A stretch of DNA of 62,807 bases, counting the filler, from Nitrospinota bacterium (GTDB taxonomy: Bacteria; JAUXIQ01): NCBI GenBank assembly GCA_030620925.1. It is 9 parts of 9 records of this genome, joined end to end, with 100 filler letters (N's around TTAATTAATTAA, not from the genome) between each part and the next. Parts side by side here need not be neighbours in the genome. Positions count along the whole stretch, not along the records: positions 54,084 to 62,807 come from JAUXIQ010000061.1; 8 more parts are not named here. The stretch is one strand, 5' to 3'. The position numbers and the translations under genes were made by a program. The notes beneath the pieces are model-generated. The model saw only the letters and a program-made list of their open reading frames with translations. It searched no databases and was not told the DNA's origin. Positions 1 to 62,807 of the stretch are shown piece after piece (the stretch's first letter is position 1; each line of letters begins with the position of its first letter).

Positions 1-1089
1 CATAGGGGTGTATATGTTCAGAAAAGTGAAGCGCCAGATGGCGAAAGCCCTGAATGTCATTCCCAGAATGATGAGATACTTGGTGTCTATGTAATCCCCC
101 AACCGCCCGAACATGAGGGAGCTGAAGCTGGTTACCATGACTGAGGGAAGCATGATGAGGCCCGCCTGCAATGGCGTGAACCCGCGGAAGGTCTGGAGAT
201 AAATCTGTATCAGGAAGAATGTCCCGAAGAGGTCCATCTCATTCACGAAACCCACCAGGTTGAGAATGGTGAAGTTGAACTTTTTGAACAGGCGCAGGTC
301 CACCATGGGGTGCTTGCCTTTGAGCTCGGCCAGCACGAAGGCCCCTCCTCCCACCGCGGCCAGGATGAAGAGCGTGATTATATAGTTCGAACCCCAGCCT
401 TCCCGCCTCCCCTGGCTCAGGGCCATCAGCAGGCAGACCACGAAAACGGCGAGCGATGCGATCCCCGGGACATCCAGGGGCCGCCTTTCCTTTCGCTCGC
501 TCTCCCTCAGGATTATCTTACCCACCGTCATTCCAACCACGCTCAAGGGCACTGAAATATAAAAGATGTAGCGCCAGCTTATTTCCTCCACCAGGTAGCC
601 ACCGAGGGGAAAGGCGATCATGGAGGCCGAAAAGAGGGAGAATATGGATATCCCCATGGCCAGCCCATGCTGGTGGGGGGGGAAAGCCTCGTAGAGGATC
701 ACCATCCCTATGGGGGTTGCCATTCCGGCCACTATGCCGGAAAGGACGCGGAAAAAGATGAGAGATTCTATATTCCAGGCAATCCCGCTCAACAACATGC
801 AGAAAAGGAAGACACCCATGGCAAGGAGGAAAAGGTTCTTGTTGCCCAGCCATCCCCCCAGCCAACCCACGGTGGGAGTGGTCACGGTAAAGGCGATCAT
901 ATATGCGTTGAGCACCCACTGGGCCTGGTCGAGATTCGCCCCGAAAGAGGACATGATTTTGGGTATGGCCAGATTGACTGCGGATATGTTAAGGTTTATG
1001 GACAGCATCCCCATGGTAATGGCGAAGGAGGCCCACCACTTGTAGCTGTCCTTCAAACCATCGGCGCTCTCCATTCCATCCATGCTCAT
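1..1089 (-). CDS. DHA2 (EmrB/QacA) family MFS efflux transporter, 3' truncated by the window edge
   Basis: Not in the ORF track because it has no stop. Minus-strand translation from ATG at 1089 reads MSMDGMESADGLKDSYKWWASFAITMGMLSINLNISAVNLAIPKIMSSFGANLDQAQWV, with LSQGRREGWGSNYI later; typical DHA2 N-terminus. Confidence 0.85.
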   Translation of the reverse strand, partial: MSMDGMESADGLKDSYKWWASFAITMGMLSINLNISAVNLAIPKIMSSFGANLDQAQWVLNAYMIAFTVTTPTVGWLGGWLGNKNLFLLAMGVFLFCMLLSGIAWNIESLIFFRVLSGIVAGMATPIGMVILYEAFPPHQHGLAMGISIFSLFSASMIAFPLGGYLVEEISWRYIFYISVPLSVVGMTVGKIILRESERKERRPLDVPGIASLAVFVVCLLMALSQGRREGWGSNYIITLFILAAVGGGAFVLAELKGKHPMVDLRLFKKFNFTILNLVGFVNEMDLFGTFFLIQIYLQTFRGFTPLQAGLIMLPSVMVTSFSSLMFGRLGDYIDTKYLIILGMTFRAFAIWRFTFLNIYTPM

Positions 1090-1119
1090 TTCGACCGTTT
1101 CGCACCTTCCCGCTCTATC

Positions 1120-2163
1120 TCAGGCTCCGCCCTTTACGGCCACCAGCACGTCGAACATACCCTTGCCCACGCTGAAGCGTTTCAAATCACCGAACCCGGC
1201 TCCGGTGATGAGCGCCTCCTGCTCGGGGCGGGTCTGAAGGTGATGGCCCATGATCATCTCCCGGTACTGATCGAAGATGCCCCGCTCGAAATCTATCTGT
1301 CGAAATTCGCTGATAGCAGCCGGATAGGGGAAATCGACGTTCACCAGCCGACCCCCTTTCTTGAGGGCCCGATAGCTGTTGGCCGCCAATTGCTCCCTGG
1401 CCTCCGGCCTCACCTCGTGGAGGACGACTACCATTATGACGTAGTCGAAAAGGCTCTCATGGGGGAACTCCTCTCCCCCCAGGAACTCTACCCTGACCCG
1501 CCCCTCAAGCTCTTTCTCGCCGATGGCTCGCCGGGCGCGCTCTATGCCGAACCTGTCTACGTCCACCCCCCGGAAGCTGCAGCGGGGATAAAGCTCGGCC
1601 AGCCGGATCATGAGGGTTCCATTGCCGCATCCCATTTCGAGAAATTCCGCCCCCCGCTCCATATCCTCCTGCATCCCTTCCACCCTGGGGACGATTACGT
1701 TTTTGAACGCGGCATAGAGGTTGCGGGTGGATTCGGCCACCGCCTCGGAGAAAGAAGCGTCGCGCTCCTGGTAGGTGAACGCTTCTCCGCTGCGCATATA
1801 GCCGGCGAAGGCTGCCATATCCCCGCTCATGCAGTCCATGGTGAGCTTGATGTTCCCCTCGTAATTGCGCGGGCTGTCCCTCTGCACCAACACTTCCTCC
1901 AGCCCGGCCTGGAGAATGAAACGGTCTCCCGGGGCGCAGTCCAGAAGCTCATAATGGTAGGCCGTCGTACACCATACATAGAGATAGGGTTCATGCAGCC
2001 CCAGCTCCTCCGCAAGCTCCGGTACGCTAACCCCATTCCCGTGAGCATTAATGGCGGCAAAGAGCCCCAGCTCCATCCCCGTCCGAAGGAGGAGCATAGC
2101 CACATAACCCTTTTCGTAAGTCTTTATTTTCTGCAGCTGATCCGCTGCGGTGGGTCGTTCCAC
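1120..2163 (-). CDS. Class I SAM-dependent methyltransferase with N-terminal winged-helix/dimerisation domain
   Basis: SAM motif LEMGCGNG, acidic residue in GVDVD, VVLHE..LKKGGRL; N-terminal GMELGLFAAI..ELAEELGL wHTH pattern. Confidence 0.85.
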   Translation of the reverse strand: MERPTAADQLQKIKTYEKGYVAMLLLRTGMELGLFAAINAHGNGVSVPELAEELGLHEPYLYVWCTTAYHYELLDCAPGDRFILQAGLEEVLVQRDSPRNYEGNIKLTMDCMSGDMAAFAGYMRSGEAFTYQERDASFSEAVAESTRNLYAAFKNVIVPRVEGMQEDMERGAEFLEMGCGNGTLMIRLAELYPRCSFRGVDVDRFGIERARRAIGEKELEGRVRVEFLGGEEFPHESLFDYVIMVVVLHEVRPEAREQLAANSYRALKKGGRLVNVDFPYPAAISEFRQIDFERGIFDQYREMIMGHHLQTRPEQEALITGAGFGDLKRFSVGKGMFDVLVAVKGGA

Positions 2164-2227
2164 TTCCCTTCCTCCAGCGAGGGAACAGAATTTATATATC
2201 GGGGGTCGACGACCCCCATACCGGGCC

Positions 2228-3142
2228 TTACGACCCGGATTTGAAAGGCGATAAAATAGCGGCTATGAACGAGTTTACCGGGGCAGGGAAATCCTTCTCT
2301 TCGCTCAAGTGGACCACATGCCCGCTGAGGGCGTCCAACTCCAGAGGTCTTCCCCGTTCCAGATCACGCTGCATGGAGGATTTGAAGTCGAAATGGAGGC
2401 TCTCGGTAAAACCCATGACCTCCCCTATCATCTCTTCGGGGAGATTAAGCTCGCACGACCAAGCCGCCAGATGCACTTCCTCCACGGCCCTTCGGTAAAG
2501 CTCTTTGGTCTCCGCGTTTACCAGCACCACCCCTATCGGAGACCTCACTAAACTGGTCAACCCGCTCAAAGGGCAGATGAACATAAACTTGCGCCATAGC
2601 TCGCTCTTGATATCCTCGGATACCAGGCAGTCGATCCCCGCCCCGGACAAGACTTCGCTCAGAGCCCGGACCCTGGAGGACAGCTCGCCGTCCAGCTCGC
2701 CTATGATCAGACGCCTGAGGCCTCCCGTCTGGGAGATTACGCCCGGAGCGGCTACGGAGGATTCCACGTACGCCACGCCGCCTATCACCCGCTCTTCCCC
2801 TAACACACTGCCAATCTTCCCTTCATTGTCCACGCCGTTCTGAAGTGAAAGAACCGTCGTATCCGCCCCCAAAAGCGGTCTCATGGCCGGAGCGGATTCT
2901 TCCACATGGTAGGCCTTGACGCAGGAGAGGACAAAATCCACAGGCCCCACCTCTTCAGCACTTTCCTCCGCCTTTACCTTCACTTCAAAGCCGCCGGCTA
3001 CGCTCTCCACCTTTAGACCCCGCTCCTTGATACTTCTCAAATGCTCCCCGCGGGCCAGGAACACCACGTCGGCTCCTGCTTTAGCCAGAAGCCCTCCGAA
3101 GTAGCCCCCCACTCCACCTGCTCCAAAAACCGCTATTCTCAT
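2228..3142 (-). CDS. panE: 2-dehydropantoate 2-reductase (ketopantoate reductase)
   Basis: MRIAVFGAGGVGGYFG Rossmann motif, VKAYH, LQNGV, WRKF, SSMQRDLERGRPLELD. Confidence 0.9.
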   Translation of the reverse strand: MRIAVFGAGGVGGYFGGLLAKAGADVVFLARGEHLRSIKERGLKVESVAGGFEVKVKAEESAEEVGPVDFVLSCVKAYHVEESAPAMRPLLGADTTVLSLQNGVDNEGKIGSVLGEERVIGGVAYVESSVAAPGVISQTGGLRRLIIGELDGELSSRVRALSEVLSGAGIDCLVSEDIKSELWRKFMFICPLSGLTSLVRSPIGVVLVNAETKELYRRAVEEVHLAAWSCELNLPEEMIGEVMGFTESLHFDFKSSMQRDLERGRPLELDALSGHVVHLSEEKDFPAPVNSFIAAILSPFKSGS

Positions 3143-3328
3143 TGCCTACACCTCCGCAGCATATTATTGACATCACAAGTCTATAGATAAACACCGGACC
3201 TGGAGGCCCGATCCCCTTTATTTTTCGCCATCAATTGCCCGGTTACGGCATTCGGGGTATATTATGGTAAAAAAGCGGCTTCATCAAGAGCATTGTTTAT
3301 CCCTTCAATCATACAGGGAGAATGACTT

Positions 3329-4843
3329 GTGAACAAGCGTGACGTAAAGTCTTTCTACCCGCCGCCCACCATGGCCACCCAGCACCCGGACAACGCAGCA
3401 CCCCCCTATTGGGGAAAGGAGGCTTACTTTACGGCGGAAGAAGAAGTTGAAGAGTGTTACCGATGTTTCAAAGAGCTCGGCTGCCGGGAATATATGTGGG
3501 ACTGGGAAGGGAAATACGTTGACGAGGCTGCCGCCGACAAGCTGCTGACCCAGTATACCAGCTTCTTCAAGCGTCACCCCCTGGGCGGTGAATTTTTCCT
3601 CACCATCCGGGTGCCTAACATCTGGTTCGAAAAAACAACCCGCACCGCCCGCGCCTTCATGTCCGTGACCACGGCACAGGATATCGCCCTTGAGCTCGAT
3701 CTTCCCGAAGCCCCCGTCTTCCAGATCATTCTCCCCATGGCGGAAAGGGCGGAAATGATGGTGGAAGTGCAGAGTAAATACAGCGAGGTCATAAAGGCCA
3801 AGTGCGTCGCCTTTCAGTCGGACCTGTGCGGGCCGCTGGAAGTAGAGATAATCCCCCTGGTGGAGGATGTGGACCGGTTGATGAACATGGGAGAAATCCT
3901 TGAAGATTACTGCCAACAGTTGAAGAGCAAGCAGAATTCGGTGAGGGGCTTCATCGCCCGTTCAGACCCCTCTCTGCAACACGGTCTGGTGCCTGCTGTA
4001 CTGGCGGCCAAGGTCGCTGTCAATGAACAATACCTCTTCCAAAAGAAAGAGGGCATGCCCGTCTATCCCATGATCGGAGTGGGCTCACTTCCCTTCAGGG
4101 GCGGGCTGACCCCCTACAGGTGTAAAGAGTTTCTGAAAGAATACAAGGGAATCAGGACGGTGACCCTGCAGTCAGCCTTCCGCTACGACTATCCCCTGGC
4201 GGATGTGAAAAAGGCCGTGCGTTACTTGAACAGGGAACTGAGCGGCGCGGCGGAGATCACGCCCGACCCGCTGGATAAAGAGCTCGCGGCCGAGCTCAAC
4301 CATCTGTTCTCTCCCCTTTACCGCAAGACGATCGAAAGCATCTCGCCCCTCATAAACTCCACCTCCGGACATATCCCCGCCCGCAGGGAGAGGATATCAG
4401 AAACGGGCCCACTGGGCTACGCCAGGAGCATGGGGCGTAAAAGCCTCCCCCGCGGGGTGAAATTTACCGCATCCCTCTATTCCCTGGGAATCCCGCCGGA
4501 GATAATAGGCACCGGAAGGGGCCTCAAAGCGGCCGCCTCGGCGGGACTTCTCGATCACCTCAAAAAGGTCTACGTGAACCTCCACCACGACCTCAAGACA
4601 GCCGGTAGCTATTTGAACCTTGAGAACCTGGCCTTTTTAGCCGCATCGCATCCGGCGCTGCACGATGTGGAAGAGGATGCAGCCCTGGTGGAAGAATACC
4701 TGGGCCTCAAGCTGGAACCGACCGAGCTGCACCATTTCCTGCACCGCAACCATGTTTCAAACATCTATCACCTGCAGGGAGCGGGGGAAAATTTCGATAG
4801 CGAAGTGATCGCCGCTGCGCTCTGCCGCCGTAGCTTGGGATGA
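3329..4843 (+). CDS. ppcA: Archaeal-type phosphoenolpyruvate carboxylase
   Basis: MATQHPDNA, EYMWDWEGK, FLTIRVPN, ILPM, IIPLVED, FIARSDP, IGVGSLPFRG, TLQSAFRYD, YSLGIPPE and C-terminal RRSLG; about 500 aa. Confidence 0.92.
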   Translation: MNKRDVKSFYPPPTMATQHPDNAAPPYWGKEAYFTAEEEVEECYRCFKELGCREYMWDWEGKYVDEAAADKLLTQYTSFFKRHPLGGEFFLTIRVPNIWFEKTTRTARAFMSVTTAQDIALELDLPEAPVFQIILPMAERAEMMVEVQSKYSEVIKAKCVAFQSDLCGPLEVEIIPLVEDVDRLMNMGEILEDYCQQLKSKQNSVRGFIARSDPSLQHGLVPAVLAAKVAVNEQYLFQKKEGMPVYPMIGVGSLPFRGGLTPYRCKEFLKEYKGIRTVTLQSAFRYDYPLADVKKAVRYLNRELSGAAEITPDPLDKELAAELNHLFSPLYRKTIESISPLINSTSGHIPARRERISETGPLGYARSMGRKSLPRGVKFTASLYSLGIPPEIIGTGRGLKAAASAGLLDHLKKVYVNLHHDLKTAGSYLNLENLAFLAASHPALHDVEEDAALVEEYLGLKLEPTELHHFLHRNHVSNIYHLQGAGENFDSEVIAAALCRRSLG

Positions 4844-4870
4844 GTTTTTGCACAACCCTCCGCCACCCGG

Positions 4871-6703
4871 TCAGAGTTGAGGTATATCGTCAGGAAGTTT
4901 GATGATCTCGGACTTCACGGCCCCGGAGAAGGTCTCCGCAAAGTCGGGATCGAACTGAATCCCGGCATTTTCTTTCAGTTGCTTGAGAGCGCTCCTTATG
5001 CTCATGCCCGTACGATAGGGCCTGCGGGAGGTCATGGCATCGAAAGCATCGGTCACCGTAACGATCCTGGCCAGGTCGGGTATCTCCTCACCGGCGAGCC
5101 CGTCGGGATAACCGGCTCCATCGAACCATTCGTGATGATTGCGCACAATGGACATGCCGTCTTTGTGTAAATTCAGAGGCGATACTATGTAGGCCCCCAC
5201 CACCGTATGGTTCCTGATGACTTCGAGCTCCTGTCTGTCCAGAAACGATTTCTTGAGGAGCAAATTATCGGGTATGCCCAGCTTCCCGATATCGTGCAGG
5301 GGCACTATATCCCTTAAAAGTTCGATACGGTTAACAGACATGCCCAACAGGCCGGCCAGCTCCGTGGAATAATAAGTCACCCTCTCAGAATGGCCCCTGG
5401 TCTGGTTGTCCCTGGCCTCCAGGGCCATGACCAGCGATTGAATGCTGTTGAGGTAACTCTTGCGATTGCTCTCCAGGAGGCGACCGGTCTCAATGGCACC
5501 GGCAATCTGGTTCACGAAAGCGATGAGGTAATCCCTTTCGTGCTGGGTTATGATAGTCTGGCTGGAGCCCTTATCGGCAGCCAGCACTCCGATTACTTTA
5601 TCCCGGACGGTAACCGGCACCACGAAGAAAGAGCTGGGGCTGAACTGTCTTATAATAGGATTATCCCGATTGAGGTTGGAAAATTTTACATCCTCTATGA
5701 ACGACGGCACCCCGCTGTGCGCCACCCGCACCATGAGGTTGTTCATCCTGCTCAGGGAGACGCTGTAGTTGCTGAATCCATCCAGTAATTCTCTGTCTGC
5801 ACCGACTCCCTGACCATATTCCAGCATTCCTTTCTCCTCGTTCACCAGCATCAGCACCGCCCGTTCAAAACCGGTGACTTTGACCATCAAGGTCATCACC
5901 TCTTCCAATACATCCTCCAGCTCGGGCATGGAGACCACCACACGGGTAGCCTCCTGGATGGCGGCGAGACGTTCCACCTTTTCGTTGAGGCTCACGGACA
6001 GGAGGTGCGACTCGGCATATTTCTTCTCCAGCAGGTCTCTCTCTTTTTCCAGTTCCCGCAGGGCCGACTTGAAATTGCGATAGGCGGGTATGAGACCGGC
6101 AAGAAGTTTCTTTATAAACAACCGCCTGCTTCCTGGCTCCCATTTCACATGATATTCGCAGTGAGCCCCCCCCTCGAAGAAGCATTCGGTTTCGGTAAGT
6201 TCCAGGGGAGGTAAACCCCAAACAGTGGTAATGGCTCTGTAAATGCCTTGATTCAACAAACAGAAATCCTTGGTCATCTCCATGCCACCAAACCAATGGA
6301 GTTTCACAACACCGCCGTTTTTAAGCCGCTGCGCTACTTCAACATCTTTCGTGCGATTAAATTTTTGGTTTATGGATTGGACCCGCTTAAGGCCCATGGC
6401 GGGGGTGGTTATGGCTTTCAGGAAGAACTCCTGAATGTAACCCAATCGTCTCTTGCAGACGGCATCGAAACCGGCCCTCATGGCCACGTTTTCGTCGCCC
6501 GTCAATTCCTTGGCCCTCTGGAAAATCTCCTTTATGAGGGAGCAGGAGACCCAGTTATGATCATCGTACAGGAAAGCCCGGGACTCCTCCATGCCATTCA
6601 GCTCCGGATGAATATTATCCAGCAGCCGATCCAAGCTCCCTACGGTTTCCTCTACATAGTCTATAAGGGATTTTGTAACAATACAGTTTATATCCCTGTC
6701 CAT
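4871..6703 (-). CDS. HD-GYP cyclic di-nucleotide phosphodiesterase with N-terminal V4R/HNOX-like sensor and central GAF domain
   Basis: TRGHSERV, LHDIGK, HHEWFDGAGYPDGL, DAFDAMTSRRPYR; GAF signature VPVTVRDKVIGVL; V4R-like FCLLNQG..ETECFFEGGAHCEYHVKW. Confidence 0.88.
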   Translation of the reverse strand: MDRDINCIVTKSLIDYVEETVGSLDRLLDNIHPELNGMEESRAFLYDDHNWVSCSLIKEIFQRAKELTGDENVAMRAGFDAVCKRRLGYIQEFFLKAITTPAMGLKRVQSINQKFNRTKDVEVAQRLKNGGVVKLHWFGGMEMTKDFCLLNQGIYRAITTVWGLPPLELTETECFFEGGAHCEYHVKWEPGSRRLFIKKLLAGLIPAYRNFKSALRELEKERDLLEKKYAESHLLSVSLNEKVERLAAIQEATRVVVSMPELEDVLEEVMTLMVKVTGFERAVLMLVNEEKGMLEYGQGVGADRELLDGFSNYSVSLSRMNNLMVRVAHSGVPSFIEDVKFSNLNRDNPIIRQFSPSSFFVVPVTVRDKVIGVLAADKGSSQTIITQHERDYLIAFVNQIAGAIETGRLLESNRKSYLNSIQSLVMALEARDNQTRGHSERVTYYSTELAGLLGMSVNRIELLRDIVPLHDIGKLGIPDNLLLKKSFLDRQELEVIRNHTVVGAYIVSPLNLHKDGMSIVRNHHEWFDGAGYPDGLAGEEIPDLARIVTVTDAFDAMTSRRPYRTGMSIRSALKQLKENAGIQFDPDFAETFSGAVKSEIIKLPDDIPQL

Positions 6704-6912
6704 TAAGGCCTCCCATGTGAAAACCTTAAAATTATATCAATTAAACGCTGTAAACATATTACAAATCGTACTTATCGGAAAAAAAAGCCCACTACTTAAA
6801 TTTTTTTTCAATTCATCCACTTTTTTGATGCACAATCATCCCTTTTTATGTATACTTCAATTTCCATTTTCTATAGATTATTAACTATACGTTATCCATA
6901 ACGTTCAATAAT

Positions 6913-7896
6913 ATGGTGGGGGATTTGGATATGTTAAAAGTCAGGCTCAGCCAATTCCTCCAGATAAGAGTTAACTTCCTCATTTTCTCCATCCTGCCTT
7001 TGAGATTATCGCTCCTCTATTTGAAGACCTTAGGCTGGTTATACTACGGCCTCTTGAACAGAAAAGAGCGAAAGAAAATCGAGCGAAATATAAGTATGGT
7101 TTTTCAAAAGATGCTTACTTCCCGGCAGATTAAATCGCTGACCAGAAAAACCATCTCTAACACCTTCCGCCATTATGCCGAAAAGCTGTTTCAGACCTGC
7201 CGCTTTTACCGCAACTGGGTAAAATATATCCAGGCCGATGTGGAATTTAAGGGCCTGGAAGCACTGGATAGAGCGGTGGAGGAGGGGAAAGGAGTTCTCC
7301 TGGTAACGGGGCACTTTGGAGCTTTGGAGTTTCTCCCCACTTCTCTGAACTTTAAAGGCTACAACCTGGTCGTTATGGCAAAATTCAAGACCGAAAAACT
7401 GAAGCTGCTTTCCCGAAAAAGGGCGGATAGGATCGGCCTGTCCATAATAGACTGTCAAAACCACCCGGCCCCTATCATGGCATCCATCGAATGCCTGAAA
7501 AATGGAAAGATACTGATAGCCGAATGCGATGAAATAGACAGTTGGCGTCCATTCCCAGACAGACGAACTACGACATTTTTAGGCCATTCGGTGGTCGTGG
7601 ACAAGACCATCGATCTGGTGGTGAAAAAATCGGGTTGCGCGGTGATTACGGCATACGTGCGCCGCGACGAAAAAGACCGTTACTCTTTGATTCTCAAAGA
7701 AATGGCACATCCGGTTAACGGCGAAAGCATAGGGGAGGTGCTGCTGAAATCGCTCGAAGAATATGTATATACTTACCCCGAACAATGGTACCACTGGGTG
7801 AAGTTCGACGCCATGTTAGAAGACAAGGGAGCACCTCCATGCGAATCGCCGACGCAACCATCTATTGCATTAGAATCCCTCTACGTCTACAAGTAA
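6913..7896 (+). CDS. Lysophospholipid/lipid A lauroyl (LpxL-like) acyltransferase family protein
   Basis: GKGVLLVTGHFGALE (HX4E), FLG, YPEQWYHW. Start could be ATG 6931. Confidence 0.8.
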   Translation: MVGDLDMLKVRLSQFLQIRVNFLIFSILPLRLSLLYLKTLGWLYYGLLNRKERKKIERNISMVFQKMLTSRQIKSLTRKTISNTFRHYAEKLFQTCRFYRNWVKYIQADVEFKGLEALDRAVEEGKGVLLVTGHFGALEFLPTSLNFKGYNLVVMAKFKTEKLKLLSRKRADRIGLSIIDCQNHPAPIMASIECLKNGKILIAECDEIDSWRPFPDRRTTTFLGHSVVVDKTIDLVVKKSGCAVITAYVRRDEKDRYSLILKEMAHPVNGESIGEVLLKSLEEYVYTYPEQWYHWVKFDAMLEDKGAPPCESPTQPSIALESLYVYK

Positions 7897-8614
7897 TCCA
7901 TAACCTTTCCCAACGCACATCCTCGGAAAGCCTGGTGGTGCGCCTCGTTTGCGAAGAAGGGGTTGAAGGATACGGCGAAGGGGCACCCCGGGATTACGTT
8001 ACCGGCGAAGCCACGGCGAAATCCCTGTCGGCGCTGCAGGAGTTGTGCCGGGAGCATCTCATCGGGAAAGAGCTCGATTCCCCCCCCCAGGCACTGGCCC
8101 TGCTGGAAAGGCTCCGGAAAACAGAAGTCGGAGAAACCCACCCCGCCGCCTTATGCGCCCTTGAAACCGCCCTGCTGGACCTCACGGGTAACAGCTTCGG
8201 CCAATCCATACCCGGGATGCTGGGGCTTGGCCGCGAACGGAACGCCTTTTACAGCGCAGTGATCCCTCTCATGCCCGAAGAGATGACACAGCATTTTCTC
8301 ATGCGCTGTTTTCAATTGGAGATAAAAAGTGTAAAATTAAAAGTCAAGGGCGCTGAGACCGTGCGCAGCGTGGCCCTGGCCAGAGAACTTTTAGGCAGAG
8401 ACGCTGATCTGCGCGTGGACGCCAACGGGGCATGGACCCTCTCAGAGGCGAAAGAGGCCATGAAACTGCTCGCCGACTACGATATAAGCTCCGTGGAACA
8501 ACCTGTACCGAAAAAAGACTTCAGCAGCTTGCAGGAATTAGCCCTGAAGTCTGAAATACCGATCGTGGCGGACGAATCCGTGTGCACCTTGAAAGAGCTG
8601 CGAGAAATGCTGGC
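7839..8614 (+). CDS. Enolase superfamily, muconate cycloisomerase/dipeptide epimerase subgroup; truncated at contig end
   Basis: GYGEGAPR, ETALLDL, KLK catalytic motif, metal ligands DAN, EQP, DES. ATG 7839 follows an AAGGGAG RBS. Confidence 0.85.
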
Positions 8615-8714
8615 NNNNNNNNNNNNNNNNNNNNNNNNNNNNNNNNNNNNNNNNNNNNTTAATTAATTAANNNNNNNNNNNNNNNNNNNNNNNNNNNNNN
8701 NNNNNNNNNNNNNN
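8615..8714. other. Artificial contig linker
   Basis: 44 N + TTAATTAATTAA (stops in all six frames) + 44 N. Confidence 0.97.
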
Positions 8715-8771
8715 GTCTACCACGCCCTTAACACCAACATACAGCGTAACATAACAGATAAACTCAATATA

Positions 8772-8945
8772 CAAGGGGCGACTGGCTAGTCGCCCTTGAA
8801 GTGCTTGCCGCGGGACCGCGTCCTGGGCAGGACGAGGCATGCCCCTACGGCCGTATAACGTTTTAGGTAAAGTCTCGTAGGGGAGTCCCGCGTAGGGGCG
8901 GGTTTGTAACCCGCCCTATTGGGGCGTATGGCAATGCGTCCCGAC
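8772..8945. repeat. Cluster of GTAG-type REP-like palindromes
   Basis: GGGCGACT-GGCT-AGTCGCCC (8776-8795), GTAGGGGCGGGTTTGTAACCCGCCCT (8892-8917), plus partial GCCCCTAC and GGGGCGTATGGCAATGCGTCCC copies. Confidence 0.7.
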
Positions 8946-8949
8946 ATAG

Positions 8950-8979
8950 AAAGGGCCGCCAATCAAGACGGCCCTTTTT
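8950..8979. terminator. Intrinsic terminator downstream of degP, probably bidirectional
   Basis: AAAGGGCCG-10 nt-CGGCCCTTT followed by TT, about 25 nt after the degP stop. Confidence 0.7.
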
Positions 8980-9003
8980 ATGTATCAATACCGGCTCAGC
9001 CGG

Positions 9004-10410
9004 TTATCCTTTCTTTATGGCCACGAACAAAGTATTTCGACCTCGCTGGACAAGGAAAAGATGGGATTTGCGGTTCTTCTTCACCGTTTTTTTGAACTCC
9101 TTAACGCTGGAGATTTTCGTTCGATTTACCTCCAGGATAACATCCCTGGGTTTCATTCCGGCCTGATGGGCCAGGCTGCCCTGCTCCACCCGGGTGACTA
9201 TCACCCCTTCCTCAAAATCCAGTCTCAGTTGCCGGGCTATTTCGGGGGTGAGGTCCTGGACGGTCAGGCCCAGTTCCTCTTTCAGCTCTTCGCTGGAGGC
9301 GACCTTGCTTTCCTTTTCTTCCAACTTGCCCATCTTTATACTCAAGGTTTCCCTTTTCCCCTCGCGGAAAACCTTTACATTCACCTTTTTCCCCACTGGC
9401 GTAACCGCCGCCATCCTGGGAAGGTCGCTGGACTCTTCCACGACCTTACCGTCGAACTCCAGAATGATATCCCCCCGTTTTACACCGCCCTTTTCAGCGG
9501 GGCTGTTGTCCATGACTTCCGCCACCAGGGCGCCGACCACTTTTTTCAGCCCGAAAGTGTCTGCGAGCTCCTTGGTAACCGGTTGAATATAGATACCCAG
9601 CCAGCCGCGCTCCACGCTACCCTTTTCTCGTAGCTGAGGGATGAAGCTCTTGGCCATGTTGATGGGAATGGCGAAACCTATTCCCTGGCCGCCTGAAATA
9701 ATGGCCGTGTTGATGCCCACCACTTTACCGTCTATATCGAAAAGGGGGCCTCCACTGTTGCCGGGGTTGATGGAAGCGTCGGTCTGAATGAAATCATCAT
9801 ATGGGCCGGCCCCTATGATGCGCCCTTTAGCGCTCACGATACCCGAAGTTACCGTGTGGCCCAGGCCGAAGGGATTGCCTATGGCTACCACCCACTCACC
9901 CACCCTTAATCCATCAGAATCGCCCAGTTCAGCCGCAGGAAGATCCTTTTTCGTTTTCACCTTTATCAGTGCGATGTCCGTTTTGGGGTCCCTTCCCACC
10001 ACCTCGGCGTGATACTCGGTCTTGTCAGAGAGGATCACTTTAATATCGGAGGCGTTTTCCACCACGTGGTTGTTGGTGACAATGTATCCGTCCTTGCTGA
10101 TTATAAAGCCCGAGCCCAGACTCTGGCGTTTGAACTCCTGCTGCGGGATATCGCCGAAAAAGCGTCTGAAAAACTCCTCGAAAGGGTCCTTCCCGGACGG
10201 GCCGCGAGGACCGAAGAAGGGAGACGGCCCGCGGCGGTAAACCTGGGTGGTGCTTATATTCACCACTGTGGGGGTAAGCTTTTCAGCCAGCGACGCTATG
10301 GTGTCCGAATCTATGGGGATACCGGCTAGAGCCGATGAAGATAAACCCCATGAAAAGAACAAGAGCGCCGCTAAAACGAAAACACCGTAAGAGAGATACT
10401 CCCTTTTCAT
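9004..10410 (-). CDS. degP: DegP/HtrA (Do/DeqQ family) serine endoprotease with two PDZ domains
   Basis: Signal peptide, LGSGFII, TNNHVV, DIAL, IQTDASINPGNSGGPL, two PDZ domains. Confidence 0.93.
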   Translation of the reverse strand: MKREYLSYGVFVLAALLFFSWGLSSSALAGIPIDSDTIASLAEKLTPTVVNISTTQVYRRGPSPFFGPRGPSGKDPFEEFFRRFFGDIPQQEFKRQSLGSGFIISKDGYIVTNNHVVENASDIKVILSDKTEYHAEVVGRDPKTDIALIKVKTKKDLPAAELGDSDGLRVGEWVVAIGNPFGLGHTVTSGIVSAKGRIIGAGPYDDFIQTDASINPGNSGGPLFDIDGKVVGINTAIISGGQGIGFAIPINMAKSFIPQLREKGSVERGWLGIYIQPVTKELADTFGLKKVVGALVAEVMDNSPAEKGGVKRGDIILEFDGKVVEESSDLPRMAAVTPVGKKVNVKVFREGKRETLSIKMGKLEEKESKVASSEELKEELGLTVQDLTPEIARQLRLDFEEGVIVTRVEQGSLAHQAGMKPRDVILEVNRTKISSVKEFKKTVKKNRKSHLFLVQRGRNTLFVAIKKG

Positions 10411-10929
10411 TTCACCTCCAAAAGATAAACTAAAGTTAAACTTGAACGTTTACTTTCTCTAAACAGTAAAATACCAGACTCCTTATAGATAAATAGACGA
10501 AGTCGCCCTCGAAAAAGTTTATACCATAGGCCCTTTTTCCCCCTCTACCTTCAACCCGCGCGCAGGCACGACCCCGCGCTTCGCGGGATTGTTGCCCTAG
10601 CGTGAACGGTACATCCGAAATATACAGGCACACCCGCGCTACAAAAGTATTCCTGAAACAGATTATACTCCGGATAGGATATATACTCCAAACGGTGCTC
10701 CCTCGTAATAGTTGGGTTAATATAATACTTGAGTCTTCCGGTGTCAATTTACCCTAAAATATACACCTTTAGCCTCTCTTCACTGCATCCCTGCGATGTT
10801 TTTTGTATAGTTATACCAAAAAAGAGCGATACACGCATAAAATGGCAGATAATCAAAGATTTTAAGTGTTTATTGGCTTATAATAGCCTTAAAACCCTGA
10901 TATTAACGAGAACGGGCCCAATTTTTCTG

Positions 10930-10957
10930 TTGACAAGTTTTCAAAAACAGATAGATT
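10930..10957 (+). promoter_or_regulatory. Sigma70-type promoter of groESL
   Basis: TTGACA (10930-10935), 16 nt, TAGATT (10952-10957), immediately upstream of the CIRCE. Confidence 0.7.
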
Positions 10958-10963
10958 CCTTTG

Positions 10964-10990
10964 TTAGCACTCTCTACTGGAGAGTGCTAA
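10964..10990 (+). promoter_or_regulatory. CIRCE element (HrcA operator)
   Basis: Perfect TTAGCACTC-N9-GAGTGCTAA upstream of groES. Confidence 0.97.
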
Positions 10991-11187
10991 CAATTTGGCC
11001 TCGAAATCCAGTAGTAAAACAGGGAGGATAACTGTCCGCCTATACCTTTAATTTTTTTGTATGCCGTCGATGTCGGCTTTAAGATAACTTCTTTCCCGTA
11101 GAGGGACAAGTTGTATAAGAATCAGTTTTTCACCATCTCTGTCGATTTTCAAACACCAAATCTAAAGATCTTGAAGGAGAGAGAAGT

Positions 11188-11478
11188 ATGAAAATCAGAC
11201 CGCTTCACGACAGAATTCTTGTAAAGAGGACAGAAGAAGAGGAGGAGGAGAAGAAGGGAGGAATCATCATCCCCGACACCGCCAAAGAAAAACCCCAGGA
11301 AGGCGAGATAGTCGCCGTGGGGAGCGGTAAGATAACCGAAGACGGCAAGAAGCAGCCCCTGGAGGTGAAGAAAGGCGACAAGGTGCTTTTCAGTAAGTAC
11401 GCGGGCACGGAAGTGAACGTACAAGACCAGGAGATGCTGATGATGAGGGAGGATGACATCCTGGGCATCATCGAGTAG
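11188..11478 (+). CDS. groES: Co-chaperonin GroES
   Basis: [44 protein letters not shown]. Confidence 0.98.
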
Positions 11479-11540
11479 AGAGCTTTTCAGTTAAACGGAT
11501 AAGCAGTCATCAAGAGTAAAACTGCAACGAATGAAGATGA

Positions 11541-13196
<1,656 letters not shown>

Positions 13197-13239
13197 AAGA
13201 AAAGCCGGTTACGGTAATTCGCTGAAAAACGGCAACAAT

Positions 13240-13280
13240 AAGAAAGCCTCCGTTCCCGGAAGAGCGGGGGCTTTCTTTTA
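13240..13280 (+). terminator. Intrinsic terminator after groEL
   Basis: AAGAAAGCCTCCG..CGGGGGCTTTCTT followed by a T run. Confidence 0.8.
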
Positions 13281-13520
13281 CCCAATGAACTGAAATCGTT
13301 CAGGGCGGCCTACATCCCGCCTGCCGCGGTAGGATGTTGCTCCTACCCACCCCCCTTGCTTAAGCAACCTCCCGCAACCCGTTATGCAAATAAAATCAGT
13401 GATTTAACGGTTATCGCCAGTTGATTGTTGTATTCCTTTGTCTTTGCAAAACACTTATAAATCAGTAACTTAACTCAGTGGAGTAAAGGTTGCTTGACCG
13501 CCTCACACCAGGTCTGAAGA

Positions 13521-13620
13521 NNNNNNNNNNNNNNNNNNNNNNNNNNNNNNNNNNNNNNNNNNNNTTAATTAATTAANNNNNNNNNNNNNNNNNNNNNNNN
13601 NNNNNNNNNNNNNNNNNNNN
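13521..13620. other. Artificial contig linker
   Basis: 44 N + TTAATTAATTAA + 44 N. Confidence 0.97.
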
Positions 13621-13622
13621 CA

Positions 13623-14177
13623 GACATGGGCATGGTAGCAGCCGGGAGGAAGCAGGGGGTATCGGCAACCGCATACCTTTTCGAGTCCTTGATAGACCCC
13701 GGGGCACACATTGTAGAGGGCTACGGAAACATAATGCCCCCGGTTCACAAAGCGCCTATTTCCCTGAACGAATCGGAACTGATGACCATGGTGGCGTTTC
13801 TGCAGAGCCTGGGGGGAACGGTTACAGTGACCCGCGAGGATATCCCCCCTGAGGTGAGGAAGGCCGGGGCGGGTTCAGTTGCCTCTGGCGTGGGAGTTGG
13901 TGCGGTTCCGGGGGTAGCCGAGAAGGGGGAAGAACTGTTTCGCAAGCACTGCACGGTCTGCCATATAGTTAAGGGCGTGGGAGGGGCTCTGGGTCCCGAC
14001 CTTAGTTCTATAGGAGCCCGGAAGGAAGAAGGATTCATCGGAGAGTCCATACTCATCCCGGGAGCGGTGATTGCCGAGGGTTACCCTCCGGTAATGCCGC
14101 CTAATTTCTCTGAGCAGCTCACAGTTAAGGGGTTCAGCGACCTTATGGCATATATAATGAGCCTTAAAGGAGAATAG
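13623..14177 (+). CDS. c-type cytochrome, probably multi-domain; 5' truncated
   Basis: CTVCH heme motif with GPDL and VMP axial Met. The upstream segment YLFESLIDPGAHIV..NIMP is the tail of another class I cytochrome c domain. Confidence 0.85.
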   Translation, partial: DMGMVAAGRKQGVSATAYLFESLIDPGAHIVEGYGNIMPPVHKAPISLNESELMTMVAFLQSLGGTVTVTREDIPPEVRKAGAGSVASGVGVGAVPGVAEKGEELFRKHCTVCHIVKGVGGALGPDLSSIGARKEEGFIGESILIPGAVIAEGYPPVMPPNFSEQLTVKGFSDLMAYIMSLKGE

Positions 14178-14181
14178 GATA

Positions 14182-14916
14182 TTGCGGTCGAAGTTCGTTC
14201 AGGTAGTATTGATAGCAGTGGTTATTTTCCTGTTTCTGAAACTGGGTATCAGGCCGCCTATACCCGGCAGCCTCATTACCCTCTTCATGGCCATAACCGC
14301 TTTAACCCTTTTTATCTATGTTTCGTCCGACGAGGAATCATGGCAGGATTTCATCAGGCCCATACTGGCGACACTGGTTGAGGAGAAAAGGGCGAGGCTG
14401 AGGCTGATCGTATTCATAGTTTTCCCCCTCCTGGTGGGTTGGGGGACTTTGAAGGTAATGATGCCCGGCGTGGATCCCCCTGCCGAGCTGCGTGTCATAC
14501 ACCCTGCACCTCCCTCTAACATACAGTTTCGGGGGAAGAATATAAAAATTGAGGGGCTGGTAAATCCCTTGCGAGAGAACGGTGAAGAAGCATCGGGTTA
14601 TATAAAAGAAGGTATGGAGATTTATTTTAAGAACTGTTTTTTCTGTCATGGCGACGCTTTGGACGGGAATGGACATTTTACCCTGGCGTTAAACCCGCCT
14701 CCCGCTGATTTTACCGACACTGGAACCATCGCCCAATTGCAGGAATCGTATCTTTTCTGGAGGATCGCCAAAGGGGGAATCGGACTTCCCCGGCAATCAA
14801 AGCCCTGGAATTCCGCCATGCCCGCCTGGGAAGAGAACCTTACAGAGGATGCAATTTGGAAGACAATCATGTACCTATACCATGCAGCGGGAGTCTCACC
14901 ACGCACCTGGGAATAA
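14182..14916 (+). CDS. Membrane-anchored c-type cytochrome
   Basis: Three N-terminal hydrophobic helices, CFFCHG, P(P)ADF, SAMPAWE; TTG start after GGAG. Confidence 0.85.
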   Translation: MRSKFVQVVLIAVVIFLFLKLGIRPPIPGSLITLFMAITALTLFIYVSSDEESWQDFIRPILATLVEEKRARLRLIVFIVFPLLVGWGTLKVMMPGVDPPAELRVIHPAPPSNIQFRGKNIKIEGLVNPLRENGEEASGYIKEGMEIYFKNCFFCHGDALDGNGHFTLALNPPPADFTDTGTIAQLQESYLFWRIAKGGIGLPRQSKPWNSAMPAWEENLTEDAIWKTIMYLYHAAGVSPRTWE

Positions 14917-14921
14917 CATGA

Positions 14922-16460
14922 ATGGACGGCGAAACAGCTATGTACAAAATAAAAGATATTATGAAAACCTCTATTTCGGTACTTATGCTTAGCGGCCTTC
15001 TTGTAGCCGGAAGCCTGGCTGATGCTCAGACTGAAAAGGCCCCTGCACTCTCACAGGAAGCCGAGGCGGGGCGTTCCTTATATAACGACTGGTGCGCCGG
15101 CTGCCACGGTGCAGATGGTCTGGGGGACGGACCGGCGGCGGATTACCTCGATCCCCGGCCGCGGAATTTCGTAGACGGCGCTTTCAAGATAAGAAACACT
15201 GTTAGCGGCGAGCTGCCCACCGATGAGGACATCTTTAAGATGATCGACGTGGGGATGCCCGGCTCCTCTATGCCCGGGTGGAAGAAACAATTTTCCGAAA
15301 AGCAGATACACCAACTCGTGGCATACATTAAAACCCTCATAGACATGGAATTCTTCGGAGAAGAAATACCTGAAAAAATAACTGTCGGTGAACCCCTGCC
15401 TTCGTCAGCTGAAAGCCTGGCAAAGGGGAAGGAGCTCTATCGAAAGCTCAAATGCTGGGAGTGCCATGGAGAGGAAGGACGGGGGGACGGCCCCTCCGCG
15501 CCCACTCTGAAAGACGACTGGGGCAACCCCATCATATCCGCTGACATAACCAAAGGCTGGACCTTCAGAGGAGGCAGCCATACTTTCGATATTTATCGTA
15601 CTTTTACCACAGGTCTCGACGGAACCCCCATGCCCTCATACATAGACACTATCGGCGATGAAGACAGATGGCATCTTTCAAACTACGTTAAATCCCTGTC
15701 CCCTCTGGAGATGCCGCCGGTGAAGACGGTGCTCACCTCCAGGAGGATCAAGGGCGAGATACCCGGTAACCCCGACGACCCGATCTGGCGGCAAGGAGAA
15801 GATTATTTTTTCCCGTTAGCAGGCCAGATAGTTTTTGAGCCCAAATTATACACCCCCTCTATAGATTCCATACTGATCAAGTCTGTGTACAATGACAAGG
15901 AAGTAGCCTTCCTCATAACATGGAACGACAGAACCCGGAACGCCCCTGAGAAAGGAAAAGATGAGCTTCCCGACTCTATGGCCGTTCAATTTCCGGTTGA
16001 ACTGAAGGATGAGAGGCCTCATTTCGTCCTGGGGGATGCGGGCAACCCCGTCAATCTCTGGAAGTGGAAGGCTGGAGGTGATACATTGGAGGAAGCCAAT
16101 GCCAGGGGAGTAGGAAAGTATTTTCCCCAGGGGCCCGAAAGTCAGGGCTTGAAGGGGGATGCTGCGTATATGCACGGGCGGTGGAAGCTGATCGTGAAAA
16201 GGTCCCTGACTACCGAAGAAGAAAACAATGACATTCAGTTTGTCCCCGGGGAATTCATCCCTATTTCCTTTCTGGCCTGGGACGGGTCCAATAATGAAGC
16301 AGGGGGTAAAATGTCCCTCTCCAGTTGGTACTATCTGGTGTTAGAGAAACCCGTTACCGCCAGGGCGTTCATTTTCACTCCCCTGGCAATATTGGGTGCA
16401 GTGGGCCTGGAGTTTCTGGCTATGCGCAGGGCACGGAGGGGCGCTCGCAGCCGAAATTAA
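14922..16460 (+). CDS. Diheme c-type cytochrome fused to an ethylbenzene-dehydrogenase-gamma-like (EB_dh/DOMON-like heme b) domain, with a C-terminal TM anchor
   Basis: Signal peptide, CAGCH and CWECH, PRPRNF, GTPMP; C-terminal ITWNDRT..DSMAVQFP..NLWKWKA..WKLIVKRSL..FLAWDG. Confidence 0.82.
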   Translation: MDGETAMYKIKDIMKTSISVLMLSGLLVAGSLADAQTEKAPALSQEAEAGRSLYNDWCAGCHGADGLGDGPAADYLDPRPRNFVDGAFKIRNTVSGELPTDEDIFKMIDVGMPGSSMPGWKKQFSEKQIHQLVAYIKTLIDMEFFGEEIPEKITVGEPLPSSAESLAKGKELYRKLKCWECHGEEGRGDGPSAPTLKDDWGNPIISADITKGWTFRGGSHTFDIYRTFTTGLDGTPMPSYIDTIGDEDRWHLSNYVKSLSPLEMPPVKTVLTSRRIKGEIPGNPDDPIWRQGEDYFFPLAGQIVFEPKLYTPSIDSILIKSVYNDKEVAFLITWNDRTRNAPEKGKDELPDSMAVQFPVELKDERPHFVLGDAGNPVNLWKWKAGGDTLEEANARGVGKYFPQGPESQGLKGDAAYMHGRWKLIVKRSLTTEEENNDIQFVPGEFIPISFLAWDGSNNEAGGKMSLSSWYYLVLEKPVTARAFIFTPLAILGAVGLEFLAMRRARRGARSRN

Positions 16461-16489
16461 TTATGGAAACCAAAAGAGAGGGCAGTCTA

Positions 16490-17479
16490 ATGTACAGTAA
16501 TGTTCTCGTTCCCATCGATAATTCAGTTCCCTCACGGGATACGATTTCCGCCGCAGCCTGGTTGGGGAGAGGGTTCGGGGCGTCCATGACATGTCTCCAT
16601 GTCTACGCCGCTAAGCTTCATGAGAGGTCTTTTGTGAAGCTGGAGCCTTTCCTGCCTCATGAATATCGGGACCTAGGCCAGATGGCGGCGCAAAGGGAAT
16701 TCCACGGAGCCCTGATTGAAAAGGGCCTTCGTTCCATATCCGAATCTTATGTGCAAAAAGCGACAGAGACGCTCAAATCGGCGGGGCTCCAATGCGTATA
16801 TAAATCCATAGAGGGGAAAAACTTTCAGGTGATAGTGGAAGAGGCCGCAAATGACCCATACAATCTTATCATCATGGGAGCACACGGATGGGGAAAGGAA
16901 AGAAATTCGATATTGGGCAGTGTGTGTCACAGGGTGGTGAGGACCGTCAATAAAGATACATTGATTATAAAAAACGCTGCTGTCCTTAACAACGAGGGTG
17001 AGATAATGGTGGCCCTGGACGGAAGCCTTGACTCCTTTACTGCGCTGAATAAAGCCCTGGAGCTGGCGCTGGCTCTGGATATGAAGGTCAGCGCCGTTAC
17101 TGTTTACGATCCCCAATTCCACTACAGGGTGTTTAAAAGCTTGATGGAAGTTCTTTCCAAGGAAGCTCAAAGCATATTCCCCCTGGAACACCAGGAACGA
17201 CTGCATACCGCGGTCATTGACAAGGGCCTCAAGAACGTGGCCCAGGGCTATCTGGAGCATGCCAAAAAGGTTGGAGCCGAGCGTGGACTGCAAGTGGATA
17301 CCCACCTTCTGGAGGGAAAGCCCTTCAGTGCCATACTTGACCTCCTGGAAGAGCGACGGCCCTCATTATTGGTCACCGGGAAGCATGGAAGCCATCATAG
17401 TGAGCTAAGCACTATCGGTAGCAACACGGAAAACCTGCTGTTGCTCTCCAGCGTTAACCAGCTGGTGGCAGGCAATTAG
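16490..17479 (+). CDS. Tandem universal stress protein (two Usp domains)
   Basis: VLVPIDNS..IIMGAHG..LGSVCHRV and MVALDGS..VTGKHG..IGSNTENL. Start placed at ATG 16490 after GAGAGG. Confidence 0.85.
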   Translation: MYSNVLVPIDNSVPSRDTISAAAWLGRGFGASMTCLHVYAAKLHERSFVKLEPFLPHEYRDLGQMAAQREFHGALIEKGLRSISESYVQKATETLKSAGLQCVYKSIEGKNFQVIVEEAANDPYNLIIMGAHGWGKERNSILGSVCHRVVRTVNKDTLIIKNAAVLNNEGEIMVALDGSLDSFTALNKALELALALDMKVSAVTVYDPQFHYRVFKSLMEVLSKEAQSIFPLEHQERLHTAVIDKGLKNVAQGYLEHAKKVGAERGLQVDTHLLEGKPFSAILDLLEERRPSLLVTGKHGSHHSELSTIGSNTENLLLLSSVNQLVAGN

Positions 17480-17604
17480 CTCCGGGGAAGAACAATTCGT
17501 TGGATGTTTTTAGCCCCGCCCCACTTCTCGGAGTGTTATTTCAGGAGGAGTTTCACAAAAGTTTCCGGTAGGATGATGATCAACCCTTTTTTAAATCTTC
17601 CTCA

Positions 17605-18837
17605 ATGGTGAGGTATGTGACAATGGATTACGTTCCTTTTATAGTTTCCTGGAACAGCACAAAAAGATGCAACCTCAAGTGCGCTCACTGTTATCTGGAC
17701 GCCAGGGAACTAGAGTTCGGCGGGGAGGACGAGCTGACCACCGATGAAGGTATTCAGCTGATAGACTCCATCGCTTCCCTTAACCCCAAGGCCTTCCTCA
17801 TCCTCACCGGCGGCGAACCACTATTGAGGGAGGACGTCTTTGAGTTGGCGTCTCACGCTTCTTCCAGGGGGTTAATGGTTCTGTTGGGGACCAACGGCAC
17901 CCTGCTCGATGAGGCGATGGTGAAAAAGATCAAAGGGTGCGGGATAAGGGGACTGGGGATGAGCCTCGATTCCATGGACCCTGAAGTCCACGATTCTTTT
18001 AGAGGCATGGCAGGAAGCTGGTCGAATACGGTGGAAGGGATGAATAGATGCAGGAGCGCGGGTCTCGACTTCCAGGTACAAACCACGGCAACCCGTGGGA
18101 ACATTAGCGAGATCGCTTCCATCATAGACTATTCCCGCGAGATGGGCGCCAGGGTGTTCAACTTGTTCTTCCTGGTGTGCACCGGAAGAGGTCAAGACCT
18201 GACTGACCTTACACCCCAGGAATACGAGGAAGCCCTCTCTCTGCTCCTTGAGGAACATTCAAAGGGCGGTGATATGATGGTAAGGGCGCGTTGCGCGCCG
18301 CACTTCAAAAGGGTTGCAAGACAGAAAAACCCGGACGATTTCTTCGCCGGAGCAGAGATGAGCGGGTGTCTTGCAGCCAAGAACTACTTTCGGGTGACGC
18401 CGAACGGAGATGTAACCCCATGCCCCTACATGCCCCTTTCAGCCGGAAACTTGAGAGAGAAGGGTCTCGAGAGCATCTGGCATGATTCGGAGCTGTTTCA
18501 TAACCTGAGGAGCTCTTCGTTAAAAGGTAAATGTGGCCGTTGTGAGTTCAATGAGATTTGTGGTGGTTGCAGGGCCAGGGCTCTGGCCATAAAGGGAGAC
18601 GCTATGGAAGAAGACCCCTGGTGCCTGCATCAGCCCTCCGGGAAAAAAGAGATGGATGCTGAAGAGCAAGGCGACCTCCAATGGACTCCGGACGCAGAGA
18701 AGCTGATGGACAAAATACCCTTTTTCATCAGGAACTCTGTCAAGAAGGGAGTAATCGAGTACGCAAAGAAAGAAGGGCTCTCCCTTATCACACCCGAAAT
18801 CCTCAGCAAGTTAAAAAGAAAGGTCAGGCCTCATTAG
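17605..18837 (+). CDS. Radical SAM/SPASM protein of the NirJ/AhbC/AhbD heme biosynthesis group, with a C-terminal PCP_red-like helical domain
   Basis: CNLKCAHC, TGGEPL, FFLVCTGRG, SPASM GCLAA..PCPY..CGRCEF..CGGCRAR..DPWC; C-terminal WTPDAEKLMDKIPFFIRNSVK. Start may be 17623. Confidence 0.8.
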   Translation: MVRYVTMDYVPFIVSWNSTKRCNLKCAHCYLDARELEFGGEDELTTDEGIQLIDSIASLNPKAFLILTGGEPLLREDVFELASHASSRGLMVLLGTNGTLLDEAMVKKIKGCGIRGLGMSLDSMDPEVHDSFRGMAGSWSNTVEGMNRCRSAGLDFQVQTTATRGNISEIASIIDYSREMGARVFNLFFLVCTGRGQDLTDLTPQEYEEALSLLLEEHSKGGDMMVRARCAPHFKRVARQKNPDDFFAGAEMSGCLAAKNYFRVTPNGDVTPCPYMPLSAGNLREKGLESIWHDSELFHNLRSSSLKGKCGRCEFNEICGGCRARALAIKGDAMEEDPWCLHQPSGKKEMDAEEQGDLQWTPDAEKLMDKIPFFIRNSVKKGVIEYAKKEGLSLITPEILSKLKRKVRPH

Positions 18838-18875
18838 CTGTCAATTTTAAAAGCTTTCCTTGACAGGAATCTGCA

Positions 18876-19283
18876 GTGGATACGGAATTAACCACTCGAA
18901 ATGATACGTTAAAGGGCAGGCCCCCGGAGGCAATCTTAATCTGTCTCTATTTTTTCCTCGGTGCTTTCCTTCAACTTTACGCTTACCTTAAAGGTGCAGA
19001 AATCCTTAATTACGGCACACCCTCCATTCGGAACTTTATAATCTACTGCGGCTTTTCACCGATGGTGGGCTATTTCCTGTGGATCAAAAACAGAAGGGCG
19101 AGATTCGCGGCCTACATATTCTTGACTATGGAGATCGTGAGGTCGATTCGTGGAGGCGACCCTTTACCCCTTTCCATTGCTGCCTTGGCCATTTTGACCC
19201 TTCAAACGGCCAGGATGAGGAAAGTCTACCCTTCTTTGCTAAAAAAGGGGAAGATGAAATCATGCGCCGAAGACAATAGTTAA
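18876..19283 (+). CDS. Small hypothetical membrane protein
   Basis: About four hydrophobic segments, co-oriented with its neighbours. Confidence 0.55.
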   Translation: MDTELTTRNDTLKGRPPEAILICLYFFLGAFLQLYAYLKGAEILNYGTPSIRNFIIYCGFSPMVGYFLWIKNRRARFAAYIFLTMEIVRSIRGGDPLPLSIAALAILTLQTARMRKVYPSLLKKGKMKSCAEDNS

Positions 19284-19419
19284 CGCGAGCCCTGGCAGCG
19301 CATTACCATAGGGCTGCAGTGAAGATGGGCATGCTACCACAAAAACAGGTAAACCTCTTCTCCACAGGGAAACGAGCAGTTAAGTTTTTCAGTACAAAAA
19401 ATGGGAGGAAATACTGGAA

Positions 19420-19854
19420 ATGAAGGGATACAGAAAAGTATTATGGATTTTCATTGCCCTTTTTGTGGTCCCACAATCAACACTTGCTGTCGGTGACCTG
19501 AGCAACCAGAACCCTATAGTAGTTACCGTAATCCTTGGTTCAGAGAAAAATGAACTCACTTTTTTCCCTGAAAAACTGACTTTTGAGACCGGCAAACTTT
19601 ACAGGCTGATATTGAAAAACTCGAGTCCTCAGAAACACTATTTCACCTCACCGGGGTTTGCAGCCTCAGTCTGGACGAGAAAGGTGCAGGATAGTTCCAT
19701 GGAGGTCAAAGGGGCTATCAGAGAAATAGAGCTCCTGCCAGGTAAAACCGCCGAATGGTTTTTTGTGCCCGTAAAGACGGGAACTTTTGGACTTTATTGC
19801 CACATATCTGGTCACAAGGAAGCAGGCATGGTAGGTATCATCGAAATAAAATGA
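19420..19854 (+). CDS. Periplasmic cupredoxin (type 1 copper) protein
   Basis: Signal peptide, KHYF, and C-terminal YCHISGHKEAGMVG (C-H-M copper ligands). Confidence 0.85.
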   Translation: MKGYRKVLWIFIALFVVPQSTLAVGDLSNQNPIVVTVILGSEKNELTFFPEKLTFETGKLYRLILKNSSPQKHYFTSPGFAASVWTRKVQDSSMEVKGAIREIELLPGKTAEWFFVPVKTGTFGLYCHISGHKEAGMVGIIEIK

Positions 19855-19973
19855 TAGTTGCTCCTAACAGTATAGGGGGCACGGCGGAGATGGAATGGAA
19901 AGGAATGACCATGAGTCCCAAAATCCCCACTCTCAAGGGCGCGGCGGCCCATTTCCCGGCTCCAAGAGGCCCC

Positions 19974-20073
19974 NNNNNNNNNNNNNNNNNNNNNNNNNNN
20001 NNNNNNNNNNNNNNNNNTTAATTAATTAANNNNNNNNNNNNNNNNNNNNNNNNNNNNNNNNNNNNNNNNNNNN
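19974..20073. other. Artificial contig linker
   Basis: 44 N + TTAATTAATTAA + 44 N. Confidence 0.97.
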
Positions 20074-20075
20074 AG

Positions 20076-23000
20076 CAGGCGGCCAAGCCGGAAGGACTGG
20101 ACGAATTGATCCGTCTCCTGGCCGAGCATGCGGAAGCACCGGCGGATGAGGAAGCGCTTATCCCGTCCGCGGAGCTATCTGGCGACGATGGCGGCGATAG
20201 TGCAGATACGGGGATTTCCGGGCCGGAAGCCGATTCAGACTTTTCAACCGAGCCCGAAGAGGAGCCAGTGAGTGAAGAAGCCCCACCCCCTGCCTCGGAG
20301 CCGCTTAAAGAAGGTACTGATACTGAGTTCGTGCCCAAAGGAGCGGACCTTGAACTTATGGAAGAGTACGTAGCCGAGTGCCGGGAGTATATCGAGGGGG
20401 CCGAGGAAGGGCTTCGTTTACTCGAAGAAAGCCCCAACGACGAGGATGCAGTCGACACAGTATTCCGCGCCTTCCATACCATTAAGGGGACTTCCGCTTT
20501 CCTCAGGCTCTCCATTGTATCGGAGTTGGCCGATGTAGCGGAATCATATATGAGCCGCATCCGCAATGGTGAAATTCCTTTCACCGGTGTACATGCAGAG
20601 CTGGCTCAACGGTCCGCAAGCGTGCTTAAGATGCTCATTCAAGCCATCGAAGACTCCCTGGCCGGTGGTCAGGCCTCCAGGCCTGAGGGCCTTGAAGAGT
20701 TGATGCAACTTCTGGCCGAGCCGGGGAAAGAGCCAAAGCCGGAACCCGAAGAAGATTTTTTCCCACTTGTAGAGCCGGCGGTAGAAATTACCCATATAGA
20801 TTCCCTGCCGGAAGATGTTGACACGGAGCTTCTGACGGACTTCATCGCCGAGAGCCGAGATAATATCCAGAATGCCGAAGAAGCACTACTCATTCTTGAA
20901 GAAGCCCCCGAGAATATGGATGCACTCAACAAAGTGCTTCGTGCCTTTTACACTATCAGAGGGACTTCTGATTTCTTTGGGCTCTCAAACATATATGAGT
21001 TGGCTAATGGAGTAGAAATTCTCATAAGCCGCATCCGCGATCGTGAAATTTACTATACCGGTGGATGCGCAGACCTGGCTCTCCGTTCGGTGGATATGAT
21101 CAAGAGGCTTCTCCATGCCGTTGAGGAAGCCATAAACGGCTCCCCGCTGGTCAGGCCCGTGGGCCTGGACGATTTGTTGCGTCTCCTGGACGTGGTTGAG
21201 AGGGAGCCGGAACAGGATGATTCCCCATATCCCATCGTGGAGCCAATTCAGGATACCCCGTTTACAGAGTTCCTGCTTGAAGACGTTGACCCCAGTCTCA
21301 TTACTGACTTCATCAGCGAGTGCAGCGAATATATGCAGGACGCGGATGAAGCACTACAAGCTCTGGAAAGCAACCCAGAGGATATGGAAGCCGTCAACAC
21401 CGTTTTTCGTGCCTTCCATACCATCAAAGGAACTTCCACTTTCCTGAAGCTCTCAACCATATCAGAGCTGGCACATGGGGCGGAAACTCTCCTGGACCGA
21501 ATTCGGTCCCGTGAAATATCCTGCACAGGAACGTACGCAGACCTTACCCTTCGGTCCGCAGAGATGCTCAAGGGACTCCTTCGGGCCGTGCAGGAAGACA
21601 TGGGCAGCGGTCTTGAGACCAAGCCGGAGGGTCTTTATGAATTGATGCGCCTCCTGGCCGAACCGGAGGAAGAGCTTGTACGGGATGATTTTGCCTATCC
21701 CCTTGTGGAGCCGGCTCCGGAGCTGCCAACAACGGAATTCCTGCCGGAAGATGCTGACCCGAACCTCCTGGCCGATTTCCTCACCGAGAGTCGTGAGTAT
21801 ATCCAGGAGGCCGAAGCCGCCCTGCTGGTTCTTGAAAATGACCCCCAGGATATGGATTCGGTCAACAACATATTCCGCGCCTTTCATACCATCAAAGGGA
21901 CTTCCTCTTTCTTGGGGCTTACTACCATATCAGACTTTTCTCATGGAGCGGAAACGCTCCTTAGCCGCATCCGCGACTCTGAATTACCCTGCAAGGGCAA
22001 GTATGCAGACCTCGTCCTTCGTTCTTTAGATATGCTTATGGAGCTCCTTCAGGCCGTGCATAACGCTATGGGCGAAGACCAGGTTATCAAGCCGGAGGGC
22101 CTGGAAAGGCCGGAAGGTCTCGATGAATTGATGTACCTCCTGGTTGAGGCGGAGAAGGAGCCGACTTGGGAAATAACCGCCGACACCGGCGCAGCGCCTG
22201 TTGACGACGGATCATATTCCGTATTCCTGCCCGATGGTGCCGATCCGAACCTCCTGTCGGATTTCCTCACCGAGAGCCGTGAGTATATTCAGGACGCTGA
22301 GGCGGCTCTGCTTTCTCTTGAAACAGAGACCGACGACATGGATGCCGTCGATACTGTATTTCGGGCGTTTCACACCATCAAAGGGACGTCCGCTTTCCTG
22401 GGCCTCAATCTCATAACTGAGCTCGCCCACGGGGCGGAATCCTTCCTCAGCCGAATCCGAGACCGCGAAATACCATGCAGCGGAGGGTACGCAGACCTCG
22501 CCCTTCGCTCTGTGGATATGCTCAAGGAACTCCTCCAGACCGTTCAGGATGCCATGGGCGGGGAGCGTGTTCCGAGACCTGACGGCTTATACGATTTGAT
22601 GCGTCTCCTGGCGGAGCCGGAGGCGGAGGGTATAAGCGGTGAATACGATATGATGACAAGAGGCGGTATGCCTCGCCTGGGGGATATCCTGGTTGCCGAG
22701 GGCAAAGCCAGCCGAGAGGATGTAGAGTCGGCCATTATGGATCAGGGCGACCAGCCGTTAGGTGTTGCGATGTTGAGGTCGCAAGCCGCATCCTTGACAG
22801 ATATCGCCAAGGCCCTGAGAACTCAGCAGGGGATAAAGAGCAAAAGGACCACGGGGGATTCCTCGGTGCGGGTGCGCACCGACCGTCTTGACAATCTCAT
22901 AGAAATGGTGAGTGAGCTGGTAATAGCCCACTCCATGGTCGCCCAGGATGAAACTGTCATCAGCGACGGACAACACGATCTATTGAAGAAGGTATCGCAA

Positions 23001-24146
23001 GCGGGTAAGACCGTTCGCGAATTACAAGATTTAAGTATGTCTATGAGGATGGTCCCCTTTAAGGCCACCTTCCAGAAGATGACCAGGCTGGTCAGGGACC
23101 TCTCTCACAAGAGCGGTAAGATGGTCAACTTCCTAGCCGAGGGCGAGGAGACCGAGATCGACCGCCACATGGTGGATGCCATCAACGATCCCCTGGTACA
23201 CATGATCAGAAACGCCCTGGACCATGGCATAGAAACTCCCGGAATTCGGGAGAAAAATGGAAAGCCGCGGGAGGGGAGCCTCAGGCTGGCGGCGTATCAT
23301 GCAGGCGGCAACGTGGTGGTAGAGGTCAGTGATGACGGCAGGGGACTCAACAAGGGGAAGATAGTTGAAAAAGCCATCTCCAAAGGGTTGATAGACTCTG
23401 ATAAAGGTATGTCGGACACCGATATTTACAACCTGATTTTCGAGCCCGGATTTTCCACCGCAGAAAGGGTGACCGACGTTTCGGGCAGAGGCGTGGGGAT
23501 GGACGTGGTAAAGAAGGGCATTGAATCCTTGAGGGGGCGCAGCGAGCTCATCTCGGAAGAAGGCCAGGGATGCACCTTAAGGATGCGTCTGCCGCTCACC
23601 CTGGCCATTACTGACGGAATGCTGGTTAAAGTCGGCGAACAGCGCTACATAATACCCACGATCAGCATATATATGTCAATCCGGCCCGAAAAGGATACAA
23701 TTCACAGCGTTATCGGCAAGGGCGAGATGGTGCTGTTCAGGGATGAGCTAATACCCGTTTTCAGGCTCCATCAAATGTTAGATATAGAGGGAGCGGTAAA
23801 TGACTCCAGCGAAGGTCTTCTGGTTATCCTTCAAGAAGGAGAAAGACACTGCGCTCTGCTCGTTGACGCATTGCTGGGGCAGCAGCAGGTTGTTGCCAAG
23901 CCTATGGGAGTCGGCATCGGTAAAGTAGACGGCTTCTCCGGCGCAGCGATTCTGGGAGACGGCCGTGTCGGGCTTATTATAGACCCCATTGAAATACTTT
24001 CCCTGGCAAGGCAGCATGTGGGATCCGGCAATTATAGAGGCCGAGCTGCCGGTAATGGACGAGAGGAGGGAGCTGAGCAGATAACGGCTGAGGAGACGAC
24101 CGACCAACCGGAGGCTGAGAAAGAAGGCCGGGAGGTAAAATCGTGA
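20076..24146 (+). CDS. cheA: Chemotaxis histidine kinase CheA with multiple Hpt domains; 5' truncated
   Basis: Five repeats of FRAF(H/Y)TI(K/R)G, dimerisation VRVRTDRLD, HATPase HMIRNALDHG, DDGRG, FEPGFST, SGRGVGMDVV, LPLTLAI and a CheW domain. The frame is open to the contig edge. Confidence 0.95.
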   Translation, partial: QAAKPEGLDELIRLLAEHAEAPADEEALIPSAELSGDDGGDSADTGISGPEADSDFSTEPEEEPVSEEAPPPASEPLKEGTDTEFVPKGADLELMEEYVAECREYIEGAEEGLRLLEESPNDEDAVDTVFRAFHTIKGTSAFLRLSIVSELADVAESYMSRIRNGEIPFTGVHAELAQRSASVLKMLIQAIEDSLAGGQASRPEGLEELMQLLAEPGKEPKPEPEEDFFPLVEPAVEITHIDSLPEDVDTELLTDFIAESRDNIQNAEEALLILEEAPENMDALNKVLRAFYTIRGTSDFFGLSNIYELANGVEILISRIRDREIYYTGGCADLALRSVDMIKRLLHAVEEAINGSPLVRPVGLDDLLRLLDVVEREPEQDDSPYPIVEPIQDTPFTEFLLEDVDPSLITDFISECSEYMQDADEALQALESNPEDMEAVNTVFRAFHTIKGTSTFLKLSTISELAHGAETLLDRIRSREISCTGTYADLTLRSAEMLKGLLRAVQEDMGSGLETKPEGLYELMRLLAEPEEELVRDDFAYPLVEPAPELPTTEFLPEDADPNLLADFLTESREYIQEAEAALLVLENDPQDMDSVNNIFRAFHTIKGTSSFLGLTTISDFSHGAETLLSRIRDSELPCKGKYADLVLRSLDMLMELLQAVHNAMGEDQVIKPEGLERPEGLDELMYLLVEAEKEPTWEITADTGAAPVDDGSYSVFLPDGADPNLLSDFLTESREYIQDAEAALLSLETETDDMDAVDTVFRAFHTIKGTSAFLGLNLITELAHGAESFLSRIRDREIPCSGGYADLALRSVDMLKELLQTVQDAMGGERVPRPDGLYDLMRLLAEPEAEGISGEYDMMTRGGMPRLGDILVAEGKASREDVESAIMDQGDQPLGVAMLRSQAASLTDIAKALRTQQGIKSKRTTGDSSVRVRTDRLDNLIEMVSELVIAHSMVAQDETVISDGQHDLLKKVSQAGKTVRELQDLSMSMRMVPFKATFQKMTRLVRDLSHKSGKMVNFLAEGEETEIDRHMVDAINDPLVHMIRNALDHGIETPGIREKNGKPREGSLRLAAYHAGGNVVVEVSDDGRGLNKGKIVEKAISKGLIDSDKGMSDTDIYNLIFEPGFSTAERVTDVSGRGVGMDVVKKGIESLRGRSELISEEGQGCTLRMRLPLTLAITDGMLVKVGEQRYIIPTISIYMSIRPEKDTIHSVIGKGEMVLFRDELIPVFRLHQMLDIEGAVNDSSEGLLVILQEGERHCALLVDALLGQQQVVAKPMGVGIGKVDGFSGAAILGDGRVGLIIDPIEILSLARQHVGSGNYRGRAAGNGREEGAEQITAEETTDQPEAEKEGREVKS

Positions 24147-24869
24147 ATCTGATGTAGACGGTTCCGCCGTCTACTCAGTGATAGAAATTCCGGACGGGGG
24201 TTTGCAATACCTGAAAAGGATCTATAAAGCAGTTTATAACATAAGAACTCGGAAGAAGACGTTTTTTTACAATTATGATGATAGCCAGCATCTCGCTGGA
24301 ACTTTAAACGAAATAAACCCCCGGAGTTACTGGGATGCCTTTTCCCTGCCTGCTTCCCATGAGCCCGGTTAAATTAGCAAGCTAAAACCCCATTGGCGGG
24401 GGCCATCCCAGTGGCACTTATGGCGATTAAAATGCTTTTAACCTGTGCTCCGAAGACGTATGACAGGCATGGACGAGAGGTAGGGAAATGGAACACAAAC
24501 AGAACCGCTGGGAGTTTAAAAATTGCGGTAGAGAGCCAGGGGGAGAAGATTGCCGATCTTGGCATAGGTCCTCCGGCGGTTGACGATACTGTTCGGGGAT
24601 TAAACGGAGGAAAGAATGGGGGCAGAATCTGCTGAGCCGTCACTGGTACTTTCTGCGGTGGTGAGATTCAAGGCACATTTGCTCAAAAGCAGCTCTCCTA
24701 TTCGAGTTGGGAGCTCTTTCAGATTGCTAGAGAGGAAGAAAAAGACCAATTTATGTTTTTGAGACCCGGCCAGAGCTATGAGCGCAGTGCGTGATAGATA
24801 AATGGAAAAGGTTCTGGCCCGATGTGGGTTTTGCGTGTCATGTGCTTCAGCTGAGTATACGGCGGTACC

Positions 24870-25835
24870 ATGTATCAGGAGAAAGATGTGGGCGAGGAAG
24901 CACGAAAGAGCTTCCGGGGCAGCGAAAACGGCTCTAACGCTCCTACTTCTGATTGTTTAAACGTTGCTTCAGCCGACCTTGAAACAGATTGGCAAGGAGA
25001 ACCCGGGATGGACACAAATTATGCTCTGGGAGACTTGAGCCAGAAGCATTTCACGGTTATAAGCCGAATGATGTATGAACTTTGCGGGCTTTCCCTTCCG
25101 GAAAATAAAATGGGAATGGTCAAGGCCCGTCTTCTGAAGCGCTTGCGAGCCCTGAGGTTTAACAGTTTCGAGCAATACCTCAGATTCGTGAGGAGCGATG
25201 AGTCAGGGAGAGAGCTGACCAGCATGATCGACGCCCTGACAACCAATAAGACAAGCTTCTTTAGAGAGCAGGCGCATTTCGACTTTTTGCGCGCTACTAT
25301 ACTGACACCACTGATTGCTAAGAACCGCAGGATAAGAATTTGGAGTGCCGGTTGCTCCTCAGGCGAGGAGCCTTTTTCGCTGGCCATATTGCTGAAAGAG
25401 GAAGTGCCCGATGTCAACCTGCGGGATGTGCGAATGCTGGCTACCGATATTTCCCATAGAATGTTAGAAATTGCGCGGGAAGCGGTCTATGAGAAAGATA
25501 TATTGGGAGATATCTCCCCGCAGTTTTTGAACAAATATTTTACCTGTGTAAGGACTAAACCTAGCCGTGCTTACAAGGTTAATCATGATGTCAGGTCCAT
25601 AGTTAAGCTGGCCTGGCTGAATCTTATTGAGGATTGGCCCATGGCTGGTCCTTTTAACATGATCTTTTGCCGGAATGTGATGATCTATTTCGACAAACCG
25701 ACGCGGCAACGGTTGATCCAGCGTTTCTGGGATATATTGGAGCCCGGGGGCTACCTTTTGGTGGGTCATTCGGAAAGTTTAACAGGTTCTTCGCACAAGT
25801 TCAGTTACGTGCAACCTGCCGTTTATTTGAAATAA
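24870..25835 (+). CDS. cheR: Chemotaxis protein-glutamate methyltransferase CheR
   Basis: TTNKTSFFRE, IWSAGCSSGEEPFS, ATDIS, IFCRNVMIYFD, GHSESL. Confidence 0.95.
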   Translation: MYQEKDVGEEARKSFRGSENGSNAPTSDCLNVASADLETDWQGEPGMDTNYALGDLSQKHFTVISRMMYELCGLSLPENKMGMVKARLLKRLRALRFNSFEQYLRFVRSDESGRELTSMIDALTTNKTSFFREQAHFDFLRATILTPLIAKNRRIRIWSAGCSSGEEPFSLAILLKEEVPDVNLRDVRMLATDISHRMLEIAREAVYEKDILGDISPQFLNKYFTCVRTKPSRAYKVNHDVRSIVKLAWLNLIEDWPMAGPFNMIFCRNVMIYFDKPTRQRLIQRFWDILEPGGYLLVGHSESLTGSSHKFSYVQPAVYLK

Positions 25836-25877
25836 TAAAGATGCCCGAAGGATTCTGGCTATAGGCAATGAAAAATA

Positions 25878-26283
25878 ATGAAACATATAGTTGGCGTTGC
25901 GGATATGAAAATTTCTGAAACCGCCGGTGATGTACTTATCACTTATGCACTGGGAAGCTGTTTGGGCATTACAGTGTATGACCCGGAGGTGAAAGTGGGC
26001 GGGTTACTGCATGTAATGCTTCCGCTGTCCACAATTGATCCGAAGAAGGCTGTCGATAATCCGTTCATGTTCGTTGATACGGGCGTGACCCAGCTTTTTT
26101 TAAAATGCTATAAGGCCGGCGCAAAAAAGCAGAGGATGTTGGTGAAGGTGGCGGGGGGGGCTTCCTCTCATGAGAATGAGGAGGACGATCACTTCCAGAT
26201 AGGCAAAAGGAACTTTACCATCTTCAGGAAGCTTCTCTGGAAAAACGAGGTGTTGCTTAGAGCGCAAGAAGTGGGCGGGACTG
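25878..26283 (+). CDS. cheD: Chemoreceptor glutamine deamidase CheD, truncated
   Basis: VGVADM, LGSCLGI, GLLHVMLP, KVAGGA, IGKRN, EVGG. Confidence 0.93.
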
Positions 26284-26383
26284 NNNNNNNNNNNNNNNNN
26301 NNNNNNNNNNNNNNNNNNNNNNNNNNNTTAATTAATTAANNNNNNNNNNNNNNNNNNNNNNNNNNNNNNNNNNNNNNNNNNNN
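26284..26383. other. Artificial contig linker
   Basis: 44 N + TTAATTAATTAA + 44 N. Confidence 0.97.
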
Positions 26384-27109
26384 CTGAAGCCCCGAGGCGC
26401 GGGATAGAGAGAGGGCTATGGCCGAGGGGTCTTCAAGATAAAGCTTGGAGAGTAGAGCGGCTACGGCGGAGGCGACGATGAGGGGTCTGATCTTTTTCAG
26501 CCTGTTGGTTTTCAGGAAACGGTCTATATAAACGGGAATCAGGGCTATAAATGCAACGACCATTATTACTTCGCCCGCGGCGAGCAGTTTCAGGGATTTG
26601 TAGGTGTCGGGCGGTAGAGGAGCGGCGGCGGCCAGAACGAAGCGCGGTATCAGCTGATAAGCGGCGAAAAGGGCAACGACGGCTTTTTCCACCCAGTTAT
26701 GTTCTCCGCGGAAGAAGCGTAGGGCCATGTAGCCGATGATGAGTATGGATGCCGCATGGAGCGCTATTATAGAAGGGGCGCTGACGGTGGCGATTTGAAA
26801 AACGGCGGTGACCAAAAGCGCCAGCACGAGAACCAGGGGCAGGCGGTTCTTATCCGTTCGGGAAATTTTTCCCGACGATGAACCGGATGCCACCAGGATC
26901 AGGGTGGCGGCCGCCAGAGAGGCCGCTATAATATGAATAAGAGTGCCCCAGGGATGCGCCAGGCTCATCAGCGCCTGGCTCTCTTTTTGAGTGGAGCCGA
27001 GCATGGCCTGGGGCAGTTGGTAGATATGGAACTCGACTATGCTCAGGATGAGCAGCAGCGGCATCAGTATGCGGAGGATTGGGCCGGTGCCCGATTTGTT
27101 ATCAGACAT
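26384..27109 (-). CDS. Hypothetical multi-pass membrane protein, truncated
   Basis: At least seven hydrophobic segments; no recognisable motif. Confidence 0.6.
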
Positions 27110-27219
27110 GGATGCCTTGATGAAACCTTTCCGTTAAGGGAACAATTAATTGAGTTATCAAGTAAACCCTTCTAACGAGGGGTTTACTTATTAGTCAAGC
27201 GTAGGGTCGTTCGCCCTTG

Positions 27220-27600
27220 TTCACCCTCCCTTAATCCCTTCTACCGGAACGCTCCGCGGCAGGCGGGGTCAAGGGAGGGAAATTCTAGTAACCTGTGTAG
27301 CACCTAACGTACAACCACTCGTAGAGACAATTCATGAATTGTCTCTACATTTGCTGTGACTTTTTGTTTAGGGACGGCCGCTCGTCAGGGGATACCCCCC
27401 ATACTACATCCTGTCATTCTGAGTCCCGCGGTCAGCGGGACGAAGAATCTCGCCTACACGTGCAAGCCCGCTTTCTTTAGCGCTTTCAAAATCCCCCTCT
27501 CCTTCTACCCAGTCTGTACAAACGCCCCGCGGGAGGGGTTCGGGGAGGGTGATAGATGGCGAGCGGCCGCTCGCCCCTACGACACCCAACGCCCCTACAC
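27220..27600. repeat. Mosaic of short palindromic intergenic repeats (REP-like)
   Basis: Perfect 28-bp palindrome GTAGAGACAATTCATGAATTGTCTCTAC (27321-27348); GTCATTCTGAG..CGAAGAATCTC (27413-27451); GGCGAGCGGCCGCTCGCCCCTAC (27558-27580); CCCTCCCTT..AAGGGAGGG and CCCCCTCTCC..GGGAGGGG types. Confidence 0.75.
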
Positions 27601-27651
27601 ATTTTACGCATTAACCATGCTAGAGAAGTTCTCCGGGACAGATTTTGGGTA

Positions 27652-28248
27652 TTATAATTTTTCCCAGGCTTGTTCCACCTGTTTTCGCATTTCTTCCAGC
27701 GTGCCGTTGTTCTCTATTACGACGTTGGCGTAACTTATTCGCTCTTCGTTGCTGAGCTGTGCGTTGATGCGCGCCTGGGCCTGCTCGCGGGTCAGGCCCT
27801 TGCTGTCGGCCAGCCTTTGGATGGCCGTCTCCTTTTCGGTGACCACCACCCAAATCTGCTCGAAAAGGGGGAACCACTTCGCCTCGATAAGTATGGCCGC
27901 TTCCACCACCAGGGCTTTCTTATCGCCCCCGATCTTTTGTTTGGCGACCATTTCCTTTTCCAGCTCGATGTATATGCGGGGATGGGTTATCTCGTTCAGT
28001 TTGGCCAGGGCTTTCGGATCGCTGAAGACTATGGCGCCCAGTTTCTGCCGGTCGATAGTCCGGTCGAGCAGTAACAGCTCTTGGCCCCAGGTATCGATTA
28101 TCTCTTTCCAGGCGTCCCTGCCGGGGAGGTAAATTTGATGACCCACCAGGTCGGCGTTTATGAAATCAGCTCCCAGCTCTTCAAGTATACCGCTCACCGT
28201 GCTCTTACCGCTTGCGATTCCGCCGGTCAGTCCTATGCAGACAGTCAT
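27652..28248 (-). CDS. coaE: Dephospho-CoA kinase
   Basis: GLTGGIASGKSTV, ADLVGH, IDRQKLGAIVF, LNEITHP, RINAQ. Confidence 0.92.
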   Translation of the reverse strand: MTVCIGLTGGIASGKSTVSGILEELGADFINADLVGHQIYLPGRDAWKEIIDTWGQELLLLDRTIDRQKLGAIVFSDPKALAKLNEITHPRIYIELEKEMVAKQKIGGDKKALVVEAAILIEAKWFPLFEQIWVVVTEKETAIQRLADSKGLTREQAQARINAQLSNEERISYANVVIENNGTLEEMRKQVEQAWEKL

Positions 28249-28297
28249 GAGAGGATGCCTCCAGTTTGAGTTTATCCCGCATAGGGCGGGATTAGAA

Positions 28298-31200
28298 CTA
28301 TCTGTACGTGAGAGTGCGATAGGTCCTCAGCAGTTCCTGGGGGAGCGAGGATACCTTTTCGATCACCATGTAGTCGTTCTTTCCGCACATGTCTTTCAGG
28401 TAATCGTTGCCCGCGGGGTCGACGGTGATCAGAAACGGGTGGATATTTTTCTCCCTGGCTTCGTGCAACGCTTTTGCCGTATCCTCGATACCGTATTCTT
28501 TGCTGGTGCGGTCTTTGCCGTAGTCGAAATCCTGTGGATACCCGTCGCTGAGGAGTATCAACAGTTTCAGCCTGGAGTCGGCTTTATCCAGCTTGGATAT
28601 GGCATGTCTGATGGCCGGGCCCATGCGGGTGCTTCGCTGAGGCCGTATGGCCCCTATTCGGCCTTTGACCTTGTCGGAGTAACGCTCCGGGAATTCTTTT
28701 ATGGTGAAAAATTCCACGTTGTCCCGGCCGTAGCCCGAGAAACCGAATACCGCGTATTCGTCTCCGATAGATTCCAGGGCCTCGGCCATGAGGATAAGGG
28801 CCTCCTTTTCTATATCGATGATGCGCTTCCCTTTCTTGCTCGGCTCGGGAGGCGGCGGAGGGCCGCCCCCACCCCTGGCATACCCGGGGTTTGAGTATTT
28901 ATCGTCCTTCCAGGAGGTGTCGGCTGTGGGGAGGGCAGGTGTGTTCTTTTCCACTTCCTCGTCGGTGGATGCGCTCACATCGAGGAGGAAGAGCGCCGAG
29001 ACGTCCCGCTCACGCTTGTCCCGCCGCTGGTAAACTTTTTCGGAGGGCGTGAGGTTGCATCTCTTGTCGATGACGGCCTGGATGGCGGAGTCTATATCTA
29101 TTTCCTCTCCGCTTTCCAGTTTTTTCACCTTGCGGAACATCTCGGGGCGAAGCAGCTGGAACTGCCGGCGTATGACGTTGATGATCTCTGAATTGTCCTT
29201 GAGAGTCTCTTCGACGAACTGCGTATCGCCGTCGCCGGGGGACAATTCCTTGAGCTTGCACCACTTCGAGCGGTAGTCGTCTATCAGGTGGTCCCACTCG
29301 TCGTAGTAGTAGATGCTTTCCAGGGGGTCGTTTATCCCCATGTCGCCGTACAGTAACTGCTGAAGGGTCTCCGGCTCCTCCTCCAGCATCTCTTTCACTT
29401 TTTTATATGCGGGAATTTCGGAGAGACCGTCGATGTTGGTGATGAACAGGCCGGAGCTGCTATCCAGGTCCTCCTCGTCCATTCCGATTATGTCCATCTC
29501 CGCTCCCATTTTCAGCAGCTCCTTGAGAAGGTCCAGGGGGAGGGGGACGCCGTGTTCGTTGAGTTTATCGATGTTGTCTTTTATTTCCTTGAGTTTCATG
29601 AGCTTCTGGACTTCCTCCGGTTTGGTATCGCCCCGGAATTCGAGGACGTCCAGGAGGTAAGGGTCGCCTCCCTCTAAATCTTCCAGCGTATCGCCCGCTT
29701 CGGCTTCGGCCAGAAGCATATCCAGCAGTTCATCGATATCTCCATCGTAGTTCCCCAGCCGCTCGGCGAGCGCTTCAATGATTTCCCGTCGCAAACCTTT
29801 CATGTCCGGGAGTTTCTTGATGAGGGGATATACCCTGGCCGCGGCCAGGGCGGAGTCGCTGACCGTTGCATCCGCGTCGAAGACCCTTTGGACCTCTCCC
29901 CGGATGAAATTGTAAAATACCTCCGAAGCCGGGTCGAGGTTTTCCCTGACCTCTCCCAGGGTAGTTATATGCAAAAGCATCTCCAGAGCGGCCCGCCTGG
30001 GGGTGAGGCTTCTCAACGGGGGCCTTTCGGCCATGGCATGCTCCATTATGGGTAGCATATCCCTTTTGAGACCCCGGTAGTTCGTCCGAAGGAGGTAATC
30101 CACACGCCCGTCTTCCATGAGACGGAACAGCATGGAGGCCAGAGAGGGTTCGTTGAACATCTGGAAGAACCCCTCCAGGTCGTTCCTCTCGCTCCGGGCC
30201 ACCTTCTCTCTAAGGCCGCGGGGGATTTCGCCGAGACCGGTCTCTTTGAGGGCGCGGATGCTGAAACAAAAGGTGTCGTATTCGTAATAACCCGCCTGGT
30301 GTGCGGTGGCCACCTTGTACCACTTAAAGTTTTTGGTATAGTCTTCGTATTCCGCTACTTTATCCGGAAGCTGGATATATTCCCCGTCGGTGGTGGGAAG
30401 AGCGGTGGCTGAGAGGCCGGACTCTTTTTCAAGTTTTTTGATCTTCAGTTTTCGCGCAGTCAGCCCCTCGGCGTAGAGGTTCAACAGTCTGTTAATATCT
30501 TCGAGGTGCACGGTGCGCTGCAGCCTGGTTATTTCTTCCTGGCTGCGCCTGGATTCCATGGCGTAATAAGCCGTTCCGGCGTGGGCGTTTTCCGTGGTTA
30601 CTTCCATGCCTGCTTCGAACCAGGGCGGCACCTTGTGCGCAGGCAGCGTGGCGAGGATTTCGGGCAAGTTGTTTACGTATTCCATGGCCGCTTCCCAGCT
30701 GATATCGGAGAGTTTCGACCCCAGCGCCGCCAGATGTATTTGATCCTTGCTTTCTATTCTGGAGAGCACGAGGGGAGCGGATTCGAGGAAAGCGAGGGCG
30801 TCCTCCGCCGATTGTGCGGCGATGTTGAGGCAGATTTCATAGAGAGGTTTTCTGACCTCCGTCTTAACCTTTTTCTGATGCAGCTCCAGCAGCGGGAAGA
30901 ATTTGGGGATGGAAGTGTAGTCGTCGGCAGCCATGGCCATGCTTATCTGGAGGACTTTTTCCCTCTCCGCATCGGTGAGGGGGGCGAACCAGAGCCGGGA
31001 GTCCTCCAGGAAACGCTGCCCAACGTCGTGACTGTGAGAAGAGAGGGCGGCGGCCACTTTCACCCACTCTTCCATCCCTTTGAGGCCGAAAATGGGAAGA
31101 CACTCGAGGCTGGTCCGGAAATAGGCGGAGGTAAGTTTGGAGGATTTCCAGTGGTCGTCCAGGAGCCGGCGGCCCAATTGCACCCATTTATCCAGGCTCC

Positions 31201-31588
31201 ATAAGTCCACTTCGTTTATGAACCGCGGGCTGTGCTTGAAATAGCTGGCGGCGGCTTCCGCCGATATGGCGGCGAGCTCTTTACCGTGTCCGACCCACTG
31301 ATGAAGGTCAAGGAAAGCGAACACTTCTATTTCCATGACGATGGGGCTCGACTTGAAGTATTCCGTCGCACAGTCCCAGGAGCGCCCGGAAATGTTCCCC
31401 AGCTCAAACCCCAGGTTTGCCCACAACTCGAATTCCTTGAGGCTCAGCACGCGGGCCATGGCTGTAGAAGCCCGCTTGAACTCCACGTCCGCCCTGAAGG
31501 AAGACGACGAAAGCCTCTCGCTGACCTGCGCTATCTTCTCCTGGTAGGAGGAATCGAGGGGGGAGCCGGAGGAGCCGTGTTCGGTCAT
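28298..31588 (-). CDS. Large von Willebrand A domain protein of the CbbO/NorD type
   Basis: C-terminal YDEWD..YR, GEEIDID, MIDAS DVSAST, STRMGPAIRH, LSDGYPQD, YGIEDT; long helical N-terminal region. Confidence 0.88.
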   Translation of the reverse strand: MTEHGSSGSPLDSSYQEKIAQVSERLSSSSFRADVEFKRASTAMARVLSLKEFELWANLGFELGNISGRSWDCATEYFKSSPIVMEIEVFAFLDLHQWVGHGKELAAISAEAAASYFKHSPRFINEVDLWSLDKWVQLGRRLLDDHWKSSKLTSAYFRTSLECLPIFGLKGMEEWVKVAAALSSHSHDVGQRFLEDSRLWFAPLTDAEREKVLQISMAMAADDYTSIPKFFPLLELHQKKVKTEVRKPLYEICLNIAAQSAEDALAFLESAPLVLSRIESKDQIHLAALGSKLSDISWEAAMEYVNNLPEILATLPAHKVPPWFEAGMEVTTENAHAGTAYYAMESRRSQEEITRLQRTVHLEDINRLLNLYAEGLTARKLKIKKLEKESGLSATALPTTDGEYIQLPDKVAEYEDYTKNFKWYKVATAHQAGYYEYDTFCFSIRALKETGLGEIPRGLREKVARSERNDLEGFFQMFNEPSLASMLFRLMEDGRVDYLLRTNYRGLKRDMLPIMEHAMAERPPLRSLTPRRAALEMLLHITTLGEVRENLDPASEVFYNFIRGEVQRVFDADATVSDSALAAARVYPLIKKLPDMKGLRREIIEALAERLGNYDGDIDELLDMLLAEAEAGDTLEDLEGGDPYLLDVLEFRGDTKPEEVQKLMKLKEIKDNIDKLNEHGVPLPLDLLKELLKMGAEMDIIGMDEEDLDSSSGLFITNIDGLSEIPAYKKVKEMLEEEPETLQQLLYGDMGINDPLESIYYYDEWDHLIDDYRSKWCKLKELSPGDGDTQFVEETLKDNSEIINVIRRQFQLLRPEMFRKVKKLESGEEIDIDSAIQAVIDKRCNLTPSEKVYQRRDKRERDVSALFLLDVSASTDEEVEKNTPALPTADTSWKDDKYSNPGYARGGGGPPPPPEPSKKGKRIIDIEKEALILMAEALESIGDEYAVFGFSGYGRDNVEFFTIKEFPERYSDKVKGRIGAIRPQRSTRMGPAIRHAISKLDKADSRLKLLILLSDGYPQDFDYGKDRTSKEYGIEDTAKALHEAREKNIHPFLITVDPAGNDYLKDMCGKNDYMVIEKVSSLPQELLRTYRTLTYR

Positions 31589-31747
31589 TCTACGTTCCTC
31601 ATCTGTAGCATGGCGAAGCCTTCCGTTACGGCCGCCATCTCACGTCACTTTCGATGCTTAAAGACCCTGGAAAGATAGAATGGGGGGAGCTTCCCTCCCC
31701 CCATAACTGATTCGATTTTTATCCGGCGTCTTTCCGTCCCGTGCGGT

Positions 31748-32596
31748 TCAGAAGACGGTGGAGACCAGCTCGTCGATGGCCTTCTGAACTTCCTTCTCGT
31801 CGGTTATGGTGTTGGTAATGGCCACCTGGCAGGCTCGCAGCGGGTTTACGCCGCCGGCGATAAGCTGCCCGGTGTATATAAGAAGCCTGGTGCTGACTCC
31901 CTCTTCAAGGCCGTGTTCCTTAAGGTTTCTGACCTTTTCGCCCAGCTTGGCCAAATCAGCGGCCACCTCTATGTCCATACCGCTCTCGTGGGATATGATT
32001 TCCTTCTCTATATCAGCGGGCGGGTAATCGAATTCTATGGAGACAAACCTCTGGCGGGTGCTCTGCTTTATGTCCTTGAACACGCTCTGGTATCCGGGGT
32101 TGTAAGAGATGGCCATGAGGAAATCGGGATGCGCTTCTATTACCTGGTTCCTCTTCTCGATGGAGAGTATCCTCCTGTGGTCGGCCAGGGGGTGTATGAC
32201 CACCGTGGTGTCTTTCCTGGCTTCCACGATCTCATCCAGGTAGCAGATGGCCCCTGTTTTAACGGCTTTGGTGAGGGGGCCGTCAATCCAGACGGTCTCC
32301 TCGCCCTCCAGGAGATAGCGGCCCACCAGGTCGGAGGCGGTCAGGTCTTCATGGCAGGCTACGGTGATGAGCTGCGAGAAGGCTTCCCCATCGTCCCCCT
32401 CTTCATCCGGATAGAGCATGTAGGCCATATATTCGATGAAGCGCGTCTTGCCGCAGCCCGTGGGGCCCTTGAGCAGAAGCGGCAGCCGGGCCTCGTAGGC
32501 CGCGTTGAATATCTCTACTTCATCCTCCACCGCTATGTAGAAGGGTTCCTCGCGGATGCGGTATTCTTTGTATGTCTGTTCCTGTGCCTTGGCCAT
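31748..32596 (-). CDS. CbbQ/NirQ/NorQ family MoxR AAA+ ATPase
   Basis: [58 protein letters not shown]. Confidence 0.93.
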
Positions 32597-32619
32597 TTCG
32601 TCTTCAACTGTTTAAAGAT

Positions 32620-33267
32620 TTATTTTGAGTTCTGGTAGATTTCCGCGCAGCAGCGACCGGCCCTGAGCTCCTCTATAAGGCCCTCTTCGGTGGTTACATT
32701 GTTCTGGAAGTTGGTGACGTATTTCCCCACCACTCTGAGGTTGTGTGCGTCGCTTCCACCGGTGGTGAACATTTCCATAAGCTCGGTAACCTCTGCGGCG
32801 AAACTGTTTTCCAATTCCGGCCTGTCGCCGTTGAGGGTCTCCACCCCGTGCACCAGCTTGAAAACTTTTTCCTCGCTGGCTTCTTCGGGGGTGATGCTGA
32901 GCCCGTATTCTTGCCTCAAGCGCACCGCATACCAGGGTTTGCGGAAGGGGTGTGCGGCGATAAGCACGCCTCCCACTTCGTCCACCACTTTGCGGAGGGT
33001 TTCCGCCCTCCAGATGCCGGGCACGTATTCATCCAGCCCGAAAGCGAGTATATGGCCGCAGTCCGTATTGACTTCCATGCCCCGAAATATCGGGAAATCA
33101 TGCTCGGCGGAAAGCTTCTCGATCTCCTCCCTGTTCCAGACGGCGTCGTGCTCGGTAATGCAGACTCCGTCCAGCCCGATGTTTTTAGCCTTCCGGATCA
33201 TGTCCGCCGGGTCTATCTCTCTGAATTAGGAGAAGGGATTTGTATGTATGTTAATGTCTATCAGCAT
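32620..33267 (-). CDS. PHP-domain metallophosphoesterase; apparent in-frame TAA at codon 14 (sequence error or pseudogene)
   Basis: ITEHD, GMEV..GHILAFG, AHPFR, GGSDAH. The N-terminus reads MLIDINIHTNPFS*FREIDPAD in frame with the ORF that starts at 33201. Confidence 0.8.
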
Positions 33268-33306
33268 TTTATATTTATATCCAGTCTAATTTCTAAAAAG
33301 TTTGTC

Positions 33307-33406
33307 NNNNNNNNNNNNNNNNNNNNNNNNNNNNNNNNNNNNNNNNNNNNTTAATTAATTAANNNNNNNNNNNNNNNNNNNNNNNNNNNNNNNNNNNNNN
33401 NNNNNN
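33307..33406. other. Artificial contig linker
   Basis: 44 N + TTAATTAATTAA + 44 N. Confidence 0.97.
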
Positions 33407-33407
33407 A

Positions 33408-34094
33408 ATCGGGGATGTTCCCACCGCCGCCGAGGAAGCGCTGGAAAAGGCGTTGAAAGAAACAGGTCTGTCTCGCCAGGATATAGAGTATGTGATTGCG
33501 ACAGGCATCGGCAAGGAGGACGTAGCTTTCGCCCAGGAAACCGCCTCCGACCTTACCTGCCACACCAAAGGCGCCCAGTTCGAGCTGCCCGGCGCCAGGA
33601 CCATCATAGACATGGGAGCGGAAAACTGCCGGATATCCCTTTGCGATGAGAGGGGCAAGCTGGTAGATTTCGCCATGAACGACAAGTGCGCGTCGGGAAC
33701 GGGGGTCTTCCTGGAAACCGTGGCAAAGATGATGGAGGTTCCGTTAGAAGAACTGGGGCCCCTGTCTCTCCAATCCGACGGCAATGTGAGCATAACCACC
33801 ATGTGCGCAGTGTTCGCGGAGTCGGAAGTTATCACCGAAGTGCACCGCGGAACTCCCCCCAAGGACATCATAAAAGGCTGCCACGATTCCATAGCATTGA
33901 GGACTACGGCCTTGCTCAAACGCACCGGTATGGAGCCGGACGTGGTCATGACCGGCGGTGCAGCCTTGAACGTCGGCATGGTGAGTTCCATTAAAAAACA
34001 GATAAACATGGAAGTTGTAGTTCCGCCCAACGCACAGATATCAGGAGCCATTGGGGCCGCTATAGTTGCCAGAGAAAAGAAAGGGGGAAACTAA
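33408..34094 (+). CDS. BadF/BadG/BcrA/BcrD ATPase, BzdP-like subunit of class I benzoyl-CoA reductase; 5' truncated
   Basis: ATGIGK, TCHTKG, IDMGAE, MNDKCASGTG, MCAVFAESE, TGGAALN; translationally coupled to a second activase. Confidence 0.8.
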   Translation: MGDVPTAAEEALEKALKETGLSRQDIEYVIATGIGKEDVAFAQETASDLTCHTKGAQFELPGARTIIDMGAENCRISLCDERGKLVDFAMNDKCASGTGVFLETVAKMMEVPLEELGPLSLQSDGNVSITTMCAVFAESEVITEVHRGTPPKDIIKGCHDSIALRTTALLKRTGMEPDVVMTGGAALNVGMVSSIKKQINMEVVVPPNAQISGAIGAAIVAREKKGGN

Positions 34095-34924
34095 TGATCA
34101 CTGCTGGTGTCGATATCGGCTCTCTCTCCGCCGATGTGGTGATCCTTAAGGATAACGAGATTCTAGGCTACAGCGTCATCAGGACCGGACCGGACAGCGC
34201 TCAGACCGCCCAGGCGGCCATGGACGTGGCTCTTGAGGATGCCGGAAGTAAGGGAAACGACCTGAAGATAGAAGACATGGACTACATCGTCTCGACAGGC
34301 TACGGTCGTGTTATAGTCCCTTTCGCTGAGAAAAACATCACGGAGATATCCTGCCACGCGAAAGGGGCCAATTGGTTCTTCCCAGGCGTGCGCACCATAC
34401 TGGATATGGGCGGGCAGGACTGCAAGGCCATAAAGTGCGACGAGACGGGAAAAGTCAAAAAGTTCCACATGAACGACAAATGCGCCGCGGGTACCGGCCG
34501 GTCCATGGAAGTTATGGCCGACCTGCTGAACATAAAGCTGGAGGAAATCGGCCCGCTCTCTCTGCACATCAAGGAGGAGCATGAGGTTCCCGTAATCAGC
34601 ACCATCTGCGTCATTTTCGCCAAGTCGGAGGTGCTGTCTCTGGTGCGCAAGGGCCTGCCCGTGGAGAACGTGCTGGCCGGCCTGTGTGAGGCCACGGCCA
34701 AGCGGGTGAAGACGCAGATCAACGTAGTGGGCGCAGAAGACGAGTTCGTCATCAGCGGCGGCATCGCCAAGAACAAAGGCGTTGTCGAGCGGGTGGAAGA
34801 ACTGGTGAACATGAAAGCCCAGATATGCTTCGAACCACAGATAGTAGGCGCCCTGGGCGCGGCCGTGTTCGCCAGGGAACGGTACGAGAAACAGATGGAA
34901 AAAGAGGCCACTGCTCAGACGTAA
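34094..34924 (+). CDS. BadF/BadG/BcrA/BcrD ATPase, BzdQ-like subunit of class I benzoyl-CoA reductase
   Basis: GVDIGS, STGYGR, EISCHAKG, DMGGQDCK, MNDKCAAGTGR, CVIFAKSE, SGGIAKN. Confidence 0.82.
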   Translation: MITAGVDIGSLSADVVILKDNEILGYSVIRTGPDSAQTAQAAMDVALEDAGSKGNDLKIEDMDYIVSTGYGRVIVPFAEKNITEISCHAKGANWFFPGVRTILDMGGQDCKAIKCDETGKVKKFHMNDKCAAGTGRSMEVMADLLNIKLEEIGPLSLHIKEEHEVPVISTICVIFAKSEVLSLVRKGLPVENVLAGLCEATAKRVKTQINVVGAEDEFVISGGIAKNKGVVERVEELVNMKAQICFEPQIVGALGAAVFARERYEKQMEKEATAQT

Positions 34925-35016
34925 AGAGCGGTTGCTCGATTTACACCGAACGCCTTATTCTCTGGCAGACGGTGAGAGTGAGGCCGCTATAAAGCCGATG
35001 GGAAACGAGGTGCAGG

Positions 35017-35292
35017 ATGTTAGTGCACTACGGTTATACAGACGCCAGCGGCGATTACCGCATCAGCATCGATCAGGACGTGTGTGACGGTTGCGGCAAA
35101 TGCGTCGACGTATGCCCCGAAGAACTGTTCATGATAGAAGAGGACGATTACGACCGGGAAGTAGCCATGATAAAAGACGATCTCATCCGGCAGATAGGCT
35201 ATCGCTGCCCCGGCTACCAGCGCTGCAAGGATAAGATAGGGGAGACGTGTCAAGAGGTTTGCCCCCATGACATAATCTCCCTTACCTGGTGA
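35017..35292 (+). CDS. Ferredoxin resembling BzdM (benzoyl-CoA reductase-associated)
   Basis: HYGYTDASGDYRISID N-terminus, CDGCGKCVDVCP, second C..C..CQEVCP set, C-terminal LTW. Confidence 0.8.
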   Translation: MLVHYGYTDASGDYRISIDQDVCDGCGKCVDVCPEELFMIEEDDYDREVAMIKDDLIRQIGYRCPGYQRCKDKIGETCQEVCPHDIISLTW

Positions 35293-35322
35293 TACCCTGC
35301 TGAAATTGAATGTAAAACGTCC

Positions 35323-35354
35323 AAAAGGGCGGCGATTTTTCGCCGCCCTTTTTT
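35323..35354 (+). terminator. Intrinsic terminator after the ferredoxin gene
   Basis: AAAAGGGCGGCGA-TTTT-TCGCCGCCCTTTTTT. Confidence 0.88.
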
Positions 35355-35394
35355 ATGAACCCGATTGAATTTCTCAGACTCGAGGTAAAAACAC

Positions 35395-35422
35395 TTGCAT
35401 GGAGCAACACATTAACTATAAT
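35395..35422 (+). promoter_or_regulatory. Putative sigma70 promoter of the CoA ligase gene
   Basis: TTGCAT-16 nt-TATAAT, about 85 nt upstream of the ATG, which has a GAGGAGG RBS. Confidence 0.55.
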
Positions 35423-35505
35423 CTTGTGTCTGCTTAAGAATAAACCTCTACCCCGGGATACATCTGCTTTTTCATAACCACCGAGACTCGAGGAGGAAAA
35501 CCGTT

Positions 35506-37038
35506 ATGGGCATGGAGGATGCTCTGGTATACACGCAAGGCGGTCTGCTCAAGGAGCGTGCCGAGCGCTTCGGGGACAAACCGATATACTACTTCAAAGA
35601 CCGGAAAGTCGGCTATCAGGAGTTTCATGAGAAGACCGACGTTATAGCAAAAGGCCTGGAAAAGATCGGCGTGGGAAAGGGAGACCGGGTGGGGATACTT
35701 CTACCCAACTGTCACGAAGTTGTGGAATCCTATTACGGTATCTGGAAGAGCGGCGGCATATCCGTTTCGCTGAACCCCCTGTATATCGAGAGGGAAATCG
35801 AATACGTAATCAACGACTCAGGAGCGAAATATCTCATCACCTCAGACATCTTCAGGGACAGGGTGGAGGCGACCAGAGCCAACATGTCCTCCCTGGAGGG
35901 GGTGATTATGGTGAGCCCTGAAACGATCCCCGACACCATCCCCTACGCTGAGATCGCAGAAGGTTCAGAGCGCATCGGTGACAAAGGGATAAAACCCGGC
36001 GACGCGGCGCAGATAATGTATACCTCAGGCACCACGGGCAGCCCCAAGGGCGCGGTGCTTCCCCATAACGGAATTATCGCCACCGTTTCCGCGATCTCCG
36101 ATTTCGGTTATTTCCTGGAAGAAGACTGCACCCTGTGCGCCCTGCCATTTTTCCACCTGTTCGCCGTCCTTGTCTTCGTGGGCCACCTTTACGCCGGCGG
36201 CAGGGGGGTTGTCATTCACGAGCGCTTCGACCCGGAGGCGGTCCTGCAGGATTTCAGCAAATACGGCGTCTCGGTTTTTTACGGCGTGCCCACCATGTAT
36301 TCGTTTCTGCTGGATTCCTATGACGCCTCAAGGCACGACGTGAGCAAAATTAGACTGGGAGTGGTGGGTGCAGCGCCCGTGCCCGTGCCCGTAATGCGTG
36401 AAATAGAAGAAAAGTTCGACATGACCATCCTCGAAGGGTTCGGGCAAACGGAGTCCTGCGGCGGGTGTTCAATAGAACGCCTCGATAGGGAACGCAAGGA
36501 GGGCTCCTGCGGCATTCCGGCGGACGGCATAGATGTAAAGATCGTGGATGAAAACGACAATGAAGTACCTCACGGTGAAGTGGGTGAGCTTATTATGCGC
36601 GGGCCGCTGATAATGAAAGAATACTGGAACAAACCCGAGGAGACCGCCAAGACCCTTCGAAACGGCTGGCTGCACACCGGCGACCTGGCGCGCCGTGATG
36701 AAGACGGCTACTTGTACATCGTGGATCGGCTGAAGGACATGATCATAACCGGCGGATTCAACATCTACCCGAAGGAGATAGAAGACGTCCTCTACTCCCA
36801 TCCAGCAGTCCTGGAAGCCACCGTCATAGGGGCTCCCGACGCCGTTAAGGGGGAACTGGCCAAGGCATACATAGTGCTCAAAGAAGGGGAGAGCGCCACC
36901 GAAGAGGAGTTTGACGATTTCTGCCGCCAGCGACTGGCCTCCTACAAAGTCCCCCGCACCTACGAATTCAGGGACACCCCTCTACCCAAAAACCCCCAGG
37001 GGAAAATACTGAAGCGTGTTCTGCGCGACGAATTGTAG
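35506..37038 (+). CDS. AMP-forming acyl-CoA synthetase (long-chain-fatty-acid-CoA ligase family)
   Basis: YTSGTTGSPKG, GFGQTE, WLHTGDL, DRLKDMIITGGFNIYPKEIE, PKNPQGK. Confidence 0.92.
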   Translation: MGMEDALVYTQGGLLKERAERFGDKPIYYFKDRKVGYQEFHEKTDVIAKGLEKIGVGKGDRVGILLPNCHEVVESYYGIWKSGGISVSLNPLYIEREIEYVINDSGAKYLITSDIFRDRVEATRANMSSLEGVIMVSPETIPDTIPYAEIAEGSERIGDKGIKPGDAAQIMYTSGTTGSPKGAVLPHNGIIATVSAISDFGYFLEEDCTLCALPFFHLFAVLVFVGHLYAGGRGVVIHERFDPEAVLQDFSKYGVSVFYGVPTMYSFLLDSYDASRHDVSKIRLGVVGAAPVPVPVMREIEEKFDMTILEGFGQTESCGGCSIERLDRERKEGSCGIPADGIDVKIVDENDNEVPHGEVGELIMRGPLIMKEYWNKPEETAKTLRNGWLHTGDLARRDEDGYLYIVDRLKDMIITGGFNIYPKEIEDVLYSHPAVLEATVIGAPDAVKGELAKAYIVLKEGESATEEEFDDFCRQRLASYKVPRTYEFRDTPLPKNPQGKILKRVLRDEL

Positions 37039-37053
37039 TAACAACCCCTTATC

Positions 37054-37092
37054 TAGAGACATCCCGCGGCGCGGGACATGAATTGTCTCTAC
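37054..37092. repeat. REP palindrome with an internal palindromic insert
   Basis: TAGAGACA-[TCCCGCGGCGCGGGA]-CATGAATTGTCTCTAC; same family as 27321-27348; lies between convergent genes. Confidence 0.75.
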
Positions 37093-37112
37093 GAGGGAGG
37101 TGCGAAAAGTGT

Positions 37113-38648
37113 TCACCTTTCGCGCCGCGCCTTGCCCATCAGCACGGCGGGCACCAGTGCTATAAGGGTTGCCAGCGTGATAAAGATAAAGCCGTCCTGA
37201 AATGCGCTCACCACGGCTTCTCGCCTTACCACCCCTTCCAGAACGGAAATGGCCAGACCTTTAGCGTTTGCAGGTGCGTGGCCGATGCTTGAGAAGAAGG
37301 ATTGAAGCTGCGAAATGGCGCTCATCGTGGCCGGCGAGCTATAATTTTGCTCTGACGCATAATTCGCGTAATGGATGAGCTCCTGCTTATCCAGCAGCGT
37401 TCCCAGTACGGCTATTGAGAACATACCACCCAGGGAAAAGGAGAGGTTCAGCATTCCCGAGGCCATGGTAGTGAGCCGCGCGGAGAGGGTGGTGAGCGCC
37501 CCGGACATCATGGGAGGAAGCGACAGGCCGTAACCCACCCCGCGAAGCACCATCACCAGACCCAGGGCCGTAAAGCTCACCCGGGTATCATTGAAACTGA
37601 AGGCATAGCAGAAGAGCGCCCAGAGGGTTATCCCTATCAGCAATGGAAGCCGGGGGGTGTACTTATCGGCTATGGGGCCGGACATGCGGCCGAAGAAAAC
37701 GGAAATCATAACCCCTATAACTATAATCACCGCCGAGCGGAGCACACTGTATCCCAGGACCTTCTGCATAAAGAGGGGCATGAGGAAGTTCGTGCCGTAA
37801 AGGCTGATGCCGATTATAAAAGTAATTATGGTCCCCGCCACGAAAAACTTGTCCTTGAACAGCGCAAACTCCACCAGAGGGCGCTCAGCTTTCATTTCCA
37901 CGAATATCCACGCAGCGAAAGATATAACGAAAGTGGTAAGCAAACCGAGTATGTAGTTGGAGTTCCACCCCTCAACTCTCCCCTCGCTCAGCGCCAGAAG
38001 CAGGGTAACGATGGCTAGTGAGATCAGGGCGAAGCCGACGTAATCGAACTTTTCTACGACCCTGTCAACGTCTTTTTTCAGGAAGAGAACGCATACGACG
38101 AGGCCAAACAACGCCAGCGGCGTGTTAATATAAAATATGAGCCGCCAGCTGAAATTGTCCGCTACATAACCTCCCAAAAGCGGCCCGACTGAACCCCCCA
38201 GGCTGTTGGCAATGCTCCAGTAGGCCATCCCCTTGCCCCGCTCCTCGGCCGGGTAGAGGATTGCCACCATGGCCACCGCCATCGACATCAGAATACCCGC
38301 CCCCACCCCCTGTATGACCATATATATGATGAGCGCGTTTATGCTCCAGGCGCTTCCGCTCAGAAAAGTCATGATAGTGTAGATCAAAAAACCCAAAAAG
38401 AACATATTCCTGAGGCCCGCCGCCCGGCCCAGCCAGCCGGCCAGGGGAAGGAGTACGCTGGTGCTGACCAGCATGGCGGTCAAGACCCATTTGATGGTCT
38501 CCATGTCGACGCCGAAGGCGGTCTGAATCTGAGGGAAAGAAACGCTTATCACCGTGAAATGAAACACGAGGAGGAAAGAGCTGAGCATCACCACCAGGGT
38601 GGCCTTCTTGCGGTAGGCTATATCCAAGGTCTCCGACCTTACTTGCAT
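37113..38648 (-). CDS. DHA2 (EmrB/QacA) family MFS transporter
   Basis: 14-TM pattern, WVLT, GPLLGGY, WRLIFYINTPL, AFQDGF. Start set at ATG 38648 after GAGGTG. Confidence 0.9.
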   Translation of the reverse strand: MQVRSETLDIAYRKKATLVVMLSSFLLVFHFTVISVSFPQIQTAFGVDMETIKWVLTAMLVSTSVLLPLAGWLGRAAGLRNMFFLGFLIYTIMTFLSGSAWSINALIIYMVIQGVGAGILMSMAVAMVAILYPAEERGKGMAYWSIANSLGGSVGPLLGGYVADNFSWRLIFYINTPLALFGLVVCVLFLKKDVDRVVEKFDYVGFALISLAIVTLLLALSEGRVEGWNSNYILGLLTTFVISFAAWIFVEMKAERPLVEFALFKDKFFVAGTIITFIIGISLYGTNFLMPLFMQKVLGYSVLRSAVIIVIGVMISVFFGRMSGPIADKYTPRLPLLIGITLWALFCYAFSFNDTRVSFTALGLVMVLRGVGYGLSLPPMMSGALTTLSARLTTMASGMLNLSFSLGGMFSIAVLGTLLDKQELIHYANYASEQNYSSPATMSAISQLQSFFSSIGHAPANAKGLAISVLEGVVRREAVVSAFQDGFIFITLATLIALVPAVLMGKARRER

Positions 38649-38774
38649 TCGCACCTCTTTTGCCCCCCCGGCTCCTTTCAACCGGGGGGTTCTCAGCCTG
38701 GGGGGGCACACTGCTATGCGCAGATTAAAACGCGGGGGAGTATGGCTCGCCCGTCGAGCCGACCGGCTAAGATA

Positions 38775-39215
38775 TTACGCGTTTTTGAAATTCGCTTTCC
38801 TGCGTTCAGTAAATGCCCTGGGGCCTTCAACGGTATCCTCCATGCCGAACAGGTTCTGCTCCAACGCATGGGCGAAGGCCAGTCCCTCCGAAGGCGGCAT
38901 GTAGAAACCACGATATAGAATCTCCTTCAGGTTCTGCACGCATCGCGGGCCCAGGTAGCACATTCGCTCCGCCCACTCATTAACCTCCTCCATGAGCTTC
39001 TCCTTGGGCACCACGCGGTTAATCCAACCTATCTCGTAGCCACGCTGCGCGGTTATCCTCTTGTCCCCCCACAGGACTATCTCCAGGGCGTGGCCCAGGC
39101 TGAGCTGTCGGGTGAGGTCCACCACCCAGTAGGCGGGGAGGTTCCACATGGTCTCGGAGATACCCAGTTCGGCGTGCTCAGCGGCTATTCTGACGTCGCA
39201 CTCCTGACCCAGTAA
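38775..39215 (-). CDS. Enoyl-CoA hydratase/isomerase family protein, 5' truncated
   Basis: QECDVRIAAEHAELGISE, ITAQRGYEIGWINRVVP, EDTVEGPRAFTERRK. Confidence 0.85.
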   Translation of the reverse strand, partial: LLGQECDVRIAAEHAELGISETMWNLPAYWVVDLTRQLSLGHALEIVLWGDKRITAQRGYEIGWINRVVPKEKLMEEVNEWAERMCYLGPRCVQNLKEILYRGFYMPPSEGLAFAHALEQNLFGMEDTVEGPRAFTERRKANFKNA

Positions 39216-39315
39216 NNNNNNNNNNNNNNNNNNNNNNNNNNNNNNNNNNNNNNNNNNNNTTAATTAATTAANNNNNNNNNNNNNNNNNNNNNNNNNNNNN
39301 NNNNNNNNNNNNNNN
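39216..39315. other. Artificial contig linker
   Basis: 44 N + TTAATTAATTAA + 44 N. Confidence 0.97.
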
Positions 39316-39838
39316 ACATTATCCAATTTTTCTAATATAACCTTTGAATCAGACTGAATTGCATCCAATCTATTACGGGCTTTTCGGCCTTCATTCGTAA
39401 TATTATCTGCCATCATAGTCTCCATTCCGCTTTTTAATCATGATTATTATCTTTAACTGTAAACATCTTCGTGTACCTATTATAAAGTTAATACAACGGA
39501 AAGATTATAAGCATCTTATTAAGAGCCAAGAATTCACTGTTCTTGATTCTTGCTATTCCTTTAATGGCTTTAATTTGGTGAAGTGGCAAGAAATCCCTTT
39601 TGAGTGTTGACGAGTATAGGAAAAAAGCGCTTATGTGTCAAACGTTAAAGTGAATAGCTTCTGAACCGTGAAAAATAGATAATGTCTATTCTTATGAAAT
39701 TCCATGAAAGCTAAATCACTGATATCCTTAGAAACAATCAAAGGAATTGCAATTCCCTGCTCCTGTGTTAGAATTGTGGCCGAAATTCATGGACCGCAGG
39801 GTCCAGGCAAAAAACACCACAAGAAGAGGAAACGGGCG

Positions 39839-41470
39839 ATGAGTCAGGACGAAAAGATATATCAGCGTTATCTGGAAGGAGAGCGACCGCCCAACTACCG
39901 CACGCTCTCGGGCGTGGAGCTAAAGGAATTTTACACCGCCGAAGACGCTCCCCGGGAAGAATCTCCTCCCGGAGAATACCCTTACACACGCGGCATACAC
40001 AGGGAAATGTACCGAAAACGCTTCTGGACGCGCCGCCAGCAGAGTGGCTTCGGCACACCACAGGAGAGCAACGCACGACTGCTCTACCTGTTAGAGCAGG
40101 GGCAGACCGGGCTCAACGTAGACACCGATATGGGCAGCAAGCTGGGGCTGGACCCGGACCACGAGCTGGCCAGAGGAGACGTGGGCCTGCAGGGGACCTC
40201 GGTAACCACTTACGAAGACATGGAGGAGCTGTTCCGCGACATACCCCTGGACAAGGTCAGCACCACCCTCATCGTGCAGCCACCTTACTCGGCGGTCATC
40301 ACGGCCATGTACCTCCTCATGGCCCGCAAGCAGGGCATCCCGGAAAGCAGTCTCATAGGCACCATCATGAACTGTCCCATCACCCAGTTGGCGGGCCCCG
40401 CCTTCCAGGCCGCCACCCACTTTTTCCCCATCGAACAGGCGGTTAAGATCGGCCTGGACACCATGGAATACTGCGTCAGGAACATGCCTAAGTGGAATAT
40501 TGTGAACATCAACGCCTACAACATCCGGGAGACCGGCGTCAACGCCTTCCAGGAGGGCGCTTTCGCTCTATCACTGGGCGCCGACTATGTACAGCGGCTC
40601 CTGGACAGAGGGCTGGCAATAGACGATTTCGCACCCCGCATCGCTTTCTTCACAGCAGCCCATCTCGACTTTTTCGAGGAAATCGCAAAGATCAGGGCCA
40701 TGCGCCGCATCTGGGCCCGCATAATGAAGGAGCGCTTCGGAGCACAAAATGAGAGGAGCTGCTGGTTCCGCACCGCCATCCAGACCGCCGCCCTGCCTCT
40801 CACCGCACAGCAGCCGTTGAACAACATCGTGCGTGCGACCGTCCAGACTCTGGCCGCGGCCCTGGCCGGCACGCAGTCCATCCACACTACTTCTTACGAC
40901 GAAGCCTTTTCGCTGCCCACCGAAGAGTCCCACAAACTCTCCATCAGGACTCAGCAGATTATCGCCTACGAGACCAACGTGGTGAAAACCGCAGACCCAC
41001 TGGGCGGCTCGCACTTCGTGGAATGGCTGACCGACCGGGCGGAGGAAGAAATACTGAAAATCATGGACACCATCCAGAATAAAGGGGGTTTCATCCGGTG
41101 CTTCCTCGATGGATGGGTCGAGGAACAGATTCGCGACGCCAGGCACAAATACGCCCGCGAAATGGAAGATGGTGAGCGGCTCTCAGTAGGCGTGAACACC
41201 TTCCGCGAAGAAGACGAGGAGGTAAAGATAAAAATATTCCGTACTTCCTCGGATATGCAGCAGCAGAGGATCGAATATATAGAGCGATACAAAAAAGAGC
41301 GCGACCAGGGCCCCGTCGAACGCGTGCTGGAGCAGCTTTACCAGAAGGCCGAGGGGGATAAGGAGGCCAACCTGTTCGCCCCCATTATGGAAGCCGTTGA
41401 GGCGGGAGCCACCATGGGAGAAATTTCTGATGCCCTGCGCAGGGCCGAGAACTTCGAGATACCAGTCTGA
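39839..41470 (+). CDS. Adenosylcobalamin-dependent acyl-CoA mutase, substrate-binding large subunit (methylmalonyl-CoA mutase family)
   Basis: PGEYPYTRGI, GLDPD, DFFEEIAKIRAMRRIWA, LTAQQPLNNIVR, SYDEA, DPLGGS, GVN, ATMGEI. Start ATG 39839. Confidence 0.92.
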   Translation: MSQDEKIYQRYLEGERPPNYRTLSGVELKEFYTAEDAPREESPPGEYPYTRGIHREMYRKRFWTRRQQSGFGTPQESNARLLYLLEQGQTGLNVDTDMGSKLGLDPDHELARGDVGLQGTSVTTYEDMEELFRDIPLDKVSTTLIVQPPYSAVITAMYLLMARKQGIPESSLIGTIMNCPITQLAGPAFQAATHFFPIEQAVKIGLDTMEYCVRNMPKWNIVNINAYNIRETGVNAFQEGAFALSLGADYVQRLLDRGLAIDDFAPRIAFFTAAHLDFFEEIAKIRAMRRIWARIMKERFGAQNERSCWFRTAIQTAALPLTAQQPLNNIVRATVQTLAAALAGTQSIHTTSYDEAFSLPTEESHKLSIRTQQIIAYETNVVKTADPLGGSHFVEWLTDRAEEEILKIMDTIQNKGGFIRCFLDGWVEEQIRDARHKYAREMEDGERLSVGVNTFREEDEEVKIKIFRTSSDMQQQRIEYIERYKKERDQGPVERVLEQLYQKAEGDKEANLFAPIMEAVEAGATMGEISDALRRAENFEIPV

Positions 41471-41493
41471 TTTCAAATAAAAGGAGAAAAATC

Positions 41494-41898
41494 ATGCCGC
41501 CCGCTGAAAAAACGATAACCAAGGTGCTGCTGGCCAAGATGGGGCTGGACGGCCATGACAACGGCATAACCATCGTCGCCAAGTGGCTGCGCGACGCGGG
41601 TTTCGAGGTCGTTTACGCCGGTCTCTACAACACCCCGGCGCGCGTGATCAGCGCCGCCCGCCAGGAAGACGTGGACCTCATCGGCCTGAGCTTCCTGGGT
41701 GGAGAACACTTCTACTATTCCGAGAAACTCGTTCAGAACCTCAAGGAAGAAGGGATGGAGAACGTCAAGCTCATCCTGGGCGGTGTCATCCCTCCTGAGG
41801 ACGTCGATCCCTTGAAGCAGATGGGCATCACCGCGGTTTTCACCCCCGGAACGATGCGCCAGACCATCATAGACTCCTTTCAGACCCTGGCAAAATAG
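41494..41898 (+). CDS. Cobalamin-binding small subunit of the acyl-CoA mutase
   Basis: GLDGHDNG (DxHxxG), LRDAGFEVVY, GLSFLGG, GGVIP, FTPG. Confidence 0.93.
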   Translation: MPPAEKTITKVLLAKMGLDGHDNGITIVAKWLRDAGFEVVYAGLYNTPARVISAARQEDVDLIGLSFLGGEHFYYSEKLVQNLKEEGMENVKLILGGVIPPEDVDPLKQMGITAVFTPGTMRQTIIDSFQTLAK

Positions 41899-41944
41899 CG
41901 GAGGAGAAACGGCCTCTAAACATGCGGGAGACCGGGCTCTATGA

Positions 41945-43243
41945 TTACCTTTTCCCGCCCGCCATCTTCTCGCTCTCGGGCAGCCTCCGCAACCAGACCA
42001 TCGCTATGAGCCCCACCACCGCCACCAGCCCCAGAGAGAGGAAGGCATAGCCCCAGCTATGGAGAGAGGCGTATTGCGAGGCCACTTGCTGTTCCGAGGT
42101 GCGATCCATCACCCACCCGAAGACCCAGGGCGCTATACCAGAGGCGGTGAAACCTATAAATGAGTAGACGGCCATCGCCGAACCCAGATGGGCTGGAGAA
42201 ACCACTTCGGTCAACCCTGTGGAATAGGCCGCCGATTCACCGATGATGAAAAATCCGTAGGCGAAACTCAGCGGGAGCAGAATGGCAAGCGAGCTGTGTA
42301 CCATCCAGCCAAAGACCAAAGAGCAGCCTATGCTTGCCACCAAAAATATGATGGCCGTCCTCGTGCGGCCCCATCTATCGGAAATGATGCCCCCCAGCAT
42401 GATGGCCGCCGCCCCCAGGAGCAATACCAGCGAAGCGTAGTTGGCGCTCATCCTGGTTGCCGAAACACTCGAAGCCCCCGCCCAGAGAAAGGCCGCCGTG
42501 AAAAAGGCGGGCAGCCAGCCCTGCATACCGTGAAGCTCCCAGTTATGCGCCGTGTATCCGGTAATGACCAGCAGGGCGGGTTTATTTTTAAATACCTCTC
42601 TGCGTTTTCCGCCTTTAACCCTTTCAATCACCGTCCTCTTAACGCCCTTTAGAACGTATATGGCTATAATCCCGCCTGCCAGGCCGCCCAACGCAGTGAT
42701 CAATACCCCCTCCCGCCACCCTATTGCAGCCGCCACGTTGCCCGCCAGCCATACAGACAGCGAACTCCCGATTATATGAGCGCCCACGTAGAAACCTATG
42801 GCCCGCCCGCGCTTCTCATGGGGAAACCTCTCGGCCACCATGCGCATTCCGGGCATGTAGATGCCGCCGTTGCCGGCCCCGGAAAGTCCTTTCAGAATCG
42901 CTCCGGAGAGGAAACCTTTGGCCATAAAGGCAAAGAGGAGGTTGGAAACCGCCAGACCCGCGACGGAAAAAAGAAAAATGTTCCTGGCGTTGTATCGGTC
43001 GGTAAGGGGTATCAGTATCAGAACGGATATGACGTAACCGGCCCTGAGCGCAGTGTGGATAAGCCCCGCCGCCCTGTTGCTCATACTCCATTCTTCCTGA
43101 AGTATGGGCAGGATAGGGCTGTAATTACCGTAGGGGAGCGTGATCAAGACCATGGTGAGGCAGAAGGCAAACAACCAGCGATAATCGCTCCCCGCGGCGA
43201 TAGGGTCGTTTTCAGCCATCGAAGAAACAGGTGCCCTACTCAT
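41945..43243 (-). CDS. MFS transporter
   Basis: 12-TM pattern, LTDRY, YMPGM, HNWEL, GIISDRWGR. Confidence 0.88.
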   Translation of the reverse strand: MSRAPVSSMAENDPIAAGSDYRWLFAFCLTMVLITLPYGNYSPILPILQEEWSMSNRAAGLIHTALRAGYVISVLILIPLTDRYNARNIFLFSVAGLAVSNLLFAFMAKGFLSGAILKGLSGAGNGGIYMPGMRMVAERFPHEKRGRAIGFYVGAHIIGSSLSVWLAGNVAAAIGWREGVLITALGGLAGGIIAIYVLKGVKRTVIERVKGGKRREVFKNKPALLVITGYTAHNWELHGMQGWLPAFFTAAFLWAGASSVSATRMSANYASLVLLLGAAAIMLGGIISDRWGRTRTAIIFLVASIGCSLVFGWMVHSSLAILLPLSFAYGFFIIGESAAYSTGLTEVVSPAHLGSAMAVYSFIGFTASGIAPWVFGWVMDRTSEQQVASQYASLHSWGYAFLSLGLVAVVGLIAMVWLRRLPESEKMAGGKR

Positions 43244-43447
43244 TTTTTCCTAAAAAATTATGGACCCGCTTAAAGATATACATGTTCCCCTTAAGGAGAT
43301 GGTCAAATCCACCGGCGCTGATCCCGCCTTCTGGAAAATACCATGACGAAACACAGAGCCGGGTATGTTTGACACACCCACAGCGGTTTATAGTATTTAT
43401 CACGCATCATGCGCAAAATTTTAGGAAGAAGCGAACATAAAGAACTC

Positions 43448-43522
43448 ATCGCGGCAAGATGCCGCTCCTACAATCTACGCCTCGGGATTTCTATCTCGTA
43501 GGAGCACCTTCCAGACGCGACC
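43448..43522. repeat. Inverted pair of GTAGGAGC-type REP elements
   Basis: ATCGCGGCAAGATGCCGCTCCTAC (reverse copy) and GTAGGAGCACCTTCCAGACGCGA (degenerate forward copy). Confidence 0.6.
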
Positions 43523-43620
43523 ATGGGTCAGGAGATATTTTCCTAACAGTTTCACGCCGCCAATGGCGGGAGAGAGGCGGGCTAACCTCCCGGAAGGCCC
43601 TGCAGGTTTTGATCGGGCCA

Positions 43621-44214
43621 TCATTCCTTTGTAACGCGCCTGGGGAGGATAGTGATCGCCTTTTCGCCGGTCACGCAGTAGTACTCGCAAAGCCCGCAGC
43701 CCACGCAGACATCCTTCATCACCATTGGGCCCCCTTTCTTGACCATCTTGATGGCTTCTCCCGGGAAGGGGCATCTGGTGTAGCAGTAATCGCAGGAGGG
43801 GTCTTCGCGCTTCCATCTGAAGCACTTATCCCTGTCTACCCTCGCGATGCCCATGCGTATTTCTTTCTTTTCCACCCATTGAAGGGCCTCCTCCGGGCAG
43901 GCTTCCACGCAGTAGAGCGAATCGCAGAGGTAGCAGGGCCCTTCCTCCGGAAAGATCAAGGGCGTCCCCTCGGGGACGTCATCGACTGTGGATGCCGACC
44001 TTATTGAAGACTGCGGGCAGGCCTGGATGCAATCGTCGCACTTGGTGCACAGACTGATAAACAGAGATTCTTCCACCGCTCCAGGGGGTCGCAGACCGCG
44101 CGGTATGGGTACTTTCGTAACTCCGTCAATGACTTCCATGAAGGGTTCGACCAGCATGAAGAACCCTTTCTTAAAAAATGTTACCCTGTCTATTTTATCT
44201 TCTCTATCTTCCAT
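43621..44214 (-). CDS. NapG/MauM-like polyferredoxin with four 4Fe-4S motifs
   Basis: LRPPGA, CTKCDDCIQACP, CYLC..CVEACP, C..CDYCYTRCP, CVGCGLCEYYC. Start ATG 44214. Confidence 0.85.
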   Translation of the reverse strand: MEDREDKIDRVTFFKKGFFMLVEPFMEVIDGVTKVPIPRGLRPPGAVEESLFISLCTKCDDCIQACPQSSIRSASTVDDVPEGTPLIFPEEGPCYLCDSLYCVEACPEEALQWVEKKEIRMGIARVDRDKCFRWKREDPSCDYCYTRCPFPGEAIKMVKKGGPMVMKDVCVGCGLCEYYCVTGEKAITILPRRVTKE

Positions 44215-44242
44215 TACCCGCTCCACATCATAAAACGGCTCA

Positions 44243-44812
44243 TTATTCCCCCTCTTTCTGCTGCAGCGGCGGCTTCGACTGAGGATCCCGCTTCCGCGGA
44301 AACTTATCCAGAAGCCGTTTTCGCATCTCTTCCTGTTTATCCGAAAGCTTCGCCGCCTGTTCATCGGTGAGTATTTTGAGTGTCCGCACCATAATAATGA
44401 AACTGGCCTTTTCTATCCTGTTGCGTATAGTCTGAACTTCATTCAGCAACCCGCCCATCTCTTCTTCAGGCGACCTCCGCATTGTTTTTATATCCATCAG
44501 GTTTTTTAACTGCTTGCTCTTCTCATCGAATTCACCGCGCAATTCCATCATCTCTTTCCGAGCCTCAGTTACTATCTTCTTTATCTTCTCGACCTGTTCT
44601 TCAGTGAGTTGAAGAGACTCCCTTACTTCCTCACTATCCCACCAATTACCCTGCGGCGGACGAGCACCGGCGGCGACCGGCAACAACATAAGAATAAGAT
44701 ATATCATAGTAATCATAAACGCGGCTCTGAGCAATCTCCTCTCCTCCCTCAATAAAGCAACGAATACGATTACACCCGTTATTTTCAGACATCCGTTAAC
44801 AATTTCTACCAT
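44243..44812 (-). CDS. Spy/CpxP-like periplasmic protein
   Basis: Signal-like hydrophobic stretch, WW..LQLTEEQ and ILTDEQ (LTxxQ) motifs. True start is probably downstream (about 44718). Confidence 0.7.
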   Translation of the reverse strand: MVEIVNGCLKITGVIVFVALLREERRLLRAAFMITMIYLILMLLPVAAGARPPQGNWWDSEEVRESLQLTEEQVEKIKKIVTEARKEMMELRGEFDEKSKQLKNLMDIKTMRRSPEEEMGGLLNEVQTIRNRIEKASFIIMVRTLKILTDEQAAKLSDKQEEMRKRLLDKFPRKRDPQSKPPLQQKEGE

Positions 44813-45074
44813 CCAAACTCTACCAAGCGATAAACTCTCTTTCCGAAATACTACAATAATCTTCTACCTCTCACAACCGACAATTCAAGGCCTGACGCCA
44901 AGCCCGCGCGCCGGAGGAAATAAAACTTGTGTACAGAGCGCCTTAGGCATTGTAATAGCCGGTCTAATATGGTAAGTAACCCCCTATTTAAAGCAACCGT
45001 TCTGCCAGTGGGTTCAGGAGAATCTGTCAGATATGTTCCTTTAACTCCATCAACAAAAAAGCCAAGGAAAGGAC

Positions 45075-45503
45075 ATGGCTCAGGCAAAAGAGGGAGATAC
45101 CGTTAAAGTCCACTATACGGGCAAGTTGGAGGACGGCGAGATATTTGACACTTCTCAGGACGACGACCCACTGGAATTTAAAATAGGTGGAGGCAAGGTA
45201 ATCCGTGGCTTTGAGCAAGGCGTGGTGGGGATGAATGAAGGCGAATCGAAAACCGTAGAAATCCCCTCGGACGAAGCGTACGGCCCACACCACCAGGAAT
45301 TGGTCATAGATATAGAGATGGATCAATTCCCGGATGACCTGGACCCGGAAGTGGGGCAGCAGTTTAAGATGCGTCAGCCCGACGGTCCAACAATTATAGT
45401 TGCGGTAGCCGAAATCACTGACGACAGCGTGACGTTGGACGCCAACCATCCTCTGGCCGGAAAAGACCTTACATTTGATATCCAGCTCATAGAAATCGCT
45501 TAA
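45075..45503 (+). CDS. slyD: FKBP-type peptidyl-prolyl isomerase (SlyD type, no His-rich tail)
   Basis: VKVHYTGKL, FDTS, EAYG, LDANHPLAGKDLTFDI. Confidence 0.9.
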   Translation: MAQAKEGDTVKVHYTGKLEDGEIFDTSQDDDPLEFKIGGGKVIRGFEQGVVGMNEGESKTVEIPSDEAYGPHHQELVIDIEMDQFPDDLDPEVGQQFKMRQPDGPTIIVAVAEITDDSVTLDANHPLAGKDLTFDIQLIEIA

Positions 45504-45797
45504 TCGATTCACCAATAGTCATAAATCATGAGGCTTTTACCTTAATAAGAGGCCGATGGAGAAAGAACAGGCCACCATGAAAAACCCTTCTCCGGCGACC
45601 GCAGCGATGTTGAACGAACATATTTCCGGCATGACACCTTAATTTTGCCTCATCTATTCTTGTAACAGATCGCCCTTTGAGACTCATACCCTGATAACAT
45701 GATCGATAGAGGCATTCTTTCCTTGTAACCCGTATATGCGAACTTACCCCTTGTGAAAGGGGCAGACGGACTCACCTTTTGCCCATGGGAGGTAATT

Positions 45798-46495
45798 ATG
45801 GAATACGAAAACATTCTTTATGAGAAGGAGGGGGTGATCGCCACCATCACCTTCAACCGGCCCGACACCGTCAACGCCATCAGCCCCGCGCTGGAGAAAG
45901 AGCTGCACCTCGCCCTGGACCGCGCCGATGAAGACTCCGAGGTCAGGGTCATAATCCTCACCGGTTCCGGCCGGGCTTTCTCCGCCGGTTACGACCTGGC
46001 CGGAGAAGGGCAGTCCTTCGAGCCCGAAGGTAAATATCCGGGTGAATATCTGAAGGGTTGGTGGGGCTCAAACCTGGGTACTATGGGGAACGTGCAAAAA
46101 CTCATGCACCTCTGGTATTTGGGCAAGCCGGTCATAGCCGCCATTAACGGATGGTGCATGGGAGGCGGCTTCTGGTACTCCCTGGCCTGCGACATAACCA
46201 TAGCTTCCGATAAGGCCGTCTTCGCCCAGCCCGAAATCCGGCATACAGACAACACTACTTTCCTCTTCGCCGCCCTGGCGGGATGGAAGTCGGCGAACCG
46301 CTACGCTTTGACCGGAGACCACTTCGACGCCCAGGAGGCCCTCAGGATAGGAGTGATAAATGAGGTGGTGCCCCACGATGAGCTGATGTCCAGGGTTAAA
46401 AAATTAGCCGAGCGCATCGCCATGGTGCCCGAAGCGTCCGTGCGCCTGAATAAAGCCATCACCTGCTACGGGCTGGAAGCCATGGGGTTAAGGGG
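45798..46495 (+). CDS. Enoyl-CoA hydratase/isomerase family protein, 3' truncated
   Basis: ITFNRPDTVNA, GRAFSAGYDL, KPVIAAINGWCMGGG, QPE; GGAGG RBS before ATG 45798. Confidence 0.88.
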
Positions 46496-46595
46496 NNNNN
46501 NNNNNNNNNNNNNNNNNNNNNNNNNNNNNNNNNNNNNNNTTAATTAATTAANNNNNNNNNNNNNNNNNNNNNNNNNNNNNNNNNNNNNNNNNNNN
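46496..46595. other. Artificial contig linker
   Basis: 44 N + TTAATTAATTAA + 44 N. Confidence 0.97.
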
Positions 46596-47178
46596 ATGGG
46601 TTTGTCAACCTTAAATTTAAATTGGAGTAAGCCCAGGCTGCCGTTACCTGAAAACGTGGTATCACAAGCAGCAGGGGAATGCCTCCCAGCGGAAGCACTT
46701 CGCTTAATATTTCGCCCCGTCCTCTTCCCAGGGCGGCAGGGCCTGAGAGGAAAAAGGGGACGTCTGAGCCCAGGGAGGCGGCGTGCTCGAAGAGTTTTTC
46801 ACGCTTTAATTTGAGATTCCACAGCCGGTTGAGTGCCGAGAGGGCGGTGGCGGCGTTGCTGCTCCCTCCCCCCAGCCCGGCTGCTACGGGTATGCGTTTC
46901 CTGATGGTGATATGCACCCCCTTTCCGGGCCGATATTCCTCCATGAGAATTGCCGCCGCCCTGTAGGCCAGGTTATCCTCGCCTGAAGGGACAGGGTGCC
47001 CGGATGTTTCCAGGTGGATACCGCGTTCCTCGAGGCGAAACTCCATTTCGTCAGAGAGGTCGATGGCGTGGAAGAAGGTAGCGATTTCGTGGTAGCCGTC
47101 CGCCCGTTTATGCAGTACCCTGAGATGCAGGTTGATTTTAGCCGGAGATTTCAGAGTGATTATTTCCGGTGAGTCCAT
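46596..47178 (-). CDS. ispE: 4-(cytidine 5'-diphospho)-2-C-methyl-D-erythritol kinase, truncated
   Basis: SPAKINLHL, DGYH, KRIPVAAGLGGGSSNAA, LGSDVPFF. Confidence 0.95.
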
Positions 47179-47406
47179 TACCGTTCCTGCCGGAAAGAAT
47201 AAACTTGATTTAATTTGATTTAAGTAGTAGCGTGTGATAGTTTAACACACTGGAAAAGAGCAAAGCCAGGCGCAAAATATAATGATTTCTACAATTTACG
47301 CTTTGCTTCGGATTATCCTCCTCGGAAAATGACCCCTGAAAATTTATCGGAATGGATACTATTTATTCGGTGGTCAAGAACGGATTTATATTTGGAGGTT
47401 TACTGA

Positions 47407-47964
47407 ATGCGGTTGTATGAAGCTATATACATTTTCAGGCCCGACCTGAGCGATGAAGATATCGACCGGACTATAGAATGGTTGGAAAATATGATCAAAC
47501 AGGGCGGCGAGGTAAAAAACATCGAGCGTTGGGGCAAAAAACGCCTCGCTTACAAGGTGAACAAGGAAAGATACGGATACTATGTTCTCATACATTTCGA
47601 CGGCAACGCGGATATAGTGAATGAACTGGAGCGAAATTGTCGACATTCGGAAGACGTGATGAAGTATATCACCATACGTATCAAAAAGGGCGAGCCCATA
47701 AAGGTGGAAATGGAGCCGGAAGAGTTTAGGGAAGAAGCGCCCGTTGCTAAAGAATCGATAGAAACGAAAGATGAAAAGAAGGTAGAAACGAAAGACGAAG
47801 AGAAGGTAGAAACGAAAGACGAAGAGAAGGTAGAAACGAAAGATGAAGAGAAGGTAGAGACGAAAGACGAAGAGAAGGTAGAAGAAGAGGAAGAAGAGAA
47901 GGAAGTAGTGGGTGAGGAAAGCGATGCTGAAATAGAAGCAACGCAACAAGAGGAGCCCAACTGA
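47407..47964 (+). CDS. rpsF: 30S ribosomal protein S6 with a long acidic repeat tail
   Basis: YEAIYIFRPDL, WGKKRLAY, GYY; first gene of rpsF-ssb-rpsR. Confidence 0.95.
   Translation: MRLYEAIYIFRPDLSDEDIDRTIEWLENMIKQGGEVKNIERWGKKRLAYKVNKERYGYYVLIHFDGNADIVNELERNCRHSEDVMKYITIRIKKGEPIKVEMEPEEFREEAPVAKESIETKDEKKVETKDEEKVETKDEEKVETKDEEKVETKDEEKVEEEEEEKEVVGEESDAEIEATQQEEPN
47761..47880 (+). repeat. Five tandem 24-nt repeats in rpsF encoding ETKDE(E/K)KV
   Basis: GARACGAAAGAYGAARAGAAGGTA x5, read directly. Confidence 0.95.
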
Positions 47965-48356
47965 TGGTTGGATTTAATAAGGTAATCCTCATGGGGAATC
48001 TTACCCGCGACCCGGAGCTCCGTTACATTCCAAGCGGCACTGCCGTGGCCACCCTGCGCCTGGCTGTCAATAACAGGTACCGCCAGGGCGAGGAGTGGAA
48101 GGATGATGTCTGCTACGTGGATGTAACCGTATGGGGGAAGCAGGCCGAAAACTGCAACGAGTATCTCTCCAAAGGAAGCGGAGTTCTGGTGGAGGGGAGG
48201 CTGAGTTACCGCACCTGGGAGAGCGATGAGGGCCAGACCAGAAGCAAACATGAGGTGGTGGCCAATACCGTGAGGTTTCTCCCCAAGGGAAAAGAGCAGG
48301 AACCCCAGGAAAGCGGCGAACCCCAGCATGCGGGTGAAGAAGACGTACCTTTCTGA
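47964..48356 (+). CDS. ssb: Single-stranded DNA-binding protein
   Basis: NKVILMGNLTRDPELRY, VEGRL, C-terminal EDVPF. Confidence 0.97.
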   Translation: MVGFNKVILMGNLTRDPELRYIPSGTAVATLRLAVNNRYRQGEEWKDDVCYVDVTVWGKQAENCNEYLSKGSGVLVEGRLSYRTWESDEGQTRSKHEVVANTVRFLPKGKEQEPQESGEPQHAGEEDVPF

Positions 48357-48446
48357 GTAGGGCGGATAGGGAGCGAGAGAGAGTTAACTCACCCTTACTA
48401 ATCTATTGCTATATTGCTCGACAAGTTAACTGGAGCTACTTATAAA

Positions 48447-48713
48447 ATGTTCAAACGGGGCCAGGCCAGGAAAGGCAGCGGAAGAGGGAGAAGAAAAAGG
48501 TATCTGAGGAAGAAGATTTGCCGGTTCTGCGCCGATAAGGTTATGCAGATAGACTATAAGGACCTCAAACGCCTTCGGAGCCTGGTAACGGAAAGGGGCA
48601 AAATTATCCCCGCCAGGATATCAGGCAACTGCGCCAAACATCAGCGACAATTGACCCTTGCCATAAAGAGGGCGCGCAGTATAGCCCTCATGCCTTATAC
48701 CGTGGAGAAATAG
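48447..48713 (+). CDS. rpsR: 30S ribosomal protein S18 (Zn-binding form)
   Basis: [30 protein letters not shown]. Confidence 0.96.
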
Positions 48714-48905
48714 TAACCCCCGGTCTGCAGGCGACGCGGCCTTGTAATTTGTTCGGTCGTCTCGAGCTGTGGAAAGAAGCCGCAGCCGGGGCCGGACCAG
48801 AGAGGGAAGGTGGAGCATACTGTCTGCAGGTCCGCCGCCCCGCCGTGAGAACTGATTCGCAGCAAGACCTATAGGGTTAACCAGCATTATTGAAACAAGG
48901 CCGAG

Positions 48906-49931
48906 ATGCGCGCAAACCAGGTGCAATCACCATGGCAGAGCACAGTTCACGTTCCGGGAAACGAGAGTGTGGATAGAAAGTCGGCCATTAATTCTTTCGC
49001 TGGAATAGCGGCGCTCACCGTTCTTGCTTCGCTGCTGATGTTAGCCGCCTCCGCATTGCCTACCCTGAGCATACTATTCTACTTTTTCCTGAAGGCGCCT
49101 CTCATCCTCATCTCGCTCGGTAACGGGTTCAGAATAGGTCTCCTGGCGTTGGGTGCCATCGCCGTCCTGATGATGGCGTTTTCTCGCGGGGATTCCAACC
49201 TGCCATACCTCATCGAGTACGGAGCGGTGGCCATGATCATGGCCGAAACATTGAGACGCAAAATGTCCTTTAACATGATTGTCATATTATGCGTGGCAGT
49301 ATCTGTTTCAATCGCTCTCATATCCATGGCCCTGAATCCTCCCTTGGGCGCCGGCAGCCTTTTGGAAGTGCCCGCCAGGCTTGTCGCCCAGATGAGAGGT
49401 GATGCAGGGCAGCTTTCATCCCAGGGAGGGGTGGACCCCCGGCATCTCAAAGGAATGGGGCACTTCATAGCCTTGATGGAGGTGGTCATATCCAGGGCTT
49501 TTCCCGCCCTGCTCATCACGGTAGCAGCACTCGGGGCTCTGCTGAATTACCTGACCGCCAACAAGTTGAGCAAGGGTTTCGCCGGCCTGGGGTCGTTCAA
49601 TCCCGGCACCCTTTCCACGTGGGCCGCCTCAGAGCATTACGTCTGGTTCTTCATAATCGGAGGGACAATGGCGGTTGTTCCCTTTGGCGTTAGCAGGACG
49701 CTGGGAGTCAACCTGGTGGTGATCATGCTGTTTGTTTATTTCCTCCAGGGGATTGCCATCACCGGCTTTTTCTTCAAGAAATGGAATCTGTCGATTCTGT
49801 TAAGGGTCCCCGTATATATTTTCATCTTTTTCAACGCCTACCTTGCCCTGCTGGTGGCATGCGTGGGTCTGTTTGATACCTGGGCGGATTTCAGGAAGAT
49901 CAGGAAAACCGCCGAGGACAACCGGTCATAA
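48906..49931 (+). CDS. DUF2232/YybS family membrane protein
   Basis: Multi-TM with YFLQGIAI and GLFDTWADFR; conserved position between rpsR and rplI. Start may be GTG 48969. Confidence 0.85.
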   Translation: MRANQVQSPWQSTVHVPGNESVDRKSAINSFAGIAALTVLASLLMLAASALPTLSILFYFFLKAPLILISLGNGFRIGLLALGAIAVLMMAFSRGDSNLPYLIEYGAVAMIMAETLRRKMSFNMIVILCVAVSVSIALISMALNPPLGAGSLLEVPARLVAQMRGDAGQLSSQGGVDPRHLKGMGHFIALMEVVISRAFPALLITVAALGALLNYLTANKLSKGFAGLGSFNPGTLSTWAASEHYVWFFIIGGTMAVVPFGVSRTLGVNLVVIMLFVYFLQGIAITGFFFKKWNLSILLRVPVYIFIFFNAYLALLVACVGLFDTWADFRKIRKTAEDNRS

Positions 49932-49994
49932 TTTAAAAGTGGTATTTACGTTCTCTAATTGGATAGAATAACTTACTTGCAGGGAGTGGAATAG

Positions 49995-50447
49995 ATGAAA
50001 GTGATCTTGAGAGAAGACGTGCCCAATCTGGGCGAGACGGGCGAGGTGGTGAACGTGGCCAACGGATACGGCAGGAACTACCTCATCCCCAAGGGATTGG
50101 CCGCACAGGCCACCACTGAAAACATCAAGGCCATGGCGCAGGATAAAGGTCTTTTCAGGAAGAAAGAAGAGAAGCGCGTGGAAGAGGCGCGAGAACTGGC
50201 CGACAAGCTGCAGAAAGTGGTGTGTACCTTTCCCATGAAATCCGGAGAGGGCGATAAGCTCTTCGGATCGGTGAACAGCGCCGACATCGCCCAGGTGCTC
50301 GAGAGGCAGGGTATCGGGCTGGACCGCAAGAAGATCAGCCTGGACCATCCCATAAAGAATCTGGGCGTCTTTACCGTTCTCGTGAAGCTGCACCCTGAAG
50401 TTTCGACGGAAGTCAAGATAGAGGTGGTGAAAGAAGAAGAGGAGTGA
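49995..50447 (+). CDS. rplI: 50S ribosomal protein L9
   Basis: MKVIL, GYGRNYLIP, KLFGSV, KLHPEV. Confidence 0.97.
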   Translation: MKVILREDVPNLGETGEVVNVANGYGRNYLIPKGLAAQATTENIKAMAQDKGLFRKKEEKRVEEARELADKLQKVVCTFPMKSGEGDKLFGSVNSADIAQVLERQGIGLDRKKISLDHPIKNLGVFTVLVKLHPEVSTEVKIEVVKEEEE

Positions 50448-50475
50448 GCTCATTCCATGCGGCTGATAATCTTTC

Positions 50476-51864
50476 ATGAGAAGAACTCAGGCTTCTGTAT
50501 CGAAGGAGGTGCGTGACGTGGCTATCACAGACGTTTCCTCCAGCAAACTGATCCCGCAAAACATCGAGGCGGAGCAGTCTGTCCTCGGTTCCATCCTGCT
50601 GGAAAACGATGCTCTCTTAAAGACGCTGGAGGTCATCACCGCGGACAGTTTCTACCGCGAGACCCATCGGAAGGTCTTCGCCGCCATACTGGAGCTGTTT
50701 GAAAAGAACGAGCCCATAGACCTACTCACCCTCACAGAGCGTCTTAAAAAGAACGACCATCTCGATGAAATTGGCGGTGCCTCCTACCTGGCGGAGTTAG
50801 TAAACATGGTGCCCACTGCCGCCAACGTCCGCCACCATGCAAAAATAGTGCTGGAAAAGGCCGTCCTGCGGAAGCTCATAAACGTGGCCACGGAGATAGT
50901 CTCCCAGAGCTACGAAGGCAACCAGGACGTGGATGAAATGCTGGATCAGGCCGAACAGAAAATCTTCGAGATCGCCGAGCACCGCGTTTCAGAGAGCTTC
51001 ACCGAAATAAACAAGGTATTGAAAGAGAGCTTCAAGACCATCGAGCAGCTCTTCGAGCGCAAGGAGTTGGTCACCGGCGTCCCCACGGGGTTCGCTGATT
51101 TCGACCGCCTCACCTCGGGGCTTCAGCCTTCGGACCTTATAATTATCGCAGGCAGGCCCAGCATGGGCAAGACTGCCTTTGCCCTGAACGTAGCCCAGCA
51201 TGCGGCCCTGCATCATAAGTATCCGGTGGCGATATTCAGCCTGGAGATGTCCCGCCAGCAGGTAGCTCTGCGTCTCCTCTGCTCGGAGGCCAGGGTCGAT
51301 TCTTCCCGCATGCGCTCCGGCTACCTGGAAAAGACGGATTGGCCCAAGCTGACCCTGGCGGCCGGTGTTCTCTCGGATGCGCCTATCTTTATCGACGATA
51401 TGCCCGGCCTGACCGCCCTGGACATCAGGGCCAAGGCGCGCAGGCTGCAGAAGGATAGAGGGTTGGGGCTGATCATCGTCGATTACCTCCAGCTCATGCG
51501 GGGACGGGGCGACGTGGACAACCGCCAGCAGGAAATAGCGGACATCACCCGCTCCCTCAAGGGCTTGGCCAAAGAGCTTAACGTGCCCGTGGTGGCGCTG
51601 TCACAGCTCAGCAGGGCGGTGGAGCAGCGGACCGGAGCGAGGCCCCAGTTATCCGACCTGCGGGAATCGGGCGCCATCGAGCAGGATGCCGACCTGGTGG
51701 CCTTCATTTACAGAGCCGAAGTGTACGGCAGAGAGGATGTGGAGGGCCAGACGGAGGTGATCATAGGCAAGCAGAGGAACGGGCCGGTGGGCAGTGTCCC
51801 CCTGACCTTTCTTAAACAGTACACCAGGTTCGAGAGCTATTCACCGAGAAGCGAGCCGATATGA
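50476..51864 (+). CDS. dnaB: Replicative DNA helicase
   Basis: PQNIEAEQSVLG, GRPSMGKT, FSLEM, VDYLQLM, SDLRESGAIEQDAD, KQRNGP; no intein. Confidence 0.98.
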   Translation: MRRTQASVSKEVRDVAITDVSSSKLIPQNIEAEQSVLGSILLENDALLKTLEVITADSFYRETHRKVFAAILELFEKNEPIDLLTLTERLKKNDHLDEIGGASYLAELVNMVPTAANVRHHAKIVLEKAVLRKLINVATEIVSQSYEGNQDVDEMLDQAEQKIFEIAEHRVSESFTEINKVLKESFKTIEQLFERKELVTGVPTGFADFDRLTSGLQPSDLIIIAGRPSMGKTAFALNVAQHAALHHKYPVAIFSLEMSRQQVALRLLCSEARVDSSRMRSGYLEKTDWPKLTLAAGVLSDAPIFIDDMPGLTALDIRAKARRLQKDRGLGLIIVDYLQLMRGRGDVDNRQQEIADITRSLKGLAKELNVPVVALSQLSRAVEQRTGARPQLSDLRESGAIEQDADLVAFIYRAEVYGREDVEGQTEVIIGKQRNGPVGSVPLTFLKQYTRFESYSPRSEPI

Positions 51865-52994
51865 CCGACCCGGACACATCCTATTATCCGGCGTTTCTGG
51901 AGATCGACCTGAGTGCGGTGGCCCATAATTACCGCCGGATAAGCTCCTGCCTCTCCGGGGGGAGCAGGGCTCTGGCGGTTGTGAAGTCAGACGCATACGG
52001 GCACGGGGCGGTGCCCGTGGCCCGGGCGCTGGTCGGCGAAGGTGTGGAGATGCTCGGCGTGGTGCTGGTTTCCGAGGGCATGGAGCTCCGCCGGGAGGGC
52101 ATCAGCGAACCGATATTAGTTCTGGGGGGGATAACGCCGGAGCAGGTGGAGGGCGTGGTCGAGCACGACCTGACGCAGGTGGTCTTCTCGGCGCAGGTAG
52201 CCCGGGCTCTCTCCCAAAGGGCCGGGGCGGCGGGCCGCCAGGTGAAAGTTCACGTCAAGGTGGATACCGGCCTGGGCCGTCTGGGTCTGAAACCTGAGGA
52301 GCTGGTCTCCTTTCTAGATGCGCTTAAGAAGATGGATAACATTCAGGTCCAGGGTCTACTCACGCACCTGGCCTACCCCGACGGGAGCGATGCGCAGTTT
52401 AACGCCGGACAGGCGGAGCTGCTGAGGTCGCTCCGCGTCCTGGCCGGTGAAGCGGGTTTCAAAGACTTGACCTGCCATTGCGCCAACAGCGCCTCCGCAG
52501 CCCACAACCCGGACCTGCACATGGATATGGTGCGGGCGGGCATCATGCTTTACGGGGTAGCGCCGGCGCGGGGGGTCGGTTCGCACCTCGATCTTAAGCC
52601 GGCGATGCGATGGGTGAGCAGGGTCGTGCACCTCCAGGAATGGGAAGAGGGGACATCCATCAGCTACAACCGCACGTACTTTACCAGCCGCAAGAGCCGC
52701 ATCGCCACCATCCCCGTCGGCTATTCCAAGGGCTATAGCTATCTTCTCGCAAACAAGGGGCAGATGCTGGTGGGCGGCCGCAAGGTGCCCGTGGCGGGCA
52801 AGGTCTGCATGGACATGAGCATGGCCGACGTAACCGATGCGGGCCGGGTATCCGTGGGGGACGAGGTGGTCGTCATGGGCCGCCAGGGAGACCAGGAGAT
52901 AACCGCCCTGGACATAGCCGAGGCCTTCGGCGGCTCATCTTACGAGGTCCTCTGCCTGGCCGGAAAATGCAACCCCCGCCTTTACCTGGATTAA
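51861..52994 (+). CDS. alr: Alanine racemase
   Basis: AVVKSDAYGHG, HVKVDTG, ANSA, VRAGIMLYG, GKVCMD. Confidence 0.96.
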   Translation: MTDPDTSYYPAFLEIDLSAVAHNYRRISSCLSGGSRALAVVKSDAYGHGAVPVARALVGEGVEMLGVVLVSEGMELRREGISEPILVLGGITPEQVEGVVEHDLTQVVFSAQVARALSQRAGAAGRQVKVHVKVDTGLGRLGLKPEELVSFLDALKKMDNIQVQGLLTHLAYPDGSDAQFNAGQAELLRSLRVLAGEAGFKDLTCHCANSASAAHNPDLHMDMVRAGIMLYGVAPARGVGSHLDLKPAMRWVSRVVHLQEWEEGTSISYNRTYFTSRKSRIATIPVGYSKGYSYLLANKGQMLVGGRKVPVAGKVCMDMSMADVTDAGRVSVGDEVVVMGRQGDQEITALDIAEAFGGSSYEVLCLAGKCNPRLYLD

Positions 52995-53160
52995 ACCTTG
53001 ATCGGGAGCGGGATCAAAGCGTGTCCTCACGGTTTCATGCGGGGTGACGTGAGCTTTCCCATGATGCTCACTCCGCCCGACTTTGTGCCCGACCCTTACC
53101 TCCCGCATGATACAATGCTTCCCTGTATCCACACTTTCAGACGTTTGCAATCAGGCTGCC

Positions 53161-53983
53161 ATGTCAATCGGATTTGAGCTAATACATCAGGATAAGACCA
53201 CACGAGCCAGGGCCGGAATCCTGCACACGCCCCACGGCGAGGTGCGCACCCCTCTATTCATGCCCGTGGGTACTCAGGGCACCGTAAAGGCCATGACCCC
53301 CGAAGAGCTCGTCGAGAACGGCACGCAGATGCTCCTCAGCAACACTTACCATCTCTACCTCAGGCCCGGCCACCGGATCGTCCAGGGACTGGGCGGTCTG
53401 CATAAGTTTATGAACTGGGACGGACCGATCCTGACCGACAGCGGCGGGTTTCAGATATACAGCATGGCCGATCTGGCCAAAGTCACCGATGAAGGGGTGC
53501 ACTTCAAGTCTCACCTGGACGGCTCCGGGCAGTTCCTCTCCCCCGAAAATTCGGTGGAAGTGCAGGAAGCGCTGGGCGCCGACTTCATCACCGTCCTGGA
53601 CGAATGTCTCTCCTATCCGGCCACCCGCGAAGCCGCGCTCGCCTCTATGGAGCTAACGCTCAAATGGGCGAGGCGAAGCCGGGATGCGCACGTACGGGGC
53701 GACCAGGCCCTCTTCGGCATAGTTCAGGGCGGGATGTTCAAAGACCTGAGGGAGCGCTGCTCGAGAGAGCTCATCGCCATGGATTTCGCGGGCTATGCGG
53801 TCGGCGGTCTCAACGTGGGCGAATCCAAGGGGCTCACCCGCGAGATACTTGCTCATACCATGGATTTTCTTCCTCATGACAGGCCGCGCTATCTCATGGG
53901 CGTGGGCACGCCGCTGGACACACTGGAAGCCATCTCCCAGGGGATCGATCTTTTCGATTGCGTCATGCCCACGCGAAACGCCA
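53161..53983 (+). CDS. tgt: tRNA-guanine transglycosylase, truncated
   Basis: TPLFMPVGT, NTYHLYLRPG, TDSGGFQ, FGIVQGG, RYLMGVG, DCVMPTRN. Confidence 0.96.
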
Positions 53984-54083
53984 NNNNNNNNNNNNNNNNN
54001 NNNNNNNNNNNNNNNNNNNNNNNNNNNTTAATTAATTAANNNNNNNNNNNNNNNNNNNNNNNNNNNNNNNNNNNNNNNNNNNN
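53984..54083. other. Artificial contig linker
   Basis: 44 N + TTAATTAATTAA + 44 N. Confidence 0.97.
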
Positions 54084-55519
54084 CCGTTCGGGAAAATATT
54101 TTCCTCCGCCAGGTCTATCTGTTCCCTGAGCAGCGTCTCCCTCTTTCGCAGGCTTTTCATGAGTTTCGTCTCGAACTTCCTTACCCGCTCCTCCACGGAG
54201 CCGATGGTTTTATCCAGGGCGTCAGAGAGCGTGGGGTCCAGCGCGGCTACATCTTCCCTTATCTCGCCCAGTAGACCGCCAACGGCAGCCACCCGCTCAT
54301 CCCAGAACGAGGGGGAAGTGAGGCTGTGTCTGGACCTTATCAGCCTATCCAGCAGCTTCCCTTTATCCCTGAATTCTAGAGGGTGCACGTCCAGTTTCCC
54401 CAGGACGCGGCGCACTCTGGGCTCCACCAGAGTCAGGCCCATGCGCAATCGTACGTGGGGCATGGGCAGGCCGAAATAATCGTAGACCTGCCGTAGCTGC
54501 GCATAATATCCCGTTTCCCCCGCCCCTCCCACGTAGGCGATCACCGGGAAAAGGTAGTCGGACACGATTGGCCTGAGGGCAGCGTTGGGGCTGAAACGCT
54601 CAGGCTCCGCTTCGGCCATGGCCCTAAGCTCCGGCCCGCTGAACTTCCGACCGGAGCAGAGAAAACCCTCGCCCTGCAACCGCACGTTTTCCCTCACCCC
54701 TCCGTTGATGAGAAAGAAGGGACACAACTCTTCCGACTTGTGTATTTGTCTCCGATAGCCGGATGCTTCAAGCTCATCGCCGGCGTGGTTCAGAAGTTCG
54801 GTGACCATCAACGGCTTATCCAGCACCTTCTGGAACAGCGGCGAGGCCAGTCTCTTCAGCGCCGCCCCCGTGGGGTCTATCATAACCAGCCCATAATCGC
54901 CCATGAGACCGGTCATCAATCTCGCAAACCAGTCTCCCAGGCTGAGCGATTTCTCAAATGACGCTGTAAGGTGAGCCTCTACCTCCTCGCTGAAACCACC
55001 ATCCGGCAGTGCGTCCAGGAAGCGACTGAGGAACAGACGAACGTTCTCATCGAGGGGGATCGAACCCACGGGACCCCCGCCCTTTCCCATCTCAGCCGGG
55101 AGCTTCGTGCGAAGGGGTTTCCCGCTTTGGTCCAGCGTATGGACGGCGGCGATTTCTTCAAAGTCATGGTCATCGGTAGCGGCCCAAAACGCCGGGATCA
55201 CCGCCCTCCCCAACTCTTCCCTCAACCGGTCCGCAAGCTGAACGGCGGTCAACGCCTTGTATATGGTATACAGCGGACCGGTGAGCACGCCCGGCTGCTG
55301 GCCGGTCATGACCATCAGGGCGTTCTCTTCCCCCACACGGCGTATATTATCCAGGGCCGCTTCCGGCGCGCCCAGGCTCCGGTTATATTCCATAAGCGCC
55401 GCCGTCGTCTCGTTCCTGTCAGGCCTCTGTACCTCATCCACAGCTTCACAAAGGTTCCCCGTACTTAATGGAGAGAAAAATCGGAGGGCCCTTTCTTCTC
55501 CCTGGAGGTAATCCCTCAC
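54084..55519 (-). CDS. bshC: Bacillithiol biosynthesis cysteine-adding enzyme BshC, 3' truncated
   Basis: TGQQPGVLTGPLYTIYK, FWAATDDHDFEEI, PERFSPNAALRP, YVGGAGE..YYAQ. Real start may be upstream (see findings). Confidence 0.9.
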
Positions 55520-55585
55520 TATGGAGTCTGCAGGAAGAAACTCCCAGGCAGGAACGTCTGCAAGAATCTCAAATTGAATTTTCCC

Positions 55586-55996
55586 TCACCTCCCCTCCGC
55601 CGAAGATGGTGCATACTCCACATAAAGATTTCGGGACCTCGGCCCGTCAAACTCACAGAAGAATATCCCCTGCCAGGTTCCCAGGCTAAGCTTCCCCCCC
55701 TTTACCGGCACCGCCTGATGACATCCCACGAGCGTGGACTTGATGTGAGCCGCGGAGTTGCCCTCCGCATGGCTGTAGTTCCCCGAAAGGGGAACCAGCC
55801 TGTCCAGCGCATCCAGTATATCCCTTACCACCGACGGGTCGGCGTTCTCGTTAATGGTCACCCCGGCGGTTGTATGCGGGACGTAGAGATGGCAGAGGCC
55901 GTCACCGGCGGACATCTTCTCCAACGCCCTCCGGACTTCAGACGACACGTCGATAAACTCTATCTTCTTCCCTGATTTAACTTCTATTACTTCCAT
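55586..55996 (-). CDS. yjbQ: YjbQ/UPF0047 family (secondary thiamine-phosphate synthase)
   Basis: PHTTAGVTINEN, HAEGNSAAHIK, LGTWQGIFFCEFDGPR. Start ATG 55996. Confidence 0.9.
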   Translation of the reverse strand: MEVIEVKSGKKIEFIDVSSEVRRALEKMSAGDGLCHLYVPHTTAGVTINENADPSVVRDILDALDRLVPLSGNYSHAEGNSAAHIKSTLVGCHQAVPVKGGKLSLGTWQGIFFCEFDGPRSRNLYVEYAPSSAEGR

Positions 55997-56102
55997 GGCA
56001 CTCTCCCCTATACCCCGGCCACTGTCTCCCGGGCAGGTTAAATAATCGACCCGTATCATGCCTGGTGCATCGTTTTTCAAATATAATTCATCACCTCGAC
56101 CA

Positions 56103-57362
56103 TCACGGCTGAGCGGCGCTTTCATCTTTCCCCGCAAATTCCTCTGCCATCCCGATCCTCTTAGAAATGGAGGGGTGCCCGTAAAAGAAGAACTCTACCA
56201 GGGGATGGGGGTCCATCTCCGCCAGATTGAGAGACGCCAGTCTGCGCATGGCGCTTATGAACGCCGGCGGGTCGCCGGTGGCCTCCAACGCGTAGCGGTC
56301 CGAATCCCTTTCCAGCTTCCGTGAGTAGAAGTTTACCAGAGGGAGCAAGGCCAGCGAAACGGCGGCCAGGCTCAATAACAGCAGCGGGAGTCCCGCCACA
56401 TCACCAATGCCTTTCAGCCCAAGATACCCTACCCCCCAGGATATCACTCTGTGGGCGATGAAAAGGGCCAGCACAGTGAAGCAGGACTGGAGAACTATGA
56501 GCAGGGGAATATGGCGGAAAACGTGGTGCCCCAGTTCGTGAGCGACCACGGTTTCTATCTCCTCCCGGGTAAAGTTATCCAGCAGTGTATCGGCCAGAAT
56601 TATCCTCCTGGTGTTCCCCAATCCGGCCAGGGCGGCATTTGCCGCCCTGGTCTTGCGGCTCAGGTTCATCTTGAACACACCCCGTATCCTCGTTTGCGCC
56701 TTCTCTGCCAGGAGGGTTATCCTCCGCACCAGGTCCTCATCTTCCAGCGGCTCGAACTTAAAGAAGATGGGAAAGAGCAGCACGGGGGCCAGGTTGGCCA
56801 TCAGCACAAATATTCCGATGAAAGCCGCCGCAGCGGCCAGCCACCAGCTATCTGGAAGCGAACGCAGCAGCCAATAGATGAGTTCCACAGCCCCCAAGCC
56901 CAGGCCCATGTTCAAGGCAAAGCCTTTCAGTTCGTCCATATAAAATGAGGGAAGGGATTCTTGAGAAAGACCGTATCTGTGCTCCAGCTTGTAGCCGCCG
57001 TAAAAACTCAGGGGAAGGGAAAGAATTTCCGCAGCGACCATGAATATCACAAAATAGAGAAAGACAAGCACCCAGGGGTTAGCGGAAACCGGTTCCAGGA
57101 GCTCCCTCAGCCAGACCGAGAGCCCGGTGAAAAGCAAGACCGCCAGCAGTCCGCCGCCAAGGCCAAGGTTCAACACCCGCACCCGCCTCTTGAGCCTGTT
57201 ATAAATCCGGGCCTTATCCTGACGGCTTTGCCCCGCCCCCTCGAACCCCTCGACCTCTTCAGGGGTGGAGAGCTTTCGACCCATGCAGGGGCCGATAAGA
57301 AAGTCGACAAACCAATCTGCTATCGTTTTTGATCGCATAATCAATCCGGAATGGCTCCGCAT
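56103..57362 (-). CDS. M48 family (Ste24-like) membrane zinc metallopeptidase
   Basis: EHRYGLS, ANAALAGLG, AHELGH, ERDSD, HPSI..RI. Start uncertain. Confidence 0.9.
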   Translation of the reverse strand: MRSHSGLIMRSKTIADWFVDFLIGPCMGRKLSTPEEVEGFEGAGQSRQDKARIYNRLKRRVRVLNLGLGGGLLAVLLFTGLSVWLRELLEPVSANPWVLVFLYFVIFMVAAEILSLPLSFYGGYKLEHRYGLSQESLPSFYMDELKGFALNMGLGLGAVELIYWLLRSLPDSWWLAAAAAFIGIFVLMANLAPVLLFPIFFKFEPLEDEDLVRRITLLAEKAQTRIRGVFKMNLSRKTRAANAALAGLGNTRRIILADTLLDNFTREEIETVVAHELGHHVFRHIPLLIVLQSCFTVLALFIAHRVISWGVGYLGLKGIGDVAGLPLLLLSLAAVSLALLPLVNFYSRKLERDSDRYALEATGDPPAFISAMRRLASLNLAEMDPHPLVEFFFYGHPSISKRIGMAEEFAGKDESAAQP

Positions 57363-57369
57363 AAATGAT

Positions 57370-57744
57370 TTAAAACAGGATTACCTGCGACACAGCATAA
57401 TCGCGGCTGTGAGAGAGGGTAATCATGGCTGAAGCGGCCCCCAATTCCTCCATTATCTCCCTGGCCCGACCGTAAAAGGTCAGTTGAGGCTTGCCCGAGG
57501 AGGCGTTGGTCACTTCTATATCTTTCCACCTGACACCCCGACTCCAGCCTGTGCCCAGGGCCTTCATAGCCGCTTCTTTGGCCGCAAAGCGGCAGGCGAA
57601 CGATCGCACAAAGTCCCTCTTCGACTGGCAATACTTTATCTCACGAGCAGTATAAGTGCGGTTTAAGAAGCGGTCGCCCCTCCTCTCTATTACTCCTTCC
57701 ACTCTGTCAATCTCAATGATATCCATACCTATGCCTTTTATCAT
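57370..57744 (-). CDS. acpS: Holo-[acyl-carrier-protein] synthase
   Basis: GIGMDI, RFAAKEA..KALGTG, GKP, LSHS. Confidence 0.95.
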   Translation of the reverse strand: MIKGIGMDIIEIDRVEGVIERRGDRFLNRTYTAREIKYCQSKRDFVRSFACRFAAKEAAMKALGTGWSRGVRWKDIEVTNASSGKPQLTFYGRAREIMEELGAASAMITLSHSRDYAVSQVILF

Positions 57745-58068
57745 CCTCTTCCCCCTTTGTTAAACCCACCAATAAACAACCGCTCACTAATTGAATTATA
57801 TAGCGAAGCACTCACCCCCTGCAAAGGCCTTTTATCGCTCCGCCATCACGAAATACCTTTTTTTGTTGAACTTCCTTTTCGAGTTATTATAATCTATCTG
57901 TAAATAACCTATACATAAAGCGAACCGGCAGCCCTTTCCTAACGGCCGACACGTTTCGACTGCAGGGTTTAATAATCCCCGTTAATATAAGTACCCCCTG
58001 ATCAGTATATGAATTCGATAATAGTGCAAAGGGCTCAGAAATCAGCGCAAAGGGTAATGAAAAGGTAG

Positions 58069-58097
58069 TTGACATTTATATGCCGTCTTGGTATATT
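58069..58097 (+). promoter_or_regulatory. Sigma70 promoter about 470 nt upstream of rho
   Basis: TTGACA-17 nt-TATATT. Confidence 0.7.
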
Positions 58098-58565
58098 TAA
58101 TTAACAAGGAAGCTCCTGTAAGCCCTCACTGCAGAATATCAATCTAAAAGGATAATCCTCTTACGCTGTCTTCGCACGTTAAGATACTGAAAACGAGAGG
58201 CGTCTTTTATTACCTGCCGTCATCTGCTCACATCAATGTGAAGAGTGAGGGGGAATTTTCGTGAGCCTTTTGGCATTAAAGGGATGACTGATATACTTCA
58301 GTTTTTTGGGCTTATCGGAGTGTCATGGACCTTGTATTTTCGGCTTCCCCGATAAGCCGAGAGGCATCCACCAATTCCCACGCCCTTTAGAACGGCCTGT
58401 CGCCGTCTGAAGATTCTCATAGCAGGTAAATTCATACAGTCGGAGGGAGATTAAATTATAATATTTACTTCAATTTAAAGAACAGATGGCAAAGAGCCTG
58501 GCGGCACAGCAGTACGTGTTGGAAAAACTAAATACACCATTAAAAGGAACAGACGGGAAAAAACC

Positions 58566-59840
58566 ATGGAAACGACAACTGCCGAAATGATGAACCTCGC
58601 AGAGCTTAAGGAAAGGACTATTTCAGAACTCTCAACGGTAGCCAAGGAAATGGGTATCCCTGCTATCAGCGGACTCAAGAAGCAGGAACTCATCTTTAAA
58701 ATATTGGAAACCCAGGCCCAGAAAAACGGGCTCATCTTCGGCGAGGGTGTGCTTGAAATACTGCCCGACGGGTTCGGCTTCCTGCGCGCACCTTCCTCCA
58801 ACTATTTGCCCGGACCGGACGACATTTACGTGTCCCCATCGCAGATACGGCGTTTCGATCTGCGGACAGGCGATACAATATCAGGGCAGATACGCCCTCC
58901 CAAGGACAGCGAGCGTTACTTCGCCCTCCTCAAAGTAGAAGCTATAAATTTCGATAACCCCGAACTGGCCAAAGAGAAAATCCTGTTCGATAACCTAACG
59001 CCCCTGTTCCCCGACGAATGCATAAATCTGGAAACCAAGGACGGTAACCTCTCCACCCGCATCATGAACCTCATGACGCCCATAGGGAAAGGGCAGCGCG
59101 GCCTCATAGTCGCCCCGCCCAGGACAGGCAAGACCATGCTGTTGCAGGCAATCGCCAACAGCATCTCCGAGAACCAGCCGGAAGTAATACTCATCGTGCT
59201 CCTCATCGATGAGCGCCCGGAAGAAGTTACGGAAATGCAGCGCTCAGTGAATGGCGAAGTGATAAGCTCCACCTTCGACGAGCCGGCGCAACGCCACACC
59301 CAGGTCGCCGACATGGTCCTGGAAAAGGCCAAGCGGCTCACGGAATACGGAAAGGATGTGGTAATACTCCTGGATAGTATTACCAGGCTGGCCAGGGCTC
59401 ATAACACCATCGTTCCACCCAGCGGCAAGGTGCTCTCAGGGGGTATAGACTCCAATGCCCTGCAGCGGCCGAAGCGTTTTTTCGGTGCGGCCCGTAACAT
59501 CGAAGAAGGGGGGAGCCTTACCATCATCGCCACCGCACTCATCGATACCGGCAGCCGTATGGACGACATAATCTTCGAAGAATTCAAGGGCACCGGTAAC
59601 CTGGAGATACATCTGGACAGGAAGCTGGCCGACAAGAGGGTCTTCCCGGCCATTGACATCCATCGGTCCGGAACGAGGAAGGAAGAGCTGCTGATGGAGG
59701 AAAAAGAGCTGCAACGAGTTTGGGTCCTGAGGAAAGTGCTTCATACCCTGGGAGTCGTGGATTCCATGGAGCTGTTGATAGACAAGATATCCCAGACAAA
59801 ATCCAATACCAATTTCCTGGATTCCTTAAACGACCTTTAG
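58566..59840 (+). CDS. rho: Transcription termination factor Rho
   Basis: [56 protein letters not shown]. Confidence 0.99.
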
Positions 59841-60115
59841 CTGACATAGCCGATGCCCGAAGCTCGCATCGGAACCTGGAATCATTTCAGCGTCCCTTCC
59901 TGCGCACCTCTTTTTAAGGCGCATCCTTTATTTTTTCCTTTTAATCTCATACAGATGGGGAATATAATAGTTTCGCATAGGCTTGTTCATGCCTGAAAGA
60001 GGGTAGTCGAGGGAGGAATACGCTTGACTGCCGTTTTTTTGTCCTTATGATAACATAGGTCTATATTTCTCTAATGAGAAGAGTTGTCAGGGCGCAAATC
60101 GAGGAGTGAAATCAG

Positions 60116-60325
60116 ATGAAAAAAGATATTCATCCGGAATACGTGGATACTACAGTGACCTGTGCCTGCGGAGAGGTAATCCAGACAAAATCCACCAAAG
60201 AGAACATCCGCATCGAGATATGCTCCAAGTGCCACCCCTTTTACACCGGCAAGCAGAAACTGGTGGACTCGGCGGGAAGGGTGGAAAGGTTCAGGCGAAA
60301 ATACAGTAAGAATAAACCGGATTAA
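60116..60325 (+). CDS. rpmE: 50S ribosomal protein L31 (Zn-binding type)
   Basis: [29 protein letters not shown]. Confidence 0.98.
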
Positions 60326-60362
60326 GACTTCAGCATATAAATTCAGATAAGAGAGTCGGGCA

Positions 60363-61907
60363 ATGGGCGGCAGGGAAGAAGAGAAGGAATGGCCCCTCTA
60401 CTTCAAGGATTGCCTCTCCATGGGGAACCCGGAGAGCAGCGTGGGCATCTGCACCCTGTGGACAAAGCAGGAGAGGGTCCGAACCCATATAGACGGCAGC
60501 CTCTATTCCGTGCTGGGTAACCTCTACTCCTCGGACGGAATAAACTACCTCCTGCGGAACCTCCTGGCCAACCCGCAGATCAGGCACATCGTGCTCTGCG
60601 GAATGGACGTCACCGGAAGCGGCGAGGCGCTTGTACTTCTTTTTAACCAGGGTATAGACGAAAAGCGACAAATAAAGGGAACAGAAGCCGTTATAGATGA
60701 TAATCTTCCAGATTATGCAATTAAACTGGTTAGAGAAAGGGTGCAGTTAACAGACTTACGCGGGCCAATCCGGGAAGATAAGCTTATTGAGTCAATCAAT
60801 ATTTTTGCCAAGATAGAAAAAATAGAGAAAAAGATAGAACCGCTATACTTCCCCGACCCGGAGCCGCATGCTGAGGTTTACCCCGATCACGACAACGCGA
60901 GGGTAATAAGGGCCCGCCACGTGGTGGAGGCGTGGGTGAAGATAGTGGACGAAGTGATGACCTTCGGCCGGGTCGAAAAGACCGAGCACTCCATAAACCA
61001 GAAGGAGTTATTAAACCTGGCTACGGTGATCACCGATGAGGACCCTGATAAAATAATTTATAAACCCTGGCTCCCTTTTTCACTGGAGCATCTCGAGGGA
61101 CATGCGGGCGGAAACACCCCGGAAGAAGAAGTCTGGCTCCAGTACAAGCTGCCTCTACGAGACCACTACTCGGGGGAAGAAATAGGAGGAAAACACGGTT
61201 ACTACGAGCAGATGGCTTTCACCAGGGAGCTTCCCGACTTGAGCTACACATACGGGCAGCGACTCTGGGATTACAGGGGAGAGAACCAGATTTTCGCCAT
61301 GGTGGAAAGGCTCAAGGAGGCGCTCCACAGCAGGCGGGCGGTGGCCGTCCTCTGGGACCCGGAGCAGGACGCCAATTCTAATAGCCCGCCCTGCCTGAAC
61401 ATCTTGCAGGCGACGGTTCGCGGAGAGAAACTCCATCTCACCGCCTATTTCAGGAGCCACGACGTCTTCCGCGCCTGGCCGGAAAACGCTTTCGCCCTGC
61501 GCAAAATGCAAAAGTTCCTGGCAGGGAGAGTGGAGATAAAGGCCCTGGGAGACCTAACCATCTTTTCGCAGTCGGCACACATCTATGAAGACTGCTGGTC
61601 CAAGGCCAGTGAAATACTTAAGGAGAGACGCCGGGAGTTCAAAAGAGGGAAATATTTTCAGAGAGACGCCAGGGGCAACTTCGTGATAAGGCTGGAAGAG
61701 GGCCTCATCCGCATTTTCCACTACTCGCCCCAGGGTAACCTTATTAATACATTCGAAGGCAAAAGCGCCGACGAGCTGCTCGAGGCCCTGGAGCCGTACA
61801 TATCCCTCACGGGCCATGCGCTCTACCTGGGCAAGGAAATAGCCAGGGCGGAAGCGGCGCTAAAATTACAAATAGAATATCGCCAGGATGGGGACTTTCC
61901 GGCATGA
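60363..61907 (+). CDS. Fusion of an MtrA-like domain, a thymidylate synthase/hydroxymethylase domain and a DUF4346-like domain
   Basis: N-terminal [29 protein letters not shown] (MtrA-like); central YTYGQRL, SRRAV, PPCL, FRSHD..WPEN, SAHIY (TS fold); C-terminal [23 protein letters not shown]. Confidence 0.82.
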
Positions 61908-61938
61908 ACCCCGCCCTATTCAAGGAGACGGCATAAAA

Positions 61939-62807
61939 ATGCTGGAAAAGCTTCAGCAGAGAGAAGAGAGGTTCGAAGAGCTGAACCGCCTCATGAGCGA
62001 CGCCGATACGCTCTCCAAGCCCGAGGAGTATAAGAAACTGGCCAAGGAACACGCCGAACTCTCGGAGACGGTAAACCTCTACCGGAGCTTGAAAAAGGTC
62101 AGCAAGGAGATGGAAGACTCCCGGGAACTCATGGATAGCGGTGACGCAGAGCTCGAAGCGCTGGCCAAAGAGGAGCTGGCCCTCCTGGAGGAAGAAGAAA
62201 ACAGGCTTCAACAAGAGCTTCGCCTCCTTCTGCTGCCTAAAGACAGTCTGGGCGACAAAAACGTCATGGTAGAGATACGTGCGGGTACAGGCGGCGACGA
62301 GGCCTGCCTCTTCGCGGCAGACCTTTTCAGGATGTACACCAAATACGCCGAGAGCCAGGGCTGGCGCACCGAACTCATGAGCCAGAACCTCACCGCCCTG
62401 GGCGGAATAAAAGAAGTCATCGCTCTTGTTGAGGGCAAAGGGGCTTACAGCAAGCTCAAATATGAAAGCGGCACGCACCGCGTTCAGCGGGTCCCGACAA
62501 CGGAAACATCGGGCAGGGTGCATACCTCCGCCGTCACCGTGGCCATCCTCCCCGAGGCGGAAGAAGTCGACGTGGAAATAAAGCCCGAAGAAATCCGTGT
62601 AGACGTATTCCGGTCCACCGGGCCCGGCGGGCAGAGCGTGAACACCACCGACTCCGCGGTGAGGATAACCCATTTACCGACCGGTCTGGTGGTATCGTGC
62701 CAGGACGAAAAATCGCAGCATAAAAATAAGGCCAAGGCGCTCAAGGTCCTGCGGGCCAGGCTGCTGGATACCATCCAGCAGGAACAGCAGAAAGAACGAG
62801 CGCATAC
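61939..62807 (+). CDS. prfA: Peptide chain release factor 1, truncated by the window edge
   Basis: Not in the ORF track because it has no stop. From ATG 61939: [22 protein letters not shown] (PxT anticodon), GPGGQSVN. Confidence 0.96.

Follow-up and report, generated by a model that had tools for sequence, protein, structure and literature searches.

A tri-domain protein of an uncultured anaerobic Nitrospinota bacterium, in which a predicted ThyA-class catalytic core lies between an MtrA-like domain and a DUF4346 domain, is probably the housekeeping thymidylate synthase of this cell, a role shown by phyletic complementarity and gene neighbours in other carriers of the fusion, and belongs to an uncharacterised fusion family that stands in for the usual enzymes across many bacteria and archaea. 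Cells cannot do without thymidylate synthesis, a classic drug target for which textbooks list two classes of enzyme, ThyA and ThyX. New here is the complementarity of the fusion with ThyX and ThyA in 301 Cyanobacteriota genomes: about one sixth of the sampled cyanobacteria rely on a third architecture as their sole thymidylate synthase, and it is also carried by many Chloroflexota, CPR bacteria, DPANN archaea and the bacterium described here.

The initial annotation of this DNA supposed that similar fusions exist in databases and knew of no functional characterisation. At least 460 full-length relatives (counted as protein clusters) have the same three domains, at least 577 loci were recovered from metagenomes, and a literature search found no functional study of the tri-domain family. 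Several carrier genomes are single megabase-scale contigs and cultured strains may therefore exist, so that cultured cyanobacteria may carry the fusion; if they do, ordinary complementation and enzymology become feasible.

Architecture and genomic setting

The gene was located in a window of 62,807 nucleotides (the whole stretch of DNA analysed, filler included), where 60363..61907 (+) is one uninterrupted open frame that encodes 514 aa (Table 1). The three families of which a fusion had been proposed all scored above their curated Pfam cut-offs: MtrA-like (PF04208, residues 5-135, 55.3 bits against 25), Thymidylat_synt (PF00303, residues 287-427, 62 bits against 24.3) and PterinBD-DUF4346 (PF14251, 55.1 bits against 29.6). 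The Pfam scan detected no DHFR domain in the protein (no PF00186 match at E <= 1) and no redox motif, and the Pfam and NCBIfam scans together detected no flavin or NAD(P) family.

As had been proposed, the gene sits between rpmE and prfA, with rho also on the flank. The end of rpmE and the start of the fusion gene are 37 nt apart, with no terminator-like site found between them; positions 60024-60051 look like a promoter, and a terminator-like site falls inside the fusion ORF (60617-60632, +). The prfA frame is open from 61888, its likelier start being the ATG at 61939 with an AAGGAG motif ahead of it. The fusion gene is probably co-transcribed with rpmE and prfA. Elsewhere, rpmE, prfA and rho were found near the fusion at none of 107 other loci, 91 of which have a fusion-family ORF.

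Table 1. Features of the fusion gene and its neighbours (positions along the window)
Feature	Position	Strand	Evidence
rho (transcription termination factor)	58566..59840	+	Rho_N, Rho_RNA_bind and ATP-synt_ab domains
rpmE (ribosomal protein L31), 69 aa	60116..60325	+	named from its translation and the initial annotation
Whole ORF (P0001), 514-aa tri-domain thymidylate synthase	60363..61907	+	ORF list, translation, Pfam
N-terminal MtrA-like Rossmann domain, residues about 5-159, without the cobalt-ligating His	60375..60839	+	PF04208, E 8e-15; structure match 5laa_B
Predicted TS catalytic domain, short archaeal type, residues about 181-432	60903..61658	+	TIGR03283, PF00303, fold, residues
Lineage-specific insertion in the TS domain, residues about 249-275, predicted disordered	61107..61187	+	pLDDT < 50
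Codon of the predicted catalytic nucleophile Cys344 (P-P-C-L)	61392..61394	+	invariant in 62/62; alignment to canonical ThyA
C-terminal DUF4346 domain, residues 435-509, three strands then two helices	61665..61889	+	PF14251, E 1.3e-14
prfA (peptide chain release factor 1)	61939..62805	+	PCRF and RF-1 domains; runs past the window end

Catalytic core and co-occurrence with ThyX, ThyA and FolA

Judged by its sequence, the core is a ThyA-class thymidylate synthase of the short, methanogen-like type with a complete set of predicted catalytic residues. Its top NCBIfam model is TIGR03283 (thy_syn_methano, residues 181-413), in line with the short archaeal type first suggested; at 157 bits, under the equivalog cut-off of 174.55, this is the closest family and the core is not an equivalog member. 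With a canonical 264-aa ThyA (from genome G093) as reference, Cys344 of the PPCL motif aligns with Cys146 (the PPCH Cys), R364-S365-x-D367 with R166/S167/D169, Asn375 of WPEN with Asn177, H406-I-Y408 with H207/Y209, R324/R325 of SRR with R126/R127, and Y297 with Y94; each of the motifs initially picked out (PPCL, RSxD, WPEN and HIY) accordingly has its canonical counterpart. Apart from the Cys, we take these canonical residues (E. coli numbering) to be the dUMP-binding and catalytic set, the paired Arg presumably being contributed across the dimer interface and Asp169 (Asp367 in the fusion) presumably binding the pterin ring in ThyA structures. Among 62 family members Cys344, R364, S365, Asn375, H406, Y408 and R324 are invariant, R325 and D367 are kept in at least 90%, and Y297 is invariant or at least 90% conserved.

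The remainder of the core is less canonical. The PF00303 alignment spans model positions 84-230 of 266, which is the C-terminal half only, and no residue could be assigned to canonical R21, since the N-terminal half gave no alignment with the canonical sequence. The positions of canonical L172, G173 and F176 are R370, A371 and E374 in the fusion, and W372 is invariant, which argues for a cofactor pocket unlike that of canonical ThyA. The insertion listed in Table 1 is missing from the other aligned members.

Co-occurrence was counted in 301 Cyanobacteriota genomes, a sample without completeness figures. PF00303 matched in 57 of them: six with a canonical ThyA (open frames of 265-358 aa), 50 with the fusion type (496-576 aa) and one with a 383-aa partial frame. 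ThyX is present in 245 of the 301, namely in one of the 50 fusion carriers (G213) as against 244 of the 251 non-carriers (Fisher p = 1.5e-47, uncorrected for phylogeny), and none of the 50 carriers has a canonical ThyA. Five further carrier genomes all have the fusion as their sole PF00303 match, with ThyX not found and no PF00186 match in any of the five. These counts bear out the housekeeping role that had been assigned to the gene. At 34 of 91 loci the flanks of the fusion encode dCTP deaminase (14 loci), dCMP deaminase (14), thymidylate kinase (13) or dUTPase (7), singly or together; in one relative (P0372, 733 aa) the C-terminus continues into a fused dCMP deaminase. Neighbours that supply dUMP and consume dTMP, together with the complementarity to ThyX and ThyA, therefore identify the fusion as the cell's thymidylate synthase.

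Matches by structure could be read otherwise, with the core as a pyrimidine hydroxymethylase or hydroxylase whose product is a modified nucleotide. The core fold matches TS-fold enzymes at Z 17-22, and the flavin-dependent dCMP monooxygenase 9iqc (the top match; Z 22.2, rmsd 2.0, 202 residues) and the CMP hydroxymethylase MilA (Z 20.5) both score above true thymidylate synthases (Z 17-18.6). We find this reading scarcely credible, however, because the best PDB matches by sequence are true thymidylate synthases, 49 of the 50 carrier cyanobacteria have no candidate synthase other than the fusion, its neighbours are the dUMP-supplying and dTMP-consuming enzymes just listed, the gene belongs to a housekeeping operon rather than to a phage or antibiotic cluster, and Asn375 is invariant (62/62) where dCMP-specific enzymes are expected to have Asp. 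Asp at the Asn177 position presumably specifies cytosine, as in T4 dCMP hydroxymethylase, and the title of PDB entry 6l18, 'T4dCH D179N', fits Asp in dCMP-specific enzymes.

FolA gave a different pattern from ThyX. With E <= 1e-30 as the threshold for a bona fide FolA, the enzyme is present in 8 of the 50 fusion genomes, 4 of the 6 canonical-ThyA genomes and 5 of the 244 ThyX-bearing genomes without a full-length fusion (fusion against ThyX: odds ratio 9.1, p = 2.7e-4, phylogenetic relatedness ignored), and a RibD_C/DHFR-family protein is present in a further 10 of 50 carriers as against 4 of 244. Such enrichment is as expected if dihydrofolate is released, as by a DHF-producing ThyA. Mutual exclusion had been anticipated with thyA, thyX and folA alike; it held for ThyX and canonical ThyA and failed for FolA, which is enriched with the fusion. 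In cyanobacterial genomes with both listed on one contig FolA never adjoins the fusion, unlike the canonical thyA and folA of G295, which are an adjacent pair.

Accessory domains and the proposed chemistry

Sequence and fold comparison makes the N-terminal domain a derivative of the vitamin-B12 protein MtrA that has lost the cobalt-holding His-Glu dyad. It superposes on the cobalamin-bound MtrA homologue 5laa_B with Z 20.0 and rmsd 2.0 over 147 residues at 28% identity. In MtrA, His84 is the lower axial cobalt ligand and is hydrogen-bonded to Glu54, and the site is also defined by a conserved meander, GAIPF/Y-x-EN (PMC4915002). The ligand loop reads ..VQGHivGQ.. in 5LAA and ..VTGS--GE.. in the fusion, so that the His already reported missing is gone together with two residues; the Glu54 position is deleted as well, and the meander reads ..EAVID--DN.., two residues short. 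The nucleotide-tail pocket of the M. fervidus homologue (D17, T53, G57, N64) has as equivalents in the fusion family D16 (28/62), S56 (60/62), G59 (62/62) and N66 (56/62).

These remnants raise a corrinoid route, in which the MtrA-like domain would still bind a cobamide, either His-off or ligated by a DUF4346 residue such as His485, and dUMP bound by the TS core would receive from it a methyl group or reducing power. The fold, the 28% identity to a cobalamin-bound protein, the retained tail-pocket residues, a His at the ligand position in 4 of 62 family members and the invariant His of DUF4346 speak for it. We nevertheless judge it very unlikely, since the dyad and the meander (PMC4915002) are missing here and in 58 of 62 members, the closest two-domain forms lack the His, the 16 most frequent neighbour clusters include no gene for cobalamin uptake or synthesis, and FolA enrichment fits classical chemistry.

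In the DUF4346 domain H485, G490, E492 and Q508 are invariant among 62 family members. Modelled alone, the domain reached a pLDDT of 91.1; searched against solved structures it gave nothing above Z 6.2 (ribosomal proteins, PH/EVH1-like folds) and nothing convincing, and a Protein Atlas search with it gave no usable match. The Pfam name PterinBD may hint at pterin binding. Around stand-alone cyanobacterial DUF4346 genes, 10 loci were scanned and gave no neighbour linked to folate or pterin. A TPM_phosphatase gene was seen in five of these 10 loci, and FemAB-like genes in three.

The two accessory domains also occur together without a TS domain, in P0258 (248 aa), P0276 (273 aa) and P0301 (282 aa), and the closest of these two-domain forms likewise lack the cobalt-ligand His. 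A word-index search for a short stand-alone N-domain gave six matches, all of them fusion fragments; an exhaustive search gave the two-domain forms. The MtrA-like/DUF4346 module is thus an independent unit into which the TS core is inserted, and the many invariant polar residues in both domains suggest that its role is more than passive.

One such role, proposed in the initial annotation, is a self-contained synthase with no need of FolA, in which the reducing step, or the re-reduction of enzyme-bound dihydropterin, would fall to the MtrA-like and DUF4346 domains. FolA-free dTMP synthesis has precedents in ThyX and the protozoan DHFR-TS fusions. Several points favour it: true FolA is lacking from 42 of 50 cyanobacterial carriers and PF00186 from the five further carrier genomes, nucleotide-pocket residues persist in the Rossmann-type N-domain, invariant polar residues occur in both accessory domains, and the solved structure nearest to the core is that of a TS-fold enzyme that uses a flavin (9iqc, Z 22.2; PMC13326640). 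The absence of FolA is, however, uninformative, because most cyanobacteria lack it whatever their synthase (239 of 244 ThyX-bearing genomes; its rarity, at 5/244, is the norm in the phylum). FolA is about 9-fold enriched with the fusion, the pattern of a DHF producer, the RibD_C/DHFR-family protein adds a further 10 of 50 carriers against 4 of 244, no DHFR, flavin or NAD(P) family was detected in the protein by the scans above, and the accessory module occurs without any TS domain. FolA-independent chemistry was not borne out, and we regard it as unlikely.

We are similarly doubtful that the MtrA-like/DUF4346 module is a cofactor-carrying partner that alters the chemistry of the ThyA fold, with a His-off corrinoid or other nucleotide-tailed cofactor, perhaps ligated by His485, giving dUMP its one-carbon unit or hydride. 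If true, this would be a third way to make thymidylate in Chloroflexota, CPR, DPANN, about one sixth of the cyanobacteria sampled and the bacterium described here.

The reading that we favour, and think probable, is a housekeeping ThyA-class synthase with classical release of dihydropterin and an accessory module that binds a ligand or carrier. Cys344 would attack C6 of dUMP, a methylene-tetrahydropterin (folate in a bacterium) would give both the carbon and the hydride, and the products would be dTMP and a dihydropterin that a separate reductase recycles. The probable role of the module is to bind a ligand or hold the one-carbon carrier for the core, because the tail pocket is partly kept and many polar residues are invariant; holding the carrier is suggested because the core is without the usual folate-pocket residues. 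Classical release, like any role of the module, is what we infer from these patterns. With 42 of 50 carriers lacking a true FolA, another reductase or other chemistry is still needed. Even with classical chemistry, the binding mode of the one-carbon carrier in a short archaeal-type core and the recycling of dihydrofolate in the many genomes with the fusion but no FolA become questions; to our knowledge, archaeal short-type synthases are themselves poorly characterised.

Comparison with known systems

Phage flavin-dependent dCMP hydroxylases (9IQC, 9IQU) are, like the core, short TS folds and are its closest solved structures. The phage enzymes RB69 gp48 and DLP3 gp80 act on dCMP with flavin and O2 (PMC13326640), whereas Asn375 of the fusion points to a uracil substrate and sequence searches rank true synthases first. 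A hydroxylase identity of the 9IQC type was rejected, as Asn375 is invariant in 62/62 members and the phyletic pattern demands a dTMP-forming role.

Protozoan and plant DHFR-TS proteins resemble the fusion as one-chain thymidylate synthases with an N-terminal Rossmann-type domain and a similar overall length, and came first in a whole-chain Foldseek search, but at TM 0.33-0.35 and rmsd > 21 A. Their N-domain is DHFR where that of the fusion is MtrA-like, and their TS domain lies at the end of the chain where that of the fusion is in the middle. A bifunctional DHFR-TS identity was likewise rejected, on the missing PF00186 match at E <= 1 and the poor superposition.

Compared with MtrA and its cytoplasmic homologues (PF04208; 5LAA, 5L8X), the fusion has in common the Rossmann-type fold, the ..NP.IR..VLCG.. 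motifs and part of the tail pocket. It differs in having no His84/Glu54, a shortened meander and no membrane anchor, and in being fused to a nucleotide enzyme. As for the MtrA-H membrane complex, a Pfam scan of the 46 window ORFs found no other Mtr family.

The methanogen synthase of TIGR03283 has the same short TS fold and all the ThyA catalytic residues. Its model is a single domain of about 200 positions, whereas the fusion core is flanked by the MtrA-like and DUF4346 domains, is bacterial and has the extra disordered insertion at residues 249-275.

Canonical ThyA (EC 2.1.1.45, E. coli / L. casei type) aligns with the fusion in the C-terminal half only, differs from it at L172/G173/F176 and is without the two extra domains. 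The folate-pocket residues and the free C-terminal lid of the E. coli-type subfamily are not found in the fusion, which has no free lid over the active site because its chain continues into DUF4346, and it was not filed in that subfamily. Common to both are the fold (Z 17-18.6), the nucleophilic Cys, the Arg/Ser/Asp/Asn/His/Tyr catalytic set and the paired Arg, as well as mutual exclusion with ThyX and association with FolA.

Gene structure, local context and distribution

The fusion (P0001) is an uninterrupted ORF. As the initial annotation described, it has MtrA-like, thymidylate synthase (TS) and DUF4346 domains and rpmE and prfA as neighbours; this description is correct, and the table below gives the coordinates. 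The nearest NCBIfam model for the core is the methanogen-type synthase TIGR03283 (residues 181-413); at 157 bits, the match falls short of that model's equivalog cut-off (174.55 bits). A promoter-like site lies upstream of rpmE, no terminator-like site was seen on the + strand in the rpmE-fusion or fusion-prfA gaps, and one weak terminator consensus match lies within the fusion ORF. None of rpmE, prfA and rho was found near the fusion in any other locus examined (107 loci, 91 with a fusion-family ORF). The GroEL encoded in the window shares 77-78% identity with proteins labelled Nitrospinae, Syntrophaceae and Thermodesulfobacteriota, which puts the host, an uncultured bacterium, near those groups, its placement as a deltaproteobacterium being uncertain. 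The window contains 704 N.

Features of the window and domains of the fusion protein
Feature	Position	Strand	Basis or detail
Fusion ORF, 514 aa	60363-61907	+	ORF list, translation
MtrA domain, PF04208	residues 5-135 of fusion		Pfam, above curated cut-off
Thymidylat_synt, PF00303	residues 287-427 of fusion		Pfam, above curated cut-off
PterinBD-DUF4346, PF14251	residues 435-509 of fusion		Pfam, above curated cut-off
Weak terminator consensus match	60617-60632		within fusion ORF
rpmE	ends 37 nt before fusion gene	+	
prfA	likely start ATG 61939, ~31 nt after fusion gene	+	behind AAGGAG
rho	upstream, farther off than rpmE		Pfam scan of window ORFs
Archaeal-type PEP carboxylase	3329-4843	+	PF14010
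CheA, 1346 aa	20106-24146	+	five Hpt domains
BshC bacillithiol-synthesis homologue	54032-55519	-	

The fusion family is widespread, with at least 460 full-length relatives at E <= 0.001. Nearly all of the 120 relatives listed have the same three Pfam domains; two are close (71% and 65% identity) and the others share at most 47%, with Chloroflexota, Patescibacteria, KSB1 and Chloroflexales among the sources named. At least 577 fusion stretches were confirmed in metagenome contigs (577/588 among the candidates listed), and matches in GTDB representative genomes fall in Woesearchaeota, Cyanobacteriota and one MAG labelled Gracilibacteria. Genome G005 (titled Candidatus Gracilibacteria, 6.0 Mb) has a phylum-level sample identical to that of the Cyanobacteriota centre G004, so its label looks wrong or its bin mixed. 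The N-domain alone matches 710 clusters (50% identity) at E <= 0.001, and 40 of the 201 genomes sampled from DPANN archaea contain an MtrA-like match, the open frames concerned measuring 315-810 aa (443-572 aa in 27 cases). No published description of the family was found in the literature within the search's reach, which excluded subscription journals and supplements.

Thymidylate synthesis and FolA

Genomes of relatives were checked for a canonical thyA or thyX beside the fusion, a co-occurrence that the initial annotation had named as counting against its proposal that the fusion replaces ThyX as the housekeeping synthase. Five carrier genomes (one of them, G003, flagged unpublished) have no PF00303 match other than the fusion (5/5), and profile searches found neither ThyX (0/5) nor PF00186, the dihydrofolate reductase (DHFR) family of FolA (0/5). 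In an even sample of 301 Cyanobacteriota genomes, 57 have a PF00303 match: 6 carry canonical ThyA (265-358 aa open frames), 50 carry fusion-type frames of 496-576 aa that also hold a DUF4346 match, and one, G217, has a 383-aa partial frame. ThyX was detected in 245 of the 301. One genome, G123, has neither synthase type, as inferred from gaps in both match lists. The fusion is the only candidate synthase in 49/50 carriers, and ThyX is present in 244/251 non-carriers (Fisher p = 1.5e-47, with kinship ignored and genome completeness not accounted for). No other finding argues as strongly for dTMP formation by the fusion as this almost complete complementarity; that role is well supported at the level of the family, and so is the proposed replacement of ThyX. 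Full-length fusion and ThyX occur together only in G213 (locus L106, an intact 502-aa fusion with ThyX and FolA), and G217 has ThyX beside its partial fusion-type frame; these two, the only genomes of the 301 that combine ThyX with a fusion-type frame, may be snapshots of ongoing replacement.

Neighbouring ORFs were clustered across 91 fusion loci, and Pfam was run on a single representative of each cluster. The four commonest families are dCTP deaminase (14 loci), dCMP deaminase (14), thymidylate kinase (13) and dUTPase (7), enzymes that supply dUMP or consume dTMP, and at least one of them flanks the fusion in 34/91 loci. No folate, DHFR or cobalamin genes are among the 16 most frequent neighbour clusters. 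The 733-aa relative P0372 continues from the three fusion domains into a C-terminal dCMP deaminase, tying dUMP supply to the fusion in one chain.

FolA was scored as bona fide in the 301 genomes at a PF00186 match of E <= 1e-30. It is present in 8/50 fusion carriers, 4/6 canonical-ThyA genomes and 5/244 ThyX genomes without a full-length fusion (split in two in one of the five), an enrichment in fusion over ThyX genomes with odds ratio 9.1 (p = 2.7e-4, related genomes not being independent). Weaker PF00186 matches (open frames of ~177-204 aa) occur in 10 further carriers versus 4/244 ThyX genomes; 9 of these 10 belong to the subgroup of fusions whose TS domain scores lowest. One such match (G161:C1:6054200-6055300, locus L118) proved to be a 170-aa RibD_C/DHFR-superfamily protein, which could serve that lineage as its dihydrofolate reductase or be a mere clade marker. 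The remaining 32 of the 50 carriers have no PF00186 match of any strength. Most cyanobacteria lack FolA whichever synthase they carry, so a fusion carrier without FolA gives no grounds for assuming new chemistry; the association of FolA with the fusion resembles its association with ThyA, as expected if the fusion releases dihydrofolate. The suggestion of a self-contained, FolA-independent chemistry is therefore not supported and is mildly contradicted. Mutual exclusion, which had been predicted for all three genes, holds for ThyX and canonical ThyA (49/50 carriers lack both); FolA is associated with the fusion.

The accessory module

Pfam scans covered 26 of the best 150 N-domain matches (24 of 234-409 aa, two longer). 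In P0258 (248 aa), P0276 (273 aa) and P0301 (282 aa) the MtrA-like domain, also without the MtrA His, is followed directly by DUF4346, and since these two-domain forms lack TS, the TS core is most plausibly an insertion into an MtrA-like/DUF4346 module that already existed. P0262, P0278 and P0308 (~395 aa) have ~180 residues between the two domains, in which no Pfam family (PF00303 included) and, by alignment, no TS catalytic motifs were found. A 388-aa open frame at G130:C11:81834-82073, in a genome with ThyX, likewise has an unmatched middle between MtrA-like and DUF4346 parts and no PF00303 match; this frame and the three ~395-aa proteins look like fusions with a decayed TS core. The remaining scanned matches are MtrA-only proteins (probably fragments), truncated fusions and chimeras.

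Two Pirellulales MAGs (L011:5128-6648, L012:1551-3044) carry a stand-alone 296-aa TS-like gene (PF00303 E 4.9e-10) preceded by a 200-209-aa ORF without a Pfam match. The ORF ends 1-4 nt before the TS-like gene, so the pair looks translationally coupled, and it may be another split partner arrangement; in L011 a divergent riboflavin synthase (Lum_binding) gene lies upstream.

The C-domain, predicted alone from a 43-sequence alignment, gives a confident model (pLDDT 91.1) with three strands and two helices, and a fold search gave no convincing solved relative (best Z 6.2). H485, G490, E492 and Q508 are invariant, D435, R437, E497, Y506 and D509 nearly so, and the domain aligns with the C-terminal part of the TIGR00284 model (archaeal DHPS-like proteins). 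PF14251 matches occur in 128/301 sampled Cyanobacteriota genomes, the strongest being mostly small stand-alone open frames, which occur with both thymidylate synthase types, independently of which one the genome has. This stand-alone protein (~127-158 aa) is found in many cyanobacteria (loci L093-L104). A TPM_phosphatase gene adjoins it in 5/10 loci scanned, and no folate-related neighbours were seen in 10 cyanobacterial loci scanned.

Comparison with ThyA and MtrA

The query and family members were aligned with the canonical 264-aa ThyA of genome G093. Its residues are numbered as in E. coli ThyA, whose R21 and E58 motifs stand at the same numbers in the aligned protein. Alignment is clean over the C-terminal half of the core: Cys344 corresponds to the PPCH Cys, R364/S365/D367 to R166/S167/D169, Asn375 to Asn177, H406/Y408 to H207/Y209, R324/R325 to the SRR pair and Y297 to Y94. 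The mapped catalytic residues do not vary among 62 aligned members, except R325 and D367 (at least 90% conserved). L172, G173 and F176, which line the folate pocket of canonical ThyA, are replaced by R370, A371 and E374, beside an invariant W372, and the cofactor pocket therefore differs from the canonical one.

The full-length predicted model (pLDDT 87.2, pTM 0.82) has a disordered insertion at residues 249-275 that, by model confidence and alignment, is specific to the query's lineage. The core's top structural match is the flavin-dependent dCMP monooxygenase 9iqc (Z 22.2), followed by the CMP hydroxymethylase MilA (Z 20.5) and true thymidylate synthases (Z 17-18.6); a sequence search with the core places true thymidylate synthases first, with 9iqc absent among the 60 matches listed. 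One branch of the TS-fold superfamily swapped folate for flavin (PMC13326640). Together with the phyletic and context data, the invariance of Asn375 and the conservation of Asp367 favour dUMP methylation by the fusion core.

The N-domain matches the cobalamin-bound MtrA homologue 5LAA in sequence (E 4.6e-14) and fold (Z 20.0, rmsd 2.0 over 147 residues, 28% identity), the next unrelated fold reaching only Z 7. The MtrA site has been defined by His84, which ligates cobalt, by Glu54 as the partner of this His and by the meander GAIPF/Y-x-EN, with D17, T53, G57 and N64 holding the nucleotide tail (Wagner et al., PMC4915002). Unlike MtrA, the query has a His loop two residues shorter and without His, the Glu54 position deleted and the meander shortened; the cobalt-ligating His is indeed missing, as initially annotated, and only 4/62 family members have a His at the ligand position. 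Of the four tail-pocket positions, three are largely retained (S56 in 60/62, G59 in 62/62, N66 in 56/62) and one less so (D16 in 28/62). Since Y55, G59, R65 and G97 show no variation and D82, S86, R124 and D131 hardly any, the N-domain is, on this conservation, more than a decayed MtrA remnant. By the most likely mechanism, a short core of the archaeal type would carry out ThyA chemistry in the classical way, flanked by an accessory module that has lost the cobalt ligand of MtrA.
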